Part shown: one piece after another, positions 1 to 64,000 of the stretch
Layout: the number at the start of each line of letters is the position of its first letter
Position numbering within the stretch: position 1 is the first letter of the stretch
Assembly (NCBI GenBank): GCA_964625065.1
Contig: CAZUZL010000004.1
Coordinates: 11,040-75,039 of the forward strand
Direction of reading: 5' to 3'
Source: an uncultured Candidatus Saccharibacteria bacterium
GTDB taxonomy: Bacteria > Patescibacteriota > Minisyncoccia > Phycocordibacterales > UBA9973
DNA length: 64,000 nt
Program-made: the position numbers and the translations under genes
Notes under the pieces: model-generated
What the model was told of the DNA's origin: nothing
What the model saw: only the letters and a program-made list of their open reading frames with translations
Database searches by the model: none

Positions 1-1
1 T

Positions 2-514
2 GAAAACGGTCTACCAGTTTCTGTTGCTGTTTTCCCTATTGGTTCGACCGACATAACCAAGGACATTGCACTTGGCCTAAAGGTACCTTTTGAAGACGCG
101 GACGAAATTAAAAAAGGCCGTATACCACAGGACGTGTCTAAACGTAAACTAGACGACATTATCAGTGCACGTCTAACAGATATATTTGAAATACTAGATG
201 CACATCTGAAAAAAATAAAACGTAGTGGTCTACTACCTTCTGGTATTTACCTAACCGGTGGTGGTATCAAGTTTCCGTTTATAGAAAACGTTGGCAAAGA
301 CACACTACGTCTACCTATACGTACACCAGACCCAGACATATGGGGTAACACTGCAAACAGACTTCCAGATGCAAGTTACTTTGTAGTTGCGTCACTATGT
401 AATACAGAATTTAAAAGCATTGCCGAACCAGATACATTCGACGAAGGCTTTGGCGGTATACTTGCACGCATTAAAAAGTTTTTCAAAGGAATTTTAGCTC
501 AACTAATGCCTTAA
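2..514 (+). CDS. ftsA: Cell division protein FtsA, C-terminal part; gene begins upstream of the window
   Basis: The reading frame is open from nt 2. The translation ENGLPVSVAVFPIGSTDITKDIALGLKVPFEDADEIKKGR...LTGGGIKFPF matches the FtsA C-terminal actin-fold region. It lies immediately upstream of ftsZ. Confidence 0.8.
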   Translation, partial: ENGLPVSVAVFPIGSTDITKDIALGLKVPFEDADEIKKGRIPQDVSKRKLDDIISARLTDIFEILDAHLKKIKRSGLLPSGIYLTGGGIKFPFIENVGKDTLRLPIRTPDPDIWGNTANRLPDASYFVVASLCNTEFKSIAEPDTFDEGFGGILARIKKFFKGILAQLMP

Positions 515-610
515 AAAACAGCACAAAGTTTGCTTTTGTCAACTAGATTTTGCCTTTCATTTTATATTGCCTTATGGTAGAGTGTTTGTATTATAAATGT
601 TTTATGTGAA

Positions 611-1825
611 TTGCTATATTCTATGGGAAAAATCAATCCAGATATCGAAAGTTTCGCACGTATTAAGGTTATTGGTGTTGGTGGGTCAGGTAAAAATGCC
701 TTGAACCACATGATAGATTCAGGCGTTAAAGGCGTTGACTTTATCGTTATGAACACTGATACCCAGGACTTGCACAATTCGCTTGCTGACAAGAAAATAC
801 ACATCGGGCGCAACCTTACTAAGGGTCTAGGTGCTGGTATGAACCCAGAAATCGGCAAACGCGCCGCAGAAGAAACAAAAGCTGAAATACAAGAAGTGTT
901 AAAAGGTGCCGACATGGTGTTTATAGCATGTGGTATGGGTGGTGGTACTGGTACAGGTGCTGCACCTATAGTTGCCCGCGCTGCCAAGGAACAAGGTATA
1001 CTAACCATCGGTGTTGTTACAAAACCATTTTCTTTTGAAGGTAACCAACGTTTGTCATTAGCAGAAAACGGACTTGGCGAACTAGAACAAGAAGTAGATG
1101 CATTGATAGTAATACCAAATGACAGACTACTAACCATTGCATCTAAGGACACTGGTTTCAAACAAGCCTTTGCAATGTGTGACGAAGTACTACGCCAAGC
1201 CGTAGAAGGTATTTCAGAACTTATTATCAACCCTGGTATTATGAACGTCGACTTTGCCGACATTCGTGCCGTGCTACATGACGCAGGTTCTGCATTGATG
1301 GGCGTCGGTATTGCCAGTGGTGAAGACCGCGCTAAAAAGGCTGCTATCGACGCTATAAACAGCCCTCTACTTGATATATCTATAAACGGTGCACGTGGAG
1401 TGTTGATAAACGTTTCAGGTGGCGACGACCTAGGTATACTAGAAGTCCACGAAGCAGCTAAAATTATAACCGAATCTATCGACGCTGAAGCTAAAGTTAT
1501 ATTCGGTATGTCTACCGACGAAAGACTTAAAAAAGGCGAAGTTAAGATTACCGTTATTGCAACTGGCTTCCCTACTTCAATGACTAAAAAACCTTTGTTC
1601 GAACGCAATGCAAACATAGGTTCAGCCCAGGTACTACCACTTAAACGTGAAGCTACTCGCGCAGAAATACAACAACCTATAGTTGCCGAGGAACCCAAAC
1701 CAAGTATTACAACTTCACAAAACGAATACTTGCGTAAAGTAGAAACTCCGGTTATAGACGACGAAAACCCTGAGGAAGACGACTGGTCTGCAGTTCCAGC
1801 ATTCCTACGAAGACAGAAAAAGTAA
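611..1825 (+). CDS. ftsZ: Cell division GTPase FtsZ. The ORF opens with TTG at 611; the ATG at 623 (MGKINPD) is an alternative start.
   Basis: Tubulin signature GGGTGTG in GMGGGTGTGAAPIVA, plus VIGVGGSGKNALNHM and a T7-loop region. Gene order is ftsA-ftsZ. Confidence 0.95.
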   Translation: MLYSMGKINPDIESFARIKVIGVGGSGKNALNHMIDSGVKGVDFIVMNTDTQDLHNSLADKKIHIGRNLTKGLGAGMNPEIGKRAAEETKAEIQEVLKGADMVFIACGMGGGTGTGAAPIVARAAKEQGILTIGVVTKPFSFEGNQRLSLAENGLGELEQEVDALIVIPNDRLLTIASKDTGFKQAFAMCDEVLRQAVEGISELIINPGIMNVDFADIRAVLHDAGSALMGVGIASGEDRAKKAAIDAINSPLLDISINGARGVLINVSGGDDLGILEVHEAAKIITESIDAEAKVIFGMSTDERLKKGEVKITVIATGFPTSMTKKPLFERNANIGSAQVLPLKREATRAEIQQPIVAEEPKPSITTSQNEYLRKVETPVIDDENPEEDDWSAVPAFLRRQKK

Positions 1826-1931
1826 TTACAAGTGAATAGTTTACAGGTTACAGTGAACAGAAAATTTAATTTAAACTGTCCACTATAAACTATAAACTGT
1901 AAGCTGTCGCATAAAAAAACATCTTGTAGAG

Positions 1932-2906
1932 ATGGTTTTTTTATGCGACAATGTACACATGAAAGATTTAATTATTATCGGCGGTGGGCCCGCAGGTGCA
2001 GGTGCAGCAGTATATGCAGCACGCAAACAACTTAACAGTATGCTTATAGCTGGCGAGATTGGTGGCCAGTCTACAGTTTCAGAAGACATACAAAACTGGA
2101 TAGGTAGCCCGCACATTTCCGGTGTCAATTTAGCTAAAAGCCTTGAAGCCCATGTTAACGAATACAAAGGTAACTTTGTTGAGATTAAAAAGGGCCTATG
2201 GGTATACAACATAACTAAAGAAAAAGACGCTGATGGCCACGAGTATTTTACAGTACATACTAAAAACCATTCAGGTGCAGAAGAATCTTTTGACACTAAA
2301 ACAGTATTAGTTACAACAGGTTCTATACGCCGTAAACTACCTGCAATCGATGCAGACAAATTCGAACATAAGGGTGTTACATATTGCGCATCTTGCGACG
2401 GCCCAGTTTTTTCAGGCCAGGATGTAGTTGTAGTTGGTGGTGGCAACGCAGCATTAGAATCTGCAGCACAACTACTGGCATACTGTAAAACAGTAACGCT
2501 TATAAACAGAACTAAAAACTTTAAGGCAGACCCTGTTACTGTAGAAAAAGTTCTAGCCCACAAAAACCTTACACTTATAGAAAACGCAACAATAGTAAAA
2601 GTTAACGGCAATGCATTTGTCGAATCTATCGACTATGTTGTAGAAGGCCAGGAACCTGTTACTCTACCTACAGCCGGCGTTTTTGTAGAAATAGGTCAAC
2701 TACCTAATACAGACTTTGTTAAGGAACTAGTTGACCTAACACAGTTTGGTAACATTATAGTCGACCCAATGCGCCAAATGTCCAGTATGGCCGGTATATG
2801 GGCCGCAGGCGACTGTACAAACGGTTTGTACCACCAGAACAACATTGCCGCCGGCGACGCTGTAAAAGCCCTAGAAGACATCTACCAGTGGGTAAAGAAG
2901 AATTAA
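1932..2906 (+). CDS. trxB: Thioredoxin-disulfide reductase. The alternative start at 1959 (MKDLIIIGGGPAG) is plausible.
   Basis: FAD motif IIGGGPAGAGAA, redox-active CxxC in CASCDGPVF, NADPH motif VVVGGGNAALE and a C-terminal GDCT motif. Confidence 0.9.
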   Translation: MVFLCDNVHMKDLIIIGGGPAGAGAAVYAARKQLNSMLIAGEIGGQSTVSEDIQNWIGSPHISGVNLAKSLEAHVNEYKGNFVEIKKGLWVYNITKEKDADGHEYFTVHTKNHSGAEESFDTKTVLVTTGSIRRKLPAIDADKFEHKGVTYCASCDGPVFSGQDVVVVGGGNAALESAAQLLAYCKTVTLINRTKNFKADPVTVEKVLAHKNLTLIENATIVKVNGNAFVESIDYVVEGQEPVTLPTAGVFVEIGQLPNTDFVKELVDLTQFGNIIVDPMRQMSSMAGIWAAGDCTNGLYHQNNIAAGDAVKALEDIYQWVKKN

Positions 2907-2942
2907 AAAAAAGCCCCAGTAACCTAATACTGGGGCTTTATG
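2905..2942. terminator. Bidirectional rho-independent terminator between the convergent trxB and LigT-like gene
   Basis: Hairpin gccccagta-acctaa-tactggggc flanked by an A-run and a T-run. A near-identical copy lies at 3631-3666. Confidence 0.7.
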
Positions 2943-2954
2943 TTTTTCATAATA

Positions 2955-3497
2955 TTACTGTCCGCATAACTGTATCGGTATGGGTGCATTATATTTACCC
3001 GTGCCTTGGTCAAATATAAACAGATTAATTTCTGAAACGTTAAACGCTTGTGGTAAATCCAAACCAGATGTTACTTTTCTTAAACCGGACTTAATCTCAC
3101 GATTTGAAATGTTATCAGACATCTTAGCCACCCAAATACATGGGTCATAAATGAGATTTTTTTTCTCACGAGGGTCGTTAAACATTCCTAACGAATTTTC
3201 CATCTTTTGATTTAGTTCTAGTAATTCTTCTGATTTAACAGATATTCCGAAGAAAGCAATAGTGGCTTTTACTTCCGACAAATTAATAGAAAATGGTGAT
3301 ACCGTGTTTGCAATAGAGCGAACAATGGATTCGACAAGTATATTGTCACTATTGATATCAGTATTATTTTGGCCCCATTTTACTGTAATACTACGTTCAA
3401 AATCAGAAGTTTCAAAATGTTCTGATAGTCCTTTTACAGCTTGGTCTATCTTGTTTTTTAATTCGTCATTAATTTTTATGGCTATTGAATATTTCAT
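2955..3497 (-). CDS. 2H phosphoesterase (LigT/ThpR-like) paralog with both catalytic His motifs degenerate
   Basis: It aligns along its length to the downstream paralog at 3673-4305. The positions of HITLK and HITVS read SITVKW and DPCIWVAKM here. Confidence 0.6.
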   Translation of the reverse strand: MKYSIAIKINDELKNKIDQAVKGLSEHFETSDFERSITVKWGQNNTDINSDNILVESIVRSIANTVSPFSINLSEVKATIAFFGISVKSEELLELNQKMENSLGMFNDPREKKNLIYDPCIWVAKMSDNISNREIKSGLRKVTSGLDLPQAFNVSEINLFIFDQGTGKYNAPIPIQLCGQ

Positions 3498-3630
3498 GTT
3501 ATTTGGACTGGTTTAAAGGTGCTTGGTATTATTTTCTTTCTTGTATTATACACCTATTTTACTGAAAAGTCAATATATACCCAGGCATGCAAAAACCACT
3601 ATAAATCAATGCTTCCCGGGCGGAAGAATT

Positions 3631-3666
3631 AAAAAAAAGCCCCAGTAACCTAATACTGGAGCTTTT
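3631..3666. terminator. Terminator hairpin that duplicates the one at 2905-2942
   Basis: About 37 bp, gaagaattaaaaaaaagccccagtaacctaatactgg, are identical at 2896-2940 and 3622-3660. The stem carries one G-to-A change. Confidence 0.6.
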
Positions 3667-3672
3667 AAATAT

Positions 3673-4305
3673 TTATTCACTATCTTCTACCTTTTCATAG
3701 AAATTAGCGTTCCATGGGGCTGAAGTTGTTTCAACATCTTCCTGCATTTCACAAGATATAGGCATTGCATACGGTTCTAACGGTATGTCTATTGTCTTGT
3801 CATACATATTAGTCACATCGTTAAACAAGAATATACAAATTTCTGTCACTGCGAAACTTTTAGGAAGGCCCAAACTAGTAGCCACCGTTTTCTCTACTTC
3901 CTTAATTTTTGGCAAAGTAATATTATCTGATATTTTTGAAACTGTAATATGTGGATTGTAATTATTAAAATCATAATTCTTAACTTCACGATTGTTAAAC
4001 TTTTCCAATGAACGTGCAAAATTTGCATTAAGTTCATGTAGAACTTTTGATTTAGCTGAAATTACAAGATGAGATTCGCCAAACATTTTTACATCTGTCA
4101 TAGAAACTACAAAGGGGTGGAAAGTATTTGCCACTGACCGCACTATAGATTCTATAAGTAAAATGTCTTCGTTATTTTGAGGACCTTTCAACGTAATGTG
4201 TGGCTCTAGTCTAGATTTTACAAAATTATCTGATAGGCCTGTAACGGTTTCAGAAATCTGATCTACAATACTTTTGGGTAATTTTATTCCTATAAAATAT
4301 TTCAT
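3673..4305 (-). CDS. 2H phosphoesterase, 2'-5' RNA ligase (LigT/ThpR) family, with intact catalytic motifs
   Basis: Two H-x-T/S-x motifs, EPHITLKGPQ and YNPHITVSKIS, are separated by about 90 aa. Its length, about 210 aa, is typical of the family. Confidence 0.65.
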   Translation of the reverse strand: MKYFIGIKLPKSIVDQISETVTGLSDNFVKSRLEPHITLKGPQNNEDILLIESIVRSVANTFHPFVVSMTDVKMFGESHLVISAKSKVLHELNANFARSLEKFNNREVKNYDFNNYNPHITVSKISDNITLPKIKEVEKTVATSLGLPKSFAVTEICIFLFNDVTNMYDKTIDIPLEPYAMPISCEMQEDVETTSAPWNANFYEKVEDSE

Positions 4306-4418
4306 TGTTTGTGGGGTTTTTTAATGTGCTTGGTATTTTGTTTATTATTCATATCATAACAGAAAAGACGTATTGTGTCAAACCATATTCTCAAAGGACT
4401 GAGTTTTGGTTTAATTAC

Positions 4419-4449
4419 AAAAAAATCCTTAGTATTTACTAAGGATTTT
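4419..4449. terminator. Rho-independent terminator of the gene at 4470-5093
   Basis: Hairpin atccttagta-ttt-actaaggat followed by a T-run. Confidence 0.6.
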
Positions 4450-4469
4450 AATATTTCAAAATTTGAACT

Positions 4470-5093
4470 TTATTTTTTCATAACTGTAGGAATTTGTTCA
4501 AGAAATTCTGGCAACCACTCTGCGTCGAACCAATATAAAAATGATTTATACACCCCTGTTACCAATTCTGAAATCTTTACAATGTTTATTTCATCGGTAT
4601 GATCAAACGCCTCAAGCATAGCAGCGATTTTTTCTATAAAATACTTAAATGTATCTAATAGTGTCGGCACAACAGGTGTATTTAATTGCTTTATTGCAAT
4701 ATTCGCTATCATATCTTCATCTGTTGGTTTTTCGATCATAGGAAACATATATTCTTTAAAGCCAACAGAATGTGCAATAGAAAGCATGTTTACAATCATT
4801 TTTAGCAAAGCTTTTTTAGAGTCTAGTGCTAAATTTCCCAGTTCATTATCTGGGGTAGTAACCCACTGAATACGTCCAATATCAATTTTTTCTTGGGGTA
4901 AAGCCATGTCGATTTTGTTTACTGATTTAAGCATATGCAATAAACCATGTTTAAGGGCAAATACTAATTTGTCTTTATCAGTATTTAATCTGGCCATTGC
5001 CGGGTAGTTTTGTACATTGTACACGTAGTGTTCATTTACATAAGTAAATGCATCGATAAAATCATTGATCTTGAGGGGTTGTGTTGTGTTCAT
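4470..5093 (-). CDS. Hypothetical protein
   Basis: A 207-aa ORF bounded by a terminator and a promoter region. No motif recognised. Confidence 0.5.
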   Translation of the reverse strand: MNTTQPLKINDFIDAFTYVNEHYVYNVQNYPAMARLNTDKDKLVFALKHGLLHMLKSVNKIDMALPQEKIDIGRIQWVTTPDNELGNLALDSKKALLKMIVNMLSIAHSVGFKEYMFPMIEKPTDEDMIANIAIKQLNTPVVPTLLDTFKYFIEKIAAMLEAFDHTDEINIVKISELVTGVYKSFLYWFDAEWLPEFLEQIPTVMKK

Positions 5094-5223
5094 TTGTTTG
5101 GTGTTAAGGTGTGAATATTTAATTTTCTACCCCTACCCTAACAAAAAACATTTGACAGGTCAAGCTTTTGTTGTTATTGTTATTTTAAATATTTTGATCC
5201 TAAAACATTTAATTTTATAAATT

Positions 5224-5628
5224 ATGTCTACACAATTTCTTTCAGTATCGAACCCCTGGAAAACAGTTACATCTATTTTCTGCTGTATAACGCTTACAGC
5301 TATTCCAATCTTCTTTAAAGAATGGTTCTGGCATCCGAATCTTTCCTTAATCTTTACGATGCCAGCACTGTCTGTCACCTTTTTTAATTTCAAAGAGTTT
5401 AATTTTAATTCAATTAATTATTCTGTTGTTGTAATAGGAATATTGAATCTTTTTCTGAACTTGTTTGCAATATTATTTTCAGACAGTTACGCGAGCCCTG
5501 CATCTGATAGATATTGGCTCTATTATGCAGACGTTTTGCACCCAATAATAGCATTCATACTACTATTTGGCATTGCGGAAAGACATTGCAGACAAAAGCA
5601 AAATATTCAGGAACTTTTTACAATATAA
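5224..5628 (+). CDS. Hypothetical hydrophobic or membrane protein
   Basis: Hydrophobic ORF ending just before the bidirectional terminator at 5651-5679. It overlaps the antisense ORF 5160-5393. Confidence 0.3.
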   Translation: MSTQFLSVSNPWKTVTSIFCCITLTAIPIFFKEWFWHPNLSLIFTMPALSVTFFNFKEFNFNSINYSVVVIGILNLFLNLFAILFSDSYASPASDRYWLYYADVLHPIIAFILLFGIAERHCRQKQNIQELFTI

Positions 5629-5650
5629 AAAGACATTCCTTAAACTAAAC

Positions 5651-5679
5651 AAAAAGCCTCGAAATATGAGGCTTTTTTT
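5651..5679. terminator. Bidirectional terminator
   Basis: Hairpin gcctc-gaaatat-gaggc with A and T runs on both sides. Confidence 0.65.
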
Positions 5680-6112
5680 ATTGATGTTTATGGTATTTTT
5701 CGTCTTCTTCGATTTTTTTCTCGATGCGGTTTAGTTGTTCTTCTATGTGCTCTAGTGCGTATTCTTCTTTTTGTTCTTCTACTTTAATTTCTTCTTCAGT
5801 TTGTTCAGTAACTTTTTTAGAACGGCGTAGACCGGACATTATTATCATGTCACCCACAAACATAGACACAAACAAACCTATTAACAACAACCCCCATGTA
5901 GCCCAAGTAGCCGACACAAACGGGTGGAAAAGAAAACCTAATACCCCACCCTCACTTTCTAGCAGGTCTGCTGTATGCCATATACCACGCCATAGCAATA
6001 CCAAAAACACACTGCCAATTAAGGAATAAAATATGGGGTATTTAGACAAATGCCCACGAATATTGTCCTCGAGTTTATCAAAAAAATTTGAAGCATTTTT
6101 ATACAATGACAT
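5678..6112 (-). CDS. Hypothetical membrane protein (2-3 TM helices) with a Glu/Lys-rich C-terminal tail
   Basis: Hydrophobic segments followed by the charged tail EEQKEEYALEHIEEQLNRIEKKIEEDEKY. Confidence 0.5.
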   Translation of the reverse strand: MSLYKNASNFFDKLEDNIRGHLSKYPIFYSLIGSVFLVLLWRGIWHTADLLESEGGVLGFLFHPFVSATWATWGLLLIGLFVSMFVGDMIIMSGLRRSKKVTEQTEEEIKVEEQKEEYALEHIEEQLNRIEKKIEEDEKYHKHQ

Positions 6113-6185
6113 AGGTATATTATAGCATTTTATTATTCAAAACAAATTATTGACTAAATATAAAAACGAGTGATAAAATTATATT

Positions 6186-6572
6186 ATGAAAGATTTTGGA
6201 ACTTGGAATAAAGAAAAAATAAACCTTGAAGATACTGGGCACGAAGACCTCTCTTTCCATGAAAGAGAAATATGGTGGTGTTCAATTGGACTTAACATTG
6301 GCGACGAACAAGACGGTAAAAATGAATTATTCGAAAGACCCGTATTAATAATTAAAAAATTTAACAAAAGACTGGCGTGGGCATTACCTATGAGTACAAA
6401 GAAAAAAGATGGTATATACTATCACAATATTGAACATGACGGTAAAATATTTTCAGTTATGTTGTCACAATTAAGGCTATTAAGCACAAAAAGATTTCAC
6501 CGTTATCTTAGAAAAATATCGCCAAATCAGTTTTCCATAATTCAAGATAAATTAATTAAATTGATAAAGTAA
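6186..6572 (+). CDS. PemK/MazF-family endoribonuclease toxin-like protein; no cognate antitoxin gene is adjacent
   Basis: REIWWCSIGLNIGDEQDGKNELFERPVLIIKKFN...LAWALPMST parallels the Kid/PemK core GEIW-x-DP-x-G-HEQ-x-G-x-RP-x-L-I. The -10-like box TAAAAT lies 6 nt before the ATG. Confidence 0.55.
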   Translation: MKDFGTWNKEKINLEDTGHEDLSFHEREIWWCSIGLNIGDEQDGKNELFERPVLIIKKFNKRLAWALPMSTKKKDGIYYHNIEHDGKIFSVMLSQLRLLSTKRFHRYLRKISPNQFSIIQDKLIKLIK

Positions 6573-6582
6573 TAAAACAAAC

Positions 6583-6605
6583 GAAGCCCCCTTGCGGGGG
6601 GCTTC
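6583..6605 (+). terminator. Rho-independent terminator after the PemK-like gene
   Basis: Hairpin gaagccccc-ttgc-gggggcttc. Confidence 0.65.
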
Positions 6606-6693
6606 TCGGTTGGCCTAATGGCCATTTGTACATACATTATATACCTAACATATTTTTTGTCAACAAGCTCTAAAATTCCCAGTGTGCAGGTCT

Positions 6694-6727
6694 GCCGTTT
6701 AATGGAACGTCCGGCTGACACGATTCC
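6694..6727. repeat. Palindromic dispersed repeat, copy A (intergenic)
   Basis: gccgtttaatggaacgtccggctgacacgattcc shares the hairpin plus acacgattc core with copies at 14727-14771, 29182-29300 and 54746-54790. Confidence 0.55.
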
Positions 6728-6892
6728 CGGGTGTCGAACACCTGGGTTATCCACATGTTTGGTGTGTTTTACCCTAAGTCGGACTTAGGGCTATATTTTT
6801 ATGGGGTTTTTGCACAGACTCTTTTCTTTTTTAAAAAAATGTGCTATATATGTATGGTTGCTGTGGTGGTGCGTACCGCAGAACGAGCGTTT

Positions 6893-6964
6893 GGCTCTAT
6901 CGTCTAATGGTTAGGACACGGCCTTTTCAAGGCTGTAATCGGGGTTCGATTCCCCGTAGAGTCA
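6893..6964 (+). tRNA. tRNA-Glu (anticodon UUC)
   Basis: Cloverleaf by hand. Acceptor GGCTCTA/TAGAGTC with one G-U pair, D arm GTCTAATGGTTAGGAC, anticodon stem CGGCC/GGCTG with loop TTTTCAA, T arm GGGGTTCGATTCCCC. It closely resembles E. coli tRNA-Glu. No CCA is encoded. Confidence 0.85.
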
Positions 6965-7277
6965 CACAAGCATGTAAATGCAAACTGCTTTGCATTTACA
7001 GCGAAGTGTGAAGGCACAGCGATGTGTTTTGGAGCACTACGACAAAACACCGCGAGCCGGGGTCGCGAACACTTATATAGAATTTGAACGCAGTGAAAAA
7101 TTATATTTAGTGATTCGTGACACACAAAACAAGAAATTCTATTTCGAACACACCGAAAAGGTATACAGCGTCTGTAAGACGAGATTCCCAGTAGCATGAG
7201 TAAATTTAGGGACTCGTGTTATATAAATTAACAATAGCGCATTTAGTATCCGAATAAGTATTAATATATTACAAAAG

Positions 7278-8111
7278 CTATTTAGTATTTTCTACAGTTT
7301 TTAAATTTTCCTCAAAATTTTCTAATAGATCTAATGAATTTAAATCAATATTTTTGAATGCACTGAAGGCATCTTTTTCAGATATTTTATGTGAAATAAC
7401 ACGTGCATTTAATGTTACTACAGAAAGCAATAAATCAATTGTCTTACTAGTAGTGCTTTTATCTTTTTCTAAGTTTACTGACTTTAAAAAGTTTTGGAAT
7501 TTTGTGTTTGAGTATGATTCACTAATGAATTCATCCACTGAACTTAAGCCATAGTGATTATCTATTTCCTCTTTAGGAATATTATCTAAAACTGTTTGAA
7601 AAAGATGCCTATATTTGTTATGTATTGGTAACTTATGAATAGTATTTTTTATTTCAGTGATTGCATAAATCATATTTACGCCTGAAGAAATATCTGCACC
7701 CCTAAAAACGTGATGAAAAAGTTCATGAAGTATTGTTGCATAGAAGTCCCCAACTTCTGCTACATTGGCATATGTACCATCTATTTGCAATGTCTTTCTT
7801 GATGCACTATATCGTGCCATTGTATGATAAAGTTTATCTTGTTTTAAATCACCCAAGTAATCTATTGATTTAAAAACCACCTTAATATCTTTAAGGTTAC
7901 TTAATCCCTTGATTTTTGAAAAAACTTTTTCAAAACCAGCATTAGTTTCAACAGACGATAGTTTATCTATTAATTCCTCAGCGTTCTTTACATTTGCGAT
8001 ACCTAATATAAATATTAGTGGTTCATACGGATTATTCTTTATTTCATCTAGAATTCTTTGTTTTTCAATTCCTTTATTAAAGTTGTTGCTGTTTTCAAGG
8101 TTCATATTCAT
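7278..8111 (-). CDS. Hypothetical protein with an HExxH zinc-metallopeptidase-like motif, in an AT-rich islet beside tRNA-Glu
   Basis: HELFHH motif. GC content is markedly lower than in the flanking genes. It lies between tRNA-Glu and pyk. Confidence 0.5.
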   Translation of the reverse strand: MNMNLENSNNFNKGIEKQRILDEIKNNPYEPLIFILGIANVKNAEELIDKLSSVETNAGFEKVFSKIKGLSNLKDIKVVFKSIDYLGDLKQDKLYHTMARYSASRKTLQIDGTYANVAEVGDFYATILHELFHHVFRGADISSGVNMIYAITEIKNTIHKLPIHNKYRHLFQTVLDNIPKEEIDNHYGLSSVDEFISESYSNTKFQNFLKSVNLEKDKSTTSKTIDLLLSVVTLNARVISHKISEKDAFSAFKNIDLNSLDLLENFEENLKTVENTK

Positions 8112-8143
8112 ATTGTAACATTTTTGAACTATCTTTATACTCC

Positions 8144-8941
8144 CTACAACTCATTTACCCCGTCGAACAACTTTGGGTGTTTTTCTGATTCGATTATAAT
8201 GCGGTTCATCATGGCCACTGATTCTACTGGGTATTTGCCCTGGGCAGATTCTTCGGACAGCATTACGGCGTCTGCACCACAGAAAACAGCATATGCAACG
8301 TCGGTAACTTCGGCACGTGTTGGGTTTTCGTTTTCTGTCATGGACAACATCATTTGTGTGGCAACTATTACAGGTTTACCAGCAGTTTTACATTTAGCAA
8401 TTATTTCTTTCTCAACAAAAGGTATTTGTTCTAACGGAACTTCGTTACCCATGTCTCCACGGGCTACCATAATGGCGTCTGCAGATTCTATAATTTCGTC
8501 TATTTTTTCTATGGCAACAGCACGTTCTATTTTAGCTATTATGGGCACTACATAACCGTTTTGTTGCATTAGGTTGCGTAAAATTTGTATATCAGATGCA
8601 GAACCAACATACGACATAGCTACGTAGTCTACTTTTTGTTCTTGGCCAAAATGAAGGTCGCGAATGTCTTTTTCAGTTAGTACATCTGTAGAACCATGTT
8701 TAAATTCATGGCCGTCTGTGGCCTGTACACGCGGGCCTGACAAGTCCTGCACTATTGGTATAGAAATGTTCATTTCGTTTGCTACCTGGCGTACAGTGGC
8801 TATATAGCCAGCATGTTCGGCATATGTACCCCAAGAAAAGTTTAGGCGTACAACACCCAGGTTGTTTTGTGCCATTTTTTGTATTGTTTCTAAGTCTTTA
8901 CTTGCCGGACCAATGGTGGCAACAATTTTTACTGATTTCAT
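8144..8941 (-). CDS. pyk: Pyruvate kinase, minimal form: A-domain TIM barrel only, lacking the B-domain insert and the C-terminal regulatory domain
   Basis: Motifs KIVATIGPAS, RLNFSWG, MVARGDMG, TQMMLSM and NPTRAEVTDVA are conserved. The protein is only 265 aa against about 470 aa usually. The segment DLSGPRVQATDG...DLHFG replaces the roughly 100-aa B domain, and the protein stops right after the A domain. Confidence 0.8.
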   Translation of the reverse strand: MKSVKIVATIGPASKDLETIQKMAQNNLGVVRLNFSWGTYAEHAGYIATVRQVANEMNISIPIVQDLSGPRVQATDGHEFKHGSTDVLTEKDIRDLHFGQEQKVDYVAMSYVGSASDIQILRNLMQQNGYVVPIIAKIERAVAIEKIDEIIESADAIMVARGDMGNEVPLEQIPFVEKEIIAKCKTAGKPVIVATQMMLSMTENENPTRAEVTDVAYAVFCGADAVMLSEESAQGKYPVESVAMMNRIIIESEKHPKLFDGVNEL

Positions 8942-8942
8942 T

Positions 8943-10157
8943 TTATAATGTTATGTTTATTAGTCTGTTATATTTGGCCATTCTTTCGGGTTTTATAGGC
9001 GAACCTGACTTTAAACCAAAGCAAGAAAAAGCATAACATAAATCGGCAATAAAATCATCGTTTGTTTCCCCACTTCTGTGGCTAACTATAAGTTTAATGT
9101 CGTTGTTACTTGCCAGTTGCATGGTTGCTAATGTTTCTGTCAGTGTACCTATCTGGTTTGGTTTTATTATCATGGCATTTATGCTGTTGTTGTCTATGGC
9201 ATGTTGCACAAGTTGTTTGTTTGTAACAGTAAGGTCGTCGCCCATTACAATGGTGCCGGGGTGTTGTTGTTTCAGTTGTGCAAAACTGGCAAAATCTTCT
9301 TCGTTAAACGGGTCTTCTATAGACAATAAATTAAATTCGGCAATCAGTTCTGCATAAAGTTGTACCATATCGGCCGTACTGTAATCCTTGCCATCTATAA
9401 CATACACGCCGTTACTATAAAAAGACGAAGCCGCTACATCTAATGCTAAACGTAGTTTGCCCACGTAGCCGTTTTCGTCTATGGCACGTTGTAGGTATAC
9501 CAGTGGTTTGCGTATGTCTGTAACTGGTGGTGCAAAACCACCTTCGTCGCCCAGCACAAGTTCTGTTACACCAGTGTCAGACTTTATAATATTTTCTAAA
9601 CTACGTTGCACTGCTAGGCCCATGTTTACCGCATCAGCAACACTACTGTCTACTGACACTACATGGTATTCCTGAAAAGCTAAACCGTTTTTTGCATGCT
9701 TGCCACCGTTTACCAGGTTCATGTATATGTGCGGTATTTTTTGTGTTGGTTTTATGTCGGCAAGTTTTTGTAAGTATTCGTATGTTTGCATACCGCTGAT
9801 TGCGGCACCAAGTTTGGCACATGCCACACTAACACCAATGGTGTTGTTTGAACCCAGTTTGTCTTTGTTAGTTGTACCGTCTAGTTGCAACAGTGTTGCG
9901 TCTATACCAGCCTGGTCTAATGCGTCGTGGCCTATTAACACTGGGGCTATAATGCTGTTACATACGTTTATGGCGTTTTGTACACCATGTCCGTCGGCGT
10001 CGCGTAGTTCGTGGGCTTCGTGGGCACCTGTACTGGCACCCGAAGGTACTGCAAACGAACCATGCACATCGCCACAACTAACTGTAACTAACAGTGTTGG
10101 GTTACCACGTGAATCTAATATTTGTTCTGCAATTATGTTTGTTATTTGTGTGTTCAT
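8943..10157 (-). CDS. eno: Enolase (phosphopyruvate hydratase). The start is set at the ATG giving MNTQITNIIAEQILDSRGNPT.
   Basis: ILDSRGNPT and SGASTGAHEA motifs near the N terminus and SHRSGETND near the C terminus. It lies adjacent to pyk. Confidence 0.9.
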   Translation of the reverse strand: MNTQITNIIAEQILDSRGNPTLLVTVSCGDVHGSFAVPSGASTGAHEAHELRDADGHGVQNAINVCNSIIAPVLIGHDALDQAGIDATLLQLDGTTNKDKLGSNNTIGVSVACAKLGAAISGMQTYEYLQKLADIKPTQKIPHIYMNLVNGGKHAKNGLAFQEYHVVSVDSSVADAVNMGLAVQRSLENIIKSDTGVTELVLGDEGGFAPPVTDIRKPLVYLQRAIDENGYVGKLRLALDVAASSFYSNGVYVIDGKDYSTADMVQLYAELIAEFNLLSIEDPFNEEDFASFAQLKQQHPGTIVMGDDLTVTNKQLVQHAIDNNSINAMIIKPNQIGTLTETLATMQLASNNDIKLIVSHRSGETNDDFIADLCYAFSCFGLKSGSPIKPERMAKYNRLINITL

Positions 10158-10158
10158 T

Positions 10159-11439
10159 TTATTTTTCTGTATATAAAACCATAAGGTCTGAAACATTTGC
10201 ACCTGTTGCACCTGTTAACAGCATGTCGCCCGAGGCACTAAACGCTGGGTACACGTCGTCTTTGTCTAAACAGTTTTTAATGTCTACAGCGTGTGTTTTA
10301 AGGTTGTCTATTGTTTGCATGTCTACAACGGCACCTGCGGCGTCAGAATTGTCCATACCGTCTGAAGCTAATGGCAAGAAAACCATACCCGGCTGTATTA
10401 GCCCCATGTCTACAGACTGTAGTGCCATGTACAAATTTCTACCACCAGAACCACCTGTATGTTTAACTTCTAGGTTAGGTTCACCGGCTGCCAGTACAAC
10501 CTGGGCACCAGTAGTTTTTTGTTTATCAAATATTTTGCCCAGGGCAATGTTTGTTTCGTCATATAGTTCAGTAGAAACTATTTCTGTTGTTAGGCCCATA
10601 GATTTTGCCTTTTCTGCCATGGCGTTAACGGCTGTTGTGTTTGAAACTAAAACAAAGTTAAAAACTTTTTCAAAATAAATATTGTCCTTGGGTGTTTCTA
10701 CTAGTTCGTATGTACCCAGTTTTTCTGTGTCTATTATTTTCTGCGCATCGGCAATGGTGGTGTTGTCTTTGTATGTTGGGCCCGAAGCTACGTCGTCAAA
10801 ATGGTCGCCCGGAACGTCTGAAAAAACCAAACCTATAACTGTGGCTGGGTATGCAATTTTAGCCAAGCCACCACCCTTGAGCAAAGACAGGTGTTTACGT
10901 ACAGTGTTCATTTCCATGGTAGTTTTACCTTTTTTAATAAAATTGTCGTAAAGGTAACTACTTTGGTCGCATTCAGATTCGGGGTAACACAACAATGCAG
11001 ACCCACCACCCGAAACAATGGCAATAACCAGGTCGTCTGCACCGGACTGGTCTACAATGTCGAATATTTTTTTGCCTGGTTCTATATTTGCATCTGTTGG
11101 GCGTGGGTGTGTGCCGGCATATGTTTGTATATAGTCGCAAGTAACTTTGTGCAGACCTATAACAGCACCTTCGTTTATTTTATTACCCAGAACTTTTTCC
11201 AGCGCCTGTGCTGCAGTACACGAAGCTTTGCCAAAACCAACAACTTTTATTTTACTGAATTTTGTTAAATCGAAACTATTACCTAAAACTGTCAGTATAT
11301 TGTTTTCTAATTTTACAGAATTTAATATTACTTGTTCTGTATTTATAGCGTCGTAACCCGCATTTGCTATAGCTAGGGCTGTTTTACGCGCGTCAGTAGT
11401 GGCTACATCGGCATAGTTGTTAAACCATTGTTTTTCCAT
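10159..11439 (-). CDS. Glycerate 2-kinase (MOFRL family, GckA/TtuD-like)
   Basis: VSGGGSALL motif, a length of about 425 aa, and a position directly upstream of eno and pyk. Confidence 0.65.
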   Translation of the reverse strand: MEKQWFNNYADVATTDARKTALAIANAGYDAINTEQVILNSVKLENNILTVLGNSFDLTKFSKIKVVGFGKASCTAAQALEKVLGNKINEGAVIGLHKVTCDYIQTYAGTHPRPTDANIEPGKKIFDIVDQSGADDLVIAIVSGGGSALLCYPESECDQSSYLYDNFIKKGKTTMEMNTVRKHLSLLKGGGLAKIAYPATVIGLVFSDVPGDHFDDVASGPTYKDNTTIADAQKIIDTEKLGTYELVETPKDNIYFEKVFNFVLVSNTTAVNAMAEKAKSMGLTTEIVSTELYDETNIALGKIFDKQKTTGAQVVLAAGEPNLEVKHTGGSGGRNLYMALQSVDMGLIQPGMVFLPLASDGMDNSDAAGAVVDMQTIDNLKTHAVDIKNCLDKDDVYPAFSASGDMLLTGATGANVSDLMVLYTEK

Positions 11440-11443
11440 ATAT

Positions 11444-12361
11444 TTATAGGTATTTTTTAATTGTTTCGGCAGAATTTATAAATAAGTCTTTTTCTGTTTG
11501 TGTTAGTTCTACAGGCCACGGTTTTACTACACCAACAGCACCAACAACAGCCGGCGCACCCATACATACTGCATTTACACCGTTATAGTTTTCTAACCTG
11601 TACGAAATAGGCAGAACTTTGTTTTGGTCTAGTAATATAGCTTCTACTATGTCTGTAACTACCATGCCTATACCGTAAAATGTGGCACCTTTTTCTTTGA
11701 TAATTTCGTAAACTTCGTTTTTAACTTCGCCTGTTATAGTTGCCATTTCGTCTACAGAAAGCATTTCTGATATAGGCTTACCAGCTACAGAAACAGTGCT
11801 CCATGCAACTTGTTCGCCGTCGCCATGTTCGCCCATTACAAAACCTTCAACTTGTTTTGCATCAATGTCAAAACGGTGACCCAAGTTTGTACGCAGTCGT
11901 GCAGTGTCTAGGCATGTACCAGTACCAAAAACTTGTGTATGTGGCAGACCAGACAGTTCCTGTACTAGGTAGGTTATAATGTCGACTGGGTTGCTAACAA
12001 CCAGCACAATAGCATTTGGTTTAAAGCCACCTATTTCGGTAATTATACTTGTAGTTATGGTTTTGTTTTTAGTAACAAGGTCCAGGCGGGTTTCGCCTGG
12101 TTTTTGGGCAACACCAGCAGTTAGTATAACAATGTCGGCTGTGCGTGCGTCGGCATATGTACCGTTTACAATGTTGCCTGTTTCAGTAAAAGAAATAGCG
12201 TCGCCCAGGTCCAACACTTCACCATGTTCCTTGTCTATATTTACATCTATTAAAAATATTTCTGCGACTAAGTTTTTGATCAGTAATGCATAGGCAATAG
12301 TAGACCCCACCGCCCCTGCACCAACAACGGCAACTTTTTTAATCGATGTTTCGTTTGTCAT
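11444..12361 (-). CDS. ldh: L-lactate dehydrogenase (LDH/MDH family)
   Basis: VVGAGAVGS Rossmann motif, AGVAQKPGETRLDL with Gln at the substrate-specificity position, and GEHGD. The start is set at MTNETSIKKVAVVGAG. Confidence 0.8.
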   Translation of the reverse strand: MTNETSIKKVAVVGAGAVGSTIAYALLIKNLVAEIFLIDVNIDKEHGEVLDLGDAISFTETGNIVNGTYADARTADIVILTAGVAQKPGETRLDLVTKNKTITTSIITEIGGFKPNAIVLVVSNPVDIITYLVQELSGLPHTQVFGTGTCLDTARLRTNLGHRFDIDAKQVEGFVMGEHGDGEQVAWSTVSVAGKPISEMLSVDEMATITGEVKNEVYEIIKEKGATFYGIGMVVTDIVEAILLDQNKVLPISYRLENYNGVNAVCMGAPAVVGAVGVVKPWPVELTQTEKDLFINSAETIKKYL

Positions 12362-12450
12362 AATGTGTATATTATAGCACATTAAAATACACGAAACACT
12401 CCAAACCATATGCGTGATTTTTTATAAACCATATGTTAGTATACACACAT

Positions 12451-12523
12451 GCGCGGTTAGCTCAGTTGGTAGAGCGCGTCATTGACGTTGACGATGTCAC
12501 AGGTTCGACTCCTGTATCGCGCA
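12451..12523 (+). tRNA. tRNA-Val (anticodon GAC)
   Basis: Acceptor GCGCGGT/ATCGCGC, D arm GCTCAGTTGGTAGAGC, anticodon stem CGTCA/TGACG with loop TTGACGT, T arm ACAGGTTCGACTCCTGT. A short hairpin follows. Confidence 0.75.
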
Positions 12524-12566
12524 CAAAAAAAGCATACGATTTTTACACCATATGCTTTGAATGATT

Positions 12567-13265
12567 TTATTTTACTTTGTCTGGCTGTATGCCAAAAAAC
12601 TCGCTTAGAATAATATCCGTGGCCAAAATTGTTTCATTAACATACCCAATGTTGTTTACAAGACTCCAAGAATTAACTTTGCATTTAATGCGATCTTGTT
12701 TTACATCAAACATTTTTGAAATAATACTTTGCTGATCCACTTTTTTGTCGAACAGGCGTTTTCGAAGGGTTTCGTTTAACTGAATACCTTCTTTGCCAAA
12801 ATTATCCATGTCCACTGGGTCAACGGCATCGAAAAATATTGTTCTAGCACGGTTACCAAAAACTGACTGAAAAAGAATTGCTTCTTCCACACTACATACG
12901 GTCATAGTTCTGATACCTTTTTCATGCAAACGCCTTAACTCTGAACTACTGGTGCCATAGAAATTATTACCAATTTTTTTATGTACCACAATACGTTTTT
13001 CAGCCAATTCTTCGAAGAAATCTTTCTCACTTTTAAAGTAGTAATCTACTCCATAAGTTTCTTTATCAGTACTGTCACGGGTTGTCCACGATACTGATTT
13101 TTTCAAACTCTCTGAAAATCGTTTTTGGATTATTTCAACTATTTTTTCCATATCACTGCCGGCAGTGCCAGTAACAATAAGGATTTTAAAATTTTCAGGC
13201 AAGCCAAATTCAATTAAGTTTTTGTTAACTTGCCAGTTGTCGGGTATTTGTAATTCTTTTATCAT
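12567..13265 (-). CDS. Guanylate-kinase-like protein with a degenerate P-loop
   Basis: TTRDSTDKETYGVDYYF...NNFYGTS matches the guanylate kinase core, but the Walker A position reads TGTAGSDMEK with no Lys-Ser/Thr. Confidence 0.45.
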   Translation of the reverse strand: MIKELQIPDNWQVNKNLIEFGLPENFKILIVTGTAGSDMEKIVEIIQKRFSESLKKSVSWTTRDSTDKETYGVDYYFKSEKDFFEELAEKRIVVHKKIGNNFYGTSSSELRRLHEKGIRTMTVCSVEEAILFQSVFGNRARTIFFDAVDPVDMDNFGKEGIQLNETLRKRLFDKKVDQQSIISKMFDVKQDRIKCKVNSWSLVNNIGYVNETILATDIILSEFFGIQPDKVK

Positions 13266-13328
13266 AACTAAAATGTATTTTTTATTACCCTAACACATAT
13301 ATACACAATAGTAAAGTCCCTGCACGTG

Positions 13329-13850
13329 CTATGGTGCAGGGACTTGGCTCTTAAAAAACACTTTAATTAACTGCCTCATGTGCATAAGGCTGTTTTCTAT
13401 CTGGTCTGCATCATTTATTCTATATGCAATACCAGTTTTTCTTTTTCTTTGCTCGGTAACTAGTGCTATTGTTTTTTCAACATCTTCGTCTGAAAAAGAT
13501 TGTGCTAACAACCTTTCCCTGATTGTTTTGTTTATGTCTATAACACTGTTGTATATATCTAAAATTTCTTGCAAAGTTGTGTTTTTGTCATTCAACTTGT
13601 TACTTAGTTGTGATAAAGGCATTGGTAGCGAATGCACCAAACTTGTTGGGTTCATTACATCAACAAACACCATTAAATCTTTGGGTCTACGTATGTGTTG
13701 ATCTATATTTTCTACATCAACAACAATTATATTAATAGTGTTTTTATACACTTCCTTAAGCATTTCAGCTAATACTGCCTGTTTACCTATATGACCTTTA
13801 TATCCAACTAATACAACTTGGGGTTTTTGGGTTTTATTTTCTTGTTCCAT
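13329..13850 (-). CDS. Hypothetical protein
   Basis: A 173-aa ORF. The VLVGYKGHIGKQ segment is only weakly P-loop-like. Confidence 0.45.
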   Translation of the reverse strand: MEQENKTQKPQVVLVGYKGHIGKQAVLAEMLKEVYKNTINIIVVDVENIDQHIRRPKDLMVFVDVMNPTSLVHSLPMPLSQLSNKLNDKNTTLQEILDIYNSVIDINKTIRERLLAQSFSDEDVEKTIALVTEQRKRKTGIAYRINDADQIENSLMHMRQLIKVFFKSQVPAP

Positions 13851-13925
13851 GTGCTTATTTTTTTATTACAATAGCACACCTAAACACGCTAGTCAAATGA
13901 AGGTTTTTTTGCTATAGTACCCTAC

Positions 13926-15248
13926 ATGAACATCTTGTCTATAGAAACAAGTTGCGACGAAACCGCAATAAGTATAGTTAGTGCAAACAACACTGACAAC
14001 CCAGATTTTAAAATACTAGGCAACACCGTTGCTACCCAAATAGAATTACATGCACAATATGGGGGTGTTTTTCCGATGATGGCAAAACGCGAACACAGCA
14101 AAAACATTATTCCTGTTTTAGTTGAAACTTTAAAGAAGGCTAATTTATATGTGGAAGAACCTCACCCCCGTCCCCTCTCCATAAACAATGGAGAGGGGCA
14201 AAGTTCAATACAAGAAATTCTAACTCGCGAACCTGAACTATTAGTTTTATGTAAAGAATATTTGCCACATATAGGCAAACCAGATGTAGATGTAATAGTT
14301 GTTACCAGTGGCCCAGGCTTAGAACCTGCATTATGGGTTGGTGTAAACTTTGCCAAAGCACTAAGTACACTGTGGAACATACCTGTGGTACCTGTAAACC
14401 ACATGGAAGGCCACATAATGAGCCCTATACTAACCGCGGACGGCACAATAAACGTTGAATTCCCTGCATTAGCGTTACTGATCAGTGGTGGCCATACAGA
14501 ACTAGTTTTAGTAAACAACTGGATGGACTATAAAAAAATAGGCCAAACACGCGACGACGCTGTCGGTGAAGCTTTCGACAAAGTTGCCCGCATGATGGAC
14601 CTACCCTACCCAGGTGGCCCGCAGATTTCAAAGTTAGCGGAAGAATGGCGGAATCTCCTCCTTAATCAAGGAGGAGTACCCGTAGGGGGAGGTGGTAACG
14701 AAATAAGTCACCACCCCGTCAGTAGTCGGCCTTTGAATGGAACGTTAGGCCGACACGATTCCGCAGAATCGACCCCTCCTCCACAAGGAGGGGAAATTAA
14801 ACTTCCCCGCCCAATGCTACACAGCAACGATTACGATTTTTCTTTCTCTGGTTTAAAAACAGCCGTGTTGTATGCAATTCAAGACATTAAAAAAGACGGC
14901 GGCGTACTAAATGACGACACTAAAAAACAAATAGCCTGTGAATTTGAAAACGCAGCAACAGATGTGCTATTAGCAAAAACATTCCGGGCCATAGTCGAAT
15001 ACGGCGTACAAACACTACTTATCGGTGGTGGTGTTGCTGCAAACAAATTTATTAAAAAATCTTTTACTGAAAAACAAACTGCCGAATACCCAGACCTAAA
15101 AATACTGTTACCTGAAAAAGACTTGTCTACAGACAACGCCCTAATGATAGCCATTGCTGGTTACTATAGGTACCAACACATCATGGCAGGCAACAAAAAA
15201 TTCCCACTAACCTTTGTGGCTAATGGGAATTGGGGGGTTGATTCTTAA
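13926..15248 (+). CDS. tsaD: tRNA N6-threonylcarbamoyladenosine synthase TsaD (Kae1/YgjD), carrying two in-frame insertions of palindromic repeat DNA
   Basis: IETSCDET, HMEGH, SGGHT, AVGEAFDKVAR, YPGGP, DFSFSGLKT and GGGVAANK are conserved. The protein is 440 aa against about 340 aa usually. The extra segments map to hairpin-rich DNA at 14155-14290 and 14650-14800. Confidence 0.9.
   Translation: MNILSIETSCDETAISIVSANNTDNPDFKILGNTVATQIELHAQYGGVFPMMAKREHSKNIIPVLVETLKKANLYVEEPHPRPLSINNGEGQSSIQEILTREPELLVLCKEYLPHIGKPDVDVIVVTSGPGLEPALWVGVNFAKALSTLWNIPVVPVNHMEGHIMSPILTADGTINVEFPALALLISGGHTELVLVNNWMDYKKIGQTRDDAVGEAFDKVARMMDLPYPGGPQISKLAEEWRNLLLNQGGVPVGGGGNEISHHPVSSRPLNGTLGRHDSAESTPPPQGGEIKLPRPMLHSNDYDFSFSGLKTAVLYAIQDIKKDGGVLNDDTKKQIACEFENAATDVLLAKTFRAIVEYGVQTLLIGGGVAANKFIKKSFTEKQTAEYPDLKILLPEKDLSTDNALMIAIAGYYRYQHIMAGNKKFPLTFVANGNWGVDS
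14172..14198. repeat. Perfect 10-bp-stem hairpin inside tsaD (first in-frame insertion)
   Basis: cccctctcc-ataaacaa-tggagagggg. The same stem type occurs at 51927-51949 (ccctctcc...ggagaggg). Confidence 0.6.
14650..14800. repeat. Palindromic dispersed repeat, copy B, inserted in-frame in tsaD
   Basis: Five consecutive hairpins: ctcctcc/ggaggag, ggtgg...ccacc, cggcct-ttgaatggaacgtt-aggccg, cgattccgcagaatcg, cccctcc/ggagggg. The core ggccgacacgattccgcagaatcg matches copy C at 54746-54790. Confidence 0.65.
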
Positions 15249-15249
15249 T

Positions 15250-15963
15250 TTAGAACATCTTGATTTTATCCTCATTGTTTACTTTTGCTATAAACGCCGG
15301 ATCAAATTCAGACTTATCTGCATCAAAATACGGGAACTTTCTAGAAAGATCGTTCAGCATGTCACTGCATGGTCCTAAATAAAACTTACTGGGTGATTTT
15401 TTAAAATCGACCTCTTCATTGGTGATTATAAAATTTGACAAGGCTAAGCATTTGTCTAAGTCAGGAAACTCAGAAGCCTCTAATTCCTTAAAATAGTCAA
15501 AACTATAACCTTTCAGCGGTTCTTCCATTTGAGATCGTTTATAACGAACTTCCTTGCTTGCATCAATGCCAACAACTATACCACCTATTGACCGAAAAAA
15601 TTCAATCTCAGTAGCATTTTTTAAAGACCGTACAAACACCACACTTCGATTAACGATCTTATCTAATTTAAGACCCTTAACAAAGTAGGCATTACCATAA
15701 AGGTGTCGCATAGTATTCATGTATTCACGAATTTCTGCTTTGTTTTCCGAGTTTATAACATGCCCAGAAGACATCTTAGAATCAAAGGCAGCAAAAGCCG
15801 ACAATGAATAAACTTCGGTACAACTTAACCTACTAGAAATATATTCTACATAGGCTCTTTTACCAGCATAAATTGGTCCAGTAACAGCTAGAAGGATCGG
15901 TTTTTCAATGAGTATTGTCATAAAAATAGCGTTTAGGTTTTTTATATAATAACACCTAGGCAT
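15250..15963 (-). CDS. P-loop NTPase-like hypothetical protein, possibly a nucleoside/nucleotide kinase-like fold
   Basis: LAVTGPIYAGKRA resembles a Walker A motif. No further assignment is possible. Confidence 0.45.
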   Translation of the reverse strand: MPRCYYIKNLNAIFMTILIEKPILLAVTGPIYAGKRAYVEYISSRLSCTEVYSLSAFAAFDSKMSSGHVINSENKAEIREYMNTMRHLYGNAYFVKGLKLDKIVNRSVVFVRSLKNATEIEFFRSIGGIVVGIDASKEVRYKRSQMEEPLKGYSFDYFKELEASEFPDLDKCLALSNFIITNEEVDFKKSPSKFYLGPCSDMLNDLSRKFPYFDADKSEFDPAFIAKVNNEDKIKMF

Positions 15964-16014
15964 AAAAATGTCAAAACATTCGCCCTAACTGTGGAAAAGT
16001 GCTATAATCGCCTT

Positions 16015-18210
16015 ATGGAAAAAGACATTCCGGCTAAATTACTAGCCCCGTATAACCCTACCGAAACAGAGTCTCGCATTTACAAAATGTGGGAAGAATC
16101 TGGCTTTTTTAACCCCGATGTCTGCGTCGAAAAAGGTGTAACTGCACCTGATGCACCAACTTATTCTATAGTTATGCCCCCGCCAAACGTTACCGGTGTT
16201 CTACACATGGGCCATGCGCTGATGTTAACAGTGCAAGACATATTTATACGCTACAAACGTATGAACGGTTTCCGTACATTATGGATACCAGGTACAGACC
16301 ATGCTGCCATAGCCACACAGTCCAAAGTTGAAAAAGATATTCAGAAAAAAGAAGGTAAAACTAGACACGACCTAGGCCGTGAAGAAATGCTTCGTCGCAT
16401 AGAAATATTTGCCCAAGAAAGCCACGACACAATTGCGTCACAAATACGTGTTATGGGTAGTTCTTGCGACTGGTCTCGAGAAACTTTTACATTAGACGAA
16501 CCACGTACACTAGCAGTACGCACAATGTTTAAAAAAATGTACGACGACGGGCTAATATACCGTGGCCACCGCATAGTAAACTGGGACCCAAAAGGTCAAA
16601 CAACAATTTCAGACGACGAAATAGTTTACGAAGCACGCAAATCTGTTTTATACACATTTAAATATTCTAAAGACTTCCCTATTGCTATATCTACAACACG
16701 TCCTGAAACAAAGGTTGGCGATGTGGCCGTAGCCGTACACCCCGAAGACGAACGATATACACAATACGTTGGCAAGGAATACGATGTGGTTTTTTGTGGT
16801 GTTCCACTACATATTAAAATCATCGCAGACAACGCCGTAGAAAAAGACTTTGGTACAGGTGCATTAGGTGTTACACCAGCACATTCTATTATCGACTGGG
16901 AAATGTCTGAAAGACATAACCTACCTCAGCCGCAAGTTATAAACGAATACGCCAAAATGACAGTTGGCGGCGAAGACTTGCTTGGTAAAAAAGTTACCGA
17001 AGCCCGCGAAGTAATAGTACAATGGCTACGCGACGAAGGTTTGCTAGAAAATGAAAAAGAAACTGACCAAAATGTTGCTACAGCAGAACGCACAGGCGGT
17101 ATTATAGAACCGTTACCTAAACTTCAATGGTTTATAAATGTTAACAAACCTATTCCTGAACGCGACAACAAAACACTTAAGGAACTAATGCGCGCACCAG
17201 TAGCAGATGGACAAATAAAAATAATACCTGACTATTTTGGTAAAACATATTTCCACTGGATAGACAACTTAAAAGACTGGTGTATATCACGCCAAATATG
17301 GTACGGGCACCGTATACCAGTGTGGTACCGTGGTGACGAAATATACACAGGTGTAAATGCACCCGAGGGCGCAGACTGGACACAAGATGGAGACACTTTG
17401 GACACATGGTTTTCTTCAGCATTGTGGACATTTTCTACATTAGGTTGGCCTAACAATACAAAAGACCTAGAACTATACCACCCAACAGACATGTTAGAAA
17501 CTGGTTACGAAATACTTTTCTTTTGGGTTGCCCGCATGATACTAATGACAGAATATGCATTAGGTACAATACCTTTTAAAAATATTTATCTAAACGGAAC
17601 TGTGCGCGACGCAAAAGGCCAAAAAATGTCTAAATCGTTGGGCAACGGAATCGACCCACTTGAAATAGCAGAAAAATATGGTTCAGATGCAGGGCGCATG
17701 TCACTGATAGTTGGCACAGCACCTGGTACAGATTCAAAAGTTTCAGAAGACAAAATAAAAGGTTACAAAAACTTTGCTAACAAAATCTGGAACATTACCC
17801 GATTTATACTAACCAGTGCACCAACATATTCAGACAGTGCGCAACTGACAGATGTAGATCAGGCACATTACGTTGCATGGCAGGACACAGCACGTGACAT
17901 AACTAAAAACATAGAAAACTACCAACTACACTTAGCGTCAGACAGTATATACCACTACCTGTGGGACACATTTGCATCAACATTAATCGAAGATAGTAAA
18001 CCTATATTGTCAGGTACTGACACAGTTGCACAACAGTCACGCACAAGGCTACTAAACCAAATACTACGCGAATCTATAACTGTACTACATCCGTTTATGC
18101 CGTTCGTTACCGAGGAACTTTGGGCACTATTACCAGCCCGACTAGAAAGTCTTTCTGGCGGGAATAATAAACAACTACTATGCGTTACCCGCTGGCCTTA
18201 CCAGGCGTAA
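16015..18210 (+). CDS. valS: Valine--tRNA ligase, C-terminally shortened; the coiled-coil tRNA-binding extension is absent
   Basis: HIGH-type motif PPPNVTGVLHMGHA and KMSKSLGN. The editing and anticodon-binding regions are present. The protein ends at ...VTRWPYQA after about 730 aa, against about 880 aa usually. The ORF-track start at 15991 is a GTG; a TATAAT box lies 6 nt before the ATG at 16015. Confidence 0.85.
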   Translation: MEKDIPAKLLAPYNPTETESRIYKMWEESGFFNPDVCVEKGVTAPDAPTYSIVMPPPNVTGVLHMGHALMLTVQDIFIRYKRMNGFRTLWIPGTDHAAIATQSKVEKDIQKKEGKTRHDLGREEMLRRIEIFAQESHDTIASQIRVMGSSCDWSRETFTLDEPRTLAVRTMFKKMYDDGLIYRGHRIVNWDPKGQTTISDDEIVYEARKSVLYTFKYSKDFPIAISTTRPETKVGDVAVAVHPEDERYTQYVGKEYDVVFCGVPLHIKIIADNAVEKDFGTGALGVTPAHSIIDWEMSERHNLPQPQVINEYAKMTVGGEDLLGKKVTEAREVIVQWLRDEGLLENEKETDQNVATAERTGGIIEPLPKLQWFINVNKPIPERDNKTLKELMRAPVADGQIKIIPDYFGKTYFHWIDNLKDWCISRQIWYGHRIPVWYRGDEIYTGVNAPEGADWTQDGDTLDTWFSSALWTFSTLGWPNNTKDLELYHPTDMLETGYEILFFWVARMILMTEYALGTIPFKNIYLNGTVRDAKGQKMSKSLGNGIDPLEIAEKYGSDAGRMSLIVGTAPGTDSKVSEDKIKGYKNFANKIWNITRFILTSAPTYSDSAQLTDVDQAHYVAWQDTARDITKNIENYQLHLASDSIYHYLWDTFASTLIEDSKPILSGTDTVAQQSRTRLLNQILRESITVLHPFMPFVTEELWALLPARLESLSGGNNKQLLCVTRWPYQA

Positions 18211-18923
18211 AAGAATTTGCATATGCAACAGTCGGTGGTGTTGGACCCACATTGCTTTGGTTATGGTTTTGGTTACGCCAAGAAGACGAAGGCCACACAG
18301 AACCCCGTGGGCTAATACTACTGTGTTACATCATGGGTGGTTTAATGGTTATGCTTGCTATACCACTACAGAAACTTGCTAGCCATTTTACGGGTATGGT
18401 GGGTTTGTTGCCCATAGTGTTGTGGGCCAGTATAGAGGAACTTTTAAAATACAAAGCTGTTTCAGTACTAGCACTTAAAAGTAAATTCGCCGACCGTGCT
18501 ATCGACTTCCCCATGTATATGATAGCCGGTGCACTGGGTTTTGCAGCATGCGAAAACATTTTGTATCTACTACACCCACTAACCCAGGGCGACATGACGG
18601 TTAGTTTACTAACAACTAACTTACGTTTTCTTGGTTCGTCACTACTACATGCCATGTCTTCGTCGTTGATTGGTATTAGTTTAGGTTTGTCGTACTACCG
18701 TGGTTGGGTAAGTAGAAAAATATATTTATTTTTCGGAATAATTTCTGCAATTGCCTTGCATAGTGCGTTTAATTTTTTTATAATGAATAAGACCGGTGTA
18801 CACACATGGCAAACATTAGCTATGTTGTGGGTTTTCACGGTAATAACCATTCTCATGTTCGAGAAATTAAAACGTATTAAAACGCCCGCATACACGGGCA
18901 TAATTATAAACAACAATGCTTAA
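18180..18923 (+). CDS. PrsW-family intramembrane metalloprotease-like membrane protein
   Basis: Polytopic membrane protein carrying the EELLK (EExxK), HAMSSS and HSAFNF motifs typical of PrsW/CPBP proteases. It overlaps the end of valS by 31 nt. Confidence 0.5.
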   Translation: MRYPLALPGVKEFAYATVGGVGPTLLWLWFWLRQEDEGHTEPRGLILLCYIMGGLMVMLAIPLQKLASHFTGMVGLLPIVLWASIEELLKYKAVSVLALKSKFADRAIDFPMYMIAGALGFAACENILYLLHPLTQGDMTVSLLTTNLRFLGSSLLHAMSSSLIGISLGLSYYRGWVSRKIYLFFGIISAIALHSAFNFFIMNKTGVHTWQTLAMLWVFTVITILMFEKLKRIKTPAYTGIIINNNA

Positions 18924-19416
18924 AAAAAGATCTTTCTTTGAACGACTAACAGGCGGTATCAGACTAGAAGACGAAACTGAAGCCGAAACAACAACACAAC
19001 CTGAAAAATCAGTTGCTCCACAAAAAACCATGGCCATTCACCCGTCGGGCGAATCTACAAACATAGTTGCAGAAGACGAACCCGAAGAAGGCCAGTTAAC
19101 AGTGGACGTATACGAAACCCCTAACGAAATAATCGTTCAGGCATTTGTTGCTGGTGTTAAACCCGAAGATTTGACCATAACCATAACCCGTAACACAGTT
19201 CTAATACGTGGGCGCCGTGAAGAAAACAAAACCATAATGCACGACGACTATATTTCGCGCGAACTGTACTGGGGTGCGTTTTCTAGAACAATTGAACTAC
19301 CTGTAGAAGTAGAACCCGAAGCCGCAGATGCAATAGAAAAACACGGGCTACTATCTATAAAGGTACCTAAAATAGATAAAAGTAAAAAGGCTAGTTTGAA
19401 AGTTAAATCACTATAA
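18916..19416 (+). CDS. Hsp20/alpha-crystallin family small heat-shock protein
   Basis: Alpha-crystallin domain LTVDVYETPNEIIVQAFVAGVKPEDLTITITRNTVLIRG...GAFSRTIELP...LLSIKVPK. A terminator follows at 19425-19448. Confidence 0.85.
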   Translation: MLKKRSFFERLTGGIRLEDETEAETTTQPEKSVAPQKTMAIHPSGESTNIVAEDEPEEGQLTVDVYETPNEIIVQAFVAGVKPEDLTITITRNTVLIRGRREENKTIMHDDYISRELYWGAFSRTIELPVEVEPEAADAIEKHGLLSIKVPKIDKSKKASLKVKSL

Positions 19417-19424
19417 AACAAAAC

Positions 19425-19448
19425 AAAAAACCGCAAATGCGGTTTTTT
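19425..19448 (+). terminator. Rho-independent terminator
   Basis: Hairpin aaccgca-aat-gcggtt followed by a T-run. Confidence 0.7.
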
Positions 19449-19488
19449 GTTTTGTGCTTGAGGGCAAGCTTGTAAGCCGACATATTTG

Positions 19489-19561
19489 TGCCTAGGACCA
19501 GGGTTGAACTGGTGACCCTTCGCTCTTCAGGCGAATGCTCTACCAACTGAGCTACCTAGGC
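19489..19561 (-). tRNA. tRNA-Phe (anticodon GAA)
   Basis: Reverse complement is GCCTAGGTAGCTCAGTTGGTAGAGCATTCGCCTGAAGAGCGAAGGGTCACCAGTTCAACCCTGGTCCTAGGCA. The anticodon loop is CTGAAGA and the acceptor is GCCTAGG/CCTAGGC. Confidence 0.9.
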
Positions 19562-19652
19562 ATTTAACTTTTTAATTATAGCAAAATACGTCCTTTTTGC
19601 AAGTCGAACAAGATAGTTTATAGCTTAGAGCATCTTGTGCTATATTTTAATT

Positions 19653-20027
19653 ATGAGAATATGTAAACTTTGTAATAATACATTTAAAAGTTACCAAAGT
19701 AGATGTGTGTCTAGATGCGGTTCTTGTAATACAAAGATTAGACGTTTCAGGGTAAAAGACGCTGCAATAAAATACTTAGGAGGTAAATGTACAAAATGCA
19801 ATTGGAGCGGAAATCAAGCAGCATTACAGTTCCACCACAAAGATCCAAAACAAAAAGATTTTACTATTGGAAATGTTGCAAATAAAAGTTTGGATTCGGT
19901 AAAAAAGGAAATAAAAAAAAGCATCTTACTATGCGCAAATTGCCATATGATCGAACACAGCACAAAAGATAGTGATGTATTTATTAAAGAAGCCCTTAAT
20001 TACAAGGGCAAAAGACTTATTTTATAA
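19653..20027 (+). CDS. HNH endonuclease with an N-terminal Cys-rich zinc-finger
   Basis: CKLCNN...CVSRCGSCN cysteine cluster, then the HNH core QFHHKDP...GNVAN...LLCANCHMIEH. A TATATT box lies 6 nt before the ATG at 19653. The ORF-track start at 19635 is a TTG. Confidence 0.6.
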   Translation: MRICKLCNNTFKSYQSRCVSRCGSCNTKIRRFRVKDAAIKYLGGKCTKCNWSGNQAALQFHHKDPKQKDFTIGNVANKSLDSVKKEIKKSILLCANCHMIEHSTKDSDVFIKEALNYKGKRLIL

Positions 20028-20034
20028 AATATTT

Positions 20035-20343
20035 TTATTGTCCGTTTACTCCGGTTTGACTTAGAAAGTCTTCAATGTGTTTTGCACCAGAAAGTGTTTT
20101 CATAAAATCTGGAGAAACACTAGTTTCAGAACCATCGCCACCTGTATAGGTGTTTAACAACGTGCCCATAAACGGCTTAATAAAGTAAAATGAACCTAAC
20201 GCCAGCAATATCAAGAAAATCCAATATGCAAACTTAGAATATAAGTTAACTTGGTTTAGTCGATATATCTTTTTTAATAATTGATGGTTTTCAGTTTGCT
20301 GTTTTGAAAGCGCTTCAATCATTGCCTTAGTTTCAACGTCCAT
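20035..20343 (-). CDS. Hypothetical small membrane protein
   Basis: Start set at the ATG giving MDVETKAMIEAL. The ORF-track start at 20364 is a GTG that falls inside the GTGTCGGGGTATACT promoter motif. One transmembrane segment is predicted. Confidence 0.5.
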   Translation of the reverse strand: MDVETKAMIEALSKQQTENHQLLKKIYRLNQVNLYSKFAYWIFLILLALGSFYFIKPFMGTLLNTYTGGDGSETSVSPDFMKTLSGAKHIEDFLSQTGVNGQ

Positions 20344-20349
20344 TGCAGT

Positions 20350-20385
20350 AGTATACCCCGACACTTATTTTTTTGCAAATTGACA
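20350..20385 (-). promoter_or_regulatory. Sigma70-like promoter, TTGCAA-N17-TATACT, with GGGG directly upstream of the -10; leaderless, with the ATG 6 nt after the -10
   Basis: Minus strand reads ttgcaaaaaaataagtgtcggggtatactactgcaATG. The same architecture occurs at leuS (31540-31589). Confidence 0.5.
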
Positions 20386-20513
20386 AAATAGGTGTGGGGG
20401 TATAGCAAATATACGTAAAATTTCAACTTTTATGGCACCGGGCAGATATTGCATATTTAGGCATAAAAAAACCCGATATATTTACATATATCGGGCCAAA
20501 AGAATTTTTGATA

Positions 20514-20639
20514 TTAGAACGAGTGACTCGCTCTATAAGAAAAATTCTTCTTACCATGGCATTTGCCATGGAGTTGGTTTTTGTTTGAACAAGAACTCAA
20601 AAGGATCAAAGCGGCAATGATTATAAGAATTGTTTTCAT
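20514..20639 (-). CDS. Small lipoprotein-like peptide (42 aa) with a lipobox
   Basis: MKTILIIIAALILLSSC signal peptide with an LSSC lipobox. An upstream TTGACA-N17-TATACT promoter at 20741-20775 and a leader hairpin at 20673-20719 are present. A downstream hairpin lies at 20466-20492. Confidence 0.35.
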   Translation of the reverse strand: MKTILIIIAALILLSSCSNKNQLHGKCHGKKNFSYRASHSF

Positions 20640-20740
20640 AGGAAGTGTTGGGGGTTTAAAATAGTTGTTTTGTGACTTAAATTTCCGTTTGCAGAAACTA
20701 AAGTCACAAAACAACACCCAAAATCAAATAACCTTATCTG

Positions 20741-20775
20741 TATAAAGTATAGCATATTGTGTTTGATTTGTCAAT
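20741..20775 (-). promoter_or_regulatory. Consensus sigma70 promoter (TTGACA-17-TATACT) on the minus strand, upstream of the small lipopeptide ORF
   Basis: Minus strand reads ttgacaaatcaaacacaatatgctatact. A 12-bp-stem hairpin lies in the leader at 20673-20719. Confidence 0.45.
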
Positions 20776-20808
20776 ACCCATATTCTGTGCTGTAATTAAA
20801 CGATATTG

Positions 20809-20880
20809 TGCCCCTACCCCGAATCGAACGAGGATCTACTCCTTAGGACGGAACTGTTCTATCCATTGAACTATAGGGGC
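20809..20880 (-). tRNA. tRNA-Arg (anticodon CCU)
   Basis: Reverse complement is GCCCCTATAGTTCAATGGATAGAACAGTTCCGTCCTAAGGAGTAGATCCTCGTTCGATTCGGGGTAGGGGCA. Acceptor GCCCCTA/TAGGGGC, T arm CCTCG-TTCGATT-CGGGG. Anticodon loop GTCCTAA. The anticodon stem has two G-U pairs. Confidence 0.65.
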
Positions 20881-20893
20881 AATTAGACTAAGT

Positions 20894-20917
20894 AAAAAGG
20901 CTCATAAGAGCCTTTTT
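20894..20917. terminator. Terminator hairpin
   Basis: aaaaaggctc-ataa-gagccttttt. Confidence 0.6.
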
Positions 20918-20943
20918 ACTATACGATATTTATGCCTTAAATA

Positions 20944-21183
20944 CTAGCCAGTAATACCCAACAGTTCACGTATACGAGGTTCGTTAAATCCAACTATAAG
21001 GTCGTTACCTATAGTTATAACTGGTACGCCCATTTGGCCACTTTTAGTAACCATTTCTGTGCGCTTTGCCATATCTACTGAAACATCGTATGTAGAATAC
21101 TGCACATTATGTTCAGCGAAAAACTCCTTGGCTAGGTTACAAAAATGACATGTTGGTGTTGTATATATTGCTACTGGTTTCAT
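20944..21183 (-). CDS. Glutaredoxin/NrdH-like small redox protein
   Basis: CxxC active site in TPTCHFCNLAKEF, with a thioredoxin-fold length of 79 aa. Confidence 0.75.
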   Translation of the reverse strand: MKPVAIYTTPTCHFCNLAKEFFAEHNVQYSTYDVSVDMAKRTEMVTKSGQMGVPVITIGNDLIVGFNEPRIRELLGITG

Positions 21184-21280
21184 ATATGATTTGCGGGTTA
21201 TTTATAATACGCCTATTATAACACCGTTTTAGAAAAATGAAAAAGGCCAATAATATGGGTATAATATTGGCCGGTTTTTA

Positions 21281-21592
21281 CTAAAAAATAATGTAATTAG
21301 ATCTATTTTGTTCTGTGTACACTGATAGAACAAGTATGCAGTAGCCAGTAAACGTAGTGATGCAAAAAAAGCACGCCATGATGTTTACAATAGAATCAAT
21401 TTCTACTTTAGTTACTGTAAGAACAGTACCTAACAGCGCAACAAACACATTGTGGGTTAGCACACCACCAAGTACAACAGCAAACAACAAAGAAGATGTT
21501 GCACAAATGCAAATAAATACTTTAGATATTTTCATTTTGATATATAATTTATGTTTGCATACATTATTACACAACCCGCAAACACAAGTCAA
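21281..21592 (-). CDS. Hypothetical small membrane protein; alternatively the overlapping plus-strand ORF 21357-21620
   Basis: Hydrophobic ORF. The coding strand is ambiguous. Confidence 0.25.
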   Translation of the reverse strand: MTCVCGLCNNVCKHKLYIKMKISKVFICICATSSLLFAVVLGGVLTHNVFVALLGTVLTVTKVEIDSIVNIMACFFCITTFTGYCILVLSVYTEQNRSNYIIF

Positions 21593-21603
21593 ATCTCAAA
21601 ATA

Positions 21604-21987
21604 CTATTTTTTACTTCTGAAAATGTTTTTAAGTTTATCTATAAAAGACAGGTCTGGGGCTGTTTCTACAGGCAAACTGTTTTCTGTATCGGTTATTAGT
21701 ATTACTTGTTCGCCAGGCTTGGCTACTGGGTACTGGCTACGTAGGTAGTTTTCTATACCCTGCTCGGTTTTCAAAGACTCTACTTTTGCCATCATAGCCG
21801 CTTCGTCGGCCTTAGATTTTAACACCGCCTGTTCAGCTGTGTCGCGTTTTGTTTTTACTTGGTGGTATTTACCATATACGTTGTACAAAGAAAGCGAAAG
21901 TAGCACCAAAAGTACCAACAATATAAAAAGTACTGGTTTAGTGTAGAAATAGTCTGAAGCCTTTTTGTGCATTTGAAAACCGCTCAT
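21604..21987 (-). CDS. FtsB/DivIC-like septum formation initiator
   Basis: N-terminal TM helix, a coiled-coil segment and IENYLRSQYPVAKPGEQVILI matching the family pattern E.Y.R...G..KPGE.V. Confidence 0.55.
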   Translation of the reverse strand: MSGFQMHKKASDYFYTKPVLFILLVLLVLLSLSLYNVYGKYHQVKTKRDTAEQAVLKSKADEAAMMAKVESLKTEQGIENYLRSQYPVAKPGEQVILITDTENSLPVETAPDLSFIDKLKNIFRSKK

Positions 21988-22133
21988 AATAGTGCTAGTA
22001 TAACAGTATGCTTTTCAACACACAACATAAGAAGAAGTTCCAACGAATATTTGCCGTTTTTTGTGCATTGATCATTATCTCAATGTTAACACTTCTAATC
22101 GGCCCCCTATTCCGCGGATATTAATATTAAGCA

Positions 22134-22176
22134 AAAAAGTCGGAAAAATGTTTTAAACATTTTTCCGACTTTTTTA
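22134..22176. terminator. Terminator downstream of lepA
   Basis: Long hairpin gtcggaaaaatgtttt-aaac-atttttccgac followed by a T-run. A second hairpin lies at 22205-22232. Confidence 0.6.
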
Positions 22177-22275
22177 TTTGTTTTAGATTTTATGTGTAAA
22201 TCTAAATGCACTAGGCAAGACCTAGTGCATTTTGAATTTTTCTGTCACCTGTAACCTGCCCACTATAACCTGCTT

Positions 22276-24087
22276 TTAGTCCTTCATCATTTTTACAAAG
22301 ACGTCTTGGTCTATGTGTACCCGGCCTTCGGCCTTCATACGTTTCTTACCTTTTTTCTGCTTTTCCCATAGCTTCATACGGCGTGTAATGTCGCCCCCGT
22401 ACATGTGCTGTGTTACATCCTTTTTAAAGGCAGACATGCCCTTAGAAGCCAATATACGGCCCAAGGCAACGCCCTGGATCTTAAATGCGAACTGTTCGCG
22501 GGACAGCAGTTGTTCCAGCTTTTCTACGGCTTTTTCAGCTTCGCCCTGAACACGGCGTTTAGCAATAACACGGGAAAAAGCAGGTACAACTTCGTCGGCA
22601 ATTACAATGTCTAAACGGGTTACGTCAGCTTCGCGCATGTCGGCCATTTCGTATGATATAGATGCATAGCCAGAAGAAACACTTTTTAGTTCATCAAAAA
22701 AGTTACGCATCATTTCGCGTAGTGGCATAGTAAGTCCGATACGAGAACGACTGTCGCCAAAGTTTATAACTTCGTGCACTTCGGCTTCATGGTCGTACAG
22801 CATTGGCATTAGTGGACTAACATATGTAGTCGGTGTAATTATAGTTGCATTTACCCATGGTTCCATAACCTTGGCAACCTGGCCGTCGTTTGGAAACATT
22901 ATAGGAGTGTAAACAGTTTCCTCCTTAGCAGGTACACCGGGACTAGCTTTATATGTAATAACATATGTAATAGAAGGTGTAGTTACAATTAGTTCCAAAC
23001 TAAATTCACGTCGTAAACGTTCAGTAATAATTTCAAGGTGTAACATACCTAAGAAACCACAACGAAAACCACGGCCTAATATACCTGAGGTTTCTTCTTC
23101 ATGACTAAATGACGAATCAGACAAACGTAAACGGTCTAATGCTTTTTTAAGTTCTGGAAAGTCATCTTGCGACTCTGGGTAAACAGATGCCCATACAACA
23201 GGACTGGGTTTAAAATACCCCGGAATAAGTTCCATTGGTTTTCTGGTAAATGTAATAGTGTCACCTACTGACGCTATACCTGGTTTTTTAATACCAGTTA
23301 CCATGTAACCGATTTCACCCATTGCTAGTTCAGGTAGTGCTTTTTCTGTTGGCACAAATGTACCAACTTCTAGTGGACTAAACTGTTCGCCTGACACACC
23401 GAAAACAAGGTTGTCGCCTTTTTTAAAACTACCATCGATAACACGCACATAAACTATAACCCCACGGTGGTTTGAATATTGGAAATCAAACACAAGTGCA
23501 CGACCAGTGTCGGAAGCAACAACACCAGCTGGTGGTGGTACTATGTCTATTATTTTCTGTAGTAGTTCAGGTACGCCCTGTCCAGTACGGCCAGATACTA
23601 ACAGTATTGTAGCTGGATCAATGTCTAACAATGTGGCAACTTCTGCACGTACATCGTCTACGCGGGCTAATGGTGAATCTACTTTAGACAAAACTGGTAT
23701 TATAGTTAGCCCAGATTCGCGTGCCATACCTAGTGTGGTTAGTGTTTGTGCTTGCACACCTTGGGTTGCGTCTACCAGCAATATAGAGCCTTCTACAGCC
23801 TTTAGTGCGCGAGATACTTCATATGAAAAGTCGATATGCCCCGGAGTGTCGATAAGGTTCATTTCATAAGTAGGGCCACCTGCAACTGGTGTGTGTTCCA
23901 TACGCACAGGCTGCATTTTAATAGTTATGCCACGTTCGCGCTCTAGTTCCATTTGGTCCAGAACCTGGTCGCGCATGTCGCGGGCCTGTATAGTGCCGGT
24001 AACTTCTAGCATGCGGTCGGCAAGTGTCGACTTGCCGTGGTCTATATGGGCAATTATTGAAAAGTTTCGAATTCGACTTACATCCAT
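22276..24087 (-). CDS. lepA: Elongation factor 4 (LepA)
   Basis: G domain IIAHIDHGKSTLADR, DTPGHIDF and SKVD, the LepA-specific C-terminal domain and a length of about 600 aa. Confidence 0.95.
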   Translation of the reverse strand: MDVSRIRNFSIIAHIDHGKSTLADRMLEVTGTIQARDMRDQVLDQMELERERGITIKMQPVRMEHTPVAGGPTYEMNLIDTPGHIDFSYEVSRALKAVEGSILLVDATQGVQAQTLTTLGMARESGLTIIPVLSKVDSPLARVDDVRAEVATLLDIDPATILLVSGRTGQGVPELLQKIIDIVPPPAGVVASDTGRALVFDFQYSNHRGVIVYVRVIDGSFKKGDNLVFGVSGEQFSPLEVGTFVPTEKALPELAMGEIGYMVTGIKKPGIASVGDTITFTRKPMELIPGYFKPSPVVWASVYPESQDDFPELKKALDRLRLSDSSFSHEEETSGILGRGFRCGFLGMLHLEIITERLRREFSLELIVTTPSITYVITYKASPGVPAKEETVYTPIMFPNDGQVAKVMEPWVNATIITPTTYVSPLMPMLYDHEAEVHEVINFGDSRSRIGLTMPLREMMRNFFDELKSVSSGYASISYEMADMREADVTRLDIVIADEVVPAFSRVIAKRRVQGEAEKAVEKLEQLLSREQFAFKIQGVALGRILASKGMSAFKKDVTQHMYGGDITRRMKLWEKQKKGKKRMKAEGRVHIDQDVFVKMMKD

Positions 24088-24196
24088 AGGGGCTATAGTA
24101 GCAAAATAAACAACATTTTGCTACTATTCCGATTGTTTTTTAAATTAAAAAAGCGTCATCGAAATATCGATAACGCTTTAAATTTTAGCAGAAATT

Positions 24197-24583
24197 TTAG
24201 GAATGAATGTTAATATCTTTGATTTCACCACCTTCTTGAGTAGTTATTTTAATATTACTATTTTCATCAATAATAATCGAAAACCAACTAGTGCCTTGAG
24301 ACCTTACTGCATCAAAATACAGGCAAGAATTTGATATTGTAATTGAAACCTTAAAATAATCGACAGTCACTTCTTTCGATGAAAAAATGCCAGTTTTTAC
24401 CCGAAGAAAATCCATATCGTATTCAGCTACAGTGGACACAATAATTGCTGAAACGTCTTTCACAGATTCATCCATGCCTTTAGGATGAAGCTTAAAACTA
24501 ATTATCTTACCGACAAGCTTTGAAAAAGAGTCGGATTCGTTTAAATTAAGTAAGCTTTTTGCTTTTATTTCTAATGCGCTCAT
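24197..24583 (-). CDS. Hypothetical protein
   Basis: A 128-aa ORF with no recognised motif. Confidence 0.4.
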   Translation of the reverse strand: MSALEIKAKSLLNLNESDSFSKLVGKIISFKLHPKGMDESVKDVSAIIVSTVAEYDMDFLRVKTGIFSSKEVTVDYFKVSITISNSCLYFDAVRSQGTSWFSIIIDENSNIKITTQEGGEIKDINIHS

Positions 24584-24692
24584 GATTGTTTATAATTAAG
24601 GAATGTTTAACTTTTTTTATTATACACTTTTATATATAAATAGTCAATATTAAAAATATCCTGAATTATTTTAATCAAATTATTATTATATT

Positions 24693-26348
24693 TTAATTAA
24701 CACTACGTGAAGTGAATTTAATTTTATGGAATATAGGCATTATGTGTTTATTTTTAGCAAACACCAACACTGTTGCCCATAGTGCCCCGCCGACTAGACC
24801 CACAGTTAGTACGCGTGCAAGTTCTGTTTTAGCAGATATTACAGACGGCACTAAACTATAAGACACATGCAAACCGCCATATAACACTATACCTAACAAT
24901 ACACCAGCACCAATAACGTCGGCACCGTGGCTAATAATAGACCGCGCTGTGTAACGTGGAAAATGTTTTTTAATAGATATATACATTAGACCTATGTTTA
25001 TGTATTCGCCCAGTGTATACGCTAACGGTAGTACTATCATGTTTGCATGTGGCAAACCACTAATGCCAAACAAATTTGTCAGAGCGTTTACAGCACCAGG
25101 CATGTATAGTGTGGCTTCGTAGCCAACATAAATTAATGCAACCAATGCAACAGCTGAAATACTATTTACTATTAGTGGTTGTTTAGTATTGCCCACCGCA
25201 TAGTACATACGCACCAACACGTACAGTATGCCCTGTGTAGCTAACGACAAAACAAATATACCCAACGCTGCGCCGGTAACCTGCGCATGCGCATATGTAA
25301 ATTTATACGAACCTAACAATATGTAAACTATCTGTGTTCGAAAAATAAAGAAAACAACAGACGCAGGTAAAGACCAGAAGAATATTTTTTCAGTTACACT
25401 GTGCGCTGTATTATAAAAATTGTCATGTGCATTTTCAGCATGCGACTTTGCTAAGTGTGGGAAAGAAGCAACAGCAAAAGACAAACCTATCATAGAAACT
25501 GGTACCATTTGTACTGTTAATGCAAATGTAAACAAAGACACGGCACCGACGCCAAATTTTGATGCAAATGCAACTATCCATATCAACACCAAACTATTAA
25601 GCGACAACGCAATGGTGCGTGGTATAGCCTGCATAAATACAGTTTTAATTGTGGCCCACGAATACCGTTGGAAACTTGGAAATAGCCGGTGTTTTTTAAC
25701 TGCTGGTATTTGTAGCAACATATGCCCCGCCGCACCTAAAACTACACCCCATGCCAACCCCCACAAACCAAACTGTGGAAACAGTACTGTTATGCCTATA
25801 ACAATGCCCAGGTTATACACCAGTGGTGCACATGACCACAATGCATACTGTTTATAATACTGCGTAACAATACCAAATATATTTGAAAAACCTAAAAATA
25901 CCGGTGACAGCAACATTATACGGCTTATAGAAATAAGTGTTTTTGTATCTGCCACAGAATACGCAGGGGCAATTATTTTTGCTATGTATGGCATTGCAAA
26001 AAATACTATTACAGAAATAATTGCAATTAGTAATGCAAAGAAAGACGCCATGTCTGACAAAAACTTTTTTGCATTTACCCTTTCAGAATCGTCTTTCAAG
26101 TGGTTAGCTAAAAACGGCAACAATATAGTTACAGACACTAACGTAGCAATACTGTTAAATAAAAAGTCAGGTATACGAAACGCTGTGTAGTATATATCCA
26201 GTAGTTGTGTCGGACCCAGGACATGTGCCAGTGCCCTGTCGCGCACAAAACCCAACAACTGTGTTAATAGTCCCAATGCACTAATAATAAGCGCGGCCTG
26301 ACCAACGTCTGTAAAACCTTTATTTATAAAGTAAGTTATTCGCTTCAC
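24693..26348 (-). CDS. murJ: Lipid II flippase MurJ (MviN)
   Basis: N-terminal ALIISALGLLTQLLGFVRDRALAHVLG...IYYTAFRIPDFLFN is typical of MurJ. About 14 TM helices and a length of 551 aa. Confidence 0.85.
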   Translation of the reverse strand: MKRITYFINKGFTDVGQAALIISALGLLTQLLGFVRDRALAHVLGPTQLLDIYYTAFRIPDFLFNSIATLVSVTILLPFLANHLKDDSERVNAKKFLSDMASFFALLIAIISVIVFFAMPYIAKIIAPAYSVADTKTLISISRIMLLSPVFLGFSNIFGIVTQYYKQYALWSCAPLVYNLGIVIGITVLFPQFGLWGLAWGVVLGAAGHMLLQIPAVKKHRLFPSFQRYSWATIKTVFMQAIPRTIALSLNSLVLIWIVAFASKFGVGAVSLFTFALTVQMVPVSMIGLSFAVASFPHLAKSHAENAHDNFYNTAHSVTEKIFFWSLPASVVFFIFRTQIVYILLGSYKFTYAHAQVTGAALGIFVLSLATQGILYVLVRMYYAVGNTKQPLIVNSISAVALVALIYVGYEATLYMPGAVNALTNLFGISGLPHANMIVLPLAYTLGEYINIGLMYISIKKHFPRYTARSIISHGADVIGAGVLLGIVLYGGLHVSYSLVPSVISAKTELARVLTVGLVGGALWATVLVFAKNKHIMPIFHKIKFTSRSVN

Positions 26349-26354
26349 GGAAAT

Positions 26355-28679
26355 TTATTGTTTAGTATTTGTTTTTTTATTTTTATCTGTTTGTTGTATG
26401 TTTGGCACTGGTAAATTTAGTTGGTCTATTTTTTCTTTTAGGTTTTTGTAGTCTACATTTTCTGGACTAAGTCGTAGTAGTGCGTCTACCAGTGTTGTGG
26501 CTTCTTCTATAGAACCGTTTTTAACATCTGCCTGCGCCAACATATAACCTATACTTTGGTTTGGTGTTAACGAAAATGCCATTCTAAAGTCGTTTACTGA
26601 ATCAACATTGTTACCCATTTGGCTTAGTAGTATACCCCTAGAAACGTATAGGTCGGCCATGTTCGGGTTGTATTTTATGGCAACACTTAGGTTGTTTACG
26701 GCACCGGCAAAGTCTTTTGCATTGTATGCAATCTGCGCCTTAAGTTGGTACGCGGCTACATAGTCAGGTTTTAGTTCCAAAGATTTGTTTATAAAACTAG
26801 TAGCATTTTCTATGTTTTTATTAGCTAGTTCTAAACGTGCCTTTGCCAACGGTACAGCTGGCGACTGTGGTACATAGTACCCGACTTTGTCGTATGCAGC
26901 AACACCGTTTGTATATGGGTCGCCGGCTATCTGTAGTGTGGTTGCTATTTCAAAAAACTGCCCAAGGTTTAACCAGTTACTGTAGTTAGCTGGGTCTATA
27001 GTAGTAGCCACAACACTAGAATTTTGTATTGCAGTAACCAGGTTCTGAGCTTCAGTTTCTGCGTTTTTTGTATTGCCACTTAACAATGTGTTCAGTTGGT
27101 TTGTATAAATTGTAGACAAAGTTCTATAGTACATGTCGTTTTTATTTTCAAGCTTTATAGCTTTTTGTATATATACTAACGCAGATTCAGCTGTGTTTGT
27201 TTGTGAAGCTTTTGTAAAATATATTACAGAACTAATTTTTGTAATAGAAAAATACAAACCAACAATAGAACCCACCATAACACATACCAGTACTAGTATG
27301 GTAAAAAAACTATTTCTAGGGTCTTTCAGGTATGTGTTTTTATAAACAGATATTATGTTTTTAGATGCTAACAGACCTACAAACATAGCTGTTGTTATAA
27401 ACGTCAGAACAAATACAGTTACATTTGTGCCTATACAGAAATGTACAATCCATAGAAAAGCTGAAACAAAAAATGTAGTTACCAGTGGTGCGTCAAATTT
27501 TTCAGTTTTAAACTGTGCCAACAATACACGCACACCTGTAACAAAATATATAAACAAGAAAAACAACCATGCCACAAAACCTACAGCACCTGTTGTTACC
27601 AAAGATGTAAACACAGACCCGTAACCGTTTGTAAAACCTGTGTCCCAGTACTGGGTGTTGTTTATTTCTAGTGGTTTAAACTGCATCCATGTTTCTGCAA
27701 AACGCCCTGGCCCGTAGCCTACTAGTGTACGTAATGTGTTTGAACTAGTTTGTTTTTTATATATACCTAATGTTGCTTTTACAGAAGGCTGTGCATAGTT
27801 ACTTACAAAGCCAACTTTAGAACTTATAAATGTGCCAACAAAACTGTTGCCTAATGTAAACAAAATACAAACAACAATAATTATAAATGTTGTAATGGGT
27901 ATTGTTTTGCTTATTGGAGTGTTAGTTTGGTTTGGTTTGTGTAGCAGTGCAACACTATAAACGAAAAACAACAGTGCCACCACACCAGTTATAACCCATA
28001 TCGAAACTATGTTTACTAGGGCCATTACCAACAAACCCATGGCAATAACAACCCAGTAAAAAACTTTATTTAAAACACCTTTTGTAGAAAACACACTGTA
28101 GCACATAGCCAACAGTACAACTGTAGCTGAAACTACACCGTAGTCTGTCCACGAACCAACCATGGTGTTGTTTATTATGCCTTTTATAAAAGACATATTG
28201 TATACCGAGTTTTTTGTAAGGTATGTAAATAAAACCAAAACAAAAGAAGCAATAAAAGATATAAATATAGTTCTGATTATACGTTTATGGTTACGTTCTG
28301 TGCCGGTATATTGTATACCTAAGAAATAAACTAAAACTAAAGACAAAACCGAGGCTACACTGCCTACTTCAAAAGACAAACCAAACATTGATTTATAAAA
28401 AGCGGGCGAAAAAAACGCCGACAAAGTTGTGGTTAACAAAACCAACATTAGACCCAGGTTTATGCGGGTTTTTGGGTATGAAACTTCGCCGTCTACAAAA
28501 CGTGCAACGGCATATGCCAATATAGATATAGTTAACCCTATAACCAACAGTGCACCTTTTATAGAACCCAAGTTAATTGAAAAATACGGTATAAATAAAA
28601 ACGGTAGCAGTATTATGGTTGCAAAAAAAGCAAACCTTGAAATTGCGTTCATGCGCAATAGCAGTTTAGGTGGATTCAT
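26355..28679 (-). CDS. O-antigen-ligase-like polytopic membrane protein with a C-terminal TPR-repeat domain
   Basis: About 12 TM helices at the N terminus, then TPR-like repeats (AYQLKAQIAYNAKDFAGAVNNLSVAIKYNPNMADLYVSRGILLSQMGN). Confidence 0.5.
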   Translation of the reverse strand: MNPPKLLLRMNAISRFAFFATIILLPFLFIPYFSINLGSIKGALLVIGLTISILAYAVARFVDGEVSYPKTRINLGLMLVLLTTTLSAFFSPAFYKSMFGLSFEVGSVASVLSLVLVYFLGIQYTGTERNHKRIIRTIFISFIASFVLVLFTYLTKNSVYNMSFIKGIINNTMVGSWTDYGVVSATVVLLAMCYSVFSTKGVLNKVFYWVVIAMGLLVMALVNIVSIWVITGVVALLFFVYSVALLHKPNQTNTPISKTIPITTFIIIVVCILFTLGNSFVGTFISSKVGFVSNYAQPSVKATLGIYKKQTSSNTLRTLVGYGPGRFAETWMQFKPLEINNTQYWDTGFTNGYGSVFTSLVTTGAVGFVAWLFFLFIYFVTGVRVLLAQFKTEKFDAPLVTTFFVSAFLWIVHFCIGTNVTVFVLTFITTAMFVGLLASKNIISVYKNTYLKDPRNSFFTILVLVCVMVGSIVGLYFSITKISSVIYFTKASQTNTAESALVYIQKAIKLENKNDMYYRTLSTIYTNQLNTLLSGNTKNAETEAQNLVTAIQNSSVVATTIDPANYSNWLNLGQFFEIATTLQIAGDPYTNGVAAYDKVGYYVPQSPAVPLAKARLELANKNIENATSFINKSLELKPDYVAAYQLKAQIAYNAKDFAGAVNNLSVAIKYNPNMADLYVSRGILLSQMGNNVDSVNDFRMAFSLTPNQSIGYMLAQADVKNGSIEEATTLVDALLRLSPENVDYKNLKEKIDQLNLPVPNIQQTDKNKKTNTKQ

Positions 28680-28700
28680 ATATGCAATTATACCACAGCA

Positions 28701-31529
28701 CTATACTGCTGCAATGTTTATAAGTCTGCCAGGGACGTATATTATTTTCTTTATTTCTTTACCTTCTAGCCACTGTAAAACTTTTTCGTTTTTCATTGCA
28801 ATAGACTCTACATCTGACTGTATTGCGTCAGTTGGTATTGTTATTTCAGCGCGAACTTTGCCGTTAACTTGCACACCGATGGTTACAGTGCTTGAAGTTA
28901 TTTTCTTAGGGTTGTATTTAGGCCATGGGCTTTGATGAATACTGTTTTTTGAAGACTCAAAAACCGCCCATAATTCGTCTGTAACATGCGGTGCAAATGG
29001 GGCCAGTAACTGTAAGAATGTTTTAAACATATCTACAGGCACAGTGGGTGCATTTTCAAATTCATTTAGACATATCATTAAACTAGATATTGCAGTATTG
29101 AATGCAAAGTTTTCTATATCTTCGGTAACTTTCTTAATGGTTTTATGTAAAGTTATGACAGTAGTTTCAGAAATAGCGGAAGCGGAGAACGATTTTGAAT
29201 GGTCTGGCTGAGCGATTTTTGCCGAAGGTGAAAAATGTCGCGAAGAGATCCCCGCCCGACCGAGTCCTTCGGGCAGGCGAGGACCTGAAAAATCGTTCTC
29301 CGGTGAAGCTATTATTTTTTGACCTAATCTCCAAACACGTTCAATAAACCGGCGTGAACCTATTATACTTTCAGTGTTCCATGGCTGGCTTGCAGTAAAC
29401 GGCCCCATAAACATTTCATATACACGTAATGTGTCTGCACCAAATGTTTTTATTATATCGTCTGGGTTTACTACATTACCCCAACGTTTAGACATTTTAC
29501 GGCCATCGGCAGCTAATATTAGACCCTGGTTGTACATTTTTTTAAACGGTTCTTCGGTATTTACTGAACCGATATCTTTCAAAAACTTATGCCAGAAACG
29601 TGAATACAACAAATGCCCGGTAACGTGTTCTGCACCGCCTACATACACGTCTACATTTTTCCAATATGCTATTTCTTTGTCACCTACTAACGACTTTGCA
29701 TTTTTCGGGTCCATATAACGTAGGAAATACCAAGAAGATCCCGCCCAACCCGGCATAGTGTTTGTTTCATAACCTTTATCTGTCCAAGACTTAACACCTG
29801 CCAACGGCCCCTCAGCCTTACCTGTAGGTTCGTACGACTTTACGTTTGGTAGTTCTAGTGGAAGTTTTTTAACTTCGTGTATTATTCCACCTTTGTCGCG
29901 GTATAGTGGAATAGGTTCGCCCCAGTAACGCTGACGTGCAAATATTGCATCACGCATTTTGTAGTTTGTTATAGTTCTGCCACCTACTGATTTTGTAATT
30001 TCTATTTTAGCTTTTTCTGAAGGCATTCCTGTAAATGAACCAGAATTTATTGCGTAACCCAAACCTGTATAACATTCGTACTGTAAATTTACTTCTACAT
30101 CTGACCAACTTCTTGAACCCATTGGTACAGGCTTAAGAGTTTTTTCGTCATTAAGGTTTACTGCAATAACTTTTTTAATATCTAATTTATATTTCTTTGC
30201 AAATTCAAAGTCGCGTTCGTCGTGCGCCGGTACAGACATAACAGCACCAGTACCATAACCAGCTAAAACATAGTCGGCCACCCATACAGGAACAGCTTCG
30301 CCGTTGGCTGGGTTTATAGCTTTTATACCTTTTAGTTCTACACCAGATTTTTCGTTGTTTTCTGTGCGTTCTTCATTTGTTTTGTTTTTAACTTGGCGTA
30401 TGTATGTTTCTACAACACTATAGTTTTGTATTTGTGTTTTGTTTTTTTCTATAAAGTCATGTTCTGGCGCTAATACAACAGCTGATACACCAAACAAAGT
30501 GTCTGCCCGTGTTGTAAACACAGTTATTTTGTCTGTACTGCCTTCAACTAAAAAGTCTATTTCTGCGCCTTCGCTTTTACCTATCCAGTTGTTTTGTATT
30601 GTTTTAATATGTTCGGGGAAATCGATGGTTTCTAGTCCACTGATCAAACGTTCAGCATATGCAGTTATGCGCATAGACCATTGGCGTATTGTCATTTTTT
30701 CTACTGGGTATTCACCACGTTCAGAAACTTGTTTACCATCTTTGTCCACGATCTCATCATTTGCCAGCACGGTACCTAATTCCTGACACCAGTTTACTTC
30801 ACTGTCAGCTTCATAAGCCAGACGGTAGTGCATTAGTATTTCTTGTTTTTTTAATTCAGTAAAACCTTTCCACTGAATAGCAGAAAATGCAAAACGGTAT
30901 GTAGTATATGCATTACCATTTTTTACATAATCTTTATTACCCTTTGTTTCAAATATTTTTACTAATTGGTCTATAGACTGGGCTTTGTTTTTCTTTACAT
31001 CGTAGTACGAATTATAAAGTTGTAAGAATATCCATTGTGTCCATTTGTAGTATTCTGGGTCTGTAGTATTTATTCTACGTGTCCAGTCATAAGACAAACC
31101 TATTGCTGAAAGTTGTTTTTCAAAAGTTTTTACATTTATTTCCACTGCGCGTTTAGGGTGCACCTTATGTGCTATAGCGTACTGTTCCGCAGGTAAACCG
31201 AATGCATCGTAACCCATCGGGTGCAAAACATTGTAACCCTGCATGCGTTTATATTGTGCTAATACGTCAGACCCAATGTAGCCACGTGGGTGACCAACGT
31301 GCAAACCAGCCCCAGACGGGTATGGAAACATATCCAAAATATAGAAAGGCTTTTTTCCGCCAGCTGGCGGATTTTTCTTGGCGTCACTTGCCGACAGGGT
31401 TTTGTAAGTTTGATTTTTGTCCCACAGTTTTTGCCACTTTTTTTCAATAGCAAGGTGGTTGTAGTCCTTAATTTTTGCTGGTTTTTTAGCACCAGTGGAC
31501 GTGGTTTTTTTAGCCATATTTGTTTTCAT
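28701..31529 (-). CDS. leuS: Leucine--tRNA ligase carrying an in-frame insertion of a palindromic repeat. Start set at the ATG giving MKTNMAKK; the ATG at 31517 is also possible.
   Basis: HIGH-type motif PYPSGAGLHVGHPRGY, KMSKRWGN and CP1/editing-domain similarity. A 119-bp element flanked by terminal inverted repeats at 29182-29300 encodes an extra segment, ENDFSGPRLPEGLGRAGISSRHFSPSAKIAQPDHSKS, between the conserved VWRL and LHKTIKKVT. Confidence 0.9.
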   Translation of the reverse strand: MKTNMAKKTTSTGAKKPAKIKDYNHLAIEKKWQKLWDKNQTYKTLSASDAKKNPPAGGKKPFYILDMFPYPSGAGLHVGHPRGYIGSDVLAQYKRMQGYNVLHPMGYDAFGLPAEQYAIAHKVHPKRAVEINVKTFEKQLSAIGLSYDWTRRINTTDPEYYKWTQWIFLQLYNSYYDVKKNKAQSIDQLVKIFETKGNKDYVKNGNAYTTYRFAFSAIQWKGFTELKKQEILMHYRLAYEADSEVNWCQELGTVLANDEIVDKDGKQVSERGEYPVEKMTIRQWSMRITAYAERLISGLETIDFPEHIKTIQNNWIGKSEGAEIDFLVEGSTDKITVFTTRADTLFGVSAVVLAPEHDFIEKNKTQIQNYSVVETYIRQVKNKTNEERTENNEKSGVELKGIKAINPANGEAVPVWVADYVLAGYGTGAVMSVPAHDERDFEFAKKYKLDIKKVIAVNLNDEKTLKPVPMGSRSWSDVEVNLQYECYTGLGYAINSGSFTGMPSEKAKIEITKSVGGRTITNYKMRDAIFARQRYWGEPIPLYRDKGGIIHEVKKLPLELPNVKSYEPTGKAEGPLAGVKSWTDKGYETNTMPGWAGSSWYFLRYMDPKNAKSLVGDKEIAYWKNVDVYVGGAEHVTGHLLYSRFWHKFLKDIGSVNTEEPFKKMYNQGLILAADGRKMSKRWGNVVNPDDIIKTFGADTLRVYEMFMGPFTASQPWNTESIIGSRRFIERVWRLGQKIIASPENDFSGPRLPEGLGRAGISSRHFSPSAKIAQPDHSKSFSASAISETTVITLHKTIKKVTEDIENFAFNTAISSLMICLNEFENAPTVPVDMFKTFLQLLAPFAPHVTDELWAVFESSKNSIHQSPWPKYNPKKITSSTVTIGVQVNGKVRAEITIPTDAIQSDVESIAMKNEKVLQWLEGKEIKKIIYVPGRLINIAAV
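29182..29300. repeat. Palindromic dispersed repeat, copy D: a MITE-like element with 14-bp terminal inverted repeats, inserted in-frame in leuS
   Basis: Terminal inverted repeats cggagaacgatttt and aaaatcgttctccg. The internal ttgaatggtctggctgagcgattt matches the cores of copies A and B. A GC-rich internal hairpin is present. Confidence 0.6.
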
Positions 31530-31539
31530 GAATATATGC

Positions 31540-31589
31540 AGTATACCCCCACACCTAGTTTTTTGCAAAAAACTAGGTGTGGGGGTATA
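31540..31589 (-). promoter_or_regulatory. leuS promoter TTGCAA-N17-TATACT embedded in a perfect 48-bp palindrome; the ATG lies 10 nt after the -10
   Basis: tatacccccacacctagttttttgcaaaaaactaggtgtgggggtata is perfectly self-complementary. A related, partly palindromic copy lies at 20350-20405. Confidence 0.55.
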
Positions 31590-31652
31590 GCAAAAAGCGA
31601 ATAAAAATACGAGTTGCAAAAAACAACTGTAAAAACACTATTTATTAACTAA

Positions 31653-32222
31653 TTATTTCGAAAACTTTTTAACAACTAGCCATATTAATAGGCCTAATGC
31701 TAATGCTAGTATTACTACCTTAGCCAAGTTGTCTGCCACAGACCAGTAACGTACAGACGCAATTATTAACGACAGCACCCCGCCCCATGTAAACGCCACA
31801 GCTAGTAGACTGATGCCAATAAACACCCCTAATACAAGCGAAATTATACCTAATGTTAATAACGTTACAAAAACCTTTTTCTCGTAACTTTTTAGGGCTT
31901 TTTGGTAGTTTATGTCGTTTGTATAATTTTCATTACAAAAACCTTCTACTTTAGGTTGTGTTTCCTTAACTGGTTGTACTGTGCCTGGATATGAAGATTC
32001 GTTCCATTGGCCACCAACTGCTATACAACCGTCTTTGGTTGTAGGCGGTGCTATTACTTGTGTGTTTTTGTAGTAGTCGTTGTATACAGGTTCTTTAAAA
32101 ACTAATGATACTGAATAATTAAAAAACATGTTCATTACAATAACTATTGCAACAACAATAGATGCGCGAACAAGTTTAGTAGAAAGTGTACTTGTTATTT
32201 GATTTATTTGATGTGGTTCCAT
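31653..32222 (-). CDS. Hypothetical membrane protein
   Basis: Start set at the ATG giving MEPHQ; the ORF-track start at 32240 is a TTG. A TATAAT box lies 6 nt before the ATG. N-terminal and C-terminal TM helices. Confidence 0.55.
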   Translation of the reverse strand: MEPHQINQITSTLSTKLVRASIVVAIVIVMNMFFNYSVSLVFKEPVYNDYYKNTQVIAPPTTKDGCIAVGGQWNESSYPGTVQPVKETQPKVEGFCNENYTNDINYQKALKSYEKKVFVTLLTLGIISLVLGVFIGISLLAVAFTWGGVLSLIIASVRYWSVADNLAKVVILALALGLLIWLVVKKFSK

Positions 32223-32261
32223 CTTTCTATTATACCACAAATTCTGACCTGCCCCGTAGTA

Positions 32262-32325
32262 AATTTCTGAAAAGGGATACTACCCACTAAACGCACCTAG
32301 TAAAAATTTCACTACGGGGTATAAT
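32262..32325. promoter_or_regulatory. Divergent promoter region with the inverted repeat ccccgtagtaaattt / aaatttcactacgggg, and ACTACGGGGTATAAT 6 nt before the ATG at 32332
   Basis: Both divergent genes have TATAAT 6 nt upstream of their ATG. The inverted-repeat arms are separated by about 35 nt. Confidence 0.5.
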
Positions 32326-32331
32326 AAACAA

Positions 32332-32970
32332 ATGATACAAGACCAACAAAACCGCGTGCGTAGCGTAGAACGTATTGCTATACGCGCAACTACATGGATA
32401 GGTTCGCCCGCGTCGTTAGTTGTACATACTATTTTGTTTGTACTTGCTTTTTTACTTATACTTGTCGGCTTTCCTGTAGACAAAGTTTTACTTGTTTTAA
32501 CTACCATTGTTTCACTCGAAGCTATTTACCTTTCTATATTTATACAAATGTCTGTTAACAGATCTAACCGCAGACTGGTAGCTGTGCGTAAAGACTTGGA
32601 AGAAATCCAGGAAGACGTCGAAGACATTCAGGAAGATGTGGAGGAAATTCAGGAAGGCGTCGAATCTATCGAAAAAGACGTGGATGAAATTCAAAAAGAT
32701 GTGGAAGAAATTCAGGAAGATGTGGAGGGTATTGAGAAGGATGTTGATGAAATTCAGGGCGACATTGAAGGGTTAGAAGAAGATGTAGAGGATATTTCTG
32801 AAGATACAATAGCCACAGCCGTAGCTGAACGTGCCCGCGACCAAGACATGTTAGTACGTGTAGAATCTGCGTTAACAATTCTGATGCAGGAACTACAAGA
32901 CCTAAAAGCAAAACAAATACCGCAGAAACCAGCTACAAAAAAACCAGTTGCAAAAGTGACAAAGAAATAG
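32332..32970 (+). CDS. DUF1003-family membrane protein with a C-terminal acidic heptad-repeat domain
   Basis: Two TM helices plus SLEAIYLSIFIQMSVNRSNRR, matching the DUF1003 core. Ten tandem heptads of the type E-[ED]-I-Q-E-D-V follow. Confidence 0.6.
   Translation: MIQDQQNRVRSVERIAIRATTWIGSPASLVVHTILFVLAFLLILVGFPVDKVLLVLTTIVSLEAIYLSIFIQMSVNRSNRRLVAVRKDLEEIQEDVEDIQEDVEEIQEGVESIEKDVDEIQKDVEEIQEDVEGIEKDVDEIQGDIEGLEEDVEDISEDTIATAVAERARDQDMLVRVESALTILMQELQDLKAKQIPQKPATKKPVAKVTKK
32599..32808. repeat. Tandem 21-bp coding repeats, 10 copies
   Basis: Units gaagaaatccaggaagacgtc, gaagacattcaggaagatgtg, gaggaaattcaggaaggcgtc and so on encode EEIQEDV heptads. Confidence 0.7.
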
Positions 32971-33160
32971 AAAGTAGTATAGTGTATATAACCTAACAAT
33001 CTTTCAACGCCATGGGAACATTAATAGCCACAGGCATTATCATTGTATTGTCTTTATGCCTCTACCCGATTGCCTTTCGTTTTCTATCTAAGAAAAATGA
33101 AAAGGAAGAAATATAAATCTTCGCAATAAAAAAACACACATAAAAAGCCGTAACAATGTT

Positions 33161-33181
33161 CCGGCTTTTTTTTATTTGACA
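33161..33181. repeat. Direct repeat, left copy: terminator 3' half plus atttgaca
   Basis: ccggcttttttttatttgacaa. The right copy, ccggctttttttatttgaca, lies at 33715-33734 and flanks the gene at 33235-33678. Confidence 0.5.
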
Positions 33182-33234
33182 ATTTATATTTTATGATTAG
33201 TATTATAAAAAAGCACACTTAAACCCGAAACGCA

Positions 33235-33678
33235 ATGGAACAGAGCACAAAAATCTTCTCTATGGTGCACAGAATTGTACCATTTAAAACAAAAACATAT
33301 GAAATAACTTCTGCAGATCAAGTTGATCTAGGTGCAGAATTCGTCTGGCAAAAAGAATGTATTAAAGGTAAAACCAAACGTAATTACACATATCGTGCAT
33401 TTACTTGGAACAACCCACATCTGACTGAAATAGTAAGTAAAGGCAAAAACTTGCTTGAAAAAATTTCTAATGCCCACACCGTGGATAACATGCCTACTCA
33501 GGTTGTTGTTGTAGAATGTATAAAAACTACTACATACAAAAGTGCAGAGGAAGTTTCTACCAGTAAAAATGCATTACAGAAAGAGTGCCAAAAAATAACA
33601 CTGTATGCACTTACAATGAATCAAATAGAAGTAATTGTAACTAAAATCAGCACTAAAACAAAAACTAAGGGTAAATAA
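33235..33678 (+). CDS. Hypothetical protein
   Basis: A 147-aa ORF preceded by TTGACA at 33175-33180 and followed by a terminator at 33703-33727. Confidence 0.45.
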   Translation: MEQSTKIFSMVHRIVPFKTKTYEITSADQVDLGAEFVWQKECIKGKTKRNYTYRAFTWNNPHLTEIVSKGKNLLEKISNAHTVDNMPTQVVVVECIKTTTYKSAEEVSTSKNALQKECQKITLYALTMNQIEVIVTKISTKTKTKGK

Positions 33679-33702
33679 AAGACCCTTAGATCAGTTACGG
33701 GA

Positions 33703-33727
33703 GCCGGAACATTTCCGGCTTTTTTTA
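33703..33727 (+). terminator. Rho-independent terminator, homologous to the hairpin at 33147-33170
   Basis: gccggaa-cat-ttccggc followed by T7. Confidence 0.65.
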
Positions 33728-33781
33728 TTTGACACAACAATATTATTATGTTATTTTTAATTCAATTAATATTCTTTAGTC

Positions 33782-34285
33782 ATGAAAATTAGAAAAGGTA
33801 AAAAAGGAACTAGAATTGTTTTTCTTTTAAGTATTTTTGCTTTTAAGGTAGTCAGGCCCAGAATCATTGGTTTCATCATAAGGATGTTGCTATTGCCTTT
33901 TGTTTCAGAAAAAAACAGGAATATGTTTTATAATACATATGGAAGAAACTTTTTCCGAGCGTTTGTAAAATATTCACTATTTGGTTTGTACGCAAACCTG
34001 CACGAGTATCATTATTCAAAAAAATACAATGACCCATATATAATGCCCGTCATAAAAAAGTATTTATTCGGATGGATATTAGTTCAAAAAAGAGGTATTG
34101 AAGATGTCAAAAAGGATTTTATATGCCCTTTTTCAAAATTCAAAATTACTTTATCTCCAGAAACAATAGGTTGTTGTCAATATTCAAAACTAAACGGGAA
34201 AATTTTTTTAATTGATTACGGCGACATTTCTACTATTAAGGACCTCCTGAAAACAAAACATCTACGTTCTGTTTCAAAAATCTAA
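33782..34285 (+). CDS. Hypothetical protein, AT-rich and basic N terminus
   Basis: A 167-aa ORF in a low-GC stretch (33.7-34.3 kb). Confidence 0.35.
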   Translation: MKIRKGKKGTRIVFLLSIFAFKVVRPRIIGFIIRMLLLPFVSEKNRNMFYNTYGRNFFRAFVKYSLFGLYANLHEYHYSKKYNDPYIMPVIKKYLFGWILVQKRGIEDVKKDFICPFSKFKITLSPETIGCCQYSKLNGKIFLIDYGDISTIKDLLKTKHLRSVSKI

Positions 34286-34410
34286 AAAACAAGGTCTTGC
34301 CTTGTTTTTTTAATTTGTGTAAATTAGATTTTAAACTCCACTGCGTCGAAAATCAGTTTATGGCTGATTTTCGACATCTCCGAATTCAAAATATAAAATC
34401 AAAATTGATT

Positions 34411-35520
34411 CTATATTTTGAATTCTACGACATCTCCATCTTTCATAATGTATTCCTTTCCTTCTGTACGTACTTTACCTTTTGCGCGGGCTTCGGTGTA
34501 CGAACCAGCTTCTAATAGGTCAGACCAAAAAACAACTTCAGCACGGATAAATTTATCTTTAAAATCTGTATGTATAGCCATACCTGCCACCGGTGCAGTA
34601 GAACCGTGTTGTATAGTCCAGGCGCGAGTTTCTTCTACACCTGTTGTAAAATATGTGTCCAGACCAAGTAGTTTATAGCAACCAGAAATAAGGTCGTTAA
34701 CACCATCGTGTTCACCACCTAGTTCTTTGCGGAACATGTTTTTTTCTTCACCTTCAAAGTCCTTCAGTTCGTCTTCTATTTTTGCATCGATTATTATATA
34801 GTGCGAACCATTTTTAATTATTTCATTTGTTAGTTCAGCAAAAAGTTCTGGACTTGATTCGTCAAAGTTTTTAGCACCAGCACGTTTGTTTAGGCCGTAT
34901 ATCATTGGCTTACTAGTTAACAGGTTTAGTTGTTTTACTTTTTTCAATTCTTCTTCAGAATATTGTAAACTGTTTGCCAACTTGCCTTCTTCTAAAACTT
35001 TTTCTACACGTTTCAATAGTTCTTCTTCAAACAGGGCGTCTTTGTCGCCTTTTTTAGTGTCTTTTTGTAAATTCGAAATACGCTTTGTAACGGTTTCAAA
35101 GTCAGCTAATACAAGTTCCAGATTTATAACACCAATGTCGCGTAGCGGGTCTACAGTGCCGTATACGTGGGTTACATCTTTGTCGCCACCTGTTAGTGGA
35201 AACATGCGTACCATATGCAGGATTGCGTCGGTTTCGCGTATGTTGGCTAGGAATTTGTTACCCAAACCTTCACCCTTACTGGCACCAGCAACTAGGCCGG
35301 CAATGTCCACAAACTCTACCACAGCAGGTATAGTACGGTTGGTTTTAGAAAATTCCGCTAGTTTATACAAACGGTCGTCTGGCACAGGCACAATACCCAC
35401 TGACGGGTCGATGGTGCAGAACGGGTAGTTTTCAGCTGGCACACCCTTTTTAGTTAAGGCGTTAAACAACGTGGACTTGCCCACATTTGGTAACCCTACA
35501 ATTCCGATAGATAAACTCAT
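34411..35520 (-). CDS. ychF: Ribosome-binding ATPase YchF (Obg-family GTPase)
   Basis: GIVGLPNVGKSTLFNALT, a G4-equivalent motif and a C-terminal TGS domain (VFWSDLLEAGSYTEARAKGKVRTEGKEYIMKDGDVVEF). Confidence 0.9.
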   Translation of the reverse strand: MSLSIGIVGLPNVGKSTLFNALTKKGVPAENYPFCTIDPSVGIVPVPDDRLYKLAEFSKTNRTIPAVVEFVDIAGLVAGASKGEGLGNKFLANIRETDAILHMVRMFPLTGGDKDVTHVYGTVDPLRDIGVINLELVLADFETVTKRISNLQKDTKKGDKDALFEEELLKRVEKVLEEGKLANSLQYSEEELKKVKQLNLLTSKPMIYGLNKRAGAKNFDESSPELFAELTNEIIKNGSHYIIIDAKIEDELKDFEGEEKNMFRKELGGEHDGVNDLISGCYKLLGLDTYFTTGVEETRAWTIQHGSTAPVAGMAIHTDFKDKFIRAEVVFWSDLLEAGSYTEARAKGKVRTEGKEYIMKDGDVVEFKI

Positions 35521-35576
35521 GGCAAGAGTATAGCAGAAAAATACCTATTTTTCAAAATAGGTATTTTTCTGCGTAT

Positions 35577-38500
35577 TTAGGCTTCTACTCCACAAGAATT
35601 ATTTATCAACCCTCTAGTAAGTGGGCCAACCAAACCGTCTTGTTTCGTACCCAGGAATTTCTGCATTCTTTTGATGGCACCATTGGTTATTGGTCCAAGT
35701 ATTCCGTCTTCTTTACCTGATGCAAAGCCTAGTCTGTTCATGTGTGCTTGAAGTATTTTAACTTCACTTACAATAGTTTTTGCAAATGAATTGTATTTAC
35801 CATTTCTAGCACCAGCCTTAAGGTTTTGAGTTAGTAGCTGTGTAGCTGAACACTGACCCTTAACGCCTAGTGTATTGTTTGTATTTGTGTTTGTATTATT
35901 TACCACCGCGTATCTACACATTGAAGGCGAACTGATACCGAAAGGTTGGTAGTTTGTGGCTTTTATGTCTTTACAACCAAAAGGCACAGAACTAGAAGTT
36001 GTGGTAGTTGTGGTAGTTGTGGTAGTTGTGGTAGTTGTGGTAGGGGCTTCTGAAACTGATAGAACTATATAGTCGGTATTTAACGAATGGTGTAATTGCC
36101 CTGGAACTATATCAGTACGTAAACCTGTAAAATTAATTGCACGGGTGTTGTATGTAGATTGGTACAGATTATGTTCTGCGTCTGTTGGGTAACTTTCAAC
36201 ATCAGTATGGTATGGGTACTGTGTCATAGCACTAAATGGTAGCGGACCTATTTCGTCACCGAGTGCGTATATGTATGCCTTGTGGTAGTCATTTGTGTAG
36301 TAGATGAAGTCGCGTTCAGTTCCTGGTGCTTGTGCCGGTACTGCGTATTTAAATGCAAGTTCGTCACCTTGAGTCATTATTACAAACTTATCATCATTTG
36401 ATTGAAGTAGTTCTGTAACATCTCCATATTTTGTAGCATTACCTGTTGTTTTATTTGAAATAAATGCATCTGTAACATCACCATATACTGGTTCGGTTAG
36501 AATCATATTTGGATCGTTTGGGTTTGTACGAACCTTACTAGATATTCCACGGAAATGTAAATCTGCATAGTATGGGTTCTCAGATGTAACAGTAATAGCA
36601 GAATCTGGGTTTGTATCTACAGCAAGGTAATCTATATCCCACATACGTTTTGTATTTGTCATTATTAGACGAATAGTATTGTCCTTAATTGTTAAGCCTG
36701 AAAGATCGATAACTTTTGTTTCAACGCCATAAGAATTAAATCTTAAGCGTGACGGGTATGGGGCACCTTCTCTTTGAGTTACAAACACATTGTATTCACT
36801 TGGTACGTCCACAAATTCGCCTGCTTCATTTTTGTATTGAAGTGTATCTGATCCAGATCCACCGGAGAAAGGACCTTCCTTACCTCTTTCGATTAATAGT
36901 TTGAGGTTGGCTGGTGTAGTTATGCCATTACTTAGTTTTATATCAATATACGCTGGAGTTACATTTAGTTTCGAATGGTAATACACCCCATCGTTTTGTG
37001 ATAGTAAACTTGTAACATCCTGCCCATCTTGGTCTATTACTGATACAGGTGCTGGGGCATTTTTCGCTACTGTATGTATCTGTCCGTTTTCACGGTAGTC
37101 TGGGAATACATTTACTGATGCATCGTGGTCGATGATTTTCAGTGAAGTTGAATCAAAGTAGTTTATTTCATTTAATTCAGTTGTGTTTTTAATATCGTAA
37201 AAAGTTTCATTACCTACTGTTCTAGGTACAAGGTTGCCTGACTGAATTTTGGCGTAGCCTTCTGGGTTCGGGTAGTTGTTGTTTGTATTTGGGTCTTTGT
37301 AGAATGGATTCGCTGCCCATGTAGCCCTATCTAGACCGATAGAAAGTGTAGATGAACTTGATGCATCTGTTACGAACACATATTTCTCTCCGTCCCAGAC
37401 GAATATATATGGGCAAGACGATGCATATGGGCCACCGACTTCACTTGTGGCTACATTTGAAGATGCGTCAGTAGAACGAACAATGTAATAAAGTGTGGGT
37501 GTGCCATAAGTAACTGATATAGAATGCGAAGTAACCATTGCATCATCATGAACATAAAAAACTAAATTATTATTGTATTCATGCAATGTCGTATATGTGT
37601 TTGTGTCGAAGTTATATTCAAAGACGGAACCAGCACCACTTACACCACCCTGATTCGCTGTTCCATAAAAATTACCGTTTCTTTCAATCAAAGACCCTCT
37701 TGGATTCGATCCGATAGAATAATCAAAATCATATTGATCTGTAATAGCGTTTGTAACTGGGTCCCAAGCAAATAAAATTCCAGCACCGTTTACCCCACCA
37801 AATATTGAAGTACCATAAAGAATACCACTTATATTAATAAGTGAACCTGAGGGGGCTTCGCCGTCTGTACTATTAAAGTCATAATGCTTTGTTATAGTGT
37901 TGGTAACTGGGTCCCAAGCAAATAATACCCCAAAACCATTGGCCCCACCGTTTAATGTGGTACCGTATAGAACTCCGCTTATATTAATTAAAGAACCTTG
38001 TGGGTATGCACCGTTTGAACCATCAAAATCAAACTGTTTTGTAATTGTATTTGTAACTGGGTCCCAAGCAAATAATGTACCCATGCCACTAACCCCTCCA
38101 TATGTTGTAGTGCCATAAAGAATTCCACCAATATTCAGTAAAGAACCCTGTGGACCTGAACCGTCTGTGGTATTAAAATCATATTGTTTTGTTATAGTGT
38201 TTGTAACTGGGTCCCAAGCAAATAATGTTCCAGCATTATTTGCACCACCACTACCTGTGGTACCGTAAAAAATTCCACTAACATTAATTAATGAACCGTA
38301 CGGGTGTACACCGTCTGTTGTGTTAAAGTTATACTGTTTTGTAATTGTATTTGTAACTGGGTCCCAAGCAAACAAAGTACCTACACTATTTGTCCCACCG
38401 CTATACGTTGTTCCGTAGAATATCCCACTTACATTTACTAATGACCCTTTTGGGTTTGCCCCATTAGTACTATTAAAACTAAATCTATTTGTATATATAG

Positions 38501-40841
38501 ACGTATCAGGGTTATACTCAAAAATAGTTCCCACATCAGAAGGATTACTTTCATTTTCTGTAGTCATACCATAAAACGATCCATTGTATTCTATAAGTGA
38601 CCCGTATGGAGAAGTCCCAAATGCTTTTTCATTATATTGGTCCCAATTAGAATACGCATTTGAAGAATACATTATTTCTGAATTTGCTGGTACGTTTGTG
38701 TCCCAGGTAAGTGTGTGACTAATATTACTGAAAACTAAATTCGAAATCTCAATAAGTGGAACATAATTGTCTGCCTTAATCCATACCCAGGTATTACCAT
38801 CAACATCCATATATTTAGTACCGGTTTTGTCACCAGTTAATGTACAGTCCGTAGAACAGTGTTGTGTAGTAACTTGTTCCCATGCCGATGTAGTGAAATT
38901 GTAAAAAGATATTGTAACCATTTTGTCTGCAGGCACATCACCGTGGCCGGTCCAGACAACACTAAACTTTGGGTTTGTAATGCCACCTGAATCTAGCTTG
39001 ATTTTAAACACTTGCGAATCATAGCCACCGTCAGTTACAGATAGTGCTGTAGTCCAGTAGTCAGAATCAGTACTATATATACTTGCAAGGTTATCAGCAG
39101 TACCTAGTGTACCCGGAGACCCAGGGGTTACAGCTGTATCTGCACTTTCGTATAGTATGTATGGGGTAATACTTGAAGCAACTGCAGTACCTGGACTTAA
39201 ACCAATACTAGCAACAGGGGTAACTTCAAACTTGATTGTTTTATTTACATCATCTGCTGTTAAAATATATGTTATATTTGTAGCACCAGCTATAGCAACA
39301 TTGTTTCTGTACCATTGAAAAGTTGAAACTCCTTCTGGATCATTTTCTGTATCGCTGTATGTGTACTGCCCTGTAAGAGTGGCCCCTAATTCTAAATTGC
39401 CGGAAATAGATACACTTGTGGCAACAGGTATACTATCTGTAGTAGTAACTCCACTACTTTGTAAAAGTACTCCCGGTGTAACCCCCGTATTTGCAACTGG
39501 TTGAACACCGAACTTGATTGTTGTATGAGCATCGTCTGTCGTTAATACATATGTATTTGAATTTGCACCAGATATAGCCACATCATCACGGTACCAAGAA
39601 TACACAGAGGCACCTTCTAGGTCATTATCCACATCTACATATGTATAGTTTCCAGTTAAGGTATCTCCGATGTTTGCAGTGCCGGTTATTGACACACTTG
39701 TGGCAGTCGGCGCAAAGTTTGTTGGATCCCATTCATATATTACACCATGTGATGATGTTCCACCTGCGCCTGTAGTTCCATAAAATTTACTATTGCTTTC
39801 AATTAGTGAAACAGCGGGACTATATACGCCACTATCAGCATAAAAATTAAATTTATTTACAAATATACTGGTAACAGGATCAAATTCAAAAATTATGCCA
39901 TTATTATCTAAACCACCTTGGATTGTTACACCGTACAATTTACTATTACTTATTATCATTGACCCGGATGGGAATTTTCCGTCAGTGCTATCAAAATCAT
40001 GTACATCAGTATATGTATTTGTATTTGGATCATATTCATAAATCACACCAAAACCATTTGCACCATCATATGCTAACCCATAAAATTTACCATTCAACAA
40101 TGTTAATGAACCTATTGGGGTAGACCCACTGATTGGTGTAAAGTCATACTTTTTTGTAGTAATATGAGTAATTGGATTAAATTCAAAAAGGGTTCCACTT
40201 CCTCCACTTAGAGGTGCAACACCATAAAGTTTACCATTACTTACAGCCAATAAACTTGATGGCAATCTTCCACCAGCAACATTATTATAACTTGTGTATG
40301 TATTCGTGTTGGGATCGAATGCATAAATTACTCCTATGTTTGATGTACCACCTTGGGTAGTTAATCCGTAAAATATACCATTATACTCAATCAGTGGACC
40401 ACGTGGGGTATTTCCATTTACACCAATATCAAAATCATACAAATCAGTATATGTACTTGTGTTTGGATCAAATTTAAATATAACACCATACCCATTTGCA
40501 CCACCTTGCTGAGTTGTACCATAAAAAAATCCGTTACTTTCAAGTAGTGGTCCGTTAGGCCTGTCTCCATTTACACCATCGAGGTCATAAATATCAGTAT
40601 ATGTATTTGTATTATTGTCATATTCAAATATTGCACCATAACCATTCGCACCACCTGAAATTGTTGCTCCATAAAACTTTCCATTACTTATTATTAATGG
40701 GCCGTTCATAGAATATCCATTACTGACATTAAAATCATACTTCTTAACAACACCCGCCTCAGCACTCTGTGCCCCTACCGCAAACGAGACCACTATGAAC
40801 GCAACCAATATTAATTTTCGGAAATTTAGTAATTTATACAT
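35577..40841 (-). CDS. Giant secreted surface protein (1754 aa). It contains a signal peptide, two blocks of roughly 45-50-aa beta-propeller-type tandem repeats, two Ig-like repeats, a 550-aa domain of unknown function, a poly-Thr linker and a C-terminal peptidoglycan-binding domain.
   Basis: Signal peptide MYKLLNFRKLILVAFIVVSFAVGAQSA. Repeats of the form ...LYGTTxxGGxxGxGT[LV]F[AE][WY]DPxTNT... occur about 8 times at the N terminus and 7 times centrally. The central block corresponds to exact 150-bp DNA periodicity. A T16 linker is present. The C terminus, ...ILQAHMNRLGFASGKEDGILGPITNGAIKRMQKFLGTKQDGLVGPLT, matches the PG_binding_1 pattern. Confidence 0.7.
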   Translation of the reverse strand: MYKLLNFRKLILVAFIVVSFAVGAQSAEAGVVKKYDFNVSNGYSMNGPLIISNGKFYGATISGGANGYGAIFEYDNNTNTYTDIYDLDGVNGDRPNGPLLESNGFFYGTTQQGGANGYGVIFKFDPNTSTYTDLYDFDIGVNGNTPRGPLIEYNGIFYGLTTQGGTSNIGVIYAFDPNTNTYTSYNNVAGGRLPSSLLAVSNGKLYGVAPLSGGSGTLFEFNPITHITTKKYDFTPISGSTPIGSLTLLNGKFYGLAYDGANGFGVIYEYDPNTNTYTDVHDFDSTDGKFPSGSMIISNSKLYGVTIQGGLDNNGIIFEFDPVTSIFVNKFNFYADSGVYSPAVSLIESNSKFYGTTGAGGTSSHGVIYEWDPTNFAPTATSVSITGTANIGDTLTGNYTYVDVDNDLEGASVYSWYRDDVAISGANSNTYVLTTDDAHTTIKFGVQPVANTGVTPGVLLQSSGVTTTDSIPVATSVSISGNLELGATLTGQYTYSDTENDPEGVSTFQWYRNNVAIAGATNITYILTADDVNKTIKFEVTPVASIGLSPGTAVASSITPYILYESADTAVTPGSPGTLGTADNLASIYSTDSDYWTTALSVTDGGYDSQVFKIKLDSGGITNPKFSVVWTGHGDVPADKMVTISFYNFTTSAWEQVTTQHCSTDCTLTGDKTGTKYMDVDGNTWVWIKADNYVPLIEISNLVFSNISHTLTWDTNVPANSEIMYSSNAYSNWDQYNEKAFGTSPYGSLIEYNGSFYGMTTENESNPSDVGTIFEYNPDTSIYTNRFSFNSTNGANPKGSLVNVSGIFYGTTYSGGTNSVGTLFAWDPVTNTITKQYNFNTTDGVHPYGSLINVSGIFYGTTGSGGANNAGTLFAWDPVTNTITKQYDFNTTDGSGPQGSLLNIGGILYGTTTYGGVSGMGTLFAWDPVTNTITKQFDFDGSNGAYPQGSLINISGVLYGTTLNGGANGFGVLFAWDPVTNTITKHYDFNSTDGEAPSGSLINISGILYGTSIFGGVNGAGILFAWDPVTNAITDQYDFDYSIGSNPRGSLIERNGNFYGTANQGGVSGAGSVFEYNFDTNTYTTLHEYNNNLVFYVHDDAMVTSHSISVTYGTPTLYYIVRSTDASSNVATSEVGGPYASSCPYIFVWDGEKYVFVTDASSSSTLSIGLDRATWAANPFYKDPNTNNNYPNPEGYAKIQSGNLVPRTVGNETFYDIKNTTELNEINYFDSTSLKIIDHDASVNVFPDYRENGQIHTVAKNAPAPVSVIDQDGQDVTSLLSQNDGVYYHSKLNVTPAYIDIKLSNGITTPANLKLLIERGKEGPFSGGSGSDTLQYKNEAGEFVDVPSEYNVFVTQREGAPYPSRLRFNSYGVETKVIDLSGLTIKDNTIRLIMTNTKRMWDIDYLAVDTNPDSAITVTSENPYYADLHFRGISSKVRTNPNDPNMILTEPVYGDVTDAFISNKTTGNATKYGDVTELLQSNDDKFVIMTQGDELAFKYAVPAQAPGTERDFIYYTNDYHKAYIYALGDEIGPLPFSAMTQYPYHTDVESYPTDAEHNLYQSTYNTRAINFTGLRTDIVPGQLHHSLNTDYIVLSVSEAPTTTTTTTTTTTTTTTSSSVPFGCKDIKATNYQPFGISSPSMCRYAVVNNTNTNTNNTLGVKGQCSATQLLTQNLKAGARNGKYNSFAKTIVSEVKILQAHMNRLGFASGKEDGILGPITNGAIKRMQKFLGTKQDGLVGPLTRGLINNSCGVEA
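35995..36043. repeat. 9-bp tandem repeat (gtggtagtt)n encoding a poly-Thr linker
   Basis: Five and a half copies, encoding 16 consecutive Thr on the minus strand. Confidence 0.7.
37600..38500. repeat. 150-bp tandem coding repeats (6-7 copies) inside the giant gene
   Basis: gtaactgggtcccaagcaaataa recurs at 37754, 37904, 38054, 38204 and 38354, spaced exactly 150 bp apart. Confidence 0.7.
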
Positions 40842-40940
40842 ACGGCAATTATATCATAAAATGGCAAATGTCTAATAGAGCTAATGCTGACCTAAATAAA
40901 CACCGTGTATACACGTACACGGCTTTTTTATTTCAGAAAA

Positions 40941-42503
40941 CTAATTATTTTTATTAGTCTTCTTAACTATTTTAACACTATTTTTTGTATTGGTTTTTTG
41001 GGTTTTCGTATTTTTATTTTGGTATACAACTTGGTGGCTAATTAACGGTGAATGTACACCAGTAGTAGATACATATGACAAATACACTTTATAAGTGCCG
41101 TACTTTTCAGGAAGTATAAAACTTTCTTTATTGGTAAATTTATTATATGGGTGTATTACTTCGTTTTTAAAGTTAGGGTCTAACGACACTATGTACCCTG
41201 CTGTTGTACTAGAATCTGCATTAAAACTTAAAGTTAGTTTGTTTGTATTAGTTTTTTGGTTACCACTGTCTATTATAAAATCTAGAGGTTTATTGTTGTT
41301 TGACTTCGGAACAACTAGAACACCTGACCAACCACTACCTGGGCGTGATACTGAAAAAGTATTAGAAACACCAGACCCAAAACCAATTTTTGACACACCA
41401 GAGTTGTTATAGTTTGCAACCCACACACTACTGTTGTTTGTATTTATAGCTACACCAGTTGCCGCCAATATGTTTGGACTTGTATAATTAGTAATCTGAC
41501 CAGAAAGTGTAACTTTTGAAACAGCAACAACGTTTGCCACCCACATATCAGTTTCATCAAATGTTATACCGTACCCGGCTGACTCTAACCCTGGGTATGT
41601 AGTCATAACACCAGTTGGAGTAATTTTAGTTACACTATAGCCACCATAGTCAGCTGTCCACATGTTTGTGCCATCAAATGCAATGTCTAGCGGGTACCCA
41701 CCTGTACCTGTATATGTAGTCATAGACCCTGCAGGTGTTATTTTTGTAACACTGTCGTCATTAAAACTTGCTGTCCACATGTTTGTACCGTCAAACGCAA
41801 TAGAAGAAGGGTTAGTACCAGTACCAGTGTAGGTGGTAATAACACCTAGTGGAGTTATTTTTGAAACACTTGCATCAGCGTTTGCAGTCCACATGTTTGT
41901 ACCGTCAAAGGCAATGTCCAGAGGGCCTACAAGCGGACCATAATTTGTCATTGAACCATTAGGTGCAATTTTAGTAACATTGTTTCCGCTTACGTTTGCT
42001 GTCCACATGTTTATACCGTCAAAAGCAATACCACGTGGTCCGTCACCTGTACCTGTATATGTAGTAACTGTGCCATCGTATGCAACCTTGTCTACTTCAT
42101 TTGAAAAGTAGTTTGTTACCCACATGTTTGTGCCGTCAAATGCCAGGTTCCACGCACCGCCACCAACACCACCATAAAACGTAGCTGTTGGTTTTAAACT
42201 AATAGAAACAGTATTGTTGTTCGAAGCAACACCAGTGGTTGGTGTAAACGTAGCTGTATAAACCAGTGGGTCTGCAGTAGATGTTAAGTTTGACAAAGTA
42301 CCACCAGTTACCAAAATATCGTTTAATGTAAAATTTATAGGTCGTTCAGTAAAAGCAAAAGTTACAGTAGTTGTGTTAGTGTTTAACATCGTACCACTTA
42401 TACTTATTGAAACATTTGAAGTCGCTGTTGAAGCAAGCAAAATTGTAGATGTGTTTAAAAACAACATCAAAGCAATAAGTGAACACAAAAAGTATTTATT
42501 CAT
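40941..42503 (-). CDS. Secreted beta-propeller repeat protein (NHL/Vgb-like blades)
   Basis: Signal peptide MNKYFLCSLIALMLFLNTSTILLAS. About seven 39-aa repeats of the form GPxxIAFDGTNMWTAxxxxxSVTKITPxGxxTTYTGTG, with 116-bp DNA periodicity. Confidence 0.6.
   Translation of the reverse strand: MNKYFLCSLIALMLFLNTSTILLASTATSNVSISISGTMLNTNTTTVTFAFTERPINFTLNDILVTGGTLSNLTSTADPLVYTATFTPTTGVASNNNTVSISLKPTATFYGGVGGGAWNLAFDGTNMWVTNYFSNEVDKVAYDGTVTTYTGTGDGPRGIAFDGINMWTANVSGNNVTKIAPNGSMTNYGPLVGPLDIAFDGTNMWTANADASVSKITPLGVITTYTGTGTNPSSIAFDGTNMWTASFNDDSVTKITPAGSMTTYTGTGGYPLDIAFDGTNMWTADYGGYSVTKITPTGVMTTYPGLESAGYGITFDETDMWVANVVAVSKVTLSGQITNYTSPNILAATGVAINTNNSSVWVANYNNSGVSKIGFGSGVSNTFSVSRPGSGWSGVLVVPKSNNNKPLDFIIDSGNQKTNTNKLTLSFNADSSTTAGYIVSLDPNFKNEVIHPYNKFTNKESFILPEKYGTYKVYLSYVSTTGVHSPLISHQVVYQNKNTKTQKTNTKNSVKIVKKTNKNN
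41400..42190. repeat. 116-bp tandem coding repeats
   Basis: tgtccacatgtttgtrccrtcaaa recurs at about 41655, 41771, 41887, 42003 and 42119. Confidence 0.65.
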
Positions 42504-42620
42504 TCAAATATTATATCATTCATGCAACAATAAACATAAATATTTATACAATTTACTTTATACACACAATTACTTTTGCACATTAATTGTTATACAAACA
42601 ACATGTAAAGGTACTTGCTC

Positions 42621-42660
42621 CGTAGTGAAACTTGAGACTGTTTCTACTACGGGGTATAAT
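42621..42660 (+). promoter_or_regulatory. Sigma70 promoter TTGAGA-N17-TATAAT with an ACTACGGGGTATAAT core and an upstream inverted repeat
   Basis: ccgtagtgaaacttgagactgtttctactacggggtataat. The inverted-repeat arms are ccgtagtgaaa and tttctactacgg. Confidence 0.5.
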
Positions 42661-42707
42661 ATATATGTAGTTACAAAAAAGTAATTATTTAATAACATAA
42701 AAATTTT

Positions 42708-43244
42708 ATGGCTTATATATATTATAAAGGCTCAGGAATATCAGATTTTATTTTTAAGAATACAAATAGTTCTATTCTCTGGCTCGTCATACGCATCTAT
42801 GTTGGGTGGGCATGGTTAGTTGCAGGTTGGGACAAAATTATAAACCCTGCATGGTTCGGTGCAAATGCCGGTGCAGGTATTACAGGTTTCTTAAACGGTT
42901 CTTTAACTAAAACAGGTGGTGCACACCCAGACGTATCTATGTGGTACGCTTGGTTTATACAACACGCAGTGTTACCATATGCCCACATTTGGTCTTATGT
43001 TATAACCATCGGCGAAGTACTAATTGGTGTGGCATTGATACTTGGTATATTTACTGGTATTGCTGCATTCTTTGGTTCATTTATGAACTTAAACTTTTTG
43101 CTTGCAGGTTCTGTAAGTGTAAACCCAATACTGTTTGTACTTGGTATGGGCGTATGTATGGCATGGCGTGTAGCTGGCTACTATGGTGTAGACCATTATT
43201 TACTACCATATGTGCAGAACAAAAATAACAAAACAACTGGTTAG
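42708..43244 (+). CDS. DoxX-family membrane protein
   Basis: Four-TM topology and W/G-rich helices (RIYVGWAWLVAGWDK, GEVLIGVALILGIFTGIAAFFG) typical of DoxX/DoxD. Confidence 0.55.
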   Translation: MAYIYYKGSGISDFIFKNTNSSILWLVIRIYVGWAWLVAGWDKIINPAWFGANAGAGITGFLNGSLTKTGGAHPDVSMWYAWFIQHAVLPYAHIWSYVITIGEVLIGVALILGIFTGIAAFFGSFMNLNFLLAGSVSVNPILFVLGMGVCMAWRVAGYYGVDHYLLPYVQNKNNKTTG

Positions 43245-43257
43245 TTTTAGAAAAATG

Positions 43258-43284
43258 AAAGCCCTGCATAAATGCAGGGCTTTT
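43258..43284. terminator. Bidirectional terminator; its stem is identical to that at 51878-51902
   Basis: aaagccctgcat-aa-atgcagggctttt. Confidence 0.7.
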
Positions 43285-43294
43285 ATCTTCAGAT

Positions 43295-44632
43295 TCAACT
43301 TTTTCCTTTTAAAGTTTGAACAAGTAAGTCGATAGGAACTTCGATTTGGGTTTTTTCAGTCATATTCTTAACAATTGCTATATTTTTAGCAAATTCATTT
43401 TCACCAATGATAACAACTGTCGGAATGTTTAAGTTACTCGCGTAACCAATCTGTCCACCCATACGATTTTCTTTACCTAAATAAAGTTCAGCAGAGATGC
43501 CAATTTTTCGAAGTTCAGTAACAAATTCTATTGATTTAAGTTTTGCTTCATTGAAAATATTTAAAAACAAAACCTCTGTTACTGTAGATTTTTTTGTAAT
43601 CAAATTTAACATTTCTAATGCCGCAAACAATCTATCAATACCAACAGAAGCACCGACTGCAGGAACCTTAGAACCAAATCTGTCTACCAAGTCGTCGTAT
43701 CTACCACCTGAAAATACACTACCTATGGAAGGTAATTTATTCAAAGTTGTTTCAAAAACAACTCCAGTATAGTAACCTAAACCACGAGCAACTGACAAAT
43801 CTACTACAAAAGATTCTTCTGTAACACCAAAACTAGGAAGGTACGAAAGTATTTCCTTAAGTTCAGAAACACCCTGTTTGCCTACTTCACTTGATTTTAC
43901 AAGATCTTCAACTTTTTCAAGAATTTCAGCTGCAGGCAAATCCTTAATTGTGAGGAAATTTTCAATAGTATTACACTGGTCATCAGTTAGTAAAGTTTTT
44001 CCATTAGTTTTTAATTCCTTTCTTACACCATCCATTCCAATTTTATCCATTTTATCAAGGATTCTTAAAACATCAGATGTAATGGAAGGATTAAATCCAA
44101 CAAAATCAGGTAATGCATTCAGAATTTTGCGATTATTTATTCTAATTACAAAATCATCAACATTCAGTGCTTTCAAAGTTGAAACCATTACAGCAATTAT
44201 TTCTGCATCGGCAATACCAGATTCTACACCAGCAACATCAATATCACATTGATAAAACTGATTATAACGTCCTTTTTGAGCTGTTTCTGGGCGAAACACA
44301 GCGCCAATTTCACTACGTTTAAATGGAAACTTAATAGTACCCATATTACTAGCAATGAAAACGGAAAAAGGGACAGTTAAGTCAAATCTTAATGCTCTGG
44401 CAGAATCAGTCCGAGCCTCTTCGTGGATTTTAAAAATCCTCATATCAGAATCACCACCAGTTAAAACTATTTCTTTTTGTAAAATAGGTGTTTCAAGTGG
44501 AGAAAATCCAAAGTTTTGAAAAACATTACGAATGTTATTCAACATCTGTAATCTTGGAATCATAACTCCAGGATCATACACAACGGTACCTCCTGGAAAT
44601 TCAGGGGTAATTTTCAATTCTAATTTACTCAT
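43295..44632 (-). CDS. hisS: Histidine--tRNA ligase
   Basis: Class II motifs: motif 2 FRPETAQKGRYNQFYQCDIDVAG and motif 3 GGRYDDL, with an anticodon-binding domain at the C terminus. Length is 445 aa. Confidence 0.9.
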   Translation of the reverse strand: MSKLELKITPEFPGGTVVYDPGVMIPRLQMLNNIRNVFQNFGFSPLETPILQKEIVLTGGDSDMRIFKIHEEARTDSARALRFDLTVPFSVFIASNMGTIKFPFKRSEIGAVFRPETAQKGRYNQFYQCDIDVAGVESGIADAEIIAVMVSTLKALNVDDFVIRINNRKILNALPDFVGFNPSITSDVLRILDKMDKIGMDGVRKELKTNGKTLLTDDQCNTIENFLTIKDLPAAEILEKVEDLVKSSEVGKQGVSELKEILSYLPSFGVTEESFVVDLSVARGLGYYTGVVFETTLNKLPSIGSVFSGGRYDDLVDRFGSKVPAVGASVGIDRLFAALEMLNLITKKSTVTEVLFLNIFNEAKLKSIEFVTELRKIGISAELYLGKENRMGGQIGYASNLNIPTVVIIGENEFAKNIAIVKNMTEKTQIEVPIDLLVQTLKGKS

Positions 44633-44687
44633 ATATTATATTTATATTTTTACACATAATAACATAATCTTTATTATATGTAAATAT

Positions 44688-46295
44688 TTATTTTACTAGC
44701 AAATTATCTGATTTTATTAAGTCTCTAACTTTCTCTATTTCAGATCTAACATATACATCCCCTTTATAATCACCTAGTGCCTTTAAAATGGTATTGTACG
44801 CAACTGATGTTCCAGCACCAAGTTTACGTAACTTAGCAGGAAGTTTTTCTTGAGTAATTTGTATACCTCTAGTAGCACACAATAGTTCTATTGCTAGTAA
44901 TGTTTCTAGGTTTTTAATTACTTTACGTAGATGTACTGCACCCACACTCCCCATTGACACAACGTCTTCTTGGTTTGCAGCAGTTGAAACAGACATTACA
45001 GATGCCGGTGTTGAAAGTACTCTGTTTTCAGCAACTCTAGACGCACCTGCATATTGAGCTATCATGTATCCAGCGTCAGCTTTGGAAGTGTCGAAAGCAA
45101 GATCCCCTGGTAAACCATAACTTAGATGTGAATCAAGTAACGAGAAAGATCTTTTATCACTAGCTATACTTAGTGATGTTAATGTCATTTTTACATAATC
45201 TATAGGTGAAGCCAGTAATTGACCGTGGAAATTACCGCCACTGGCAAAAGAAACGGTTTCAGTATTTTTACCATTAATTTTTACAGTTACGGTTTTTTCA
45301 AAATCAAAAACAGGATTATCTGTTACAGAATTAATTTCAGTGGTCAACGTCTGTTTTAACTTTTCGATTGCTTCAAAAGCTGCACCATGAATCTGAGGCG
45401 CGCATCTAAAACTATATCTATCTTGAACACGTTCTTTGTTACGTTCATTTGAAAATTGAATTTCTTGAGATTCTTTTGTTGTTCTCATTGAACCTTTTAT
45501 CAAAGATCGTATTTGTTTTGCAATTGCAATTTGGCCAATATGTCTATCAGATTGCTCGTTTATAAGTTCTTGGAATGCTCGTTTTTCTCCACGTACAGCT
45601 TCTAAAGAAAGCGCTGTACTTAATGAAGCAATATTAAGCAATTTTTCTGCTTCTAGAACAGAAATTGAAGCAATTGATGCAATAAAATTTGAACCATTTG
45701 TTAGACCCATGGCTTCTTTAGCACCTAGTCTAATTGGTTTTATGCCACTTTGCTTTAACGCTTCTGGGGAACTTAATAATTTACCTTTATAATAAGCTTT
45801 ACCGTCTGGTAAACCAATAATAACAGCACCTATCATTGCTAGTGGCACCAAATCTCCACTTGCACCCACAGAACCTTCTTCTAATATCCAAGGTGTAACA
45901 TTTTTATTTAAAAGTTCTATTAGAATATTACACATATCCCAACTTACTCCGGAATGTCCTTTTAGAAATGAGTTAAGTCTAATAACCATAATTGCACGAG
46001 CTTCTGGAATAGATAATGGTTCACCTGTGCCACAATTATGAGTTTTTATATATTTTACTTGATATTCTTCGATGAATTCATAAGGTACAGCAACATCTTT
46101 TAGATCACCATGCAGACGATTTGTTCCGTAAATAGGTATTTCTGGAAAATTTTTAATCTGAGATTCTAGTTTTTTTCGATGATTTTTAATTTTATTCTGA
46201 AGCACTGGACTTACAGACACACCTGATTCTCCGATTGCAATAGAATGAAGCTCTTTTAATGTTAGACTTTTACCTGTTAAATTTATATTACTCAT
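44688..46295 (-). CDS. MIO-dependent aromatic amino-acid ammonia-lyase family protein (histidine ammonia-lyase-like; divergent N-terminal substrate loop)
   Basis: The Ala-Ser-Gly triad that forms the MIO cofactor sits in GSVGASGDLVPLAM. Length is 535 aa, and HAL/PAL-like length and motif order hold throughout. The substrate-loop region reads IYGTNRLHGDL rather than the HAL-typical YGINTGFG. Confidence 0.7.
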   Translation of the reverse strand: MSNINLTGKSLTLKELHSIAIGESGVSVSPVLQNKIKNHRKKLESQIKNFPEIPIYGTNRLHGDLKDVAVPYEFIEEYQVKYIKTHNCGTGEPLSIPEARAIMVIRLNSFLKGHSGVSWDMCNILIELLNKNVTPWILEEGSVGASGDLVPLAMIGAVIIGLPDGKAYYKGKLLSSPEALKQSGIKPIRLGAKEAMGLTNGSNFIASIASISVLEAEKLLNIASLSTALSLEAVRGEKRAFQELINEQSDRHIGQIAIAKQIRSLIKGSMRTTKESQEIQFSNERNKERVQDRYSFRCAPQIHGAAFEAIEKLKQTLTTEINSVTDNPVFDFEKTVTVKINGKNTETVSFASGGNFHGQLLASPIDYVKMTLTSLSIASDKRSFSLLDSHLSYGLPGDLAFDTSKADAGYMIAQYAGASRVAENRVLSTPASVMSVSTAANQEDVVSMGSVGAVHLRKVIKNLETLLAIELLCATRGIQITQEKLPAKLRKLGAGTSVAYNTILKALGDYKGDVYVRSEIEKVRDLIKSDNLLVK

Positions 46296-46394
46296 AAAAT
46301 GATATTAAACCTAATAAATCACTGTATTTTTAGTATATATAATTATAATTAATTAAGCAATATATTTTTAATTCGGTAAACACTAAAAAATACA

Positions 46395-46424
46395 AAAACA
46401 GCTTACATTGTAAGCTGTTTTTTA
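46395..46424. terminator. Terminator between the GNAT gene and the ammonia-lyase gene
   Basis: aaaaacagcttaca-tt-gtaagctgtttttt. Confidence 0.65.
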
Positions 46425-46441
46425 ATAATTTACTCAAAATT

Positions 46442-47113
46442 TTAAACTTGAGAAACCTGGATTGCGGCAATAACCTTTGTTCGACCACTATCTTCTATAG
46501 TATGAACAATATCATAACCTAATTTTTCAACCATCCACTTATAAGTAATACTGGGAGGTTGACTTAAAGTTCTAAAAAATACAACTCCGTCGGGATCTAC
46601 ACTTTTAAAGTGTTGATGTCGAGCAGTATATAGTTTTTTAGCAATACCAGAACCCTGGTATTCTGGAAGTACTGCAATTTCGTCCTGGTATGCAAACCGA
46701 GAATTGTTGATGTCTCTTTTTCTGAAGGAATCTGCAAGTCCGTTGGCACCAAGATGTTTTTCAAGGCTTTCGTTTATCTCAACAAAATAACCCCAACAAA
46801 AACCAACAATGTCATTTTCAGGATTTTCAGCAATAAAACATACTGCACCTTCTTTTCCCATTTCTTTGTAGAAATCCTGCAAGACTTCAGTTTTTGTCCA
46901 GTATTCAACTAACGGAACACTGTATCCGTCAATTTTACAAGTAGAACAATCTTTTTCTGGAAACGATTCAGGGAAATGATGCCCACATTTAGGACATTTC
47001 CAGAACTCACTCCAGTTTTTGTCGGTAGAGAAGACTTTTATATAAGCCTCTGCGATACTAAGTACGTCGGACCAAGAAATTGATTTCAGGTCAACTTTTT
47101 TGATAGTTATCAT
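46442..47113 (-). CDS. GNAT-family N-acetyltransferase with an inserted CxxC...CxxC zinc-ribbon
   Basis: GNAT motif A, QDEIAVLPEYQGSGIAKKLYTA, plus CPKCGHH...CSTC near the N terminus. Confidence 0.55.
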   Translation of the reverse strand: MITIKKVDLKSISWSDVLSIAEAYIKVFSTDKNWSEFWKCPKCGHHFPESFPEKDCSTCKIDGYSVPLVEYWTKTEVLQDFYKEMGKEGAVCFIAENPENDIVGFCWGYFVEINESLEKHLGANGLADSFRKRDINNSRFAYQDEIAVLPEYQGSGIAKKLYTARHQHFKSVDPDGVVFFRTLSQPPSITYKWMVEKLGYDIVHTIEDSGRTKVIAAIQVSQV

Positions 47114-47170
47114 GGTTATTAATATTTAATTTTTATTAATTATATAAAAATTACCATTTTTGTCAATGCA

Positions 47171-47986
47171 CTAAACTGCCAACAAAAAACACTCTTGACC
47201 AACAGCACCTTCTATGTTATGTGCAAAAAGTATTTTAGAATCATATGGTGCTGTTACAACCGTGTTACCATCCATACCAATTATGGTGTCTTTTGAAATA
47301 TTTTCAAAATCTTTAAATACTTTACTTAAAGTAAATTTAGAATTTGTATTTTTATACAAAAAGTTTATAGATATTTTTTCTTGTTTTACTTTATTATTAT
47401 TTCCAGTTGTATGGCCCATAGCCATCAAAAAAGAATTGATTGTTTCTATTGCTTTATCTACAGCAGCAGGGTCTTCATGTTGACCACATTCAACACAGAT
47501 GCCGATTTTATTATTTAAATTCATGTACGAATCTGTTCCGCCGGGTTCAAATTCATCAAAACCAGATACAACTAAATTAAATGGTAACTGTTCAGATATA
47601 AAATTATTTTTAGGTTCTGCAATTATAAACTGCTTACTATCAATGTTTCTACTAGAATGTATGTCCAACAAGGCGTCAGATTTATCAAGTAAAGACCTTA
47701 GTTCAACTGAAATACCATATTCATATGTTTTAAGTTCGTTTTCAGTTAGTTGATCAATATTTTTAAAAGCTCGGTTTAGGTTCATATCGACAAATCTAAC
47801 GTTTTTTTCAACAGCTTTTGGGTTGCCAATTTGAAAAATCACAGTTCCGTTTTCGATATTTAGACCATCTAAAATAGATTCAAAAGCAACAATACCGCAA
47901 GGTTCATTTCCATGGATACCCGCTAAAATAACACTTGTTTTACCAGGGTTTTTACCTGTTTTAGTTATTGGGTATTTTTCTAACAT
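47171..47986 (-). CDS. Succinylglutamate desuccinylase/aspartoacylase (AstE/AspA) family zinc hydrolase
   Basis: ILAGIHGNEPCG (HxxE zinc motif) and LLDIHSS (second His), with a family-typical length of 271 aa. Confidence 0.65.
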   Translation of the reverse strand: MLEKYPITKTGKNPGKTSVILAGIHGNEPCGIVAFESILDGLNIENGTVIFQIGNPKAVEKNVRFVDMNLNRAFKNIDQLTENELKTYEYGISVELRSLLDKSDALLDIHSSRNIDSKQFIIAEPKNNFISEQLPFNLVVSGFDEFEPGGTDSYMNLNNKIGICVECGQHEDPAAVDKAIETINSFLMAMGHTTGNNNKVKQEKISINFLYKNTNSKFTLSKVFKDFENISKDTIIGMDGNTVVTAPYDSKILFAHNIEGAVGQECFLLAV

Positions 47987-48025
47987 ATTTACATGTTATC
48001 AGAAAAAACGAATTATAACAAAATT

Positions 48026-49741
48026 TTATCTATCCGGTGGGATTTCGTAATAGTGTATAAGGTATTTAGAGAATTCCAAAAATGGGGGTATCAATGTTTG
48101 TGATGCATACTGTGCACCCTTCGGGTCGCGTATGAAGAAATACGTTACAAAACGTGGGTTTGATACTGGAAAGTAAGAGAAAAACGAATGCATGTGTTTG
48201 TCTGGGTAGTAGCCCTGACCGTTTGGCATAGCCACCTGTGCTGTACCAGTTTTAGCGGCAACAGTATAATGTTCGTATTTTATTTTACCGCCACCATATG
48301 CCACATCGAAAACATGGGTTAACATTGTGCCGATAGTTTTTGTAGTTTCAGTTTTTAAAACTTGTGCACCCAGTGGATAGTCTATAGGTGTGTAGCCGGT
48401 TAGTTCCTTGTCTATACCTGCCACTACGTGTGGTTGCACCATATAGCCACCGTTGGCCAGTGTACCCCATGCACGCACCGCCTCTATAGGTGTAACGGCT
48501 ATACCCTGCCCGAACGCCGCTGTTGCATAGGCAACTTCATCTTTAGCCTTAAGGTTTGAAACAAGTCCAGACAGTTCACCTGGTAAACCTAAATTAGTCT
48601 TTTCACCCAAACCGTACGACAACATATATTTTCGGAAATTGTCATGTCCAAGTTTGTTTTCTACGAAAACCATACCAGTGTTTAACGACTGGTCTAGTAC
48701 TGTTTGCATTGTAGCAATACCACGACCCTTCTTATCGAAGTTGTTTATAGTTTTACCACTGATAGTTAACGAACCTGTGTAGTCTGTATATGTAGAATCT
48801 GGTGTTAGTAGACCCATGTCTATAGCAGCTGCCATAACCAAAGGTTTAACAACAGAACCTATTTCATAAACACGTTCAGTGTTTGGGTTTAGGAATACAC
48901 TTGGGTCCTTAACTTTGCCGTATTCGTTCGGGTCAAACATAGGGTCGCCAGCCATAGCTATAATACTACCGTCGCGTGGGTCCATAACTATACCACCGGC
49001 TATTTCACCGCTCCATTTTTCGCGGACTGCTGTCATGGTTTTTTCTAGCTCTGCCTGAACTGAAGGTTCTATAGTTAGAACTACGTCGCCTTCGTCTACA
49101 GTGTTTTTAAAAACTGTGTCGTTTATGTCGCCAAAAACTTCTGCAAAAAAGTTTACATTTACTTCGTCAGCTTTACGTGACAGTGTTGCATTAAAAGAAT
49201 TTTCAAGTCCAGCACGCCCAACAAGTTTGTCTTTGTCGTCAAAACCAACAAAACCTAAAGTCTGTGACGCAATAGCCCCACCTGGGTAAAAACGCCATTT
49301 TTCTTTGTACAATGCTACACCAGGCAGGTCTGCATCGCGTAGTGCTTTTGCTTGTTCGTCTGTAAGTCTGTTTACTATTTCTTCGTATGGGTCTGTAGTT
49401 TTAGCTACTTTTTTATCAAAATCTGCGCGGTCTATTGGTACTACTTCATTTATTTTTGTATATACCAATTCTGGGTCTGTAACTTGGCGTGGTGTTATAG
49501 CCAGCTTGTAGCCCAACTGCATTGTAGCAGCGGTAACTCGTTCACCTTCCTTTGTTGTAAAAAACACACTGCCTCTGTCAAAAACATTACCAGACGGAGA
49601 CATAAACTGCCTGTCAGCACGGTCGGCATACGAATCGTGGTGCAGAACTTGAACATAAAAAAGGCGTACGATAATACATACACCAACAAACAGGAAAAAA
49701 CCCGCTATTACATATATTCTTTTAGATTTATTCGTTTGCAT
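48026..49741 (-). CDS. ftsI: Penicillin-binding protein, class B transpeptidase (FtsI/PBP3-like), in the division cluster
   Basis: N-terminal TM helix. SxxK in GSVVKPL and KTGTAQ. It lies downstream of mraZ-rsmH-ftsL. Confidence 0.8.
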   Translation of the reverse strand: MQTNKSKRIYVIAGFFLFVGVCIIVRLFYVQVLHHDSYADRADRQFMSPSGNVFDRGSVFFTTKEGERVTAATMQLGYKLAITPRQVTDPELVYTKINEVVPIDRADFDKKVAKTTDPYEEIVNRLTDEQAKALRDADLPGVALYKEKWRFYPGGAIASQTLGFVGFDDKDKLVGRAGLENSFNATLSRKADEVNVNFFAEVFGDINDTVFKNTVDEGDVVLTIEPSVQAELEKTMTAVREKWSGEIAGGIVMDPRDGSIIAMAGDPMFDPNEYGKVKDPSVFLNPNTERVYEIGSVVKPLVMAAAIDMGLLTPDSTYTDYTGSLTISGKTINNFDKKGRGIATMQTVLDQSLNTGMVFVENKLGHDNFRKYMLSYGLGEKTNLGLPGELSGLVSNLKAKDEVAYATAAFGQGIAVTPIEAVRAWGTLANGGYMVQPHVVAGIDKELTGYTPIDYPLGAQVLKTETTKTIGTMLTHVFDVAYGGGKIKYEHYTVAAKTGTAQVAMPNGQGYYPDKHMHSFFSYFPVSNPRFVTYFFIRDPKGAQYASQTLIPPFLEFSKYLIHYYEIPPDR

Positions 49742-50060
49742 GGCCGGCAAATGCAACTGGCAATGGGGTGCGGTCTACATATGCAACATGTCCGACCGGT
49801 ACAAAACCATTAGCTGTTGCATAGACGTAGTCGTATTGTTTGGTCAAACTTAAGTATGTTAGTTGTAGTTGTCCAACATGACTTAGGTTTGTTTTTAAAG
49901 CTGTTTCTAGACCGCGGCGTTCTACAACGTTGAATGTTATAGCACTAATAAAATATACATATAAACCTATCATCAACAAACACAATGTACCGACGACTTT
50001 ATACACCTGTTTACCAGATGCATGCATGTTTATTTGTTGTTGAACTTGTTTATATGACAT
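49728..50060 (-). CDS. FtsL-like small bitopic division protein
   Basis: A 110-aa protein with a single TM helix, located between rsmH and ftsI. Confidence 0.45.
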   Translation of the reverse strand: MSYKQVQQQINMHASGKQVYKVVGTLCLLMIGLYVYFISAITFNVVERRGLETALKTNLSHVGQLQLTYLSLTKQYDYVYATANGFVPVGHVAYVDRTPLPVAFAGHANE

Positions 50061-50061
50061 T

Positions 50062-50940
50062 TTATTTTTCTATTATGCGAAGCTTGGCACTTCGACTCCG
50101 TGGGTTACTGCTAATTTCAGTATCGGTTGGAGTTATTGGTTTTTTAGTAATAATTTTCGCACCCTCTTCTTTTTTTGTATTAAAAAATTGTTTTACTATT
50201 CTGTCTTCTAATGAATGAAACGATATGCATGCTATGCGTCCGCCTGGGGCTAATACATTCCACGCTGCAGTTAAACCTTCGTTTATGTTGTCTAGTTCCT
50301 GGTTTACGGCTATGCGTATTGCTTGGAAGGTTCTAGTTGCGGGGTTTATCTTGCCGTTTCTGTATGAAGCCGGTACCGAGCCACGTATTATGTCTACTAG
50401 TTGCGTAGTGCGTGTTATTGGTTCTATAGCGCGTGCGGCAACGATGGCCTTAGCTATACGACGAGAATAACGTTCTTCGCCGAAACCATAGATGATAGTT
50501 GCTAGTGTTTCTTCGGCCCAGGTGTTTACTACGACCATTGCTGTAACACCGTCTTTGTTATGTTCCATTGTCATTAGTAGTGGTTCGTCTTTTGCAAAAG
50601 AAAACCCACGACCACTGGTGTCTATCTGTGGAGACGACAAACCAAAATCGAATAGTACACGGTTTACTTGATCTATTCCCTTAGTCTTTAATAAAGTTTC
50701 TAAGTTGCGGAATTCACCAAGTAAAAATGTTGCTTTGTAACCTTTGTTTTTAAAAAGAACTTCGGTACGGTCTAGGGCCGCTTGATCGCGGTCGATACCA
50801 ATAACCGATACTGTTGGGTAGCGCCCACACACACTGGCGCTGTGCCCGCCGGAACCCAGTGTTCCGTCGAGGAATGTGTCGCCGGGTTTAATGTCTAACC
50901 CATTGATACTTTCCTCTAATAAAACTGAAATGTGGTCCAT
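50062..50940 (-). CDS. rsmH: 16S rRNA (cytosine1402-N4)-methyltransferase RsmH (MraW)
   Basis: HISVLLEESINGL...DGTLGSGGHS SAM-binding motif. Length is 292 aa. It lies downstream of mraZ. Confidence 0.9.
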   Translation of the reverse strand: MDHISVLLEESINGLDIKPGDTFLDGTLGSGGHSASVCGRYPTVSVIGIDRDQAALDRTEVLFKNKGYKATFLLGEFRNLETLLKTKGIDQVNRVLFDFGLSSPQIDTSGRGFSFAKDEPLLMTMEHNKDGVTAMVVVNTWAEETLATIIYGFGEERYSRRIAKAIVAARAIEPITRTTQLVDIIRGSVPASYRNGKINPATRTFQAIRIAVNQELDNINEGLTAAWNVLAPGGRIACISFHSLEDRIVKQFFNTKKEEGAKIITKKPITPTDTEISSNPRSRSAKLRIIEK

Positions 50941-51374
50941 TACAGAACTCCGACTGAACCAAGCTTTTCAGCTAAGGTGTCGGCTGATTGTTCGACTTTG
51001 CCTTTATAAGAATTCCACGTAGCCTCATTCCAAACTTCGAGACGGTTACCAAGGCCGATAAAAGCAACTTTGTTGCCCAAACCTGCACGTACTTTCAAAT
51101 GCTCTGGAATAAGGATACGACCACTAGCATCTACAGGTAGCATTTCTGCTGCGCCGAACATGTAGCGGTTAAAACTTCGATTGTCTGCTTGCAAAAACGA
51201 ACGTTCTAATAATGTTGCTGAAATAGTTTTCCATTCAGACACAGTAAAGATAAAGAGACATTGGTCGAGGCCTCCGGTAATAACCACTTCTTTACCTAAA
51301 AACTTTTTAAATTTTGCAGGTAATGAAATACGATTTTTATCGTCTAGTGTATGAATGTGTTCGCCGATCAGCAT
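50940..51374 (-). CDS. mraZ: Transcriptional regulator MraZ
   Basis: Duplicated DxxxR motifs (LDDKNRISLPAKF and VDASGRILIP). Length is 144 aa. It is the first gene of the dcw-type cluster. Confidence 0.9.
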   Translation of the reverse strand: MLIGEHIHTLDDKNRISLPAKFKKFLGKEVVITGGLDQCLFIFTVSEWKTISATLLERSFLQADNRSFNRYMFGAAEMLPVDASGRILIPEHLKVRAGLGNKVAFIGLGNRLEVWNEATWNSYKGKVEQSADTLAEKLGSVGVL

Positions 51375-51488
51375 AATATATCGGTGTTATAAGGGTTTAA
51401 AAAGTTTTTATGCCACAAACTTTGTATACCACTTCGTCCCACCTTACCCCATTTTACACCACTTTGTACCACACCGCAAATGGTGTAA

Positions 51489-51869
51489 ATGCCCTATCTG
51501 TGGATAAGTACTGGCATTTTAAACCACATTTGTTATAGTTGTGTAAACCCCTTAATTAGTTTTATTATGGAACACGAATTACATGAAAAATCAAAAGGAA
51601 TCAAGTACCTACTAACAGAAATTGCTGCGGAACTTCTTAAAAAAGATCCTAATCTAAAAATAAAAATAAATTTTGCACCCGTAGAGCCTGTCGTGTCTAT
51701 GTTCGAAAAAGAAACACGTGAAGAGAGCGAGGTTCGACTCAATGAATTTCACAAATCATCTATTGCAAAAAATGTTGACAAGACGGAGTATTATGAATTT
51801 TCAGGAATGCCTTTTGGTATACCCTTAAATTCTTTGGAATTTCCAAAACACAATTTCGTTAAACTTTAG
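51489..51869 (+). CDS. Hypothetical protein; the real start may be MEHELHEK at about 51567
   Basis: ORF followed by the terminator at 51875-51907. Confidence 0.4.
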   Translation: MPYLWISTGILNHICYSCVNPLISFIMEHELHEKSKGIKYLLTEIAAELLKKDPNLKIKINFAPVEPVVSMFEKETREESEVRLNEFHKSSIAKNVDKTEYYEFSGMPFGIPLNSLEFPKHNFVKL

Positions 51870-51874
51870 AATCA

Positions 51875-51907
51875 AAAGCCCTGCATGTTAGAATGCAGGG
51901 CCTTTTT
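51875..51907. terminator. Bidirectional terminator (gccctgcat...atgcagggc stem)
   Basis: aaagccctgcat-gttaga-atgcagggccttttt. Confidence 0.7.
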
Positions 51908-51924
51908 AATTTTGTTTTTTCAAG

Positions 51925-52025
51925 TTCCCTCTCCTTACCAAGGAGAGGGCTAGGGAGAGGTTCAGATCTAGCTAGGTCAACCTCTTCCGCCTTCGGCACC
52001 TTCTCCTTGGTAATGAGAAGGGCAA
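51925..52025. repeat. Cluster of three GC-rich hairpins of the same family as the tsaD insertions
   Basis: ccctctcc-ttacca-aggagaggg; ggagaggtt...aacctcttcc; ccttctc-cttggtaat-gagaagg. Confidence 0.55.
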
Positions 52026-52035
52026 CAACCACCTT

Positions 52036-53514
52036 TTAATTCTTCGGTCGCATTATCGGGAAGAAAACAGTATCACGTATATTTTTCTGGTCTGTCATTA
52101 TGGCAACTAGTCTGTCTATACCCATACCGAACCCTGTCATAGGTGGCATGCCGTACTCCATAGCAGTTAGGAAACGTTCGTCGACTTGCATCGCCTCTTC
52201 GTCGCCAGCGTCCTTAGCCTTGGCTTGGGCTTCTAGTAAACTACGTTGTACTATAGGGTTTACAAGTTCGGCGTATTGGTTAGTTATTTCCGCACCACCT
52301 ATTATCAGTTGTGCTACACGGGCAGTACCGTCGGCATTTTGCTGTGCTAGTGGCTTTAAGTCTGCTGGGTAGTCTAGTACAAATGTAGGGTGCACAAGTT
52401 TACCACGAGCAGTTTTTTTATAAATATGGTCTAGCAAATTACCACGTCCAGTTTTTTCAGCTTCAGTTTTATCTAACCCAAGTTCTATTGCCTTGGCACG
52501 CACGTCGTCTAGCGTAGCGTTCATATCAAAATCTGCATATTGTTTTAACAAATCTGCAAAACGTACACGTGGCCATTCTTTACTAAAGTCTACATCTATA
52601 TCGGCACCTTCTTTGTCGTAAACAGTAAATACGTTTTTACCAACAACATCAGTTGCTATACCGCGTAGCATTTGTTCGGTCCATAACATATTTGTTTCCA
52701 AAGATTCGTATGCAGCGTACCATTCTATCATGCTAAATTCCTGCATATGTGTTGGGTCGGTACCTTCGTTACGAAAGTTTTTACCTATTTCATATACACG
52801 TGGGTAACCACCGACCATAAGCATTTTATGTTCTAGTTCCAATGCAATACGTAGCACCATAGGCATGTCGTAGTCGTTGTGGTGTGTGTTAAAAGTACGT
52901 GCCATTGCCCCACCGGCCTGGTTTTGCAATACAGGTGTTTCTATTTCTAAAAAGTCTTTTGTATTAAAAAAGTTTCTAATATAGGTAACCATTTTTGAAC
53001 GGACTATAAAACGGTTTCTGGTTTCTTCGTTCATTAGTATGTCTAGGTAACGTTTACGCTGAGTTTCTTCTACATCCTGTATACCGTTCCATTTGTCTGG
53101 CAATGCTAATAAACTTTTTGTAAGTATTTTCCAACTTGTAACTAACAACGAGTTCTGCCCTGCCTTGGTAACAAACAAGTTGCCTGTAACTTGGATAAAG
53201 TCACCTATATCTGCCGCATCTGTAAATAAAGCAAAAAGTTTTTCATCTATGTCGTCTTTTTTGAAAACAACTTGGAATTTTTCTGTACCGTCAAACAGTG
53301 TTACAAACAGTATTGCACCCTGTCCACGAATAGACATTATACGGCCAGCCAGAGATATTTCCCCGCCTTTTGTTTTCAGTGTTTCAAACTGTTTTGTAAG
53401 TTCTGCCAATGTGTAGTCGTGCTCGACATCACCCGCATATGGGGCCATGCCAGCGTCGACTAGTAATTGCATTTTCTGCATGCGCACAGCGCGAAGTTCT
53501 TCATAAGTAGCCAT
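52036..53514 (-). CDS. lysS: Lysine--tRNA ligase (class II)
   Basis: N-terminal OB-fold anticodon-binding domain, motif 2 FRNEG, and motif 3 GMPPMTGFGMGIDRLVA. Length is 492 aa. Confidence 0.9.
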   Translation of the reverse strand: MATYEELRAVRMQKMQLLVDAGMAPYAGDVEHDYTLAELTKQFETLKTKGGEISLAGRIMSIRGQGAILFVTLFDGTEKFQVVFKKDDIDEKLFALFTDAADIGDFIQVTGNLFVTKAGQNSLLVTSWKILTKSLLALPDKWNGIQDVEETQRKRYLDILMNEETRNRFIVRSKMVTYIRNFFNTKDFLEIETPVLQNQAGGAMARTFNTHHNDYDMPMVLRIALELEHKMLMVGGYPRVYEIGKNFRNEGTDPTHMQEFSMIEWYAAYESLETNMLWTEQMLRGIATDVVGKNVFTVYDKEGADIDVDFSKEWPRVRFADLLKQYADFDMNATLDDVRAKAIELGLDKTEAEKTGRGNLLDHIYKKTARGKLVHPTFVLDYPADLKPLAQQNADGTARVAQLIIGGAEITNQYAELVNPIVQRSLLEAQAKAKDAGDEEAMQVDERFLTAMEYGMPPMTGFGMGIDRLVAIMTDQKNIRDTVFFPIMRPKN

Positions 53515-53635
53515 CCCGTTAGAAGCAGGTCGCGGTCAACAGATCGCTATTTGCTTGATTATTTTTGTAAGTTATATTTGTGTATATTTTTTATAATAAA
53601 TCTCCGTTACTGCGACCGCGGCTTCTAACGGGACC
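53515..53635 (-). promoter_or_regulatory. Long-range inverted repeat in the lysS 5' region, enclosing about 70 bp of AT-rich DNA
   Basis: cccgttagaagcaggtcgcggtc (53515-53537) against gaccgcggcttctaacggg (53612-53630). The proximal arm abuts the lysS ATG. Confidence 0.4.
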
Positions 53636-53704
53636 ATAACATGCATTATAGGCTAAAAACGTTATTATGCCAATATAAAACCCCTGTAACAGGGGTTTTA
53701 GTAT

Positions 53705-54664
53705 TTAGTTAGGACAGTCTGCGTTATATTCTGGTGCGTATACTATAGTTGCATATGCAGTCAAGTTTTGACTGTCTGTAATTCTGGCTGTAACTGTATA
53801 TTTAGGTACAGAATTTATGTTGTTTTTATAACCTTGTACATTTAGTGGGTCTGAAATATAGTATGTCCCTAACGACGATGTTGTACTGGTATTAAAACTA
53901 CTTACAACTGTCCATTCTATTTTTATTGTACCTATACCACCTGTCCATGCCACAGAAGGTTCGTGTTTTTTAGTACAGTACAATGAACTACCAGGTCCGT
54001 TAACGGGTGTTGTGTGGTCTGTTATGGTTACGTTGTTTGGTCCGTCTGTTTTGTAACAGTAACCCAAGTTTTGTGCAGTACTGTTTGTTGTTGGGTTTAG
54101 TTTACCACAGCGTATCTGAACATCGGTACCAGTTGCGTCCTGTCTGTAGTATGTCATAAGTGACGGACCAAATTCGCCACTATTTGGGCAAACGCGACTG
54201 GCAGGGTTTAATGTTTGTGCTGCACGTATAGTACAGTAGTCGCCCATACCTATGTTTGTATTACCAGTTAGCTGTAGGTTGTATCTTATGTCTGGGTAGT
54301 TTGTTGCAGTTAATGTTGGTTCACCTATATCTAGGAAGCCTTTGAACCACGAATACCCAGATACTACACGAAAGTCGCCAGTGTTTGCAGATGTGCCTAC
54401 GTTTACAGAACCACCAGATTCTACATTGGTTCTAGATATTAGGTAGCCTTTATAGTTTGTACTATTTAAAGTATAACCTATACTACCGAACTGACTTGTT
54501 TTAACTTGGTTGTCGTCGCCACGGTTTACTATAACAGATGGGTTACAACTGGTATCACCAGCTGTACATGTCGGGTCGCTCCATGCGGCACTAACCAACA
54601 TAGCAGTACCGGCTACACATATAGCCAGCACCAACGGCGCAATAACTTGTTTAAAGTTTTTCAT
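53705..54664 (-). CDS. Secreted Cys-containing protein, member 1 of the MKNFKQ paralogous family
   Basis: Signal peptide MKNFKQVIAPLVLAICVAGTAMLVSAAW. Conserved blocks shared with the genes at 56302-57231 and 57250-57828 are WxxP[ST]C...CN, SWFKGFLDIGEP, YNLQLTGNTNIGMGDYCTIR and CPNSGEF. An ACTACGGGGTATAAT promoter lies 6 nt before the ATG. Confidence 0.6.
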   Translation of the reverse strand: MKNFKQVIAPLVLAICVAGTAMLVSAAWSDPTCTAGDTSCNPSVIVNRGDDNQVKTSQFGSIGYTLNSTNYKGYLISRTNVESGGSVNVGTSANTGDFRVVSGYSWFKGFLDIGEPTLTATNYPDIRYNLQLTGNTNIGMGDYCTIRAAQTLNPASRVCPNSGEFGPSLMTYYRQDATGTDVQIRCGKLNPTTNSTAQNLGYCYKTDGPNNVTITDHTTPVNGPGSSLYCTKKHEPSVAWTGGIGTIKIEWTVVSSFNTSTTSSLGTYYISDPLNVQGYKNNINSVPKYTVTARITDSQNLTAYATIVYAPEYNADCPN

Positions 54665-54745
54665 ATGTACATTATACCCCGTAGTTAAGCTTTTACCAAT
54701 AGTAATATGTGAAAAATTATATTTTTGGAATCTTAATACGGATCA

Positions 54746-54790
54746 GGCCGGGTAAATAAGGACATTACCCGGCACGATTCTGCAGAATCG
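54746..54790. repeat. Palindromic dispersed repeat, copy C (intergenic)
   Basis: ggccgggtaa-ataaggaca-ttacccggc hairpin plus acgattctgcagaatcg. It matches 22 of 23 positions of the core of copy B in tsaD. Confidence 0.6.
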
Positions 54791-54835
54791 CAAATAAAAA
54801 ACGCCCTTCAGTTAAACTGAAGGGTCGTTAATTGT

Positions 54836-56158
54836 TTACCGAACGATGATTTTCTTAATTGTATAAGTTTTTTCGTTACGGATTTGTAGAACATAAGCAC
54901 CAGCCGGGAAATTAAATTCCACAACGTCACCATCTAATTTTCTTTCCATCAGCACAGACCCTTTAAGGTCAGTTACTGTAAGCACCGATCCGACGTAGTC
55001 GTTAGGCACTTGGAGAGAATATGTAGAAGGCATAGGGTTAGGAATATTCAAAGCCGAAGCATTTTTATATCCGTTAATCCCGTTGGCTTTCGCTTGCAAT
55101 CTTCTTCCTTGAGTTCCGTAGAAAACAAGGTAATCTTTGGTAGCTGCCATTTTACCGACATCAAACAATGATGCATCGGCAATGGCGTTCAGACCAATTA
55201 ATTCGTCGTTTACAGTGTTGTATTCGACAAAGTAGTTAGCTTGGATCTCCTCGTTTGTTCCGCATTTTTTGATAATGTCAGAACTTGCTAGATAGCATTT
55301 TCCTTTGAAAAAACATGCATTGGAAACACCAATGAATTTTTCCTCAAAGTTACCGGTTACTTCATTGTATTTATACAATGTATAATCATAGTAACCAGAA
55401 AAGCAATTTAACAATAACGTATTACCGTCAGTAGCCAAGTCATTGAAAAACAAAGACTTATTAACGACTGGGTATGACAAAACTTTTGTAATTAAGTCAT
55501 AGCACAACACAGATTTGTCGATTCTACCTTCTTTGGTAGAATTTACACCGAAAAACAATTTGTTTTTAAATGGTACAATTTTTTCAATTGACCATTCTTG
55601 TTCTGGTGGAAACAAAGGTGTGATGCTGCCCGTAACCATGTCGTAGATTAGTGCAAACTTTGGAGTATTGGTTTTGCCTTCGATAGAATCGAAGTTGCCA
55701 TACACACAGACTTTAGATTGATCTGCCCATAGGTTGGCCATACGTAGGTCTGCACCTTCTCTAGGAAATGAAGTGTGAGCTTTAAAAATAAAGTATGCAC
55801 TTCCAAATTCGTCGATAAGGTAAAGACTCGAACCATCTCTAGTCAGGTGTTTACGCTGATATGAACCAGCGATAGCACTTGGGTCGTTGAGGTTAAGAAC
55901 TGTTTTAGTTACCACACCTGTTTGGGCGTTTCTACTAATTAATGTTTTTTGACCAACAGCCCAAATAACATTGGTTGTTGTGTCAAAATACTCAGTTCCG
56001 CTAATTTCATTAGTTAACCCACCAAATGTTACAATTTCGTAACCTTTATTTTGGGATAGATTTGTGGCTTGCGCTTTGGTTGTCATGTTTCCTACAAACA
56101 TGACCAACATTGTTGTTAGAATGAACTGTAGGAGTCCATTTTTGTTTGTAAGATTCAT
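54836..56158 (-). CDS. Secreted protein with a T9SS-type (Por) C-terminal sorting domain
   Basis: Signal peptide MNLTNKNGLLQFILTTMLVMFVGNMTTKAQA. The C terminus, NIPNPMPSTYSLQVPNDYVGSVLTVTDLKGSVLMERKLDGDVVEFNFPAGAYVLQIRNEKTYTIKKIIVR, follows the Por_Secre_tail pattern: YPNP...D..G.....G.Y......K.I. Confidence 0.6.
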   Translation of the reverse strand: MNLTNKNGLLQFILTTMLVMFVGNMTTKAQATNLSQNKGYEIVTFGGLTNEISGTEYFDTTTNVIWAVGQKTLISRNAQTGVVTKTVLNLNDPSAIAGSYQRKHLTRDGSSLYLIDEFGSAYFIFKAHTSFPREGADLRMANLWADQSKVCVYGNFDSIEGKTNTPKFALIYDMVTGSITPLFPPEQEWSIEKIVPFKNKLFFGVNSTKEGRIDKSVLCYDLITKVLSYPVVNKSLFFNDLATDGNTLLLNCFSGYYDYTLYKYNEVTGNFEEKFIGVSNACFFKGKCYLASSDIIKKCGTNEEIQANYFVEYNTVNDELIGLNAIADASLFDVGKMAATKDYLVFYGTQGRRLQAKANGINGYKNASALNIPNPMPSTYSLQVPNDYVGSVLTVTDLKGSVLMERKLDGDVVEFNFPAGAYVLQIRNEKTYTIKKIIVR

Positions 56159-56301
56159 GAATAAATTGTGAAGAACGTTAGTGTCCTATCTGTAGGTATT
56201 ATACCATTTCTATAAAAAACAAGCAATACACCTGTGGATAACAGGTGTATTGGTATAATGTATTATTTTATAAGGCTTTAAAAGCTAAATATTAATTTAT
56301 T

Positions 56302-57231
56302 TTACTTTGTCCAGCCACTACTGATCTGTTCCCCACTGCCTGAAATTGTAAGGTTTGCTCTATACATAATGTCGCCCCCGTTTAGGTTTGTACAGTCGTA
56401 TTGTCCAGAACCTGCAGTTGTAGTACCAAAAGTTGTACTAGTTGTACCCGAACCAGTTGTTTTAGTTTCGTAATTTGTAATGGTACCAGCTGTTGTGTTA
56501 GGTGGGTATGTAGTGTTTGCCCATTTACTGATGCTGATAGAAACATTACTTGGTGCATTGTATACAGTTACCGTGTACTGACAGTAACCAACACCACTAC
56601 CAGCAGCGTCGTATGTACGTGCCATACCTACGTTTAGTGACAAGATGTTTGTAAGGCAAGACCCCAAGTTTGCTGGGTTGTCAGACGGGTTTATAAATGT
56701 GCACGCTACCTGTGGCACATTACCATTAGCCCAGTTTGGGTTTATCTGTGATACAAAAGACCCCGGTGGGCAACCCTGTCCACCGTTTAGGTCCTGGTTT
56801 GTTAATGTACAAAAGTCGCCTTTACCCAGATTTGTAGTTGAACCTGGTTTTAATGTCAAAGTATATACAGGTGTTGGTGGTGTTGTTGATACTATTGCAG
56901 AAACTGGGATATTTTGGCCAATATAAACCTTGCCTTTAGTCCAAGCTTGACCAAGTAAAACTCGCAAGCCAGTTTTTTTAGGCTCAATACTTGTATCTGT
57001 ACCAACATAGAAACCATCTCTGGCTTCTATGTCACCCGTTGCACCAAAAAATTTTGCTTCCAATGCACCGTTTTTTAGCTGGCCAGTACTACCGGTGTTA
57101 ACTGTATTTTCTACATTACAACCAGGTGGCGTACAACTGTTCGGTGCCTGTGTTGTGTTTGCTAAAACTACACCACCTATTACAAACATACATACTACTA
57201 GTGCTGGTATTAATTGTTTAAAGTTTTTCAT
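56302..57231 (-). CDS. Secreted Cys-containing protein, member 2 of the MKNFKQ family
   Basis: N terminus MKNFKQLIPALVVCMFVIGGVVLA. Shared blocks AWTKGKVYIGQN, YTLTLKPGSTTNLGKGDFCTLT and CPPGSF. Thr/Gly-rich C-terminal region. Confidence 0.6.
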   Translation of the reverse strand: MKNFKQLIPALVVCMFVIGGVVLANTTQAPNSCTPPGCNVENTVNTGSTGQLKNGALEAKFFGATGDIEARDGFYVGTDTSIEPKKTGLRVLLGQAWTKGKVYIGQNIPVSAIVSTTPPTPVYTLTLKPGSTTNLGKGDFCTLTNQDLNGGQGCPPGSFVSQINPNWANGNVPQVACTFINPSDNPANLGSCLTNILSLNVGMARTYDAAGSGVGYCQYTVTVYNAPSNVSISISKWANTTYPPNTTAGTITNYETKTTGSGTTSTTFGTTTAGSGQYDCTNLNGGDIMYRANLTISGSGEQISSGWTK

Positions 57232-57249
57232 ATATAAAATTTAGTATTA

Positions 57250-57828
57250 TTAACAACTACCTATGTTGTGTGGGTTAACAGACGGGCTTGTGGCTGAACA
57301 AGTTACGTATGGGTATATACCTGTAGCTGTTGGGTTTATCTGTATTATAAAATATCCAGCAGGACAAGATTCGGCAGACGTGCCTGTAACACGGGCCTTT
57401 GTCATGGTGCACCAGTTGCCTCGGCCTATATTTGTTGTTGCCCCACTTTTTAAAGTTAGTGTGTCTGTTGGTGTTACTGGGTAATTAATTGGGCTGTCAG
57501 TTATAGAAGCATCGTTACCTATGTAAACTTTATCGTTAAACCAAGCATTACCACTAAGTATACGCAAACTACCTGTTGGGTTTGTAGACACACTGGAACC
57601 AACCATCAACGGACCTCTTGAAAATATGTACCCCATAGACCCCAAGTAAGTTGAAGTTAGTCCGCCTAATTTTAGCTGGTCTTCGTTATCTATGTTTACA
57701 GGTTCGTCGGCATTACAGCCTGTTGCACCAGGTACACAACTTGGTGCAGTCCACGCAGCAAATGCAACACCAGCAAAAACAATTGAAGCTAGTATTATAG
57801 AAGGTATAAGTTGTTTAAAGTTTTTCAT
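57250..57828 (-). CDS. Secreted Cys-containing protein, member 3 of the MKNFKQ family; shorter, ending where the paralogs continue
   Basis: N terminus MKNFKQLIPSIILASIVFAGVAFAAW. Shared blocks NAWFNDKVYIGND, DTLTLKSGATTNIGRGNWCTMT and CPAGYF. It ends at ...NIGSC, whereas member 2 continues LGSCLTN... Confidence 0.5.
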   Translation of the reverse strand: MKNFKQLIPSIILASIVFAGVAFAAWTAPSCVPGATGCNADEPVNIDNEDQLKLGGLTSTYLGSMGYIFSRGPLMVGSSVSTNPTGSLRILSGNAWFNDKVYIGNDASITDSPINYPVTPTDTLTLKSGATTNIGRGNWCTMTKARVTGTSAESCPAGYFIIQINPTATGIYPYVTCSATSPSVNPHNIGSC

Positions 57829-57861
57829 GGTTATAGTATATCAAAAATTATATAATCTGGT

Positions 57862-58263
57862 TTATTTTTTCTTAGTTTGGTTTGCAGTTTCAGTTGCGCG
57901 TATGTCTACCATAAATTTTTCTGCTTCTGCTACATCAGCTGGGGTTAGTGGTGGTACAGATTTGGTAACTTCGTCCATGCGTTTCAAGGCTTGTTCTGTA
58001 TTAGCGTCCATTACACGCTGTTCTTTGTTTAACCAAAAACCGTTTTTCTGTGCATAAATAAAACCCAAAACTAACAGCACAGTAACAGCAACTACGGTTG
58101 CTATTTTTTTCTTGTCAGATGCACGTTGTTCTATGTTTTTGTTTTTATTTATAGTTTCGTCCAAACGTTGACGCGACAACATGGTGTCGTGCATTTTTTC
58201 TGCTTCTGCACGTTCTTGTTCTTTGATACGTGCAATATGTTGTTGAAGTTCTTCAGGTGGCAT
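57862..58263 (-). CDS. Hypothetical bitopic membrane protein
   Basis: A 133-aa protein with a charged N-terminal domain and one TM helix. Confidence 0.4.
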   Translation of the reverse strand: MPPEELQQHIARIKEQERAEAEKMHDTMLSRQRLDETINKNKNIEQRASDKKKIATVVAVTVLLVLGFIYAQKNGFWLNKEQRVMDANTEQALKRMDEVTKSVPPLTPADVAEAEKFMVDIRATETANQTKKK

Positions 58264-58361
58264 GTGTGTATTATACCTTGAAGTAAAATTTTAAACAACA
58301 CGGCCCAGGTAAATATAGCAAATAAAAATGCACAACGTGTGTGCTTTTTACTATTGTTATA

Positions 58362-58823
58362 TTACGAGAATGAAAGTATGGTGTAGTGCATCATACCTTT
58401 GGGTGTGTTAAAGGTAACTTCCTGGTTTGCTTCTTTGTCTAATATTGCACTACCTAGTGGTGATGTGATAGATATTTTACCTAGACTTATATCTGCATCC
58501 TGTGGACCAACTAGTGTAAAAGTTTTTTCTTCTTTTGTGTCTAGCTTCATTAGCTTTACGGTGTTACCTACTGAAACATGTTTAGTTGCTGTGGTTCCAG
58601 CAAAAACGGTACTGGTTTTTAGTATGTGTTCTATTTCACGTATGCGGTCTTCTAGTTTACCTTGGGCTTCACGGGCTTCGTGGTATTCTGCGTTTTCAGA
58701 AAGGTCGCCTAGGGATTTTGCGTATTCCAATGCGGTTATTATTTCTTTTCTTTTAACGTTTTGTAATTCGTGTAGTTCTTTTTCAAGTTCTGTTTTACGT
58801 TCTTGTGATATAACATTTTTATC
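58362..58823 (-). CDS. greA: Transcription elongation factor GreA
   Basis: N-terminal coiled-coil with conserved acidic residues (LGDLSENAEYHEAREAQ) and a C-terminal FKBP-like domain. Start set at MDKNVISQERK. Confidence 0.85.
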   Translation of the reverse strand, partial: DKNVISQERKTELEKELHELQNVKRKEIITALEYAKSLGDLSENAEYHEAREAQGKLEDRIREIEHILKTSTVFAGTTATKHVSVGNTVKLMKLDTKEEKTFTLVGPQDADISLGKISITSPLGSAILDKEANQEVTFNTPKGMMHYTILSFS

Positions 58824-58871
58824 CATAATAATTAATAATACCACTTTGTATATTTTATGGCAACATATTTG

Positions 58872-60602
58872 TTAATTTGTTGTTGTAGGAACAGTATAAT
58901 TAATTCCCTTTTGCATAACGAAGTCAGGATATGTTGTATAAAGTTCCTCTATGGCAGTACGCATAGCGTGTGACGCAGGTATGTATGCAGTACCAGAACC
59001 GTCGTCCATTAACACCACAAAAGCGTATTCGGGTTTTTCATATGGGAAAAACCCTGTAATCCACGAGTTAACGCGACGTTTAGATATATCTGTCTGTGCA
59101 GTACCAGACTTACCAGCCATATGCAGGTATGGAAAGTTCAACGACTCACCAGTACCTGTGGTTATAACCATGCGTAGTGCTTCGTGTACTACTTGGTACT
59201 GTGCATCTGTAAATGGTAGTTGTTCTGTTTTTGTTAGTTCTGGGTTTGTTTCATTTAAACGTATATGCGGTGTTACTAATGTACCCCGACTAGCTATACC
59301 TGCCATTGCACGCACCATTTGCAACGGCGTTACCTGGAAACCGTATTGTCCGATCGATGTGTGGTATGTGTCGCCTACACGCCATGGGTCTTTGGGGAAA
59401 GTTTTTGCTTTCCATTCTACAGACGGCACTACACCAGCTAGTTCGCCGTCCATGTCTATTCCTGTTTTTAAACCTATACCAAAGTCCTTGGCATATTGGT
59501 TTATGCGGTCTATACCTAGACCCTTTTGGTCTTTGTAGCCACCACCTATTTCGTAAAAATATACGTTCGACGAAACTGCTATGGCTTTACGCATGTCTAC
59601 TAAACCGTGCGCGGCGTTGTCCTTGAAGACTGTGTTTTTAGTAGAGTCAAATGGGTTTGGTATTGTAATCTGTCCAGTACTTAAAATTTGTTTTAATGGG
59701 CTTATAATGTTTTCATTTAGTGCAGCTAACGCTAAATATGGTTTAACTATAGACCCAGGTGTGTACCGCCCTGCTATAGCGCGGTTAATAAAAACTTTTC
59801 TTTTGTCAGTAAAATAGTGCGATATTTTTTCGTTGTCAGTAGCTAGTGACATAACGTTCGAACTGTATTCAGGGTAGCTTGTTATAGCCACAACTTCACC
59901 TGTATGTATGTTCATTATTACACCTGCTCCGCCAGTATAACCTGCATCTGTAGCTAGTTTTTCTATGCCGTGGTACAGCGCAGTTTGCACACGGGCATCT
60001 ATAGACAACACCACATCTGTACCATGCACTGGTTCTTCGGTAATGTTTTCAGATAGAACTTTACCAGTTGCATCTGTTTCAAAATATTTTGCACCGTGTG
60101 TGCCCTCTAACTGTGTTGCATAATACGACTCGACACCGCTTTTACCAGTAAACTGTGTTTGCCAGTAGTTGCCCGATGCGTCTTTCTTAGGGTAGCCAAC
60201 ATAGCCCAACAGGTGCGCATAGCCGCCATCGTTTGTGTATATACGTTTCGAAAAAGCCTCACCTTCCTTCAACTTTTCATTCCATGCCAGGTTTACACCG
60301 TTTCTATCTGTTATCAAACCACGGTCGGCAAATATAGGTACTGATTCGAACGAATTTTTCTCACTTCTTGTTGCAAAATAGTCGCCTTTAGAAATCTGCA
60401 AATACCCTAACCTAAAAATACCACCAACACCAAAAACAAATGCAACTATAAAAATAATATTTAGTGCACGGTGTGGTATAGGTTGTTCTATACGGCCTTC
60501 CATTTGCTGTGTGTTGAACTGTGGCAAATTACGCGCGTCCAGCAGTATTTCGTCGGGGGCTATTTCATGGTAGTATTGTTTTTTTGGTTTCCAGAATTTC
60601 AT
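58872..60602 (-). CDS. mrdA: Penicillin-binding protein 2 (class B transpeptidase, MrdA-like)
   Basis: SxxK in GSIVKPY, SSN in AVSSNVYFYE and KSGTAQ. N-terminal TM helix. An mreD-like gene lies upstream. Confidence 0.8.
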   Translation of the reverse strand: MKFWKPKKQYYHEIAPDEILLDARNLPQFNTQQMEGRIEQPIPHRALNIIFIVAFVFGVGGIFRLGYLQISKGDYFATRSEKNSFESVPIFADRGLITDRNGVNLAWNEKLKEGEAFSKRIYTNDGGYAHLLGYVGYPKKDASGNYWQTQFTGKSGVESYYATQLEGTHGAKYFETDATGKVLSENITEEPVHGTDVVLSIDARVQTALYHGIEKLATDAGYTGGAGVIMNIHTGEVVAITSYPEYSSNVMSLATDNEKISHYFTDKRKVFINRAIAGRYTPGSIVKPYLALAALNENIISPLKQILSTGQITIPNPFDSTKNTVFKDNAAHGLVDMRKAIAVSSNVYFYEIGGGYKDQKGLGIDRINQYAKDFGIGLKTGIDMDGELAGVVPSVEWKAKTFPKDPWRVGDTYHTSIGQYGFQVTPLQMVRAMAGIASRGTLVTPHIRLNETNPELTKTEQLPFTDAQYQVVHEALRMVITTGTGESLNFPYLHMAGKSGTAQTDISKRRVNSWITGFFPYEKPEYAFVVLMDDGSGTAYIPASHAMRTAIEELYTTYPDFVMQKGINYTVPTTTN

Positions 60603-60610
60603 ATATATTT

Positions 60611-60886
60611 TTATGTTCTGGTAAATACTTTTCTAAGCAGAAAAACACCGACCACCAGCACAGCCCCTAGTGCATACACATGTTGCACACCGTAGAAATA
60701 TTGCACGGGTATAGCATATATATAGTCTGCAAATATACCAACGGCTATATATTCGTATGGTATGTAACGCGCAAAAAAACCAAATCCAACAAACAGAACA
60801 AACAAAACCCACCATGGCAAAACTACTGCCACCAGCAGTAAAAACGCACCCAGTATTAGCCTTTTATAAAGTTTGTTTTCTAGCAT
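60611..60886 (-). CDS. MreD-like small membrane protein
   Basis: A 91-aa polytopic hydrophobic protein immediately upstream of PBP2, in the order typical of an elongasome cluster. Confidence 0.4.
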   Translation of the reverse strand: MLENKLYKRLILGAFLLLVAVVLPWWVLFVLFVGFGFFARYIPYEYIAVGIFADYIYAIPVQYFYGVQHVYALGAVLVVGVFLLRKVFTRT

Positions 60887-60976
60887 TTATTTTTATGCGT
60901 CTTTCTTATTACCTGATTCTGCGGAATCATGTCGGACCAACGTTCCTTTAAAGGGCCGACCCTAATTTGCAACAGA

Positions 60977-61348
60977 CTACTTCTTTTTTCCAAAAAGGCC
61001 TTTTAGTAACAAAAGTGATGCAACCACGATAATACCATAAAACAGCATGATATGTGTAAACACATACAGCCCTGCATTATATGCATAGTATTGTACGTAT
61101 GCCACGGGTCCAGCAAACGGCGACTGTGTTGTAGTTGGCACCTGAACACGCAGGTAGTCTGGCAAACTTTGTTGAATAGCATTTTGCAATGCTTGTTTTT
61201 GGTAGTCTTGGAAAAGTTTAACTGGGTCTACACCCTTAGCCTGGCCTTCTAGTTGTTTTTGTTTAACTGTCCATGTAACTATGTGTTGTTGACGAAAATC
61301 TTCGACTTTTTTTACTGGACCTATAGAAAGTAAATTATTAGTTGCCAT
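60977..61348 (-). CDS. Hypothetical protein with a C-terminal TM helix
   Basis: A 123-aa ORF. Confidence 0.35.
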   Translation of the reverse strand: MATNNLLSIGPVKKVEDFRQQHIVTWTVKQKQLEGQAKGVDPVKLFQDYQKQALQNAIQQSLPDYLRVQVPTTTQSPFAGPVAYVQYYAYNAGLYVFTHIMLFYGIIVVASLLLLKGLFGKKK

Positions 61349-61440
61349 ATATATTATGTTTTATATTAATGTACTTATTATACCCTGCAACTTAAGTTTT
61401 CCAAAACAAAAACCACCTTTTGGTGGTTTTTGTTTTTTTA

Positions 61441-62217
61441 TTATTTTACTGTAAACACTGTTCGCACAGTAACCATAATGTTTTTGTCTATAGACGAAGT
61501 GTCGTATGTACCATAGTCAGAAATTTGTATCGAGTTTAGTGGCAACACTTGCACAACACCAGCTGAAGCAGAACGCAAGTTACCTATAGTTCCACCAGCA
61601 GACTGCGCTAATGTTGTTGCACGAGATTTCGCATCTTTAACGGCGTCGGCCAACATTGCTACGCGTTCTTCTGGAAGTTTAGAATAAAGGTAGTCTACAT
61701 TTCTTGTTATAAACATTACACCTTTGTTTAGTAGTGTCTGGTTGTTTTTAGCAAGGTCTGTAATTTTATTTATTTGTTCGTCACCCACACCATTAACAGT
61801 TACAGTTTGTGACACTGTGTATTCTTTCTCAGTATATTGTGGCGTGTCGTAGTTTTGCATTAGCTGTGGTATGCCTATAACAATAGATTCGTCTGGTATA
61901 CCTGAAGTTTTCAAATATGCTTTAACTTGCACCAGGTCAGATGCAACTTGGGCATAGCCGTCTTTAACTGCTGAAATTTTAACTACACGACTTATATCTG
62001 CATTCCATTTTATGGTATCAGACTTAACTTGTTTAGTAGTAGAACCAACAACTGTAATGTTATTAGAACTAAGGTTAGATGTGGCAATACGTGCACCGAG
62101 TACAAATGCGACAATAATACATATACCGGCAACTAGGGCTACGGGCAACAAGGGGCTTTTTAACATAGGATGTTCCATATATTTTTCAATTAGATTAGTA
62201 CATATATAGTATACCAC
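61441..62217 (-). CDS. SIMPL-domain (DUF541) family protein
   Basis: N-terminal TM helix or signal anchor, a length of about 250 aa, and a pattern consistent with the SIMPL / 26-kDa periplasmic immunogenic protein family. Confidence 0.45.
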   Translation of the reverse strand: MVYYICTNLIEKYMEHPMLKSPLLPVALVAGICIIVAFVLGARIATSNLSSNNITVVGSTTKQVKSDTIKWNADISRVVKISAVKDGYAQVASDLVQVKAYLKTSGIPDESIVIGIPQLMQNYDTPQYTEKEYTVSQTVTVNGVGDEQINKITDLAKNNQTLLNKGVMFITRNVDYLYSKLPEERVAMLADAVKDAKSRATTLAQSAGGTIGNLRSASAGVVQVLPLNSIQISDYGTYDTSSIDKNIMVTVRTVFTVK

Positions 62218-62309
62218 TAATCAGCAACCCCTGTGGAAAACCCAGGGGTTCAACAACTTTTTAAAATATAATATATTAATTAAATAAAGTGATATAATTA
62301 AATATACTT

Positions 62310-63023
62310 ATGACATATACTAAAGAATTTTTTGAATTTCAATTACAGTTTGCAGAACGTGTTGCATTAGTAAGTCAGAAAAATATAGAGGGCACTCTTC
62401 TTGAATATACTAATTTTTACAAAGCTTTTAATATACAGGATTGGGAATTTAACCCTGAAAACCCTATTTGGAAAAGTTTTATACAAAAATTTATATCAAC
62501 AGACAATAAACTTGATGCAATATATAATTATTACTTAGAAAATATAATTAACACCCCTGAAGTAAAATTATTCGGTTTTTTTAGTTATGATTTTGAAAAG
62601 GAAGAAAACTATATACAAATTCACTTTAAAGGAAATGGTCAACCTAATGCTCTATCAGTAGAAAATATTGAAAAAAGGAAAATGGAACTAAATACAATGT
62701 TTACAGAAATAAAAGAAAAACATCCAGACGTTGAAAAAGTATGTGGTTTTTCTTGGTTATATAATTTAGATTCTTATAAAAGGCTTTTCCCTACGGAATA
62801 TACATCTAATTTAAAAACAGTTCCTAATTACTTTAAAACTTTAGCAATATGGGGCCAGTTTGTTGATTACAAAGGTAATCTAAGAACTGAAAATGCAGAA
62901 ATGTTTAAAACATGCATAAAACAAAAAGAAAGTCTTGAAGGAATACTATTTTGTTTTCCATATTATATACTTGAACCAGAATCAGACATAAAATTCTTTT
63001 ACAAATTTTACAACGTAATCTAA
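62310..63023 (+). CDS. Hypothetical protein, AT-rich
   Basis: A 237-aa ORF followed by the hairpin at 63026-63048. Confidence 0.45.
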   Translation: MTYTKEFFEFQLQFAERVALVSQKNIEGTLLEYTNFYKAFNIQDWEFNPENPIWKSFIQKFISTDNKLDAIYNYYLENIINTPEVKLFGFFSYDFEKEENYIQIHFKGNGQPNALSVENIEKRKMELNTMFTEIKEKHPDVEKVCGFSWLYNLDSYKRLFPTEYTSNLKTVPNYFKTLAIWGQFVDYKGNLRTENAEMFKTCIKQKESLEGILFCFPYYILEPESDIKFFYKFYNVI

Positions 63024-63059
63024 TACATCAGGGAGTGAGTCCCTGATGTATCCACAGGT

Positions 63060-63308
63060 TTAAAGTGCTTGTTTTATCAGATTTAATTTTTCTGTTCTTG
63101 ATAACCTTTTTAACTCGCCTTCGCGTTTACGTACTTCTACATAGGTTTGTAATTCTTCTGAATACACCAACACCACCGGTCGGCGTATTTTGGTATAGTG
63201 TGCCCCACTTTTTAGATTGTTGTGTTCGTGCAGGCGTTTTTCAAGTTTGTTAGTACTGCCCACATACAACGTTTCGTCAGCGCATTTTAGTATATAGACA
63301 AAATACAT
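63060..63308 (-). CDS. GIY-YIG nuclease superfamily protein (UPF0213/YhbQ-like)
   Basis: YFVYILKCADETLYVGSTNKLEKRLHEHN is a canonical GIY-YIG motif. Length is 82 aa. Confidence 0.75.
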   Translation of the reverse strand: MYFVYILKCADETLYVGSTNKLEKRLHEHNNLKSGAHYTKIRRPVVLVYSEELQTYVEVRKREGELKRLSRTEKLNLIKQAL

Positions 63309-63324
63309 AATTGAAATATATATC

Positions 63325-64000
63325 TTAATTATAGTATTTTACTTTTTCTATTGATCTATCTTCGTGGATAATTCTATTATTACTAAAAAAACCAATTGCT
63401 TTTGACAGTTGTTTATATTTTTCTTCTAGTACTATTTGTTTTTCATTAGAGATATTTGTTTCTCTATTTAAAACTTCTAATTTCTTAAAAATATCTCCTA
63501 GGGCTGCTTTTGCTGGTTTACGAACAGGGTGGTTCATTGCGTCTTCCAGAGTTGTTTCAATAATTGAATTCAAAACATCCAAAGAATAATTTTGTTCAAA
63601 AGAATCCATAATTGATTCTAATTCTGCAACTTCAATTCCTGATTCTCTTAAATTTTCAGTGTTCTCAATATTTTTCTGCAAACCTCGCATCATTTCTTCC
63701 TCAGCCAAAATTGCCGGCTTAACTTGGTTGAAATTTTCACCTGTAAGTTCATTTTGAAGATTATTTCTTTGATCTTGATCTTCTTTATATTGTTCTAGTA
63801 ATTCGTCTTTTTTATCAGTATTTTCTATATTTTTTTGCTCATCGACATTTTTCTTAGACTCATTGTTTTCAATTGAAACTTCTATGCGTTCCCCTTTTGT
63901 ATTGTTTTCTGGGTTTATTTTAAACCAAGATTTTAATTCTTCATCATATACTGCAGCATTAAACCCATAGTATGGAATACCGTCTTCATCATATTCAGAT
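63325..64000 (-). CDS. Hypothetical acidic protein, 5' part lies beyond the window end
   Basis: On the minus strand the reading frame stays open past the listed TTG at 63708, up to nt 64000 (...SEYDEDGIPYYGFNAAVYDEELKSWFKINPENNTKGE...). The ORF-track entry 63325-63708 is therefore an internal fragment. Confidence 0.5.
   Translation of the reverse strand, partial: SEYDEDGIPYYGFNAAVYDEELKSWFKINPENNTKGERIEVSIENNESKKNVDEQKNIENTDKKDELLEQYKEDQDQRNNLQNELTGENFNQVKPAILAEEEMMRGLQKNIENTENLRESGIEVAELESIMDSFEQNYSLDVLNSIIETTLEDAMNHPVRKPAKAALGDIFKKLEVLNRETNISNEKQIVLEEKYKQLSKAIGFFSNNRIIHEDRSIEKVKYYN

What the first reader, a model, noticed from the sequence alone, without database searches (positions are those of the whole stretch)
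2896..4470. Tandem duplication of a 2H-phosphoesterase gene, with its terminator, in which one copy has lost both catalytic histidines
Two adjacent minus-strand genes are paralogs. They have the same length class, are alignable throughout, share the upstream sequence aaKgtgcttggtatt, and have near-identical 37-bp terminators at 2896-2940 and 3622-3660. The upstream copy keeps both H-x-T/S-x motifs of the LigT/ThpR 2H family (HITLK, HITVS). The downstream copy has SITVKW and CIWVAKM at the same positions, so it cannot use the standard 2H mechanism. The 2H fold is used by 2',3'-cyclic phosphodiesterases and by phage anti-CBASS (Acb1-type) cyclic-oligonucleotide hydrolases. An inactive paralog retained beside an active one suggests a binding or sponge role, or regulation of the active enzyme.
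Basis: partly seen in the sequence, partly recalled or inferred. Interest (0 to 1): 0.55.

Follow-up and report, generated by a model that had tools for sequence, protein, structure and literature searches.

The report
Histidine-less 2H-fold gene cassette beside trxB
Two neighbouring genes for 2H-phosphoesterase-fold proteins, one with and one without the catalytic histidines, are real, but they are two anciently diverged versions of a swappable gene cassette next to trxB in an uncultivated Minisyncoccia (CPR) bacterium, and the histidine-less version looks like a maintained non-enzymatic protein rather than a fresh duplicate or a dead gene.

Summary
Two minus-strand ORFs, 3673-4305 (210 aa) and 2955-3497 (180 aa), are homologous (43% identity, E 4e-39). 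They have 42/43-identical terminators and a shared upstream 12-mer. The catalytic residues change as H36->S, H119->C and T121->W.

The "tandem duplication" reading fails. Synonymous sites between the copies are saturated (pS 0.74), yet the terminators are nearly identical. The same terminator and trxB junction flank single-copy, highly divergent 2H genes in related genomes.

The His-less copy groups with P0007, a second His-less protein (33% identity). P0007 has the same promoter type and the same "GQ" C-terminus, and it is the only 2H gene on its 2.2-kb contig, next to trxB.

The ORF is intact despite the saturated divergence. Scaffold positions are conserved and only active-site positions are lost. 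The predicted fold is confident (pLDDT 91). Each gene has its own strong promoter and terminator. Together these argue for a maintained pseudoenzyme.

In a sister strain the flanks differ by 4.7-7.3%, but the His-less cassette differs at 2 of 767 nt, indicating recent inter-strain exchange.

Nothing supports an Acb1 or defence role, and the ligand is unknown. Interest is moderate: a new variant of a known kind.

The parts
1932..2906 (+). trxB (thioredoxin reductase), convergent with the 2H genes. Its last 10 nt (2897-2906, GAAGAATTAA) are part of the 43-nt repeat.
   Evidence: ORF. Pyr_redox Pfam families on orthologues. 96.9% aa identity to L002 and 82.3% to L004.
2897..2939 (.). Repeat copy 2: trxB tail plus a bidirectional intrinsic terminator (hairpin 2910-2939) serving trxB and the His-less gene.
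   Evidence: The same sequence follows the single-copy gene of L003.
2955..3497 (-). D-type (His-less) 2H-fold gene, 180 aa. It has SITVKW and CIWVAKM in place of the two HxT motifs and lacks the C-terminal tail.
   Evidence: (pLDDT 91.1).
3519..3530 (-). Conserved 5'-leader 12-mer AATACCAAGCAC upstream of the D-type gene.
3545..3573 (-). Sigma-70-type promoter of the D-type gene (TTGACT-17-TATAAT, 11/12). The same promoter type, including the spacer AAAATAGGTG, precedes P0007 in L011.
3612..3626 (-). Junction sequence (cttccgcccgggaag) where homology to the terminator/trxB junction ends. This is the left edge of the inserted cassette.
3623..3665 (-). Repeat copy 1: terminator of the A-type gene (hairpin 3635-3666), followed by a 10-nt remnant of the trxB 3' end (3623-3632).
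2877..3643 (.). Low-divergence block between two strains: 2 differences in 767 nt, against 4.7-7.3% in the flanks. It is bounded by the trxB 3' end and terminator 1, and marks the recently exchanged D cassette.
3673..4305 (-). A-type 2H phosphoesterase gene, 210 aa. It has both HxT motifs (HITLK, HITVS) and a disordered C-terminal tail that is conserved in sequence (APWNANFYEKVEDSE).
4326..4337 (-). Conserved 5'-leader 12-mer upstream of the A-type gene.
4353..4381 (-). Sigma-70-type promoter of the A-type gene (TTGACA-17-TATGAT, 11/12, with TG extension).
4470..5093 (-). 207-aa gene of unknown function with its own terminator (4422-4449). It lies upstream of the 2H gene in the window, L003 and L010, but not in L001 or L002.

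Best explanation
The two genes are two anciently diverged allelic classes of a single-gene 2H-fold cassette. The cassette sits convergent to trxB and shares a bidirectional terminator with it, in a clade of Minisyncoccia (CPR/Patescibacteria) bacteria.

The A-type (3673-4305) keeps both HxT motifs and a conserved acidic C-terminal peptide, and is probably a YjcG/ThpR-like phosphoesterase. The D-type (2955-3497) has lost all four catalytic-motif residues and the tail, but keeps the scaffold.

In this strain a D-type cassette (promoter, gene and terminator) has been placed by recombination between the A-type terminator and trxB. This left 43-bp direct repeats that include 10 nt of the trxB 3' end. 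The same cassette has very recently moved between two strains by homologous recombination, with crossovers in terminator 1 and in the trxB 3' end.

What is shown: homology, loss of the motifs, divergence saturated in the coding sequence but not in the flanks, a second His-less relative at the same locus, and the low-divergence block.

What is inferred: the D-type is expressed and maintained as a non-catalytic 2H-fold protein (a pseudoenzyme). Most likely it binds, without hydrolysing, the nucleotide or RNA-end ligand of the family. The ligand and the physiological role are not known.
For: Ancient split with recent flanks.
- A vs D: pS 0.744 (saturated), pN 0.332, 58% nt identity. The terminators are 42/43 identical.
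- L003 carries a single gene only 46% identical in aa (59.5% nt) to A. Its flanks are 86% (upstream) and 94-95% (terminator and trxB) identical to the window.
- L004 has FtsZ at 97% and trxB at 82% identity, but its 2H gene is only 28% identical.
- The A-type terminator flank carries the trxB tail ttaattcttc before the junction.

D lineage.
- NJ tree groups D with P0007 at 89% bootstrap.
- BLASTP D vs P0007 is 33%, E 8e-27; A vs P0007 is 30%, E 8e-19.
- D and P0007 share indels, a '...GQ' C-terminus, and the promoter TTGACnTTTnAGnAAAATAGGTGTATAAT. P0007 lies next to trxB.
- P0007 has F/V and G/E where D has S/T and C/W.

Maintenance.
- The D frame has 0 stops, against 13-25 in its other sense frames. 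Neutral walks keep the ORF open in 0.5% of runs at p=0.21 and in 0 of 2000 at p>=0.33.
- In family columns of 60-80% conservation, D matches the consensus 15/24 times, the same as A. In columns of >=80% conservation D matches 5/11, against 11/11 for A. Four of the six losses are P35/H36 and H119/T121, at the catalytic motifs; the other two are F4 and P10.
- D equals P0007 in 57% of conserved columns and 24% of variable columns; pN 0.42 < pS 0.69.
- AF2 pLDDT 91.1. Foldseek to CPDase, YjcG and LigT gives TM about 0.7.
- Promoters score 11/12 and both genes have terminators.

Recent exchange.
- Sister strain vs window: pS is 0.183 in trxB, 0.128 in the 207-aa gene and 0.166 in A. D has 1 synonymous change in 543 nt.
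- The block 2877-3643 has 2/767 differences, Poisson P 5e-18; for synonymous sites only, P 2e-7.

Catalytic consequence. H43A, T45A and H125A are inert in E. coli ThpR (PMC4201822).
Against: Only two D-type sequences are known. Their grouping rests on an NJ tree of fast-evolving sequences, so long-branch attraction is possible, although shared indels, the C-terminus and the promoter type argue against it.

No selection estimate is possible on the D branch alone, because synonymous sites are saturated and the population sample has a single SNP. The D branch is about 3.6 times longer in dN than the A branch (three-taxon calculation), which also fits relaxed constraint.

The AF2 model is driven by an alignment of homologues, so fold retention is partly assumed.

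The strain comparison rests on short Logan contigs from possibly related samples. Strain-mosaic assembly cannot be fully excluded, although alt-specific SNPs at 3644, 3543 and 2976 are consistent in three runs.

There are no expression, binding or activity data. L011 is only 2.2 kb, so an A-type gene elsewhere in that genome is not excluded.
Confidence: 0.6

Rival explanations
1. One reading: a tandem duplication of gene plus terminator within this lineage. The downstream copy then lost its catalytic histidines and now acts on or with the active neighbour as a regulator or sponge.
For: The genes are adjacent, in the same orientation, and homologous throughout. The terminators are near-identical and an upstream motif is shared. 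Close relatives L002 and P0002 have one copy only.
Against: Synonymous sites are saturated between the copies (pS 0.74), whereas A-type orthologues in L001 and L002 differ by pS 0.16-0.17. The split therefore long predates the strains that lack the second copy. The terminators are more alike than neutral sites could be after such a split, and they match the single-copy L003 locus. The D-type groups with P0007, which sits on its 2.2-kb contig without an A-type neighbour.
Confidence: 0.07
2. The His-less gene is a decaying, functionless remnant: a redundant allele trapped in the locus that has not yet been disrupted.
For: It matches no Pfam or NCBIfam model. Its dN branch is about 3.6 times longer. 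The catalytic positions differ freely between D and P0007. The family is eroding in this clade: 5 of 174 members lack a His, and all five rank among the 14 best hits of the family-profile search (ranks 2-14). No orthologue above 34% identity turned up in any database search.
Against: The 180-codon ORF is open in an AT-rich gene whose other frames carry 13-25 stops. Neutral walks almost never keep it open at the observed divergence. Substitutions spare scaffold columns. P0007 is also intact. The 11/12 promoter is conserved between D and P0007. CPR genomes are small and would be expected to delete junk (general knowledge).
Confidence: 0.15
3. The locus is a conflict (arms-race) locus. The 2H-fold proteins intercept a nucleotide or RNA>p signal of a phage-defence or symbiosis pathway, and the D-type acts as a non-hydrolysing sponge or decoy that is spreading by a gene-specific sweep.
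For: Coding divergence is extreme amid conserved flanks. Omega is elevated at 0.27-0.46 among A-type and other alleles. Flanks and promoters are mosaic. The D cassette was recently exchanged between strains. D has an aromatic W41 at the +5 position of motif 1, where Phe48 of ThpR stacks on adenine. AKAP18 offers a precedent as a non-catalytic AMP-binding 2H domain.
Against: No PADLOC hit for the 2H proteins or their neighbours in the window. No phage relatives. Acb1 is below threshold and structurally distant. A single recombination patch needs no selection. No ligand is known.
Confidence: 0.12
4. The D-type has a re-engineered active site (Ser36/Cys120) and still catalyses a reaction by a non-2H mechanism.
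For: Ser and Cys are potential nucleophiles. T38 and K40 of motif 1 are retained.
Against: P0007, the only relative of D, has Phe and Gly at these positions, so no alternative catalytic dyad is conserved. Alanine mutants of either His are inert in ThpR.
Confidence: 0.03

Closest known systems
YjcG-like / ThpR (LigT) bacterial 2H phosphoesterases ('2'-5' RNA ligase family protein', Pfam PF13563, TIGR02258)
   Same: The A-type passes PF13563 and has both HxT motifs. A family profile hits B. subtilis YjcG (2d4g) at E 6e-8. Both AF2 models superpose on YjcG, TT0787, PH0099, LigT and plant CPDase. The size of about 180 aa is typical.
   Different: The A-type is below the TIGR02258 cut-off (49.5 vs 65.7 bits) and lacks the extended HxTxxF / HxTxxR motifs of ThpR (it has HITLKG and HITVSK). 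It also carries an extra conserved C-terminal peptide. The D-type lacks both histidines and fails every family model. Both sit in a hypervariable, recombining locus.
AKAP18/AKAP7 central domain (2H fold proposed to be a non-catalytic AMP sensor)
   Same: It is a precedent for a 2H fold used for nucleotide binding rather than catalysis (as cited in PMC4201822). Both models match it in Foldseek (E about 4e-5).
   Different: According to general knowledge, not tested here, AKAP18 retains its HxT motifs; the D-type has lost them. AKAP18 is a eukaryotic scaffolding protein. Sequence identity is about 13%.
Phage Acb1 (anti-CBASS cyclic-oligonucleotide phosphodiesterase, PF23474)
   Same: It belongs to the same 2H superfamily. 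There is a weak motif-2 match for the A-type (E 0.0012).
   Different: The score is below the gathering threshold (19 vs 27 bits). Foldseek TM is 0.37-0.45, against about 0.7 for cellular 2H enzymes. There are no homologues in 50,697 phage genomes or in IMG/VR. The setting is chromosomal, between ftsZ-trxB and a tRNA.
Allelic cassette loci maintained by flank recombination (general class, e.g. variable genes between conserved flanks in recombining bacteria)
   Same: Flanks are conserved at 86-97% and coding sequences are as low as 28-59% identical. Promoter types are mosaic. There is a sharply bounded block of recent exchange.
   Different: Here the variable unit is a single small 2H-fold gene with its own promoter and a shared terminator. 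Two classes have been captured in tandem. No dedicated recombinase or integron-like site was found.

Membership tests
2H phosphoesterase superfamily | Two H-x-T/S-x motifs, one in each lobe | tested here: met
   This row is for the A-type (3673-4305): H36-I-T-L and H119-I-T-V. 169 of 174 family members have both His.
2H phosphoesterase superfamily | Two H-x-T/S-x motifs, tested on the D-type copy | tested here: not met
   The D-type (2955-3497) has S36-I-T-V and C120-I-W-V at the aligned positions. Its only His is H27, and there is no HxT/S anywhere in the protein.
2H phosphoesterase superfamily | Two-lobed alpha+beta 2H fold | tested here: met
   AF2 models give pLDDT 91.1 for D and 83.3 for A (the A-type tail is disordered). 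Foldseek probability is 1.00 with TM 0.6-0.74 to 1jh6, 2d4g, 5h7e, 1vdx, 1iuh and LigT. These are predictions driven by an alignment of homologues.
2H phosphoesterase superfamily | Significant match to a curated family model (PF13563 / PF02834) | tested here: inconclusive
   The A-type scores 47.2 bits (cut-off 27) and 26.9 bits (cut-off 23.3). The D-type has no hit at E<=1, and its membership rests on homology to A (E 4e-39).
ThpR/LigT RNA 2',3'-cyclic phosphodiesterase (TIGR02258) | Score above the equivalog cut-off, plus the extended HxTxxF and HxTxxR motifs | tested here: not met
   The A-type scores 49.5 bits against a cut-off of 65.7. Its motifs are HITLKG and HITVSK, whereas ThpR needs F48 and R130 (PMC4201822). 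The D-type gives no hit.
YjcG-like group of 2H proteins | Closest sequence and structure relationship to B. subtilis YjcG | tested here: inconclusive
   The family profile hits 2d4g at E 6.2e-8, the best PDB hit. 2d4g is Foldseek rank 1 for A and rank 3 for D. NF010223 scores only 28.7 bits against a cut-off of 129.
Acb1 anti-CBASS phosphodiesterase | PF23474 above threshold, phage-encoded, close structural match | tested here: not met
   The score is 19 bits against 27. TM is 0.37-0.45 to 7t26/7t27. There is no tblastn hit in phage genomes and none in IMG/VR.
Acb1 anti-CBASS phosphodiesterase | Hydrolysis of cyclic oligonucleotide signals | not testable with these tools
   This needs an enzyme assay.
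Recent tandem gene duplication | Coding sequence and flanks of the two units show comparable divergence, and the duplicate is nested within the lineage of its neighbour | tested here: not met
   The coding sequences are 58% nt identical with pS 0.74, whereas the terminator is 98% identical. D groups with P0007 rather than with A (89% bootstrap; an A+D clade appears in 11%).
Pseudoenzyme (maintained non-catalytic homologue) | Catalytic residues lost while the fold and ORF are kept under constraint | tested here: met
   The constraint is inferred from the site pattern, the open ORF and a second intact member, not from a branch-specific dN/dS.
Pseudoenzyme (maintained non-catalytic homologue) | Expressed protein with a demonstrable non-catalytic function | not testable with these tools
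   Only consensus promoter and terminator matches are available.

The most novel reading that the evidence does not exclude
The trxB-adjacent 2H locus of these CPR bacteria is a hypervariable conflict locus. In it, 2H-fold proteins have repeatedly given up catalysis (H->N, K, S, F) to act as non-hydrolysing binders, sponges or decoys for a nucleotide or RNA 2',3'-cyclic-phosphate signal. The His-less D cassette, bounded by 43-bp terminator repeats, is currently sweeping between strains by recombination.
Probability: 0.12. Interest if true: 0.7.

Novelty: new variant of a known kind. Interest (0 to 1): 0.4.

Why it matters
If the reading holds, this is a natural, maintained, histidine-less lineage of the 2H phosphoesterase fold in bacteria. 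It would be a ready-made test of what the fold does when it cannot catalyse (binding, sequestration or partner interaction). In this clade even single-copy family members lose a catalytic histidine.

It also documents, in uncultivated CPR bacteria, a small locus with deep allelic classes. The locus has mosaic flanks and a sharply bounded recent inter-strain transfer. This bears on how much homologous recombination and gene-specific sweeps shape these reduced genomes.

There is also a methodological lesson for genome scanning. Near-identical terminators next to diverged paralogues point to recombination at shared flanks, not to co-duplication.

The practical weight is limited, because the ligand, the expression and the phenotype are all unknown.

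Tried and rejected
- Orthologues of the His-less copy were sought to compute dN/dS. Two word-indexed searches of 5.8 billion proteins returned only the protein itself plus four A/P-type relatives. The exhaustive profile search gave one distant relative, P0007. A branch-specific omega could not be obtained.
- The genome-contig scan gave a single locus, L004.
- The metagenome scan, anchored on trxB, returned only trxB relatives at 53-58% identity. No 2H gene was found downstream of trxB where that region was held and read (L005, L007).
- Exact look-ups of trxB and the 144-aa membrane protein gave contigs that end before the 2H genes. P0002's long contigs have no DNA on file, so an 'empty site' (A-terminator-trxB) at high identity could not be verified.
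- Acb1/phage origin is rejected.
- Defence-system context is rejected for the window genes. The only PADLOC hit was the L002 methyltransferase to mad2, which is a generic methyltransferase-domain match.
- A known RNA element in the repeat or leader is rejected. Only sub-threshold, terminator-driven Rfam hits were found.
- The terminator as a dispersed repeat is rejected: it has two copies in 64 kb.
- The L002 methyltransferase being present elsewhere in the window is rejected: tblastn found nothing.
- A literature search for His-less or pseudoenzyme 2H proteins found nothing directly relevant.


Full report
OBSERVATION

The region holds two minus-strand ORFs: 3673-4305 (210 aa, here 'A-type') and 2955-3497 (180 aa, here 'D-type').
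- They are clearly homologous: BLASTP gives 43% identity and E 4e-39.
- In the MAFFT alignment, H36/T38 and H119/T121 of the A-type face S36/T38 and C120/W122 of the D-type.
- The D-type protein has one histidine in total (H27) and no HxT/S anywhere. A shifted motif is therefore excluded.
- The A-type passes Pfam PF13563 (47.2 bits, cut-off 27) and PF02834. The D-type matches no Pfam or NCBIfam model.

The 43-nt repeat 2897-2939 / 3623-3665 is 42/43 identical.
- It occurs only twice in the window, with none in shuffles.
- It folds into a 12-13 bp GC-rich hairpin followed by a U-run: -20.7 and -18.6 kcal/mol, z about -5.6.

Each gene has the best promoter match of the region at the expected place: TTGACA-17-TATGAT at 4381-4353 and TTGACT-17-TATAAT at 3573-3545, both 11/12. 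The 12-mer AATACCAAGCAC lies 21-33 nt before each ATG.

The tandem pair is also present in three independent Logan assemblies.

CONTEXT

The genes lie between ftsA-ftsZ-trxB (611-2906, + strand) and a low-GC variable stretch. That stretch holds a 207-aa gene of unknown function, a 144-aa membrane protein, a MazF/PemK-like toxin and tRNA-Glu. A locus with 97% identical FtsZ is titled 'Minisyncoccia bacterium', so the organism is a CPR/Patescibacteria bacterium.

NOT A RECENT TANDEM DUPLICATION

Nei-Gojobori counts between A and D give pS 0.744, which is saturated, and pN 0.332. Nucleotide identity is 58%. By contrast, A-type orthologues in related genomes differ from the window's A-type by only pS 0.16-0.17 (L001 at 90% aa identity, L002 at 85%). 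Those genomes carry a single 2H gene. A terminator that is 98% identical cannot have co-diverged with coding sequences that are saturated.

The flank sequences explain this.
- In L003, a single 2H gene (P0005) is only 46% identical in aa (59.5% nt) to the A-type.
- It is followed by the same terminator and runs directly into the trxB 3' end, exactly as the D-type gene does in the window.
- Its upstream region is 86% identical to the window's A-type upstream region, and its downstream region is 94-95% identical to the window.
- In L004, FtsZ is 97%, the 144-aa protein 89% and trxB 82% identical to the window, but the 2H protein is only 28% identical.

The 2H coding sequence is therefore a hypervariable cassette between conserved flanks.

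The flank of the A-type terminator (3623-3632) still carries the last 10 nt of trxB (ttaattcttc on the minus strand). Homology then breaks at 'cgcccgggaag'. L002 has the equivalent remnant, followed by a methyltransferase gene instead. Something has thus been inserted between the ancestral terminator and trxB in both lineages. In the window that insert is a D-type cassette with its own promoter and a second copy of the terminator.

THE D-TYPE IS AN OLD, HIS-LESS LINEAGE

The exhaustive profile search of 1.84 billion representatives found few close relatives: 4 proteins at E<=1e-30. Among 174 aligned family members, 169 have both histidines. The five exceptions all rank among the 14 best hits of that search (ranks 2, 3, 5, 7 and 12):
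- P0002, 90% identical to the A-type, with H36N;
- P0009 (= L004), with PNIVLK;
- P0014, with K at the first His position;
- the D-type, with S and C;
- P0007, with F and G.

An NJ tree joins D and P0007 with 89% bootstrap. An A+D clade appears in only 11% of replicates. Several features support the grouping:
- BLASTP D vs P0007 gives 33% identity, E 8e-27, against 30% and E 8e-19 for A vs P0007.
- They share an insertion after motif 1, a 3-residue deletion before motif 2, and a C-terminus ending in 'GQ' without the acidic tail.
- They share a nearly identical promoter, TTGAC(A/T)TTT(T/C)AG(C/T)AAAATAGGTGTATAAT, plus the leader 12-mer.

P0007 lies next to trxB and is the only 2H gene on its 2.2-kb contig. 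The four catalytic-motif positions differ between the two D-type proteins (S/T/C/W against F/V/G/E). This is what one expects if those positions are no longer constrained.

MAINTAINED OR DECAYING?

Several results point to maintenance.
- The D reading frame has no stop, while its other two sense frames have 13 and 25. In substitution-only neutral walks the ORF stays open in 0.5% of runs at p=0.21, which is half the A-D distance, and in 0 of 2000 runs at p>=0.33.
- In family columns of 60-80% conservation, D matches the consensus 15/24 times, the same as A, and equals A in 19/24. In variable columns D equals A in about 35%.
- In the >=80% columns D keeps only 5/11, against 11/11 for A. Four of the six losses are P35/H36 and H119/T121, at the catalytic motifs; the other two are F4 and P10.
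- D and P0007 agree in 57% of conserved columns and 24% of variable columns, and pN 0.42 is below pS 0.69.
- AF2 gives a confident 2H fold: pLDDT 91.1, pTM 0.85. Foldseek TM is about 0.7 to plant CPDase, YjcG, drCPDase, PH0099, TT0787 and LigT. The model depends on an alignment of homologues.

Other results point to relaxed constraint.
- A three-taxon calculation on the dN values puts 0.34 on the D branch and 0.10 on the A branch.
- D is undetectable by curated family models.

On balance, a maintained non-catalytic protein is more likely than a pseudogene. Mutational data on E. coli ThpR show that H43A, T45A and H125A are inert (PMC4201822). D therefore cannot use the 2H mechanism.

RECENT MOVEMENT OF THE CASSETTE

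A sister strain (L008, L009, L010) has the same architecture. Its divergence from the window is as follows:
- trxB differs at 4.7% of sites (22 synonymous, 0 non-synonymous; pS 0.183);
- the 207-aa gene differs at 4.8% (pS 0.128);
- the A-type gene differs at 7.3% (22 synonymous, 24 non-synonymous; 18 aa changes; pS 0.166);
- the D-type gene differs at one synonymous site in 543 nt.

The block 2877-3643 has 2 differences in 767 nt. Poisson P is 5e-18 at the flank rate, and 2e-7 on synonymous sites only. The block runs from 30 nt inside trxB to the 3' half of terminator 1. This is the pattern expected if the cassette entered one strain by homologous recombination, with crossovers in the two shared flanks.

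An alt-specific SNP at 3644 lies within 31 nt of the cassette junction, and the internal SNPs (3543, 2976) are the same in three runs. This argues against a simple strain-mosaic assembly, but read-level phasing is still needed.

WHAT IT IS NOT

- Acb1 fails the Pfam threshold (19 vs 27 bits). It is structurally distant (TM 0.37-0.45) and ranks 25th or lower in BFVD.
- Neither protein has a relative in 50,697 phage genomes or in IMG/VR.
- There is no PADLOC hit for the window genes and no Rfam family in the region.
- The A-type is below the ThpR equivalog cut-off and lacks the HxTxxF / HxTxxR extensions. By profile and fold its nearest solved relative is YjcG, a protein of undetermined activity.

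MECHANISM AND CONFIDENCE

I commit to the following (overall confidence 0.6).
- The A-type is a probable YjcG/ThpR-like phosphoesterase with an added conserved C-terminal peptide, APWNANFYEKVED. That peptide is identical in the 46%-identical P0005 and is predicted to be disordered.
- The D-type is an independently transcribed 2H-fold pseudoenzyme of an old His-less lineage, captured in tandem by recombination at the shared terminator/trxB junction and recently exchanged between strains.
- The proposal that it binds, without cleaving, the family's ligand is inference. It rests on the retained fold, on T38 and K40, on an aromatic W41 at the position of ThpR Phe48, and on the AKAP18 precedent.

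P0007 has no A-type neighbour on its short contig. Catalytic erosion also affects single-copy members, including an A-type orthologue.

VERDICT

This is a new variant of a known kind: a His-less 2H lineage in a recombining cassette locus of CPR bacteria. Interest is moderate (0.4), because the function is unknown and the evidence base consists of a handful of short contigs.

Noticed in passing
window 6186-6572 (+): MazF/PemK-like toxin ORF (Pfam PF02452, E 2.4e-10). It is inserted between tRNA-Glu and the 144-aa membrane-protein gene and is absent from the same spot in L002 and L004. MazF-type RNases leave 2',3'-cyclic phosphate ends, the substrate class of 2H enzymes (general knowledge). The proximity may be coincidental.
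   Followed up: partly
window 3519-3530 and 4326-4337 (-); L001, L002, L003, L009, L011: The 12-mer AATACCAAGCAC lies 21-33 nt upstream of the ATG. It is conserved in front of every allele class of the 2H gene (A, P and D types) despite three different promoter types, and is missing only in L004. No Shine-Dalgarno sequence is evident. Its role as an operator or leader element is unknown.
   Followed up: partly
A-type residues 196-210 (window ~3676-3720, -): The C-terminal peptide APWNANFYEKVED(S/G)E is identical between the A-type and P0005 although their 2H domains are only 46% identical. It is predicted to be disordered (pLDDT about 41). It looks like a short linear interaction motif. D-type proteins lack it.
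   Followed up: no
L002 194-202, 233-241, 810-818; L003 115-123; L011 1381-1389; L014 4227, 4283; window 6747, 39625, 51499, 56233: A DnaA-box-like 9-mer, TGTGGATAA, recurs between terminators and promoters in this lineage. It is usually followed by a small hairpin (CAGGG...CCCTG). The window has 4 copies against about 1 expected.
   Followed up: partly
L002 1626-2339 (-): In the relative L002, a class-I SAM methyltransferase gene (PF13489) occupies the exact site where the window has the D-type cassette. It abuts the trxB stop codon. No homologue exists in the window (tblastn).
   Followed up: partly
window 7278-8111 (-): A 277-aa ORF with an HELFH (HExxH-like) motif and no hit in Pfam, NCBIfam or PADLOC. 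It lies in the low-GC variable stretch next to tRNA-Glu (6893-6965).
   Followed up: no
P0002 (L001 211-843), P0009 (L004 673-1269), P0014: These are the only 2H genes seen on their (short) contigs, and all have lost the first catalytic histidine (H->N, N, K) while keeping motif 2. All three rank among the 14 best hits of the family-profile search, so catalytic erosion is not restricted to the tandem copy.
   Followed up: partly
L013 (SRR13208889), end of contig 27 nt after the trxB stop: An independent assembly of the same trxB breaks right at the terminator. This is as expected for a repeat longer than the assembly k-mer.
   Followed up: no
window 8144-8941 (-): The pyruvate-kinase-like ORF is only 265 aa, and has the same length in L014. 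This is much shorter than typical pyruvate kinases (about 470 aa, general knowledge).
   Followed up: no

What the first reader, a model, noticed from the sequence alone, without database searches (positions are those of the whole stretch)
14150..14800. Palindromic repeat elements inserted in-frame in the essential gene tsaD
TsaD here is about 100 aa longer than canonical orthologs. Both extra segments sit between conserved blocks. The first lies between ...ETLKKANLYVEE and PDVDVIVVTSGPGL, the second between GPQISKLAEEW and IKLPRPMLHSNDYDFSFSGLKT. Both coincide with DNA made of back-to-back perfect hairpins: cccctctccataaacaatggagagggg in the first, and five consecutive stem-loops at 14650-14800 in the second. 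The second insertion shares a 22-nt core (ccgacacgattccgcagaatcg) with an intergenic copy at 54746-54790. Its hairpin loop, ttgaatggaacgtt, also occurs at 6694-6727. The insertions keep the frame and have no stops, so they are translated as Gly/Pro/Ser-rich loops. This is the behaviour described for Rickettsia palindromic elements. As far as I know, it has not been described for a CPR-like genome.
Basis: partly seen in the sequence, partly recalled or inferred. Interest (0 to 1): 0.78.

Follow-up and report, generated by a model that had tools for sequence, protein, structure and literature searches.

The report
Hairpin repeats inserted in-frame in tsaD
The essential tRNA-modification gene tsaD of this ultra-small (CPR/Patescibacteria) bacterium carries a mosaic of short hairpin-forming repeats that are read through as a floppy surface loop, and one of them belongs to a widespread 44-49-base repeat family also found in frame in RecA, TrmD and other housekeeping genes.

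Summary
tsaD (13926-15248) has two segments absent from solved TsaDs. Site 2 (14649-14801) consists of five consecutive hairpins (z = -6.3) and is stop-free only in the used frame. AlphaFold models it as a disordered loop.

One module (14725-14771) is a two-hairpin unit with three more copies in the window. It is absent from tsaD of the closest relative (92% identical protein). A 75%-identical relative carries it at the other tsaD site.

Thirteen of the 87 lie in frame, sense strand, inside conserved genes (RecA, RecG, TrmD, CCA-adding enzyme, Dus, aldolase and others). Twelve of the 13 use one frame (GRASKDTARHDSAES). RecA alleles 99% identical differ by exactly this unit.

Most intergenic copies are sense-oriented, and in about two thirds hairpin 2 directly abuts the downstream start codon.

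Corrections:
- Only 27 nt of site 1 is repeat; the rest is a conserved CPR-specific helix.

The mobility mechanism is unknown. There is no Rfam match, and I found no prior description.

The parts
13926..15248 (+). tsaD coding sequence (440 aa), the host gene
   Evidence: ORF list. Pfam TsaD 1e-78. PDB TsaD hits up to 7.8e-66. Catalytic HMEGH and DN motifs are invariant in the alignment.
14172..14198 (+). Site-1 hairpin module CCCCTCTCCAT-AAACA-ATGGAGAGGGG, encoding part of PHPRPLSINNGEGQ. It lies in the variable part of site 1.
   Evidence: 11-bp perfect stem, z = -5.5. It is identical in L001 and L005. L004 and L002 have another module here, L006 has the two-hairpin unit, and L007 and L008 have nothing. 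pLDDT is below 50 at aa 88-91.
14649..14801 (+). Site-2 composite insert (aa 242-292, RNLLLNQGGVPVGGGGNEISHHPVSSRPLNGTLGRHDSAESTPPPQGGEIK): five consecutive hairpins, translated as a disordered loop
   Evidence: Missing from solved TsaDs. -70.9 kcal/mol, z = -6.26. Only 1 of 6 frames is open. pLDDT is below 50 at aa 254-287 with no secondary structure.
14655..14676 (+). Hairpin a, CTCCTCCTT-AATC-AAGGAGGAG (polypyrimidine/polypurine class; peptide LLLNQGG, cognate of the PLLxEEG motif in other CPR TsaDs)
   Evidence: The motif recurs at site 2, site 1 and an N-terminal site in different TsaD orthologs.
14691..14715 (+). Hairpin b, GGTGGTAAC-GAAATAA-GTCACCACC (peptide GGNEISHHP)
   Evidence: The cognate peptide SEINHHP is present in P0085.
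14725..14771 (+). Two-hairpin repeat unit (47 nt): hairpin 1 at 14725-14754 and hairpin 2 at 14756-14771. It encodes SRPLNGTLGRHDSAES and is nested in the older composite insert.
   Evidence: Covariance model R1 48.3 bits, E 6e-14. Absent from L001 tsaD. Family covariation.
14773..14793 (+). Hairpin c, CCCCTCCT-CCACA-AGGAGGGG (peptide TPPPQGGE)
   Evidence: A 21/21 reverse-complement match lies at the N-terminal tsaD site of L002 and L003, where it encodes SPLLVEEG.
54744..54792 (+). Intergenic copy of the two-hairpin unit, antisense to both flanking minus-strand genes and next to a terminator hairpin at 54804-54824
   Evidence: R1 53 bits. Sequence.
60912..60963 (-). Intercistronic copy of the unit, in sense orientation between minus-strand ORFs 60977..61348 and 60611..60886
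Evidence: R1 48 bits..
6687..6738 (+). Variant copy: same hairpin 1 and GACACGATTCC core, different second hairpin (CCCGGGTGT-CGAA-CACCTGGG). It lies downstream of a MazF-like gene and upstream of tRNA-Glu.
   Evidence: R1 16 bits.. A syntenic copy is present in the related genome L019.
51927..52001 (.). Intergenic cluster of the polypyrimidine/polypurine hairpin class (CCCTCTCCTT-ACC-AAGGAGAGGG, and a 16-nt match to the site-2 insert of L002 tsaD)

Best explanation
The two hypervariable loop-coding sites of tsaD have been colonised by several families of short, GC-rich, hairpin-forming repeat modules that are gained, lost and replaced on short evolutionary time scales.

The youngest module in this genome is a 47-nt two-hairpin unit (14725-14771). 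It belongs to a repeat family that is widespread in CPR/Patescibacteria metagenomes.

Proposed course of events:
1. Modules insert preferentially into or beside existing hairpins, that is into loops or palindrome centres. This would explain why they pile up as a nested mosaic at the same two sites.
2. In an essential gene only insertions survive that keep the frame, carry no stop codon and read as a hydrophilic, flexible peptide on a surface loop.
3. The DNA is therefore transcribed and translated with the gene, and the protein carries a roughly 50-aa disordered Gly/Pro/Ser-rich loop that is tolerated rather than needed.

Shown:
- multi-copy status;
- stem covariation;
- presence/absence between close relatives in tsaD and recA;
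- the same unit in frame in many gene families;
- the same modules at other sites and in the other orientation;
- low model confidence for the loops.

Inferred:
- translation;
- neutrality;
- targeting of hairpin loops.

Unknown: the enzyme or process that moves the modules.
For: Family and structure:
- Four copies in the window.
- 87 distinct units from metagenomes align to GTCGCGY-loop-RCGCGAC-A-YGATTCYGCAGAATCR with 98.7% of cells paired.
- The closing pair of hairpin 2 lay outside the search pattern and is C-G in 48 units, U-A in 38 and other in 1.
- Stem-1 pairs carry 12-19 double changes. 0 of 500 shuffles reach the observed score.
- Copies not selected by the search pattern have GAUUU/AAAUC stems, a compensatory change.

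Gain and loss:
- Window tsaD has 53 nt where L001 (92% protein identity) has 11 nt, net +42 nt. Distant TsaDs with the same composite (P0012, P0019, P0021, P0085) also lack the unit.
- RecA P0122 (363 aa) and P0132 (350 aa) are 99% identical. They differ by a 13-aa gap in the protein alignment (P0122 RASKDGARHDSAE), a 39-nt gap in the DNA alignment, within the unit. Most other members of this 90%-identity cluster are also 348-350 aa, and the four of them aligned lack it.
- Among eight tsaD alleles of at least 70% identity, site 2 holds three unrelated insert types and site 1 holds three.

Other hosts, in frame and inside Pfam domains: PIF1 helicase, class II aldolase, CCA-adding enzyme (2), TrmD (2), RecA, RecG, Dus, MBL-fold protein. 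Translation alone also places units in a P-type ATPase and a cyclophilin. L006 tsaD carries the unit at site 1.

Other modules move too.

Nesting:
- units lie inside the loop of another unit;
- inside a terminator loop (L030);
- inside another palindrome, in both relative orientations (L042 against L049).

Coding constraints:
- Only the used frame of the insert is open.
- All 4 substitutions between window and L001 within the shared insert parts are synonymous, against 60 synonymous and 16 non-synonymous in the core.
- On average 3.8 of 6 frames per unit are stop-free, yet 12 of 13 in-ORF copies use the hydrophilic frame.

Structure model: mean pLDDT 86.7, with values below 50 only at aa 88-91 and 254-287.
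Against: - No transposase, target-site duplication or terminal inverted repeats were found for the unit. At both filled/empty comparisons the junctions are not clean. L001 has GGTCTAACGACC, and L148 keeps GGTCGC, the first bases of the unit. The direction of the event (insertion or deletion) is therefore ambiguous.
- The composite insert without the unit sits at the same site in TsaDs only ~53% identical, so it could be old and vertically inherited with losses.
- In-ORF copies score as high against the model as intergenic ones, and paired orthologous copies (TrmD, RecA) differ by compensatory changes. This hints at selection on structure even inside genes, which argues against pure neutrality.
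- No antisense copy lies inside a gene, although antisense open frames exist. Stop avoidance alone does not explain this.
- There is no expression or peptide evidence.
- The metagenome sample was picked with one exact 19-mer and capped at 120 loci.
Confidence: 0.78

Rival explanations
1. The two-hairpin unit is primarily a functional cis-acting RNA element of CPR bacteria: a 5' leader that stabilises the mRNA 5' end and/or replaces the Shine-Dalgarno interaction at the start codon. The copy in tsaD and the other in-ORF copies are kept because the RNA structure does something there as well, for example ribosome pausing, RNase processing or protein binding. On this view they are not mere passengers.
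For: - Orientation: the downstream gene is co-oriented in 55 of 64 intergenic cases, and all 13 verified in-ORF copies are sense.
- In roughly two thirds of intergenic copies the start codon lies 0-10 nt (mostly 0-4) after the closing pair of the last hairpin 2. This holds for single units and for nested double units. The genes include tuf, groES, tsf, gap, leuS and secE-like genes and many signal-peptide proteins.
- -10-like boxes lie about 7 nt before the unit in several loci.
- The window genome shows no Shine-Dalgarno enrichment: 2 of 57 ORFs, equal to shuffled sequence.
- In-ORF copies remain canonical, and orthologous in-ORF pairs differ by compensatory changes.
Against: - The tsaD copy has no start codon after it. 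The next in-frame ATG is 42 nt downstream.
- Close relatives do without it in tsaD and recA.
- Host genes are functionally unrelated.
- G-U (13) and A-C (9) exceptions in the stems show no strand asymmetry that would point to RNA rather than DNA.
- One window copy (54744-54792) is antisense to its neighbours.
- A leader function for intergenic copies is compatible with the in-ORF copies being passengers.
Confidence: 0.3
2. The extra segments are ancient, vertically inherited lineage-specific loops of CPR TsaD. They happen to be GC-rich and self-complementary, and nothing has moved.
For: - 45 of 120 CPR TsaD homologs have 30 aa or more between YPGGP and PRPM.
- The PLLxEEGVGGGD...HHP...TPPPxGGE composite recurs at site 2 in orthologs ~53% identical.
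- The REPELL part of site 1 is indeed ancient.
Against: - Alleles 70-92% identical carry unrelated inserts at the same site.
- The unit is missing from the nearest relative.
- The same unit occurs at the other tsaD site in L006 and in at least ten other gene families.
- Modules occur inverted or at other sites.
- Intergenic copies exist.
Confidence: 0.05
3. The insert is not translated. It would be removed or skipped as an intron, an intein, or a translational bypass ('hop') element.
For: The segment is very highly structured, as GC-rich hairpin clusters and bypass elements in organelle genes are (own knowledge).
Against: - The frame is kept and there are no stops in any of the 13 in-ORF units or in the eight tsaD alleles examined.
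- The reading frame is consistent across host genes.
- Only synonymous changes occur within the insert.
- There is no Rfam intron or ribozyme hit.
- At 51 aa, without splicing-junction residues, it is far too small for an intein.
- There is no take-off stop codon.
Confidence: 0.04
4. Assembly artefact: repeat-induced chimeric joining placed intergenic repeat sequence into tsaD.
For: None specific. Repeats can mislead assemblers.
Against: - The exact 440-aa protein is on record from NCBI and Logan on a 76-kb contig.
- The tsaD copy differs from the other three window copies (87% to the closest).
- The flanking composite insert is found in independent assemblies (L001, L019).
- Analogous in-frame copies appear in many unrelated samples.
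Confidence: 0.02

Closest known systems
Rickettsia palindromic elements (RPE; Ogata et al. 2000, as summarised in PMC10969869 and PMC3733652)
   Same: - Palindromic repeats found both between genes and inside unrelated housekeeping genes.
- Inserted in frame and read in a conserved frame that yields a family-specific peptide.
- Compatible with the host protein fold.
- No dedicated transposase known.
- Host is a reduced genome.
   Different: - RPEs are about 100-150 bp; this unit is 44-49 nt.
- No sequence relation was tested or is expected.
- The host phylum differs.
- This unit is strongly sense-oriented and most often abuts a start codon.
- In tsaD several unrelated module families are nested at one site.
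REP/REPIN elements, GTAG- and CGTC-tagged palindromic repeats (Di Nocera et al. 2013, PMC3733652)
   Same: - Short GC-rich stem-loops in high copy number.
- Probably transcribed.
- Sometimes located inside genes, notably replication and repair genes.
- CGTC-type REPs lack a known transposase.
- Some copies here begin with CGTC, and the tsaD copy is preceded by GTAG.
   Different: - REP loops are 4-5 nt, against 13-16 nt here, and REPs lack a second conserved hairpin.
- REPs lie mostly downstream of genes and form inverted dimers.
- These units lie mostly upstream, are co-oriented, and nest inside one another rather than forming head-to-head dimers.
- No RAYT association was seen.
Intragenic MITEs with open frames (ERIC, BOX, Nezha/Anabaena MITEs; reviewed in PMC10969869)
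   Same: - Small non-autonomous repeats that can create in-frame fusions.
- The ~90-nt 'type B' insert in relatives' tsaD has a 13-bp outer inverted repeat, like MITE terminal inverted repeats.
   Different: The two-hairpin unit has no terminal inverted repeats, and no target-site duplication is visible at the two filled/empty comparisons available.
Optional GC-rich palindromic clusters in AT-rich yeast mitochondrial genes (e.g. in var1; own knowledge, not checked here)
   Same: GC-rich hairpin clusters in an AT-rich genome, polymorphic between strains, inserted in frame and translated within an essential gene.
   Different: Organellar rather than bacterial, with unrelated sequences. This resemblance is recalled from memory and was not tested.

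Membership tests
Rickettsia palindromic elements (RPE) | Repeat of ~100-150 bp belonging to one of the RPE sequence families of Rickettsia | tested here: not met
   The unit is 44-49 nt. The organism is a Patescibacteria relative of 'Ca. Nomurabacteria' bin Kiruna_bin-09228. No direct sequence comparison with RPE consensus sequences was possible.
Rickettsia palindromic elements (RPE) | In-frame insertion in unrelated protein-coding genes with a conserved encoded peptide | tested here: met
   13 in-ORF copies lie in 12 gene families, and 12 of the 13 use the frame giving ..R(A/V)S(K/I)D(T)xRHDSAES..
Rickettsia palindromic elements (RPE) | Insertion points compatible with the fold (surface loops) | tested here: met
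   In the AF2 model of TsaD the core has pLDDT of about 90 or more and the insert residues are below 50 with no secondary structure. Pfam domains continue on both sides of the unit in aldolase, PolyA_pol, TrmD, Dus and RecA_C.
REP / REPIN (RAYT-mobilised) | Conserved unpaired GTAG or CGTC tetranucleotide at one end | tested here: inconclusive
   In 22 of the 87 aligned units the base before the stem-initial GTC is C, giving CGTC. Others have GGTC or AGTC. GTAG precedes only the tsaD copy.
REP / REPIN (RAYT-mobilised) | Inverted dimers (REPIN) and location mainly downstream of genes | tested here: not met
   Units are co-oriented and nested, and mostly lie directly upstream of start codons.
REP / REPIN (RAYT-mobilised) | Associated IS200/IS605-type tyrosine transposase (RAYT) | tested here: inconclusive
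   tblastn with an IS608 TnpA sequence written from memory found one homolog among the ~150 loci held plus the window (L065 3-383, E 2e-16), 6 kb from the unit. Whole genomes were not available.
MITE | Terminal inverted repeats and target-site duplication | tested here: not met
   The unit's two hairpins are different, and no duplication flanks the unit in tsaD or recA. The separate type B insert does have a 13-bp outer inverted repeat.
Intein / self-splicing intron / translational bypass element | Intein blocks and junction residues; or group I/II intron or ribozyme structure; or a take-off codon followed by a stop | tested here: not met
   The insert is 51 aa, open and in frame. There is no Rfam match at permissive thresholds. 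Only synonymous differences occur inside it.
Any curated RNA family (Rfam 15) | Score at or near a family's gathering threshold | tested here: not met
   In the whole window at gathering threshold only 4 tRNAs matched. 14100-14900 and a canonical tuf leader (L067 2080-2280) at E up to 10 gave only chance-level hits.

The most novel reading that the evidence does not exclude
The 44-49-nt two-hairpin unit is a phylum-wide module of Patescibacteria with two roles.

1. As RNA it forms the whole 5' leader of many mRNAs and presents the start codon directly after hairpin 2, in organisms that show almost no Shine-Dalgarno signal. That would be a structured, SD-independent initiation or stabilisation element.
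2. It is at the same time duplicative DNA that can land in coding sequence.

On this reading the in-ORF copies, including the one in tsaD, are kept canonical by selection on the structure and act on the host mRNA, for example through pausing, processing or factor binding.
Probability: 0.25. Interest if true: 0.88.

Novelty: new variant of a known kind. Interest (0 to 1): 0.72.

Why it matters
In-frame colonisation of essential genes by selfish hairpin DNA has so far been a speciality of Rickettsia, with scattered REP and MITE cases elsewhere. Finding it in CPR/Patescibacteria shows that the phenomenon recurs in independently reduced genomes. Here the unit is only 44-49 nt, and its hosts include RecA, RecG, TrmD, TsaD and the CCA-adding enzyme.

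Practical consequences:
- It explains part of the puzzling length variation and low-complexity loops of CPR proteins.
- It warns against reading such loops as functional domains.
- It gives a ready marker for strain-level dynamics, since presence/absence occurs at 92-99% protein identity.

The side result may matter more. The same unit forms a conserved, covarying leader abutting the start codon of tuf, groES, tsf and many secreted-protein genes, in genomes without detectable Shine-Dalgarno use. This makes the question of how these organisms start translation directly testable.

Tried and rejected
1. Peptide census of the RHDSAES insert in the 5.8-billion-protein index. The query was too short. 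A 49-aa concatenated query then found 231 word-sharing candidates, none scoring E <= 10. This cost one search and gave nothing.

2. Full HMMER scan of 1.84 billion representatives with the 51-aa site-2 peptide. The only hit (P0121) is an unrelated repetitive protein. Short low-complexity peptides are not searchable this way.

3. Strict genome contigs pattern. 17 of 19 hits were a coding coincidence in GC-rich Steroidobacteraceae genes, with no hairpin in the one read (L012). Only L011 and L019 were real.

4. Viral-contig scan: no hits, so there is no sign of a phage vector.

5. Rfam at gathering and permissive thresholds: nothing.

6. Search for an IS200/IS605-type transposase near the units: one distant case only.

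7. G-U against A-C asymmetry, to decide between RNA and DNA structure: 13 against 9, uninformative.

8. Split-gene test. Units with ORFs close on both sides proved to be intercistronic between different genes, for example an MraY-like and an FtsW-like gene in L043. They are not out-of-frame insertions.

9. Ideas considered and left as ideas only:
- CsrA-type GGA-in-loop binding;
- resemblance to box C/D or TIGR arrays (no tandem G-A motif);
- use of an SD-like AAGGA in loop 1.

10. Literature searches found no description of such elements in CPR.
Full report
**1. What is in the window**

The ORF 13926..15248 (+) encodes a 440-aa protein. It matches Pfam TsaD at 1e-78 and solved TsaD structures at up to 8e-66. 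Those structures are 327-354 aa long and align in three blocks. Query residues ~79-117 (site 1) and ~245-291 (site 2) are left unmatched.

- 14172-14198, with an 11-bp perfect stem, at site 1;
- 14655-14676, 14691-14715, 14725-14754, 14756-14771 and 14773-14793, five consecutive stem-loops at site 2.

The site-2 segment 14649-14801 folds at -70.9 kcal/mol (z = -6.26; 0 of 200 shuffles as good). The site-1 hairpin region gives z = -5.5. Of the six reading frames of 14649-14801, only the one in use is free of stops. The insert has 54% G+C against 41% for the rest of the gene.

**2. Correction at site 1**

Only 27 nt (9 aa) of the ~39-aa extra segment is hairpin DNA. Residues ~93-117 (..IQEILTREPELLVLCKEYLPHIGK) contain positions that are invariant in 29 CPR TsaDs. 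They are modelled as confident helices with pLDDT ~94. That part is an old, lineage-wide addition to CPR TsaD, not repeat DNA. The site-1 hairpin has no other copy in the window.

**3. The two-hairpin unit is a real repeat family**

None is expected by chance.

After GC-rich coding coincidences were removed, 87 distinct units aligned to this consensus:

(G)GTCGCGY - UUYAAWGGACNNU - RCGCGAC - A - YGAUUC YGCA GAAUCR

Covariation is strong:
- 98.7% of cells are paired.
- The closing pair of hairpin 2 lay outside the search pattern. It is C-G in 48 sequences, U-A in 38 and other in 1.
- Three stem-1 pairs carry 12-19 double changes.
- 0 of 500 shuffles reach the observed score.

Copies found later with the covariance model were not selected by the 19-mer. 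They have GAUUU/AAAUC stems, another compensatory change.

The model finds exactly four copies in the window:

| Position | Strand | Score |
|---|---|---|
| 54744-54792 | + | 53 bits |
| 14722-14773 (tsaD) | + | 48.3 bits |
| 60912-60963 | - | 48 bits |
| 6687-6738 (other second hairpin) | + | 16 bits |

No Rfam family matches, even at permissive thresholds.

**4. The unit comes and goes**

*tsaD.* The closest TsaD (P0001) is 92% identical, and its 14.7-kb contig has the same gene order and coordinates as locus L019 from 'Ca. Nomurabacteria' bin Kiruna_bin-09228, which is syntenic with the window. This relative has the same composite site-2 insert but lacks the unit. It has 11 nt (GTCTAACGACC) where the window has 53 nt, a net difference of 42 nt in frame. 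More distant TsaDs with the same composite (P0012, P0019, P0021, P0085) also lack the unit, so its presence here is the derived state. A 75%-identical relative carries the same unit at site 1 instead (L006 1870-1921, 42.3 bits, read in another frame as LNGQLRDTISEA).

*Other genes.* Of the 87 distinct units, 13 lie inside long ORFs, all in sense orientation. Pfam confirms that the host proteins are real and that domains continue on both sides of the unit:
- PIF1-type helicase;
- class II fructose-bisphosphate aldolase;
- CCA-adding enzyme (two orthologs, same site);
- TrmD (two orthologs, same site);
- RecA (inside the C-terminal domain);
- RecG;
- Dus;
- an MBL-fold protein.

Translation alone also places units in a P-type ATPase and a cyclophilin.

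*recA.* The RecA case supplies a second filled/empty pair. In one 90%-identity cluster P0122 (363 aa) carries the unit and P0132 (350 aa, 99% identical) does not. The difference is a 13-aa gap in the protein alignment, which is a 39-nt gap in the DNA alignment. P0129 also carries the unit, and most of the remaining members are 348-350 aa; the four of these I aligned lack it. The two filled recA alleles differ within the unit by a compensatory pair.

*Direction of the events.* Neither empty site is clean. L148 keeps GGTCGC, the first bases of the unit, where more distant empty alleles have GGCAAA. L001 has a mini-hairpin, GGTC-TAAC-GACC. I cannot say whether these are footprints of loss or preferred targets.

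**5. The other modules are also shared and movable**

- The 14773-14793 hairpin (TPPPQGGE) occurs as its exact 21-nt reverse complement at an N-terminal site of tsaD in L002 and L003, where it is read as SPLLVEEG.
- A 36-nt module occurs at site 1 and, inverted, at site 2 of the same gene in L004 (97% identity).
- A 16-nt piece of the L002 site-2 insert matches the window's intergenic hairpin cluster near 51986-52001.
- Among eight tsaD alleles that are 70-92% identical at protein level, site 2 carries three unrelated insert types and site 1 carries three.
- One of the site-2 types ('type B', L005-L008) is a ~90-nt palindromic element with a 13-bp outer stem that shows five compensatory pairs.
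- Across 120 CPR TsaD homologs the distance between the YPGGP and PRPM motifs ranges from 17 to 65 aa, and 45 have 30 aa or more. Several insert types recur.

Both sites are therefore hot spots that hold a changing mosaic of hairpin modules.

**6. Is it translated?**

There is no direct evidence. The indirect evidence is consistent:
- The frame is kept and no stops occur in all eight tsaD alleles and all 13 in-ORF units.
- Units have on average 3.8 stop-free frames of six, yet 12 of 13 in-ORF copies use the one frame that gives a very hydrophilic peptide, consensus GRASKDTARHDSAES.
- All four substitutions between the window and L001 inside the shared insert parts are synonymous, against 60 synonymous and 16 non-synonymous in the core.
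- The AlphaFold model (mean pLDDT 86.7, pTM 0.84) is confident everywhere except aa 88-91 and 254-287, which have no secondary structure. They look like floppy loops on an intact fold.
- The catalytic motifs are intact.
- Intron, intein and bypass readings fail their defining features (see the membership table).

**7. Where the unit mostly lives**

Most copies are intergenic and strongly oriented. The downstream gene is on the same strand in 55 of 64 cases.

In roughly two thirds of intergenic copies the start codon follows the closing pair of the last hairpin 2 within 0-10 nt, mostly 0-4 (my count from the rows). Two forms occur:
- a single unit (..GAAUCR-N0-3-AUG);
- a nested double unit, in which a complete inner unit sits in the loop of an outer one, followed by RUGAUUUCGCAAAAUCA-(U)AUG.

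Genes served include tuf, groES, tsf, gap, leuS and secE-like genes and many signal-peptide proteins. In several loci a -10-like box lies about 7 nt before the unit, so the unit would be the entire 5' leader.

The window itself shows no Shine-Dalgarno enrichment: 2 of 57 ORFs, equal to shuffled sequence. tsaD looks leaderless, with TATAGT ending 7 nt before its ATG.

Units also sit in the loop of a terminator (L030), before tRNA genes (L046, window 6687), and in the centre of another palindrome in both relative orientations (L042 against L049). I infer a preference for inserting into hairpin loops. That would explain why the modules accumulate at the same two tsaD sites. This is inference, not demonstration.

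**8. What remains open**

*Mechanism.* The mechanism of spread is unknown.
- The unit has no terminal inverted repeats and no target duplication.
- An IS200/IS605-type transposase turned up in only one locus, 6 kb from the unit.
- No viral contig carries the unit.

*Orientation bias.* Two causes are possible and I could not separate them:
- selection at the RNA level;
- strand-biased single-strand DNA transposition in genomes whose genes follow the replication direction.

G-U against A-C exceptions in the stems (13 against 9) do not decide between RNA and DNA. The window's four copies fit either rule three to one.

*Selection inside genes.* In-ORF copies are as canonical as intergenic ones, and the top model score belongs to the TrmD copy in L063. 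They are therefore either young or under selection for structure. That keeps the functional reading alive at about 25-30%.

**9. Comparison with known systems**

The behaviour matches Rickettsia palindromic elements: palindromic repeats inserted in frame in unrelated genes, with a family-specific peptide (PMC10969869). It also matches intragenic REPs (PMC3733652). This family is not a member of either:
- the unit is a third of the size of an RPE;
- its loops are far larger than those of REPs, and it has a second conserved hairpin;
- it is co-oriented and nested rather than forming inverted dimers;
- it lies upstream rather than downstream of genes.

I found no description of such elements in CPR in the searchable literature.

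**10. Verdict**

- It is a new variant of a known kind.
- The conserved leader abutting start codons is an unexpected and possibly more important side result.

Noticed in passing
Metagenome loci, e.g. L067 2140-2235 (tuf), L079, L127 (groES), L138 (tsf), L105 (gap), L106 (leuS), L107 (four co-oriented copies in 5 kb): The two-hairpin unit, single or as a nested double unit, forms a conserved leader whose last hairpin ends 0-4 nt before the start codon of highly expressed and secreted-protein genes. -10-like boxes lie about 7 nt upstream of the unit. It is not in Rfam.
   Followed up: partly
whole window (57 ORFs of at least 100 aa): There is no Shine-Dalgarno enrichment upstream of start codons: 2 of 57 ORFs have a 4-mer SD core at -20..-4, the same as shuffled sequence. 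The metagenome loci show only weak enrichment (96 of 597 against 64 shuffled). Start sites were taken crudely as the longest ATG ORF.
   Followed up: partly
window 13913-13928: tsaD looks leaderless. A -10-like TATAGT ends 7 nt before the ATG at 13926, and no SD-like sequence is present.
   Followed up: no
L077 1956-2004 against L148 ~960-975; L149, L150: recA alleles 99% identical at protein level differ by the unit (39 nt). The empty allele keeps GGTCGC, the first bases of the unit, where more distant empty alleles have GGCAAA. This is either an excision footprint or a preferred target.
   Followed up: partly
L005 2190-2290, L007 1913-2013, L006 2378-2470, L008 5905-5990: A different ~90-nt palindromic element ('type B') occupies tsaD site 2 in relatives. 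It has a 13-bp outer stem with five compensatory pairs, two inner hairpins that covary, and conserved junction sequences. Cognate peptides (SQQGxIR.., FQPENxRTE) occur at site 2 in TsaDs only ~50% identical.
   Followed up: partly
window 31542-31589; also 20350-20413 and 61377-61406: A 48-nt perfect palindrome, TATACCCCCACACCTAGTTTTTTGCAAAAAACTAGGTGTGGGGGTATA, with related copies elsewhere. It looks like back-to-back promoter-like TTGCAA ... TATAC elements.
   Followed up: no
window 35577-40841 (-) and 40941-42503 (-): A 1754-aa ORF built from ~150-nt tandem repeats, with Pfam IG_AIR9 and a C-terminal PG_binding_1 domain. The neighbouring 520-aa ORF contains ~115-nt repeats. Both look like large repetitive surface proteins.
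   Followed up: partly
window 32569-32810 (within ORF 32332-32970, +): Nine or more tandem 21-nt repeats encoding an acidic heptad (..EDVEEIQ..) inside an ORF.
   Followed up: no
window 2897-2939 and 3623-3665: A 43-nt terminator-like hairpin (AAAGCCCCAGTAACCTAATACTGGGGCTTT with an A-run) is duplicated at 98% identity, 726 nt apart.
   Followed up: no
window 6186-6572 (+): A MazF/PemK-like toxin gene (Pfam 2.4e-10) lies immediately upstream of the variant unit copy at 6687-6738 and tRNA-Glu.
   Followed up: no
L012 3755-3778 and 16 other Steroidobacteraceae/proteobacterial loci (L009-L027): The strict 24-nt unit pattern matches once in each of 17 Steroidobacteraceae/proteobacterial genomes. 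The one read (L012) is GC-rich with no hairpin, so I take these to be a coincidence in a conserved stretch of these genomes, unrelated to the CPR unit.
   Followed up: partly

What the first reader, a model, noticed from the sequence alone, without database searches (positions are those of the whole stretch)
29182..29300. MITE-like element with 14-bp terminal inverted repeats inserted in-frame in leuS
A 119-bp segment inside leuS is bounded by the perfect inverted repeats cggagaacgatttt and aaaatcgttctccg. It contains ttgaatggtctggctgagcgattt, which is related to the cores of copies A and B, plus a GC-rich internal hairpin. It adds about 35 aa (ENDFSGPRLPEGLGRAGISSRHFSPSAKIAQPDHSKS) between conserved LeuS blocks without breaking the frame. 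This is a second essential gene hit by the same element family. It suggests an active or recently active element class that tolerates, or is selected for, in-frame insertion.
Basis: seen in the sequence. Interest (0 to 1): 0.72.

Follow-up and report, generated by a model that had tools for sequence, protein, structure and literature searches.

The report
In-frame palindromic repeat element in leuS
The 120-bp hairpin inside leuS is an old, partly decayed copy of an apparently undescribed family of small palindromic DNA repeats. In Patescibacteria (candidate phyla radiation) this family sits in-frame inside many essential genes, much as the Rickettsia palindromic elements do.

Summary
A perfect 14-bp inverted repeat (29183-29196 / 29289-29302) bounds a 120-bp, GC-rich, stop-free segment of leuS (minus strand). 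It adds about 40 residues to a normally 20-residue inter-domain linker.

It belongs to a dispersed family. A conserved asymmetric core, TGAAT-GGTCTGGCCGAGC-[variable hairpin]-GCGAGGAGAACCGAGGACC-TGAA, is flanked by arms that differ between copies but always pair. A core-only scan of metagenomes and a covariance model found about 42 copies on low-GC Patescibacteria contigs. Thirty of them lie inside long ORFs, including LeuS, ValS, PheT, GatB, RsmA, TsaD, TrmD, MnmA, UvrD, the CCA-adding enzyme and a class-V aminotransferase. They occur in both orientations and in several reading frames.

At the leuS site the element is shared with at least four relatives, so this copy is old rather than recently inserted:
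- One relative lacks the nested 27-nt GC hairpin.
- One has different arms with compensatory changes.
- Two keep only half of the element.

The arms are not family-wide terminal repeats, no target duplication was seen, and no other core-bearing copy lies in the window. The tsaD insert keeps only a core fragment. Closest analogue: Rickettsia palindromic elements. No Rfam match and no prior description were found.

The parts
28701..31517 (-). leuS (leucyl-tRNA synthetase), the host gene. 938 aa from the ATG at 31517; an alternative ATG lies at 31529.
   Evidence: ORF and translation. LeuRS structures match at E = 3.9e-179, with a gap of query residues 730-789 against T. thermophilus 693-724. Homologues are Patescibacteria LeuS.
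29183..29302 (+). The palindromic repeat element: 120 bp, with the family core reading on the + strand, i.e. antisense to leuS. It encodes LeuS residues about 739-779.
   Evidence: Model R2 hit at 55.7 bits, E = 3.6e-9. The AlphaFold model has pLDDT below 50 and no secondary structure for residues 740-781, between helices 715-737 and 784-803.
29183..29196 (+). Left arm of the outer stem (CGGAGAACGATTTT).
   Evidence: Perfect complement of 29289-29302. The arms differ between orthologous copies with compensatory changes.
29289..29302 (+). Right arm of the outer stem (AAAATCGTTCTCCG).
29196..29213 (+). 5' half of the conserved core: TGAAT GGTCTGGCTGAGC. The family consensus has GGTCTGGCCGAGC, so the window carries one C>T change.
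   Evidence: Alignments A3 and A4; alignment to R2.
29214..29239 (+). Variable inner hairpin of the element (GATTTTTGCC GAAG GTGAAAAATGTC).
   Evidence: Identical in L001. Long-form copies carry a comparable hairpin at this position.
29240..29250 (+). 3' core, first part (GCGAAGAGATC; consensus GCGAGGAGAAC or ..GATC).
29251..29277 (+). Nested 27-nt GC-rich mini-hairpin (CCCGCCCGA-loop-TCGGGCAGG) that interrupts the 3' core. It is absent from the otherwise near-identical L001 copy. Boundaries are ambiguous by 1-2 nt.
   Evidence: The same stem sequence sits at a different position of the L005 leuS remnant and inside another ORF in L041. That is 3 copies in 484 kb, against about 0.001 expected on my own estimate.
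29278..29289 (+). 3' core, second part (CGAGGACC TGAA).
14725..14754 (+). Probable degenerate fragment of the same core inside the tsaD insert (GTCGGCC TTTGAATGG AACGTTA GGCCGAC).
   Evidence: The motif TTGAATGG N0-10 GGCYGA occurs only here and in leuS, with 0 in 100 shuffles. The L057 TsaD carries a canonical copy at the same protein site. The covariance model does not detect this fragment.

Best explanation
The segment is a vertically inherited, partly decayed copy of a dispersed, non-coding palindromic repeat family of Patescibacteria. It is selfish DNA that works like the Rickettsia palindromic elements.

The unit is a long hairpin. It has a nearly invariant asymmetric core of about 45 nt, an optional inner hairpin, an A/T-rich proximal stem, and distal arms that are specific to each copy but always pair.

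The element entered the permissive linker between the catalytic body and the anticodon-binding helices of LeuRS in an ancestor of this clade. It is translated as a loop of about 40 residues that is predicted to be unstructured. It persists because it preserves the reading frame and contains no stop codon. The core is stop-free in all three frames of one strand and in one frame of the other.

Later events in this lineage were the insertion of a second, smaller GC-rich hairpin repeat (27 nt, also in-frame) and point changes in the core.

Inferred, not shown:
- The arms stay complementary through arm-to-arm gene conversion that accompanies in-situ inversion of the core.
- Spread between sites uses a single-stranded DNA hairpin intermediate handled by an enzyme supplied in trans. 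A Y1/HUH transposase is one candidate.
For: Family and dispersal:
- A core-only pattern found 48 metagenome loci, against about 3.5 expected by my estimate. The 34 low-GC loci all share the full architecture, including core positions that the pattern did not require.
- Model R2 finds further copies on the same contigs. L015 has 3 within 3.8 kb; L035 has 3; L033, L053, L031, L038 and L026 have 2 each.

Coding hosts:
- 30 of 42 copies lie in ORFs of at least 150 aa, 21 antisense and 9 sense, in several frames.
- Pfam identifies the hosts as PheT, RsmA, ValS, MnmA, GatB, a class-V aminotransferase, UvrD, TrmD, the CCA-adding enzyme and TsaD, with domains on both sides of the insert.

Open frames:
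- The consensus has no stop in any antisense frame.
- The three sense copies read in the frame where TGAAT would give TGA all carry TCAC instead.

Age at leuS:
- L001 has the same element without the 27-nt hairpin.
- L004 has the same core with arms changed on both sides.
- L002/L003 and L005 retain only the arm, TGAAT, GGTCTGGCTGAGC and part of the inner hairpin.

Flipping:
- In the CCA-enzyme genes of L041 and L052 the arms align in gene orientation (the aligned region is 82% identical overall) while the core is inverted.
- The same site carries opposite orientations in PheT and in LeuS, L012 against the others.

Stem covariation: 92.4% of cells are paired against 71.1% in shuffles, and 14 of 16 outer-stem pairs show changes on both sides. 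The covariation score is 0.526, against 0.139 for shuffles and at most 0.21 for slid controls.

Tolerated site: the modal LeuS linker is 20 aa and many lineages carry other hairpin inserts there. ValS carries a copy at the equivalent linker. The AlphaFold model shows a low-confidence coil for residues 740-781.
Against: - No transposase, target-site duplication or empty/filled polymorphism was found, so mobility is inferred from dispersal only.
- Distal arms differ even between copies with identical 68-nt centres in one contig (L015). A simple cut-and-paste or copy-and-paste of a fixed unit does not explain this.
- The very strong conservation of the core could mean that it has a function, such as a protein-binding site or an RNA.
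- The core pattern used for the scan biases the sample towards conserved cores.
- Only one core-bearing copy lies in this 64-kb window. The arm-specific 22-mer occurs once per genome in the two relatives found among 185,579 species genomes. The family may therefore be inactive in this lineage.
- Translation of the insert has not been shown.
- The AlphaFold model is of low overall quality (mean pLDDT 64).
Confidence: 0.72

Rival explanations
1. The element is a functional structured nucleic acid, for example a protein-binding DNA or RNA motif or an unrecognised ncRNA or ribozyme. It would be kept by selection rather than being selfish DNA. The conserved core would be the active part and the variable pairing arms a closing helix.
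For: The combination of an invariant core and a covarying closing stem is typical of functional RNAs. Cores are identical among copies within a genome while the arms differ. Orthologous positions are retained across lineages.
Against: Copies lie in either orientation relative to the host gene and flip in situ, so no single transcript strand is conserved. Most copies lie inside unrelated coding sequences and the rest between genes. No Rfam family matches. Copies decay or are half-deleted with no apparent consequence for the host gene. Stem covariation can arise from gene conversion between inverted arms.
Confidence: 0.12
2. The palindrome arose locally in leuS, by template switching or quasi-palindrome extension in a hypervariable linker. 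On this view it is not related to any mobile family.
For: The linker is a hotspot with unrelated hairpins in many lineages. The pairing extends imperfectly into flanking leuS sequence. The loops of the nested mini-hairpins resemble adjacent sequence.
Against: The same core of about 45 nt occurs in more than 40 loci in unrelated genes and intergenic regions. An independently trained model detects the window copy at E = 3.6e-9.
Confidence: 0.04
3. The segment is removed or skipped and never appears in LeuRS, either as an intron-like RNA excised at the helix-loop-helix or through translational bypassing of a hairpin.
For: The mRNA hairpin is very stable at -57.6 kcal/mol. GC-rich hairpin inserts that ribosomes bypass are known in yeast mitochondria (my own knowledge, not checked here).
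Against: All coding copies keep an open frame through the whole element in whichever frame is used. The one sense frame that would contain TGA has TCA instead. Lengths keep the downstream frame. Neither property would be needed if the segment were removed.
Confidence: 0.05
4. The insert is a selected, protein-level extension of LeuRS: a lineage-specific loop with a function of its own.
For: It has been retained in several related lineages.
Against: Across hosts and orientations the same DNA is translated into unrelated peptides, including SGPRFSS, QVLGSPR, NGLAE and RSGRA. Close relatives have lost half of it or carry it flipped; P0002 reads ...RSGR...EIRGPEN.... Conservation is at the nucleotide level, not the peptide level.
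Confidence: 0.03

Closest known systems
Rickettsia palindromic elements (RPE; Ogata et al. 2000 Science 290:347, as summarised in PMC10969869)
   Same: Both are small (about 65-150 bp) palindromic, non-autonomous repeats in small reduced genomes. A large share of copies lie in-frame inside unrelated housekeeping genes and add a peptide that is thought to be compatible with the protein's fold. Neither has a known transposase or a clear target duplication.
   Different: The phylum differs (Patescibacteria, not Alphaproteobacteria). Sequence similarity to RPEs was not tested. Here only a core of about 45 nt is conserved while the arms are copy-specific. Copies occur in both orientations and several frames, flip in situ, and are shared across deeply diverged lineages.
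Classical bacterial MITEs (e.g. Correia/NEMIS, ERIC, Nezha)
   Same: Short, multi-copy, hairpin-forming and non-coding. Occasionally intragenic, producing in-frame fusions.
   Different: MITEs are defined by terminal inverted repeats shared among copies and with a parent IS, plus target-site duplications. Neither feature is seen here.
REP / REPIN elements mobilised by RAYT (Y1/HUH) transposases
   Same: Hairpin-forming repeats maintained over long periods. Copies within a genome are similar to each other. Stems show compensatory changes. A single-stranded DNA hairpin is the likely substrate. Y1_Tnp homologues are present on two of the contigs examined.
   Different: REPs and REPINs are almost entirely extragenic, and a REPIN is two inverted copies of one REP. 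Here the conserved part is asymmetric and central, and most copies are intragenic. Linkage to a RAYT gene was not established.

Membership tests
MITE (strict sense) | Terminal inverted repeats conserved among copies of the family | tested here: not met
   The arms differ in every copy, even between copies with identical 68-nt centres on one contig. Only the core and an A/T-rich proximal stem are shared.
MITE (strict sense) | Target-site duplication (direct repeat) flanking each copy | tested here: inconclusive
   No consistent direct repeat appears outside the stems of 39 copies. True empty sites were not available. AAAAAT occurs at both ends of the deletion that distinguishes L002 from the window.
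MITE (strict sense) | Small, multi-copy, no coding capacity of its own | tested here: met
   Units are 64-120 bp; about 42 copies were found; up to 3 lie on one 3.8-kb contig.
MITE (strict sense) | A related autonomous IS carrying the same ends | not tested
   No IS with these ends was seen in the window or the loci. Whole genomes could not be scanned.
Rickettsia palindromic elements | Sequence homology to RPE-1 to RPE-10 consensus sequences | not tested
   No RPE consensus was available in these tools. The host phylum differs, so only a functional analogy is claimed.
Rickettsia palindromic elements | Palindromic repeat found in-frame within many unrelated ORFs | tested here: met
   30 of 42 copies lie in ORFs of at least 150 aa, covering 11 host gene families.
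REP/REPIN-RAYT system | Genomic association with a RAYT (Y1 transposase) gene, typically flanked by the repeats | tested here: inconclusive
   Y1_Tnp homologues lie on L013 and L031 only. The L031 gene (5450-5944) is about 3 kb from the nearest copy and not flanked by copies. None is in the window.
REP/REPIN-RAYT system | Extragenic location; a REPIN is two inverted copies of one REP | tested here: not met
   Most copies are intragenic, and the conserved core is asymmetric rather than an inverted pair.
Any curated RNA family (Rfam 15) | A match to a covariance model | tested here: not met
   No relevant match for the window copy (E <= 10) or for five loci with canonical copies (E <= 1).

The most novel reading that the evidence does not exclude
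This is a phylum-wide, previously undescribed class of mobile DNA hairpin in Patescibacteria. Its asymmetric core of about 45 nt is held nearly invariant and is homogenised within genomes, while its arms are re-created or converted at each site. It flips in situ and preferentially survives inside essential translation-related genes. It would then be a general source of the lineage-specific insertions seen in these proteins, and its core would be the recognition site of a dedicated enzyme yet to be identified, possibly of the Y1/HUH type.
Probability: 0.35. Interest if true: 0.8.

Novelty: new variant of a known kind. Interest (0 to 1): 0.68.

Why it matters
Patescibacteria have very small genomes made up mostly of essential genes, and many of their proteins carry unexplained lineage-specific insertions. 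Several things would follow if a single repeat family accounts for in-frame inserts in LeuS, ValS, PheT, GatB, RsmA, TsaD, TrmD, MnmA, UvrD and the CCA-adding enzyme.
- It would be the second clear case, after Rickettsia, of selfish DNA colonising essential coding sequence.
- It would give a concrete mechanism for protein-length growth in this radiation.
- It would provide a covariance model that can flag such inserts, which otherwise distort alignments, phylogenies and structure predictions.
- It would provide natural markers of permissive loop sites in essential enzymes.

The copy-specific yet complementary arms and the in-situ flipping also raise a mechanistic question that standard transposition models do not answer.

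Tried and rejected
- blastn of the element against the window found no second copy.
- The 14-mer arms with up to 3 mismatches gave only chance-level hits.
- The first covariance model, R1, built from six leuS copies, found nothing outside leuS in 225 kb. For a time this suggested a leuS-specific element.
- The genome-contig scan used an arm-specific 22-mer and returned only the two known leuS relatives plus two chance hits. In hindsight the arm was the wrong probe, because arms are copy-specific.
- Rfam searches and ARAGORN found no known RNA and no tRNA-like gene at the site. A resemblance of TGGCCGAGC to the D-arm of tRNA-Ser/Leu was considered and dropped, because the rest of a tRNA is absent.
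- A viral-contig scan with the core pattern gave a single hit.
- The 14 metagenome hits with GC of 0.48 or more were set aside as chance matches, because they lack the flanking architecture.
- DNA for P0002 could not be fetched. Its flipped orientation is inferred from the protein only.
- Target duplications were looked for and not found.
- The AlphaFold model is of low quality overall (mean pLDDT 64) and is used only as weak support.
Full report
**1. The observation**

leuS lies on the minus strand (28701-31517; 938 aa from the ATG at 31517). Inside it, CGGAGAACGATTTT (29183-29196) and its perfect reverse complement (29289-29302) bound a 120-bp segment.
- Pairing continues imperfectly to 25 nt (29172-29313, 84%).
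- The segment has GC 0.56-0.65 in a window of GC 0.375.
- It contains an inner GC hairpin (29251-59 / 29269-77).
- It is translated without a stop as SPENDFSGPRLPEGLGRAGISSRHFSPSAKIAQPDHSKSFSAS.
- Both strands fold much better than shuffles (z = -5.8 and -4.8).

Against solved LeuRS structures, the segment falls in the connector between the FIERVWR helix and the LHKTIKKVTEDIE helix. That is query residues 730-789 against T. thermophilus 693-724. Among 120 Patescibacteria LeuS homologues the modal connector is 20 aa; here it is 61 aa. A low-quality AlphaFold model shows residues 740-781 as low-confidence coil between helices 715-737 and 784-803.

**2. Orthologous copies**

The organism is a Patescibacteria (Paceibacteria/Minisyncoccia-like) bacterium. 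The best LeuS hits are 79-84% identical. DNA of four related leuS genes was obtained. The connector regions compare as follows.
- L001 (P0012) has the same element, nearly base for base, but lacks 27 nt (window 29251-29277). One arm pair is changed on both sides (CGGAG/CTCCG becomes CAGAG/CTCTG).
- L004 (P0001) has the same internal core with quite different arms (AAAGCAATTCT / AGAATTGCTTT). These arms are again complementary.
- L002/L003 (P0003) and L005 (P0004) keep only one arm plus TGAAT-GGTCTGGCTGAGC and part of the inner hairpin. They are deletion derivatives.
- L005 also carries, at a different position, a 30-nt hairpin with the same stem (CCTGCCCGA...TCGGGCGGG) as the 27-nt insert of the window.

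The element therefore predates the divergence of these lineages. The window copy has since acquired a nested insertion.

More distant LeuS genes (L010, L011, L012, L018) also carry the element at this connector. L012 has it in the opposite orientation.

**3. A family defined by its core, not its arms**

Aligning six leuS copies exposed a conserved centre and variable, pairing arms.
- A model built from these six copies (R1) found nothing outside leuS in 225 kb.
- An arm-specific 22-mer found only the two known relatives among 185,579 species genomes.
- A core-only pattern, GGTCTGRCYGA N12-42 CGAGGACCTGAA, found 48 metagenome loci.

The 14 loci with GC of 0.48 or more lack any flanking architecture and are taken as chance matches. 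The 34 low-GC loci all show the same plan: [copy-specific arm] T-run TGAAT GGTCTGGCCGAGC [variable hairpin] GGCGAGGAGAACCGAGGACC TGAA A-run [complementary arm]. This includes core positions that the pattern did not demand.

On the 30-sequence alignment, 92.4% of stem cells pair, against 71.1% in shuffles. Fourteen of 16 outer-stem pairs show changes on both sides. The covariation score is 0.526, against 0.139 for shuffles and at most 0.21 for slid controls.

Model R2 was built without the window sequence. It detects the window copy at 55.7 bits, E = 3.6e-9. No Rfam family matches.

**4. Where the copies sit**

R2 raised the tally to about 42 copies and found several contigs with two or three.
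- Thirty copies lie in ORFs of at least 150 aa, 21 antisense and 9 sense to the host gene.
- Pfam identifies the hosts as PheT, RsmA/KsgA, ValS, MnmA, GatB, a class-V aminotransferase, UvrD/PcrA, TrmD, the CCA-adding enzyme and TsaD, besides LeuS. Domains lie on both sides of the insert.
- In ValS the insert occupies the connector equivalent to the LeuS site.
- The remaining copies are intergenic, and some look like terminator hairpins.

The same DNA is read as SGPRFSS, QVLGSPR or FRSS..., and as ARPDHSK, LGQTIK or SARPFK, in the antisense orientation. In the sense orientation it is read as NGLAE or RSGRA, and as ENRGPE or RRTEDL.

The consensus has no stop in any antisense frame, which fits the 21:9 orientation bias. 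The three sense copies read in the frame where TGAAT would give TGA all carry TCAC. Open frames are thus maintained, which argues that the inserts are translated.

**5. Dynamics**

In the CCA-enzyme genes of L041 and L052 the aligned region is 82% identical, with flanks and arms aligning in gene orientation while the core is inverted. PheT (L014 against L031) and LeuS (L012 against the others) show the same site with opposite orientations. The core therefore flips in place between its arms.

Recombination between inverted arms would also convert one arm to the other. This offers an explanation for the stem covariation that does not need selection on structure (inference).

Within the L015 contig, three copies (RsmA, intergenic, UvrD) share the core region including its variable part. 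Two of them share an identical 68-nt centre, yet their distal arms are different and still complementary. In L038 two copies share arms as well. Cores are therefore homogenised or recently copied within genomes, whereas arms have a partly independent history. I could not resolve how this happens, and I found no target duplications.

Y1_Tnp homologues occur on L013 and L031. This is a lead only.

**6. The tsaD claim**

The window's tsaD (13926-15248) has a GC-rich insert between ...PGGPQISKLAEE and LPRPMLHS. R2 does not detect it, even with filters off.

However, TTGAATGG N0-10 GGCYGA occurs in the window only at 14733 (tsaD) and 29195 (leuS), with none in 100 shuffles. I added the gap after seeing both sequences. 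The L057 TsaD carries a canonical copy at exactly that protein site.

I read the tsaD sequence as a degenerate remnant embedded among other small hairpins.

**7. Comparison and verdict**

The element works like the Rickettsia palindromic elements. Those are small palindromic repeats, many in-frame in unrelated essential genes, with no known transposase (PMC10969869).

It fails the defining tests of a strict MITE: there are no shared terminal repeats and no target duplication was seen. It also fails those of REP/REPIN, because it is intragenic and its core is asymmetric.

Full-text searches found no description of such elements in Patescibacteria. That library is incomplete.

I rate it a new variant of a known kind. 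The leuS copy itself is old and probably inert. The interest lies in the family that it reveals.

Noticed in passing
window 29251-29277; L005 10765-10792; L041 2963-2990: A second, much smaller repeat: a GC-rich hairpin with stem C(C/T)GCCCGA / TCGGGC(A/G)G and a variable loop of 9-12 nt. It is 27-30 nt long and in-frame in three different places. These are inside the window's leuS element, at another position of the L005 leuS remnant, and in a 266-aa ORF of L041. By my estimate about 0.001 such matches are expected in 484 kb of low-GC DNA.
   Followed up: partly
window 14172-14198, 14652-14680, 14773-14793 (all in tsaD); 51927-51949 and 51999-52021 (intergenic): A family of short hairpins of the type CCCCTCTCC-loop-GGAGAGGGG. 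Three are in-frame in tsaD, giving peptides such as PLSINNGEG and PPPQGGE. A pair lies downstream of the ORF at 52036-53514.
   Followed up: partly
window 31542-31589 and 50572-50617: Two long palindromes, both centred on TTTGCAAA. The first is a perfect 48-nt palindrome immediately upstream of the leuS start codon. They may be an operator, a bidirectional terminator or another repeat type.
   Followed up: no
LeuS connector in many homologues (P0024, P0050, P0058, P0084, P0049, P0034 and others); L013 12014-12160: The same LeuS connector carries unrelated hairpin-type inserts in many other Patescibacteria lineages, giving peptides such as TPHPSPLLKGEGA and SPQPSPKGRE...PFGEDLGGV. The site is therefore a general hotspot or permissive site for palindromic insertions.
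   Followed up: partly
L013 20481-21224; L031 5450-5944: Y1_Tnp (IS200-like / RAYT-like HUH transposase) genes lie on two of the contigs that carry hairpin inserts, and the two proteins are 34% identical. None was found in the window. They are a possible mobilising enzyme, but this is untested.
   Followed up: partly
L015 about 3300-3400 (UvrD-like ORF 2220-3758): Just upstream of the family copy in the UvrD-like gene lies another palindromic in-frame insert, ...QNFLSRGSRPVLREGRSEENFAQ.... The sequence differs from the leuS family. One gene can therefore carry several different hairpin inserts.
   Followed up: no
window LeuS residues about 453-485 (roughly window 30060-30160): A second variable region of this LeuS, NDEKTLKPVPMGSRSWSDVEVNLQYECYTGLGY, is longer than in the closest relatives and has low confidence in the model. 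It is not GC-rich and was not examined.
   Followed up: no
LeuS homologues P0006, P0007, P0013, P0014 and others: Many Patescibacteria LeuS proteins are about 1000-1290 aa and carry an inserted NUDIX domain (PF00293). Some also carry further domains. This is unrelated to the repeat but is a striking feature of the family.
   Followed up: no
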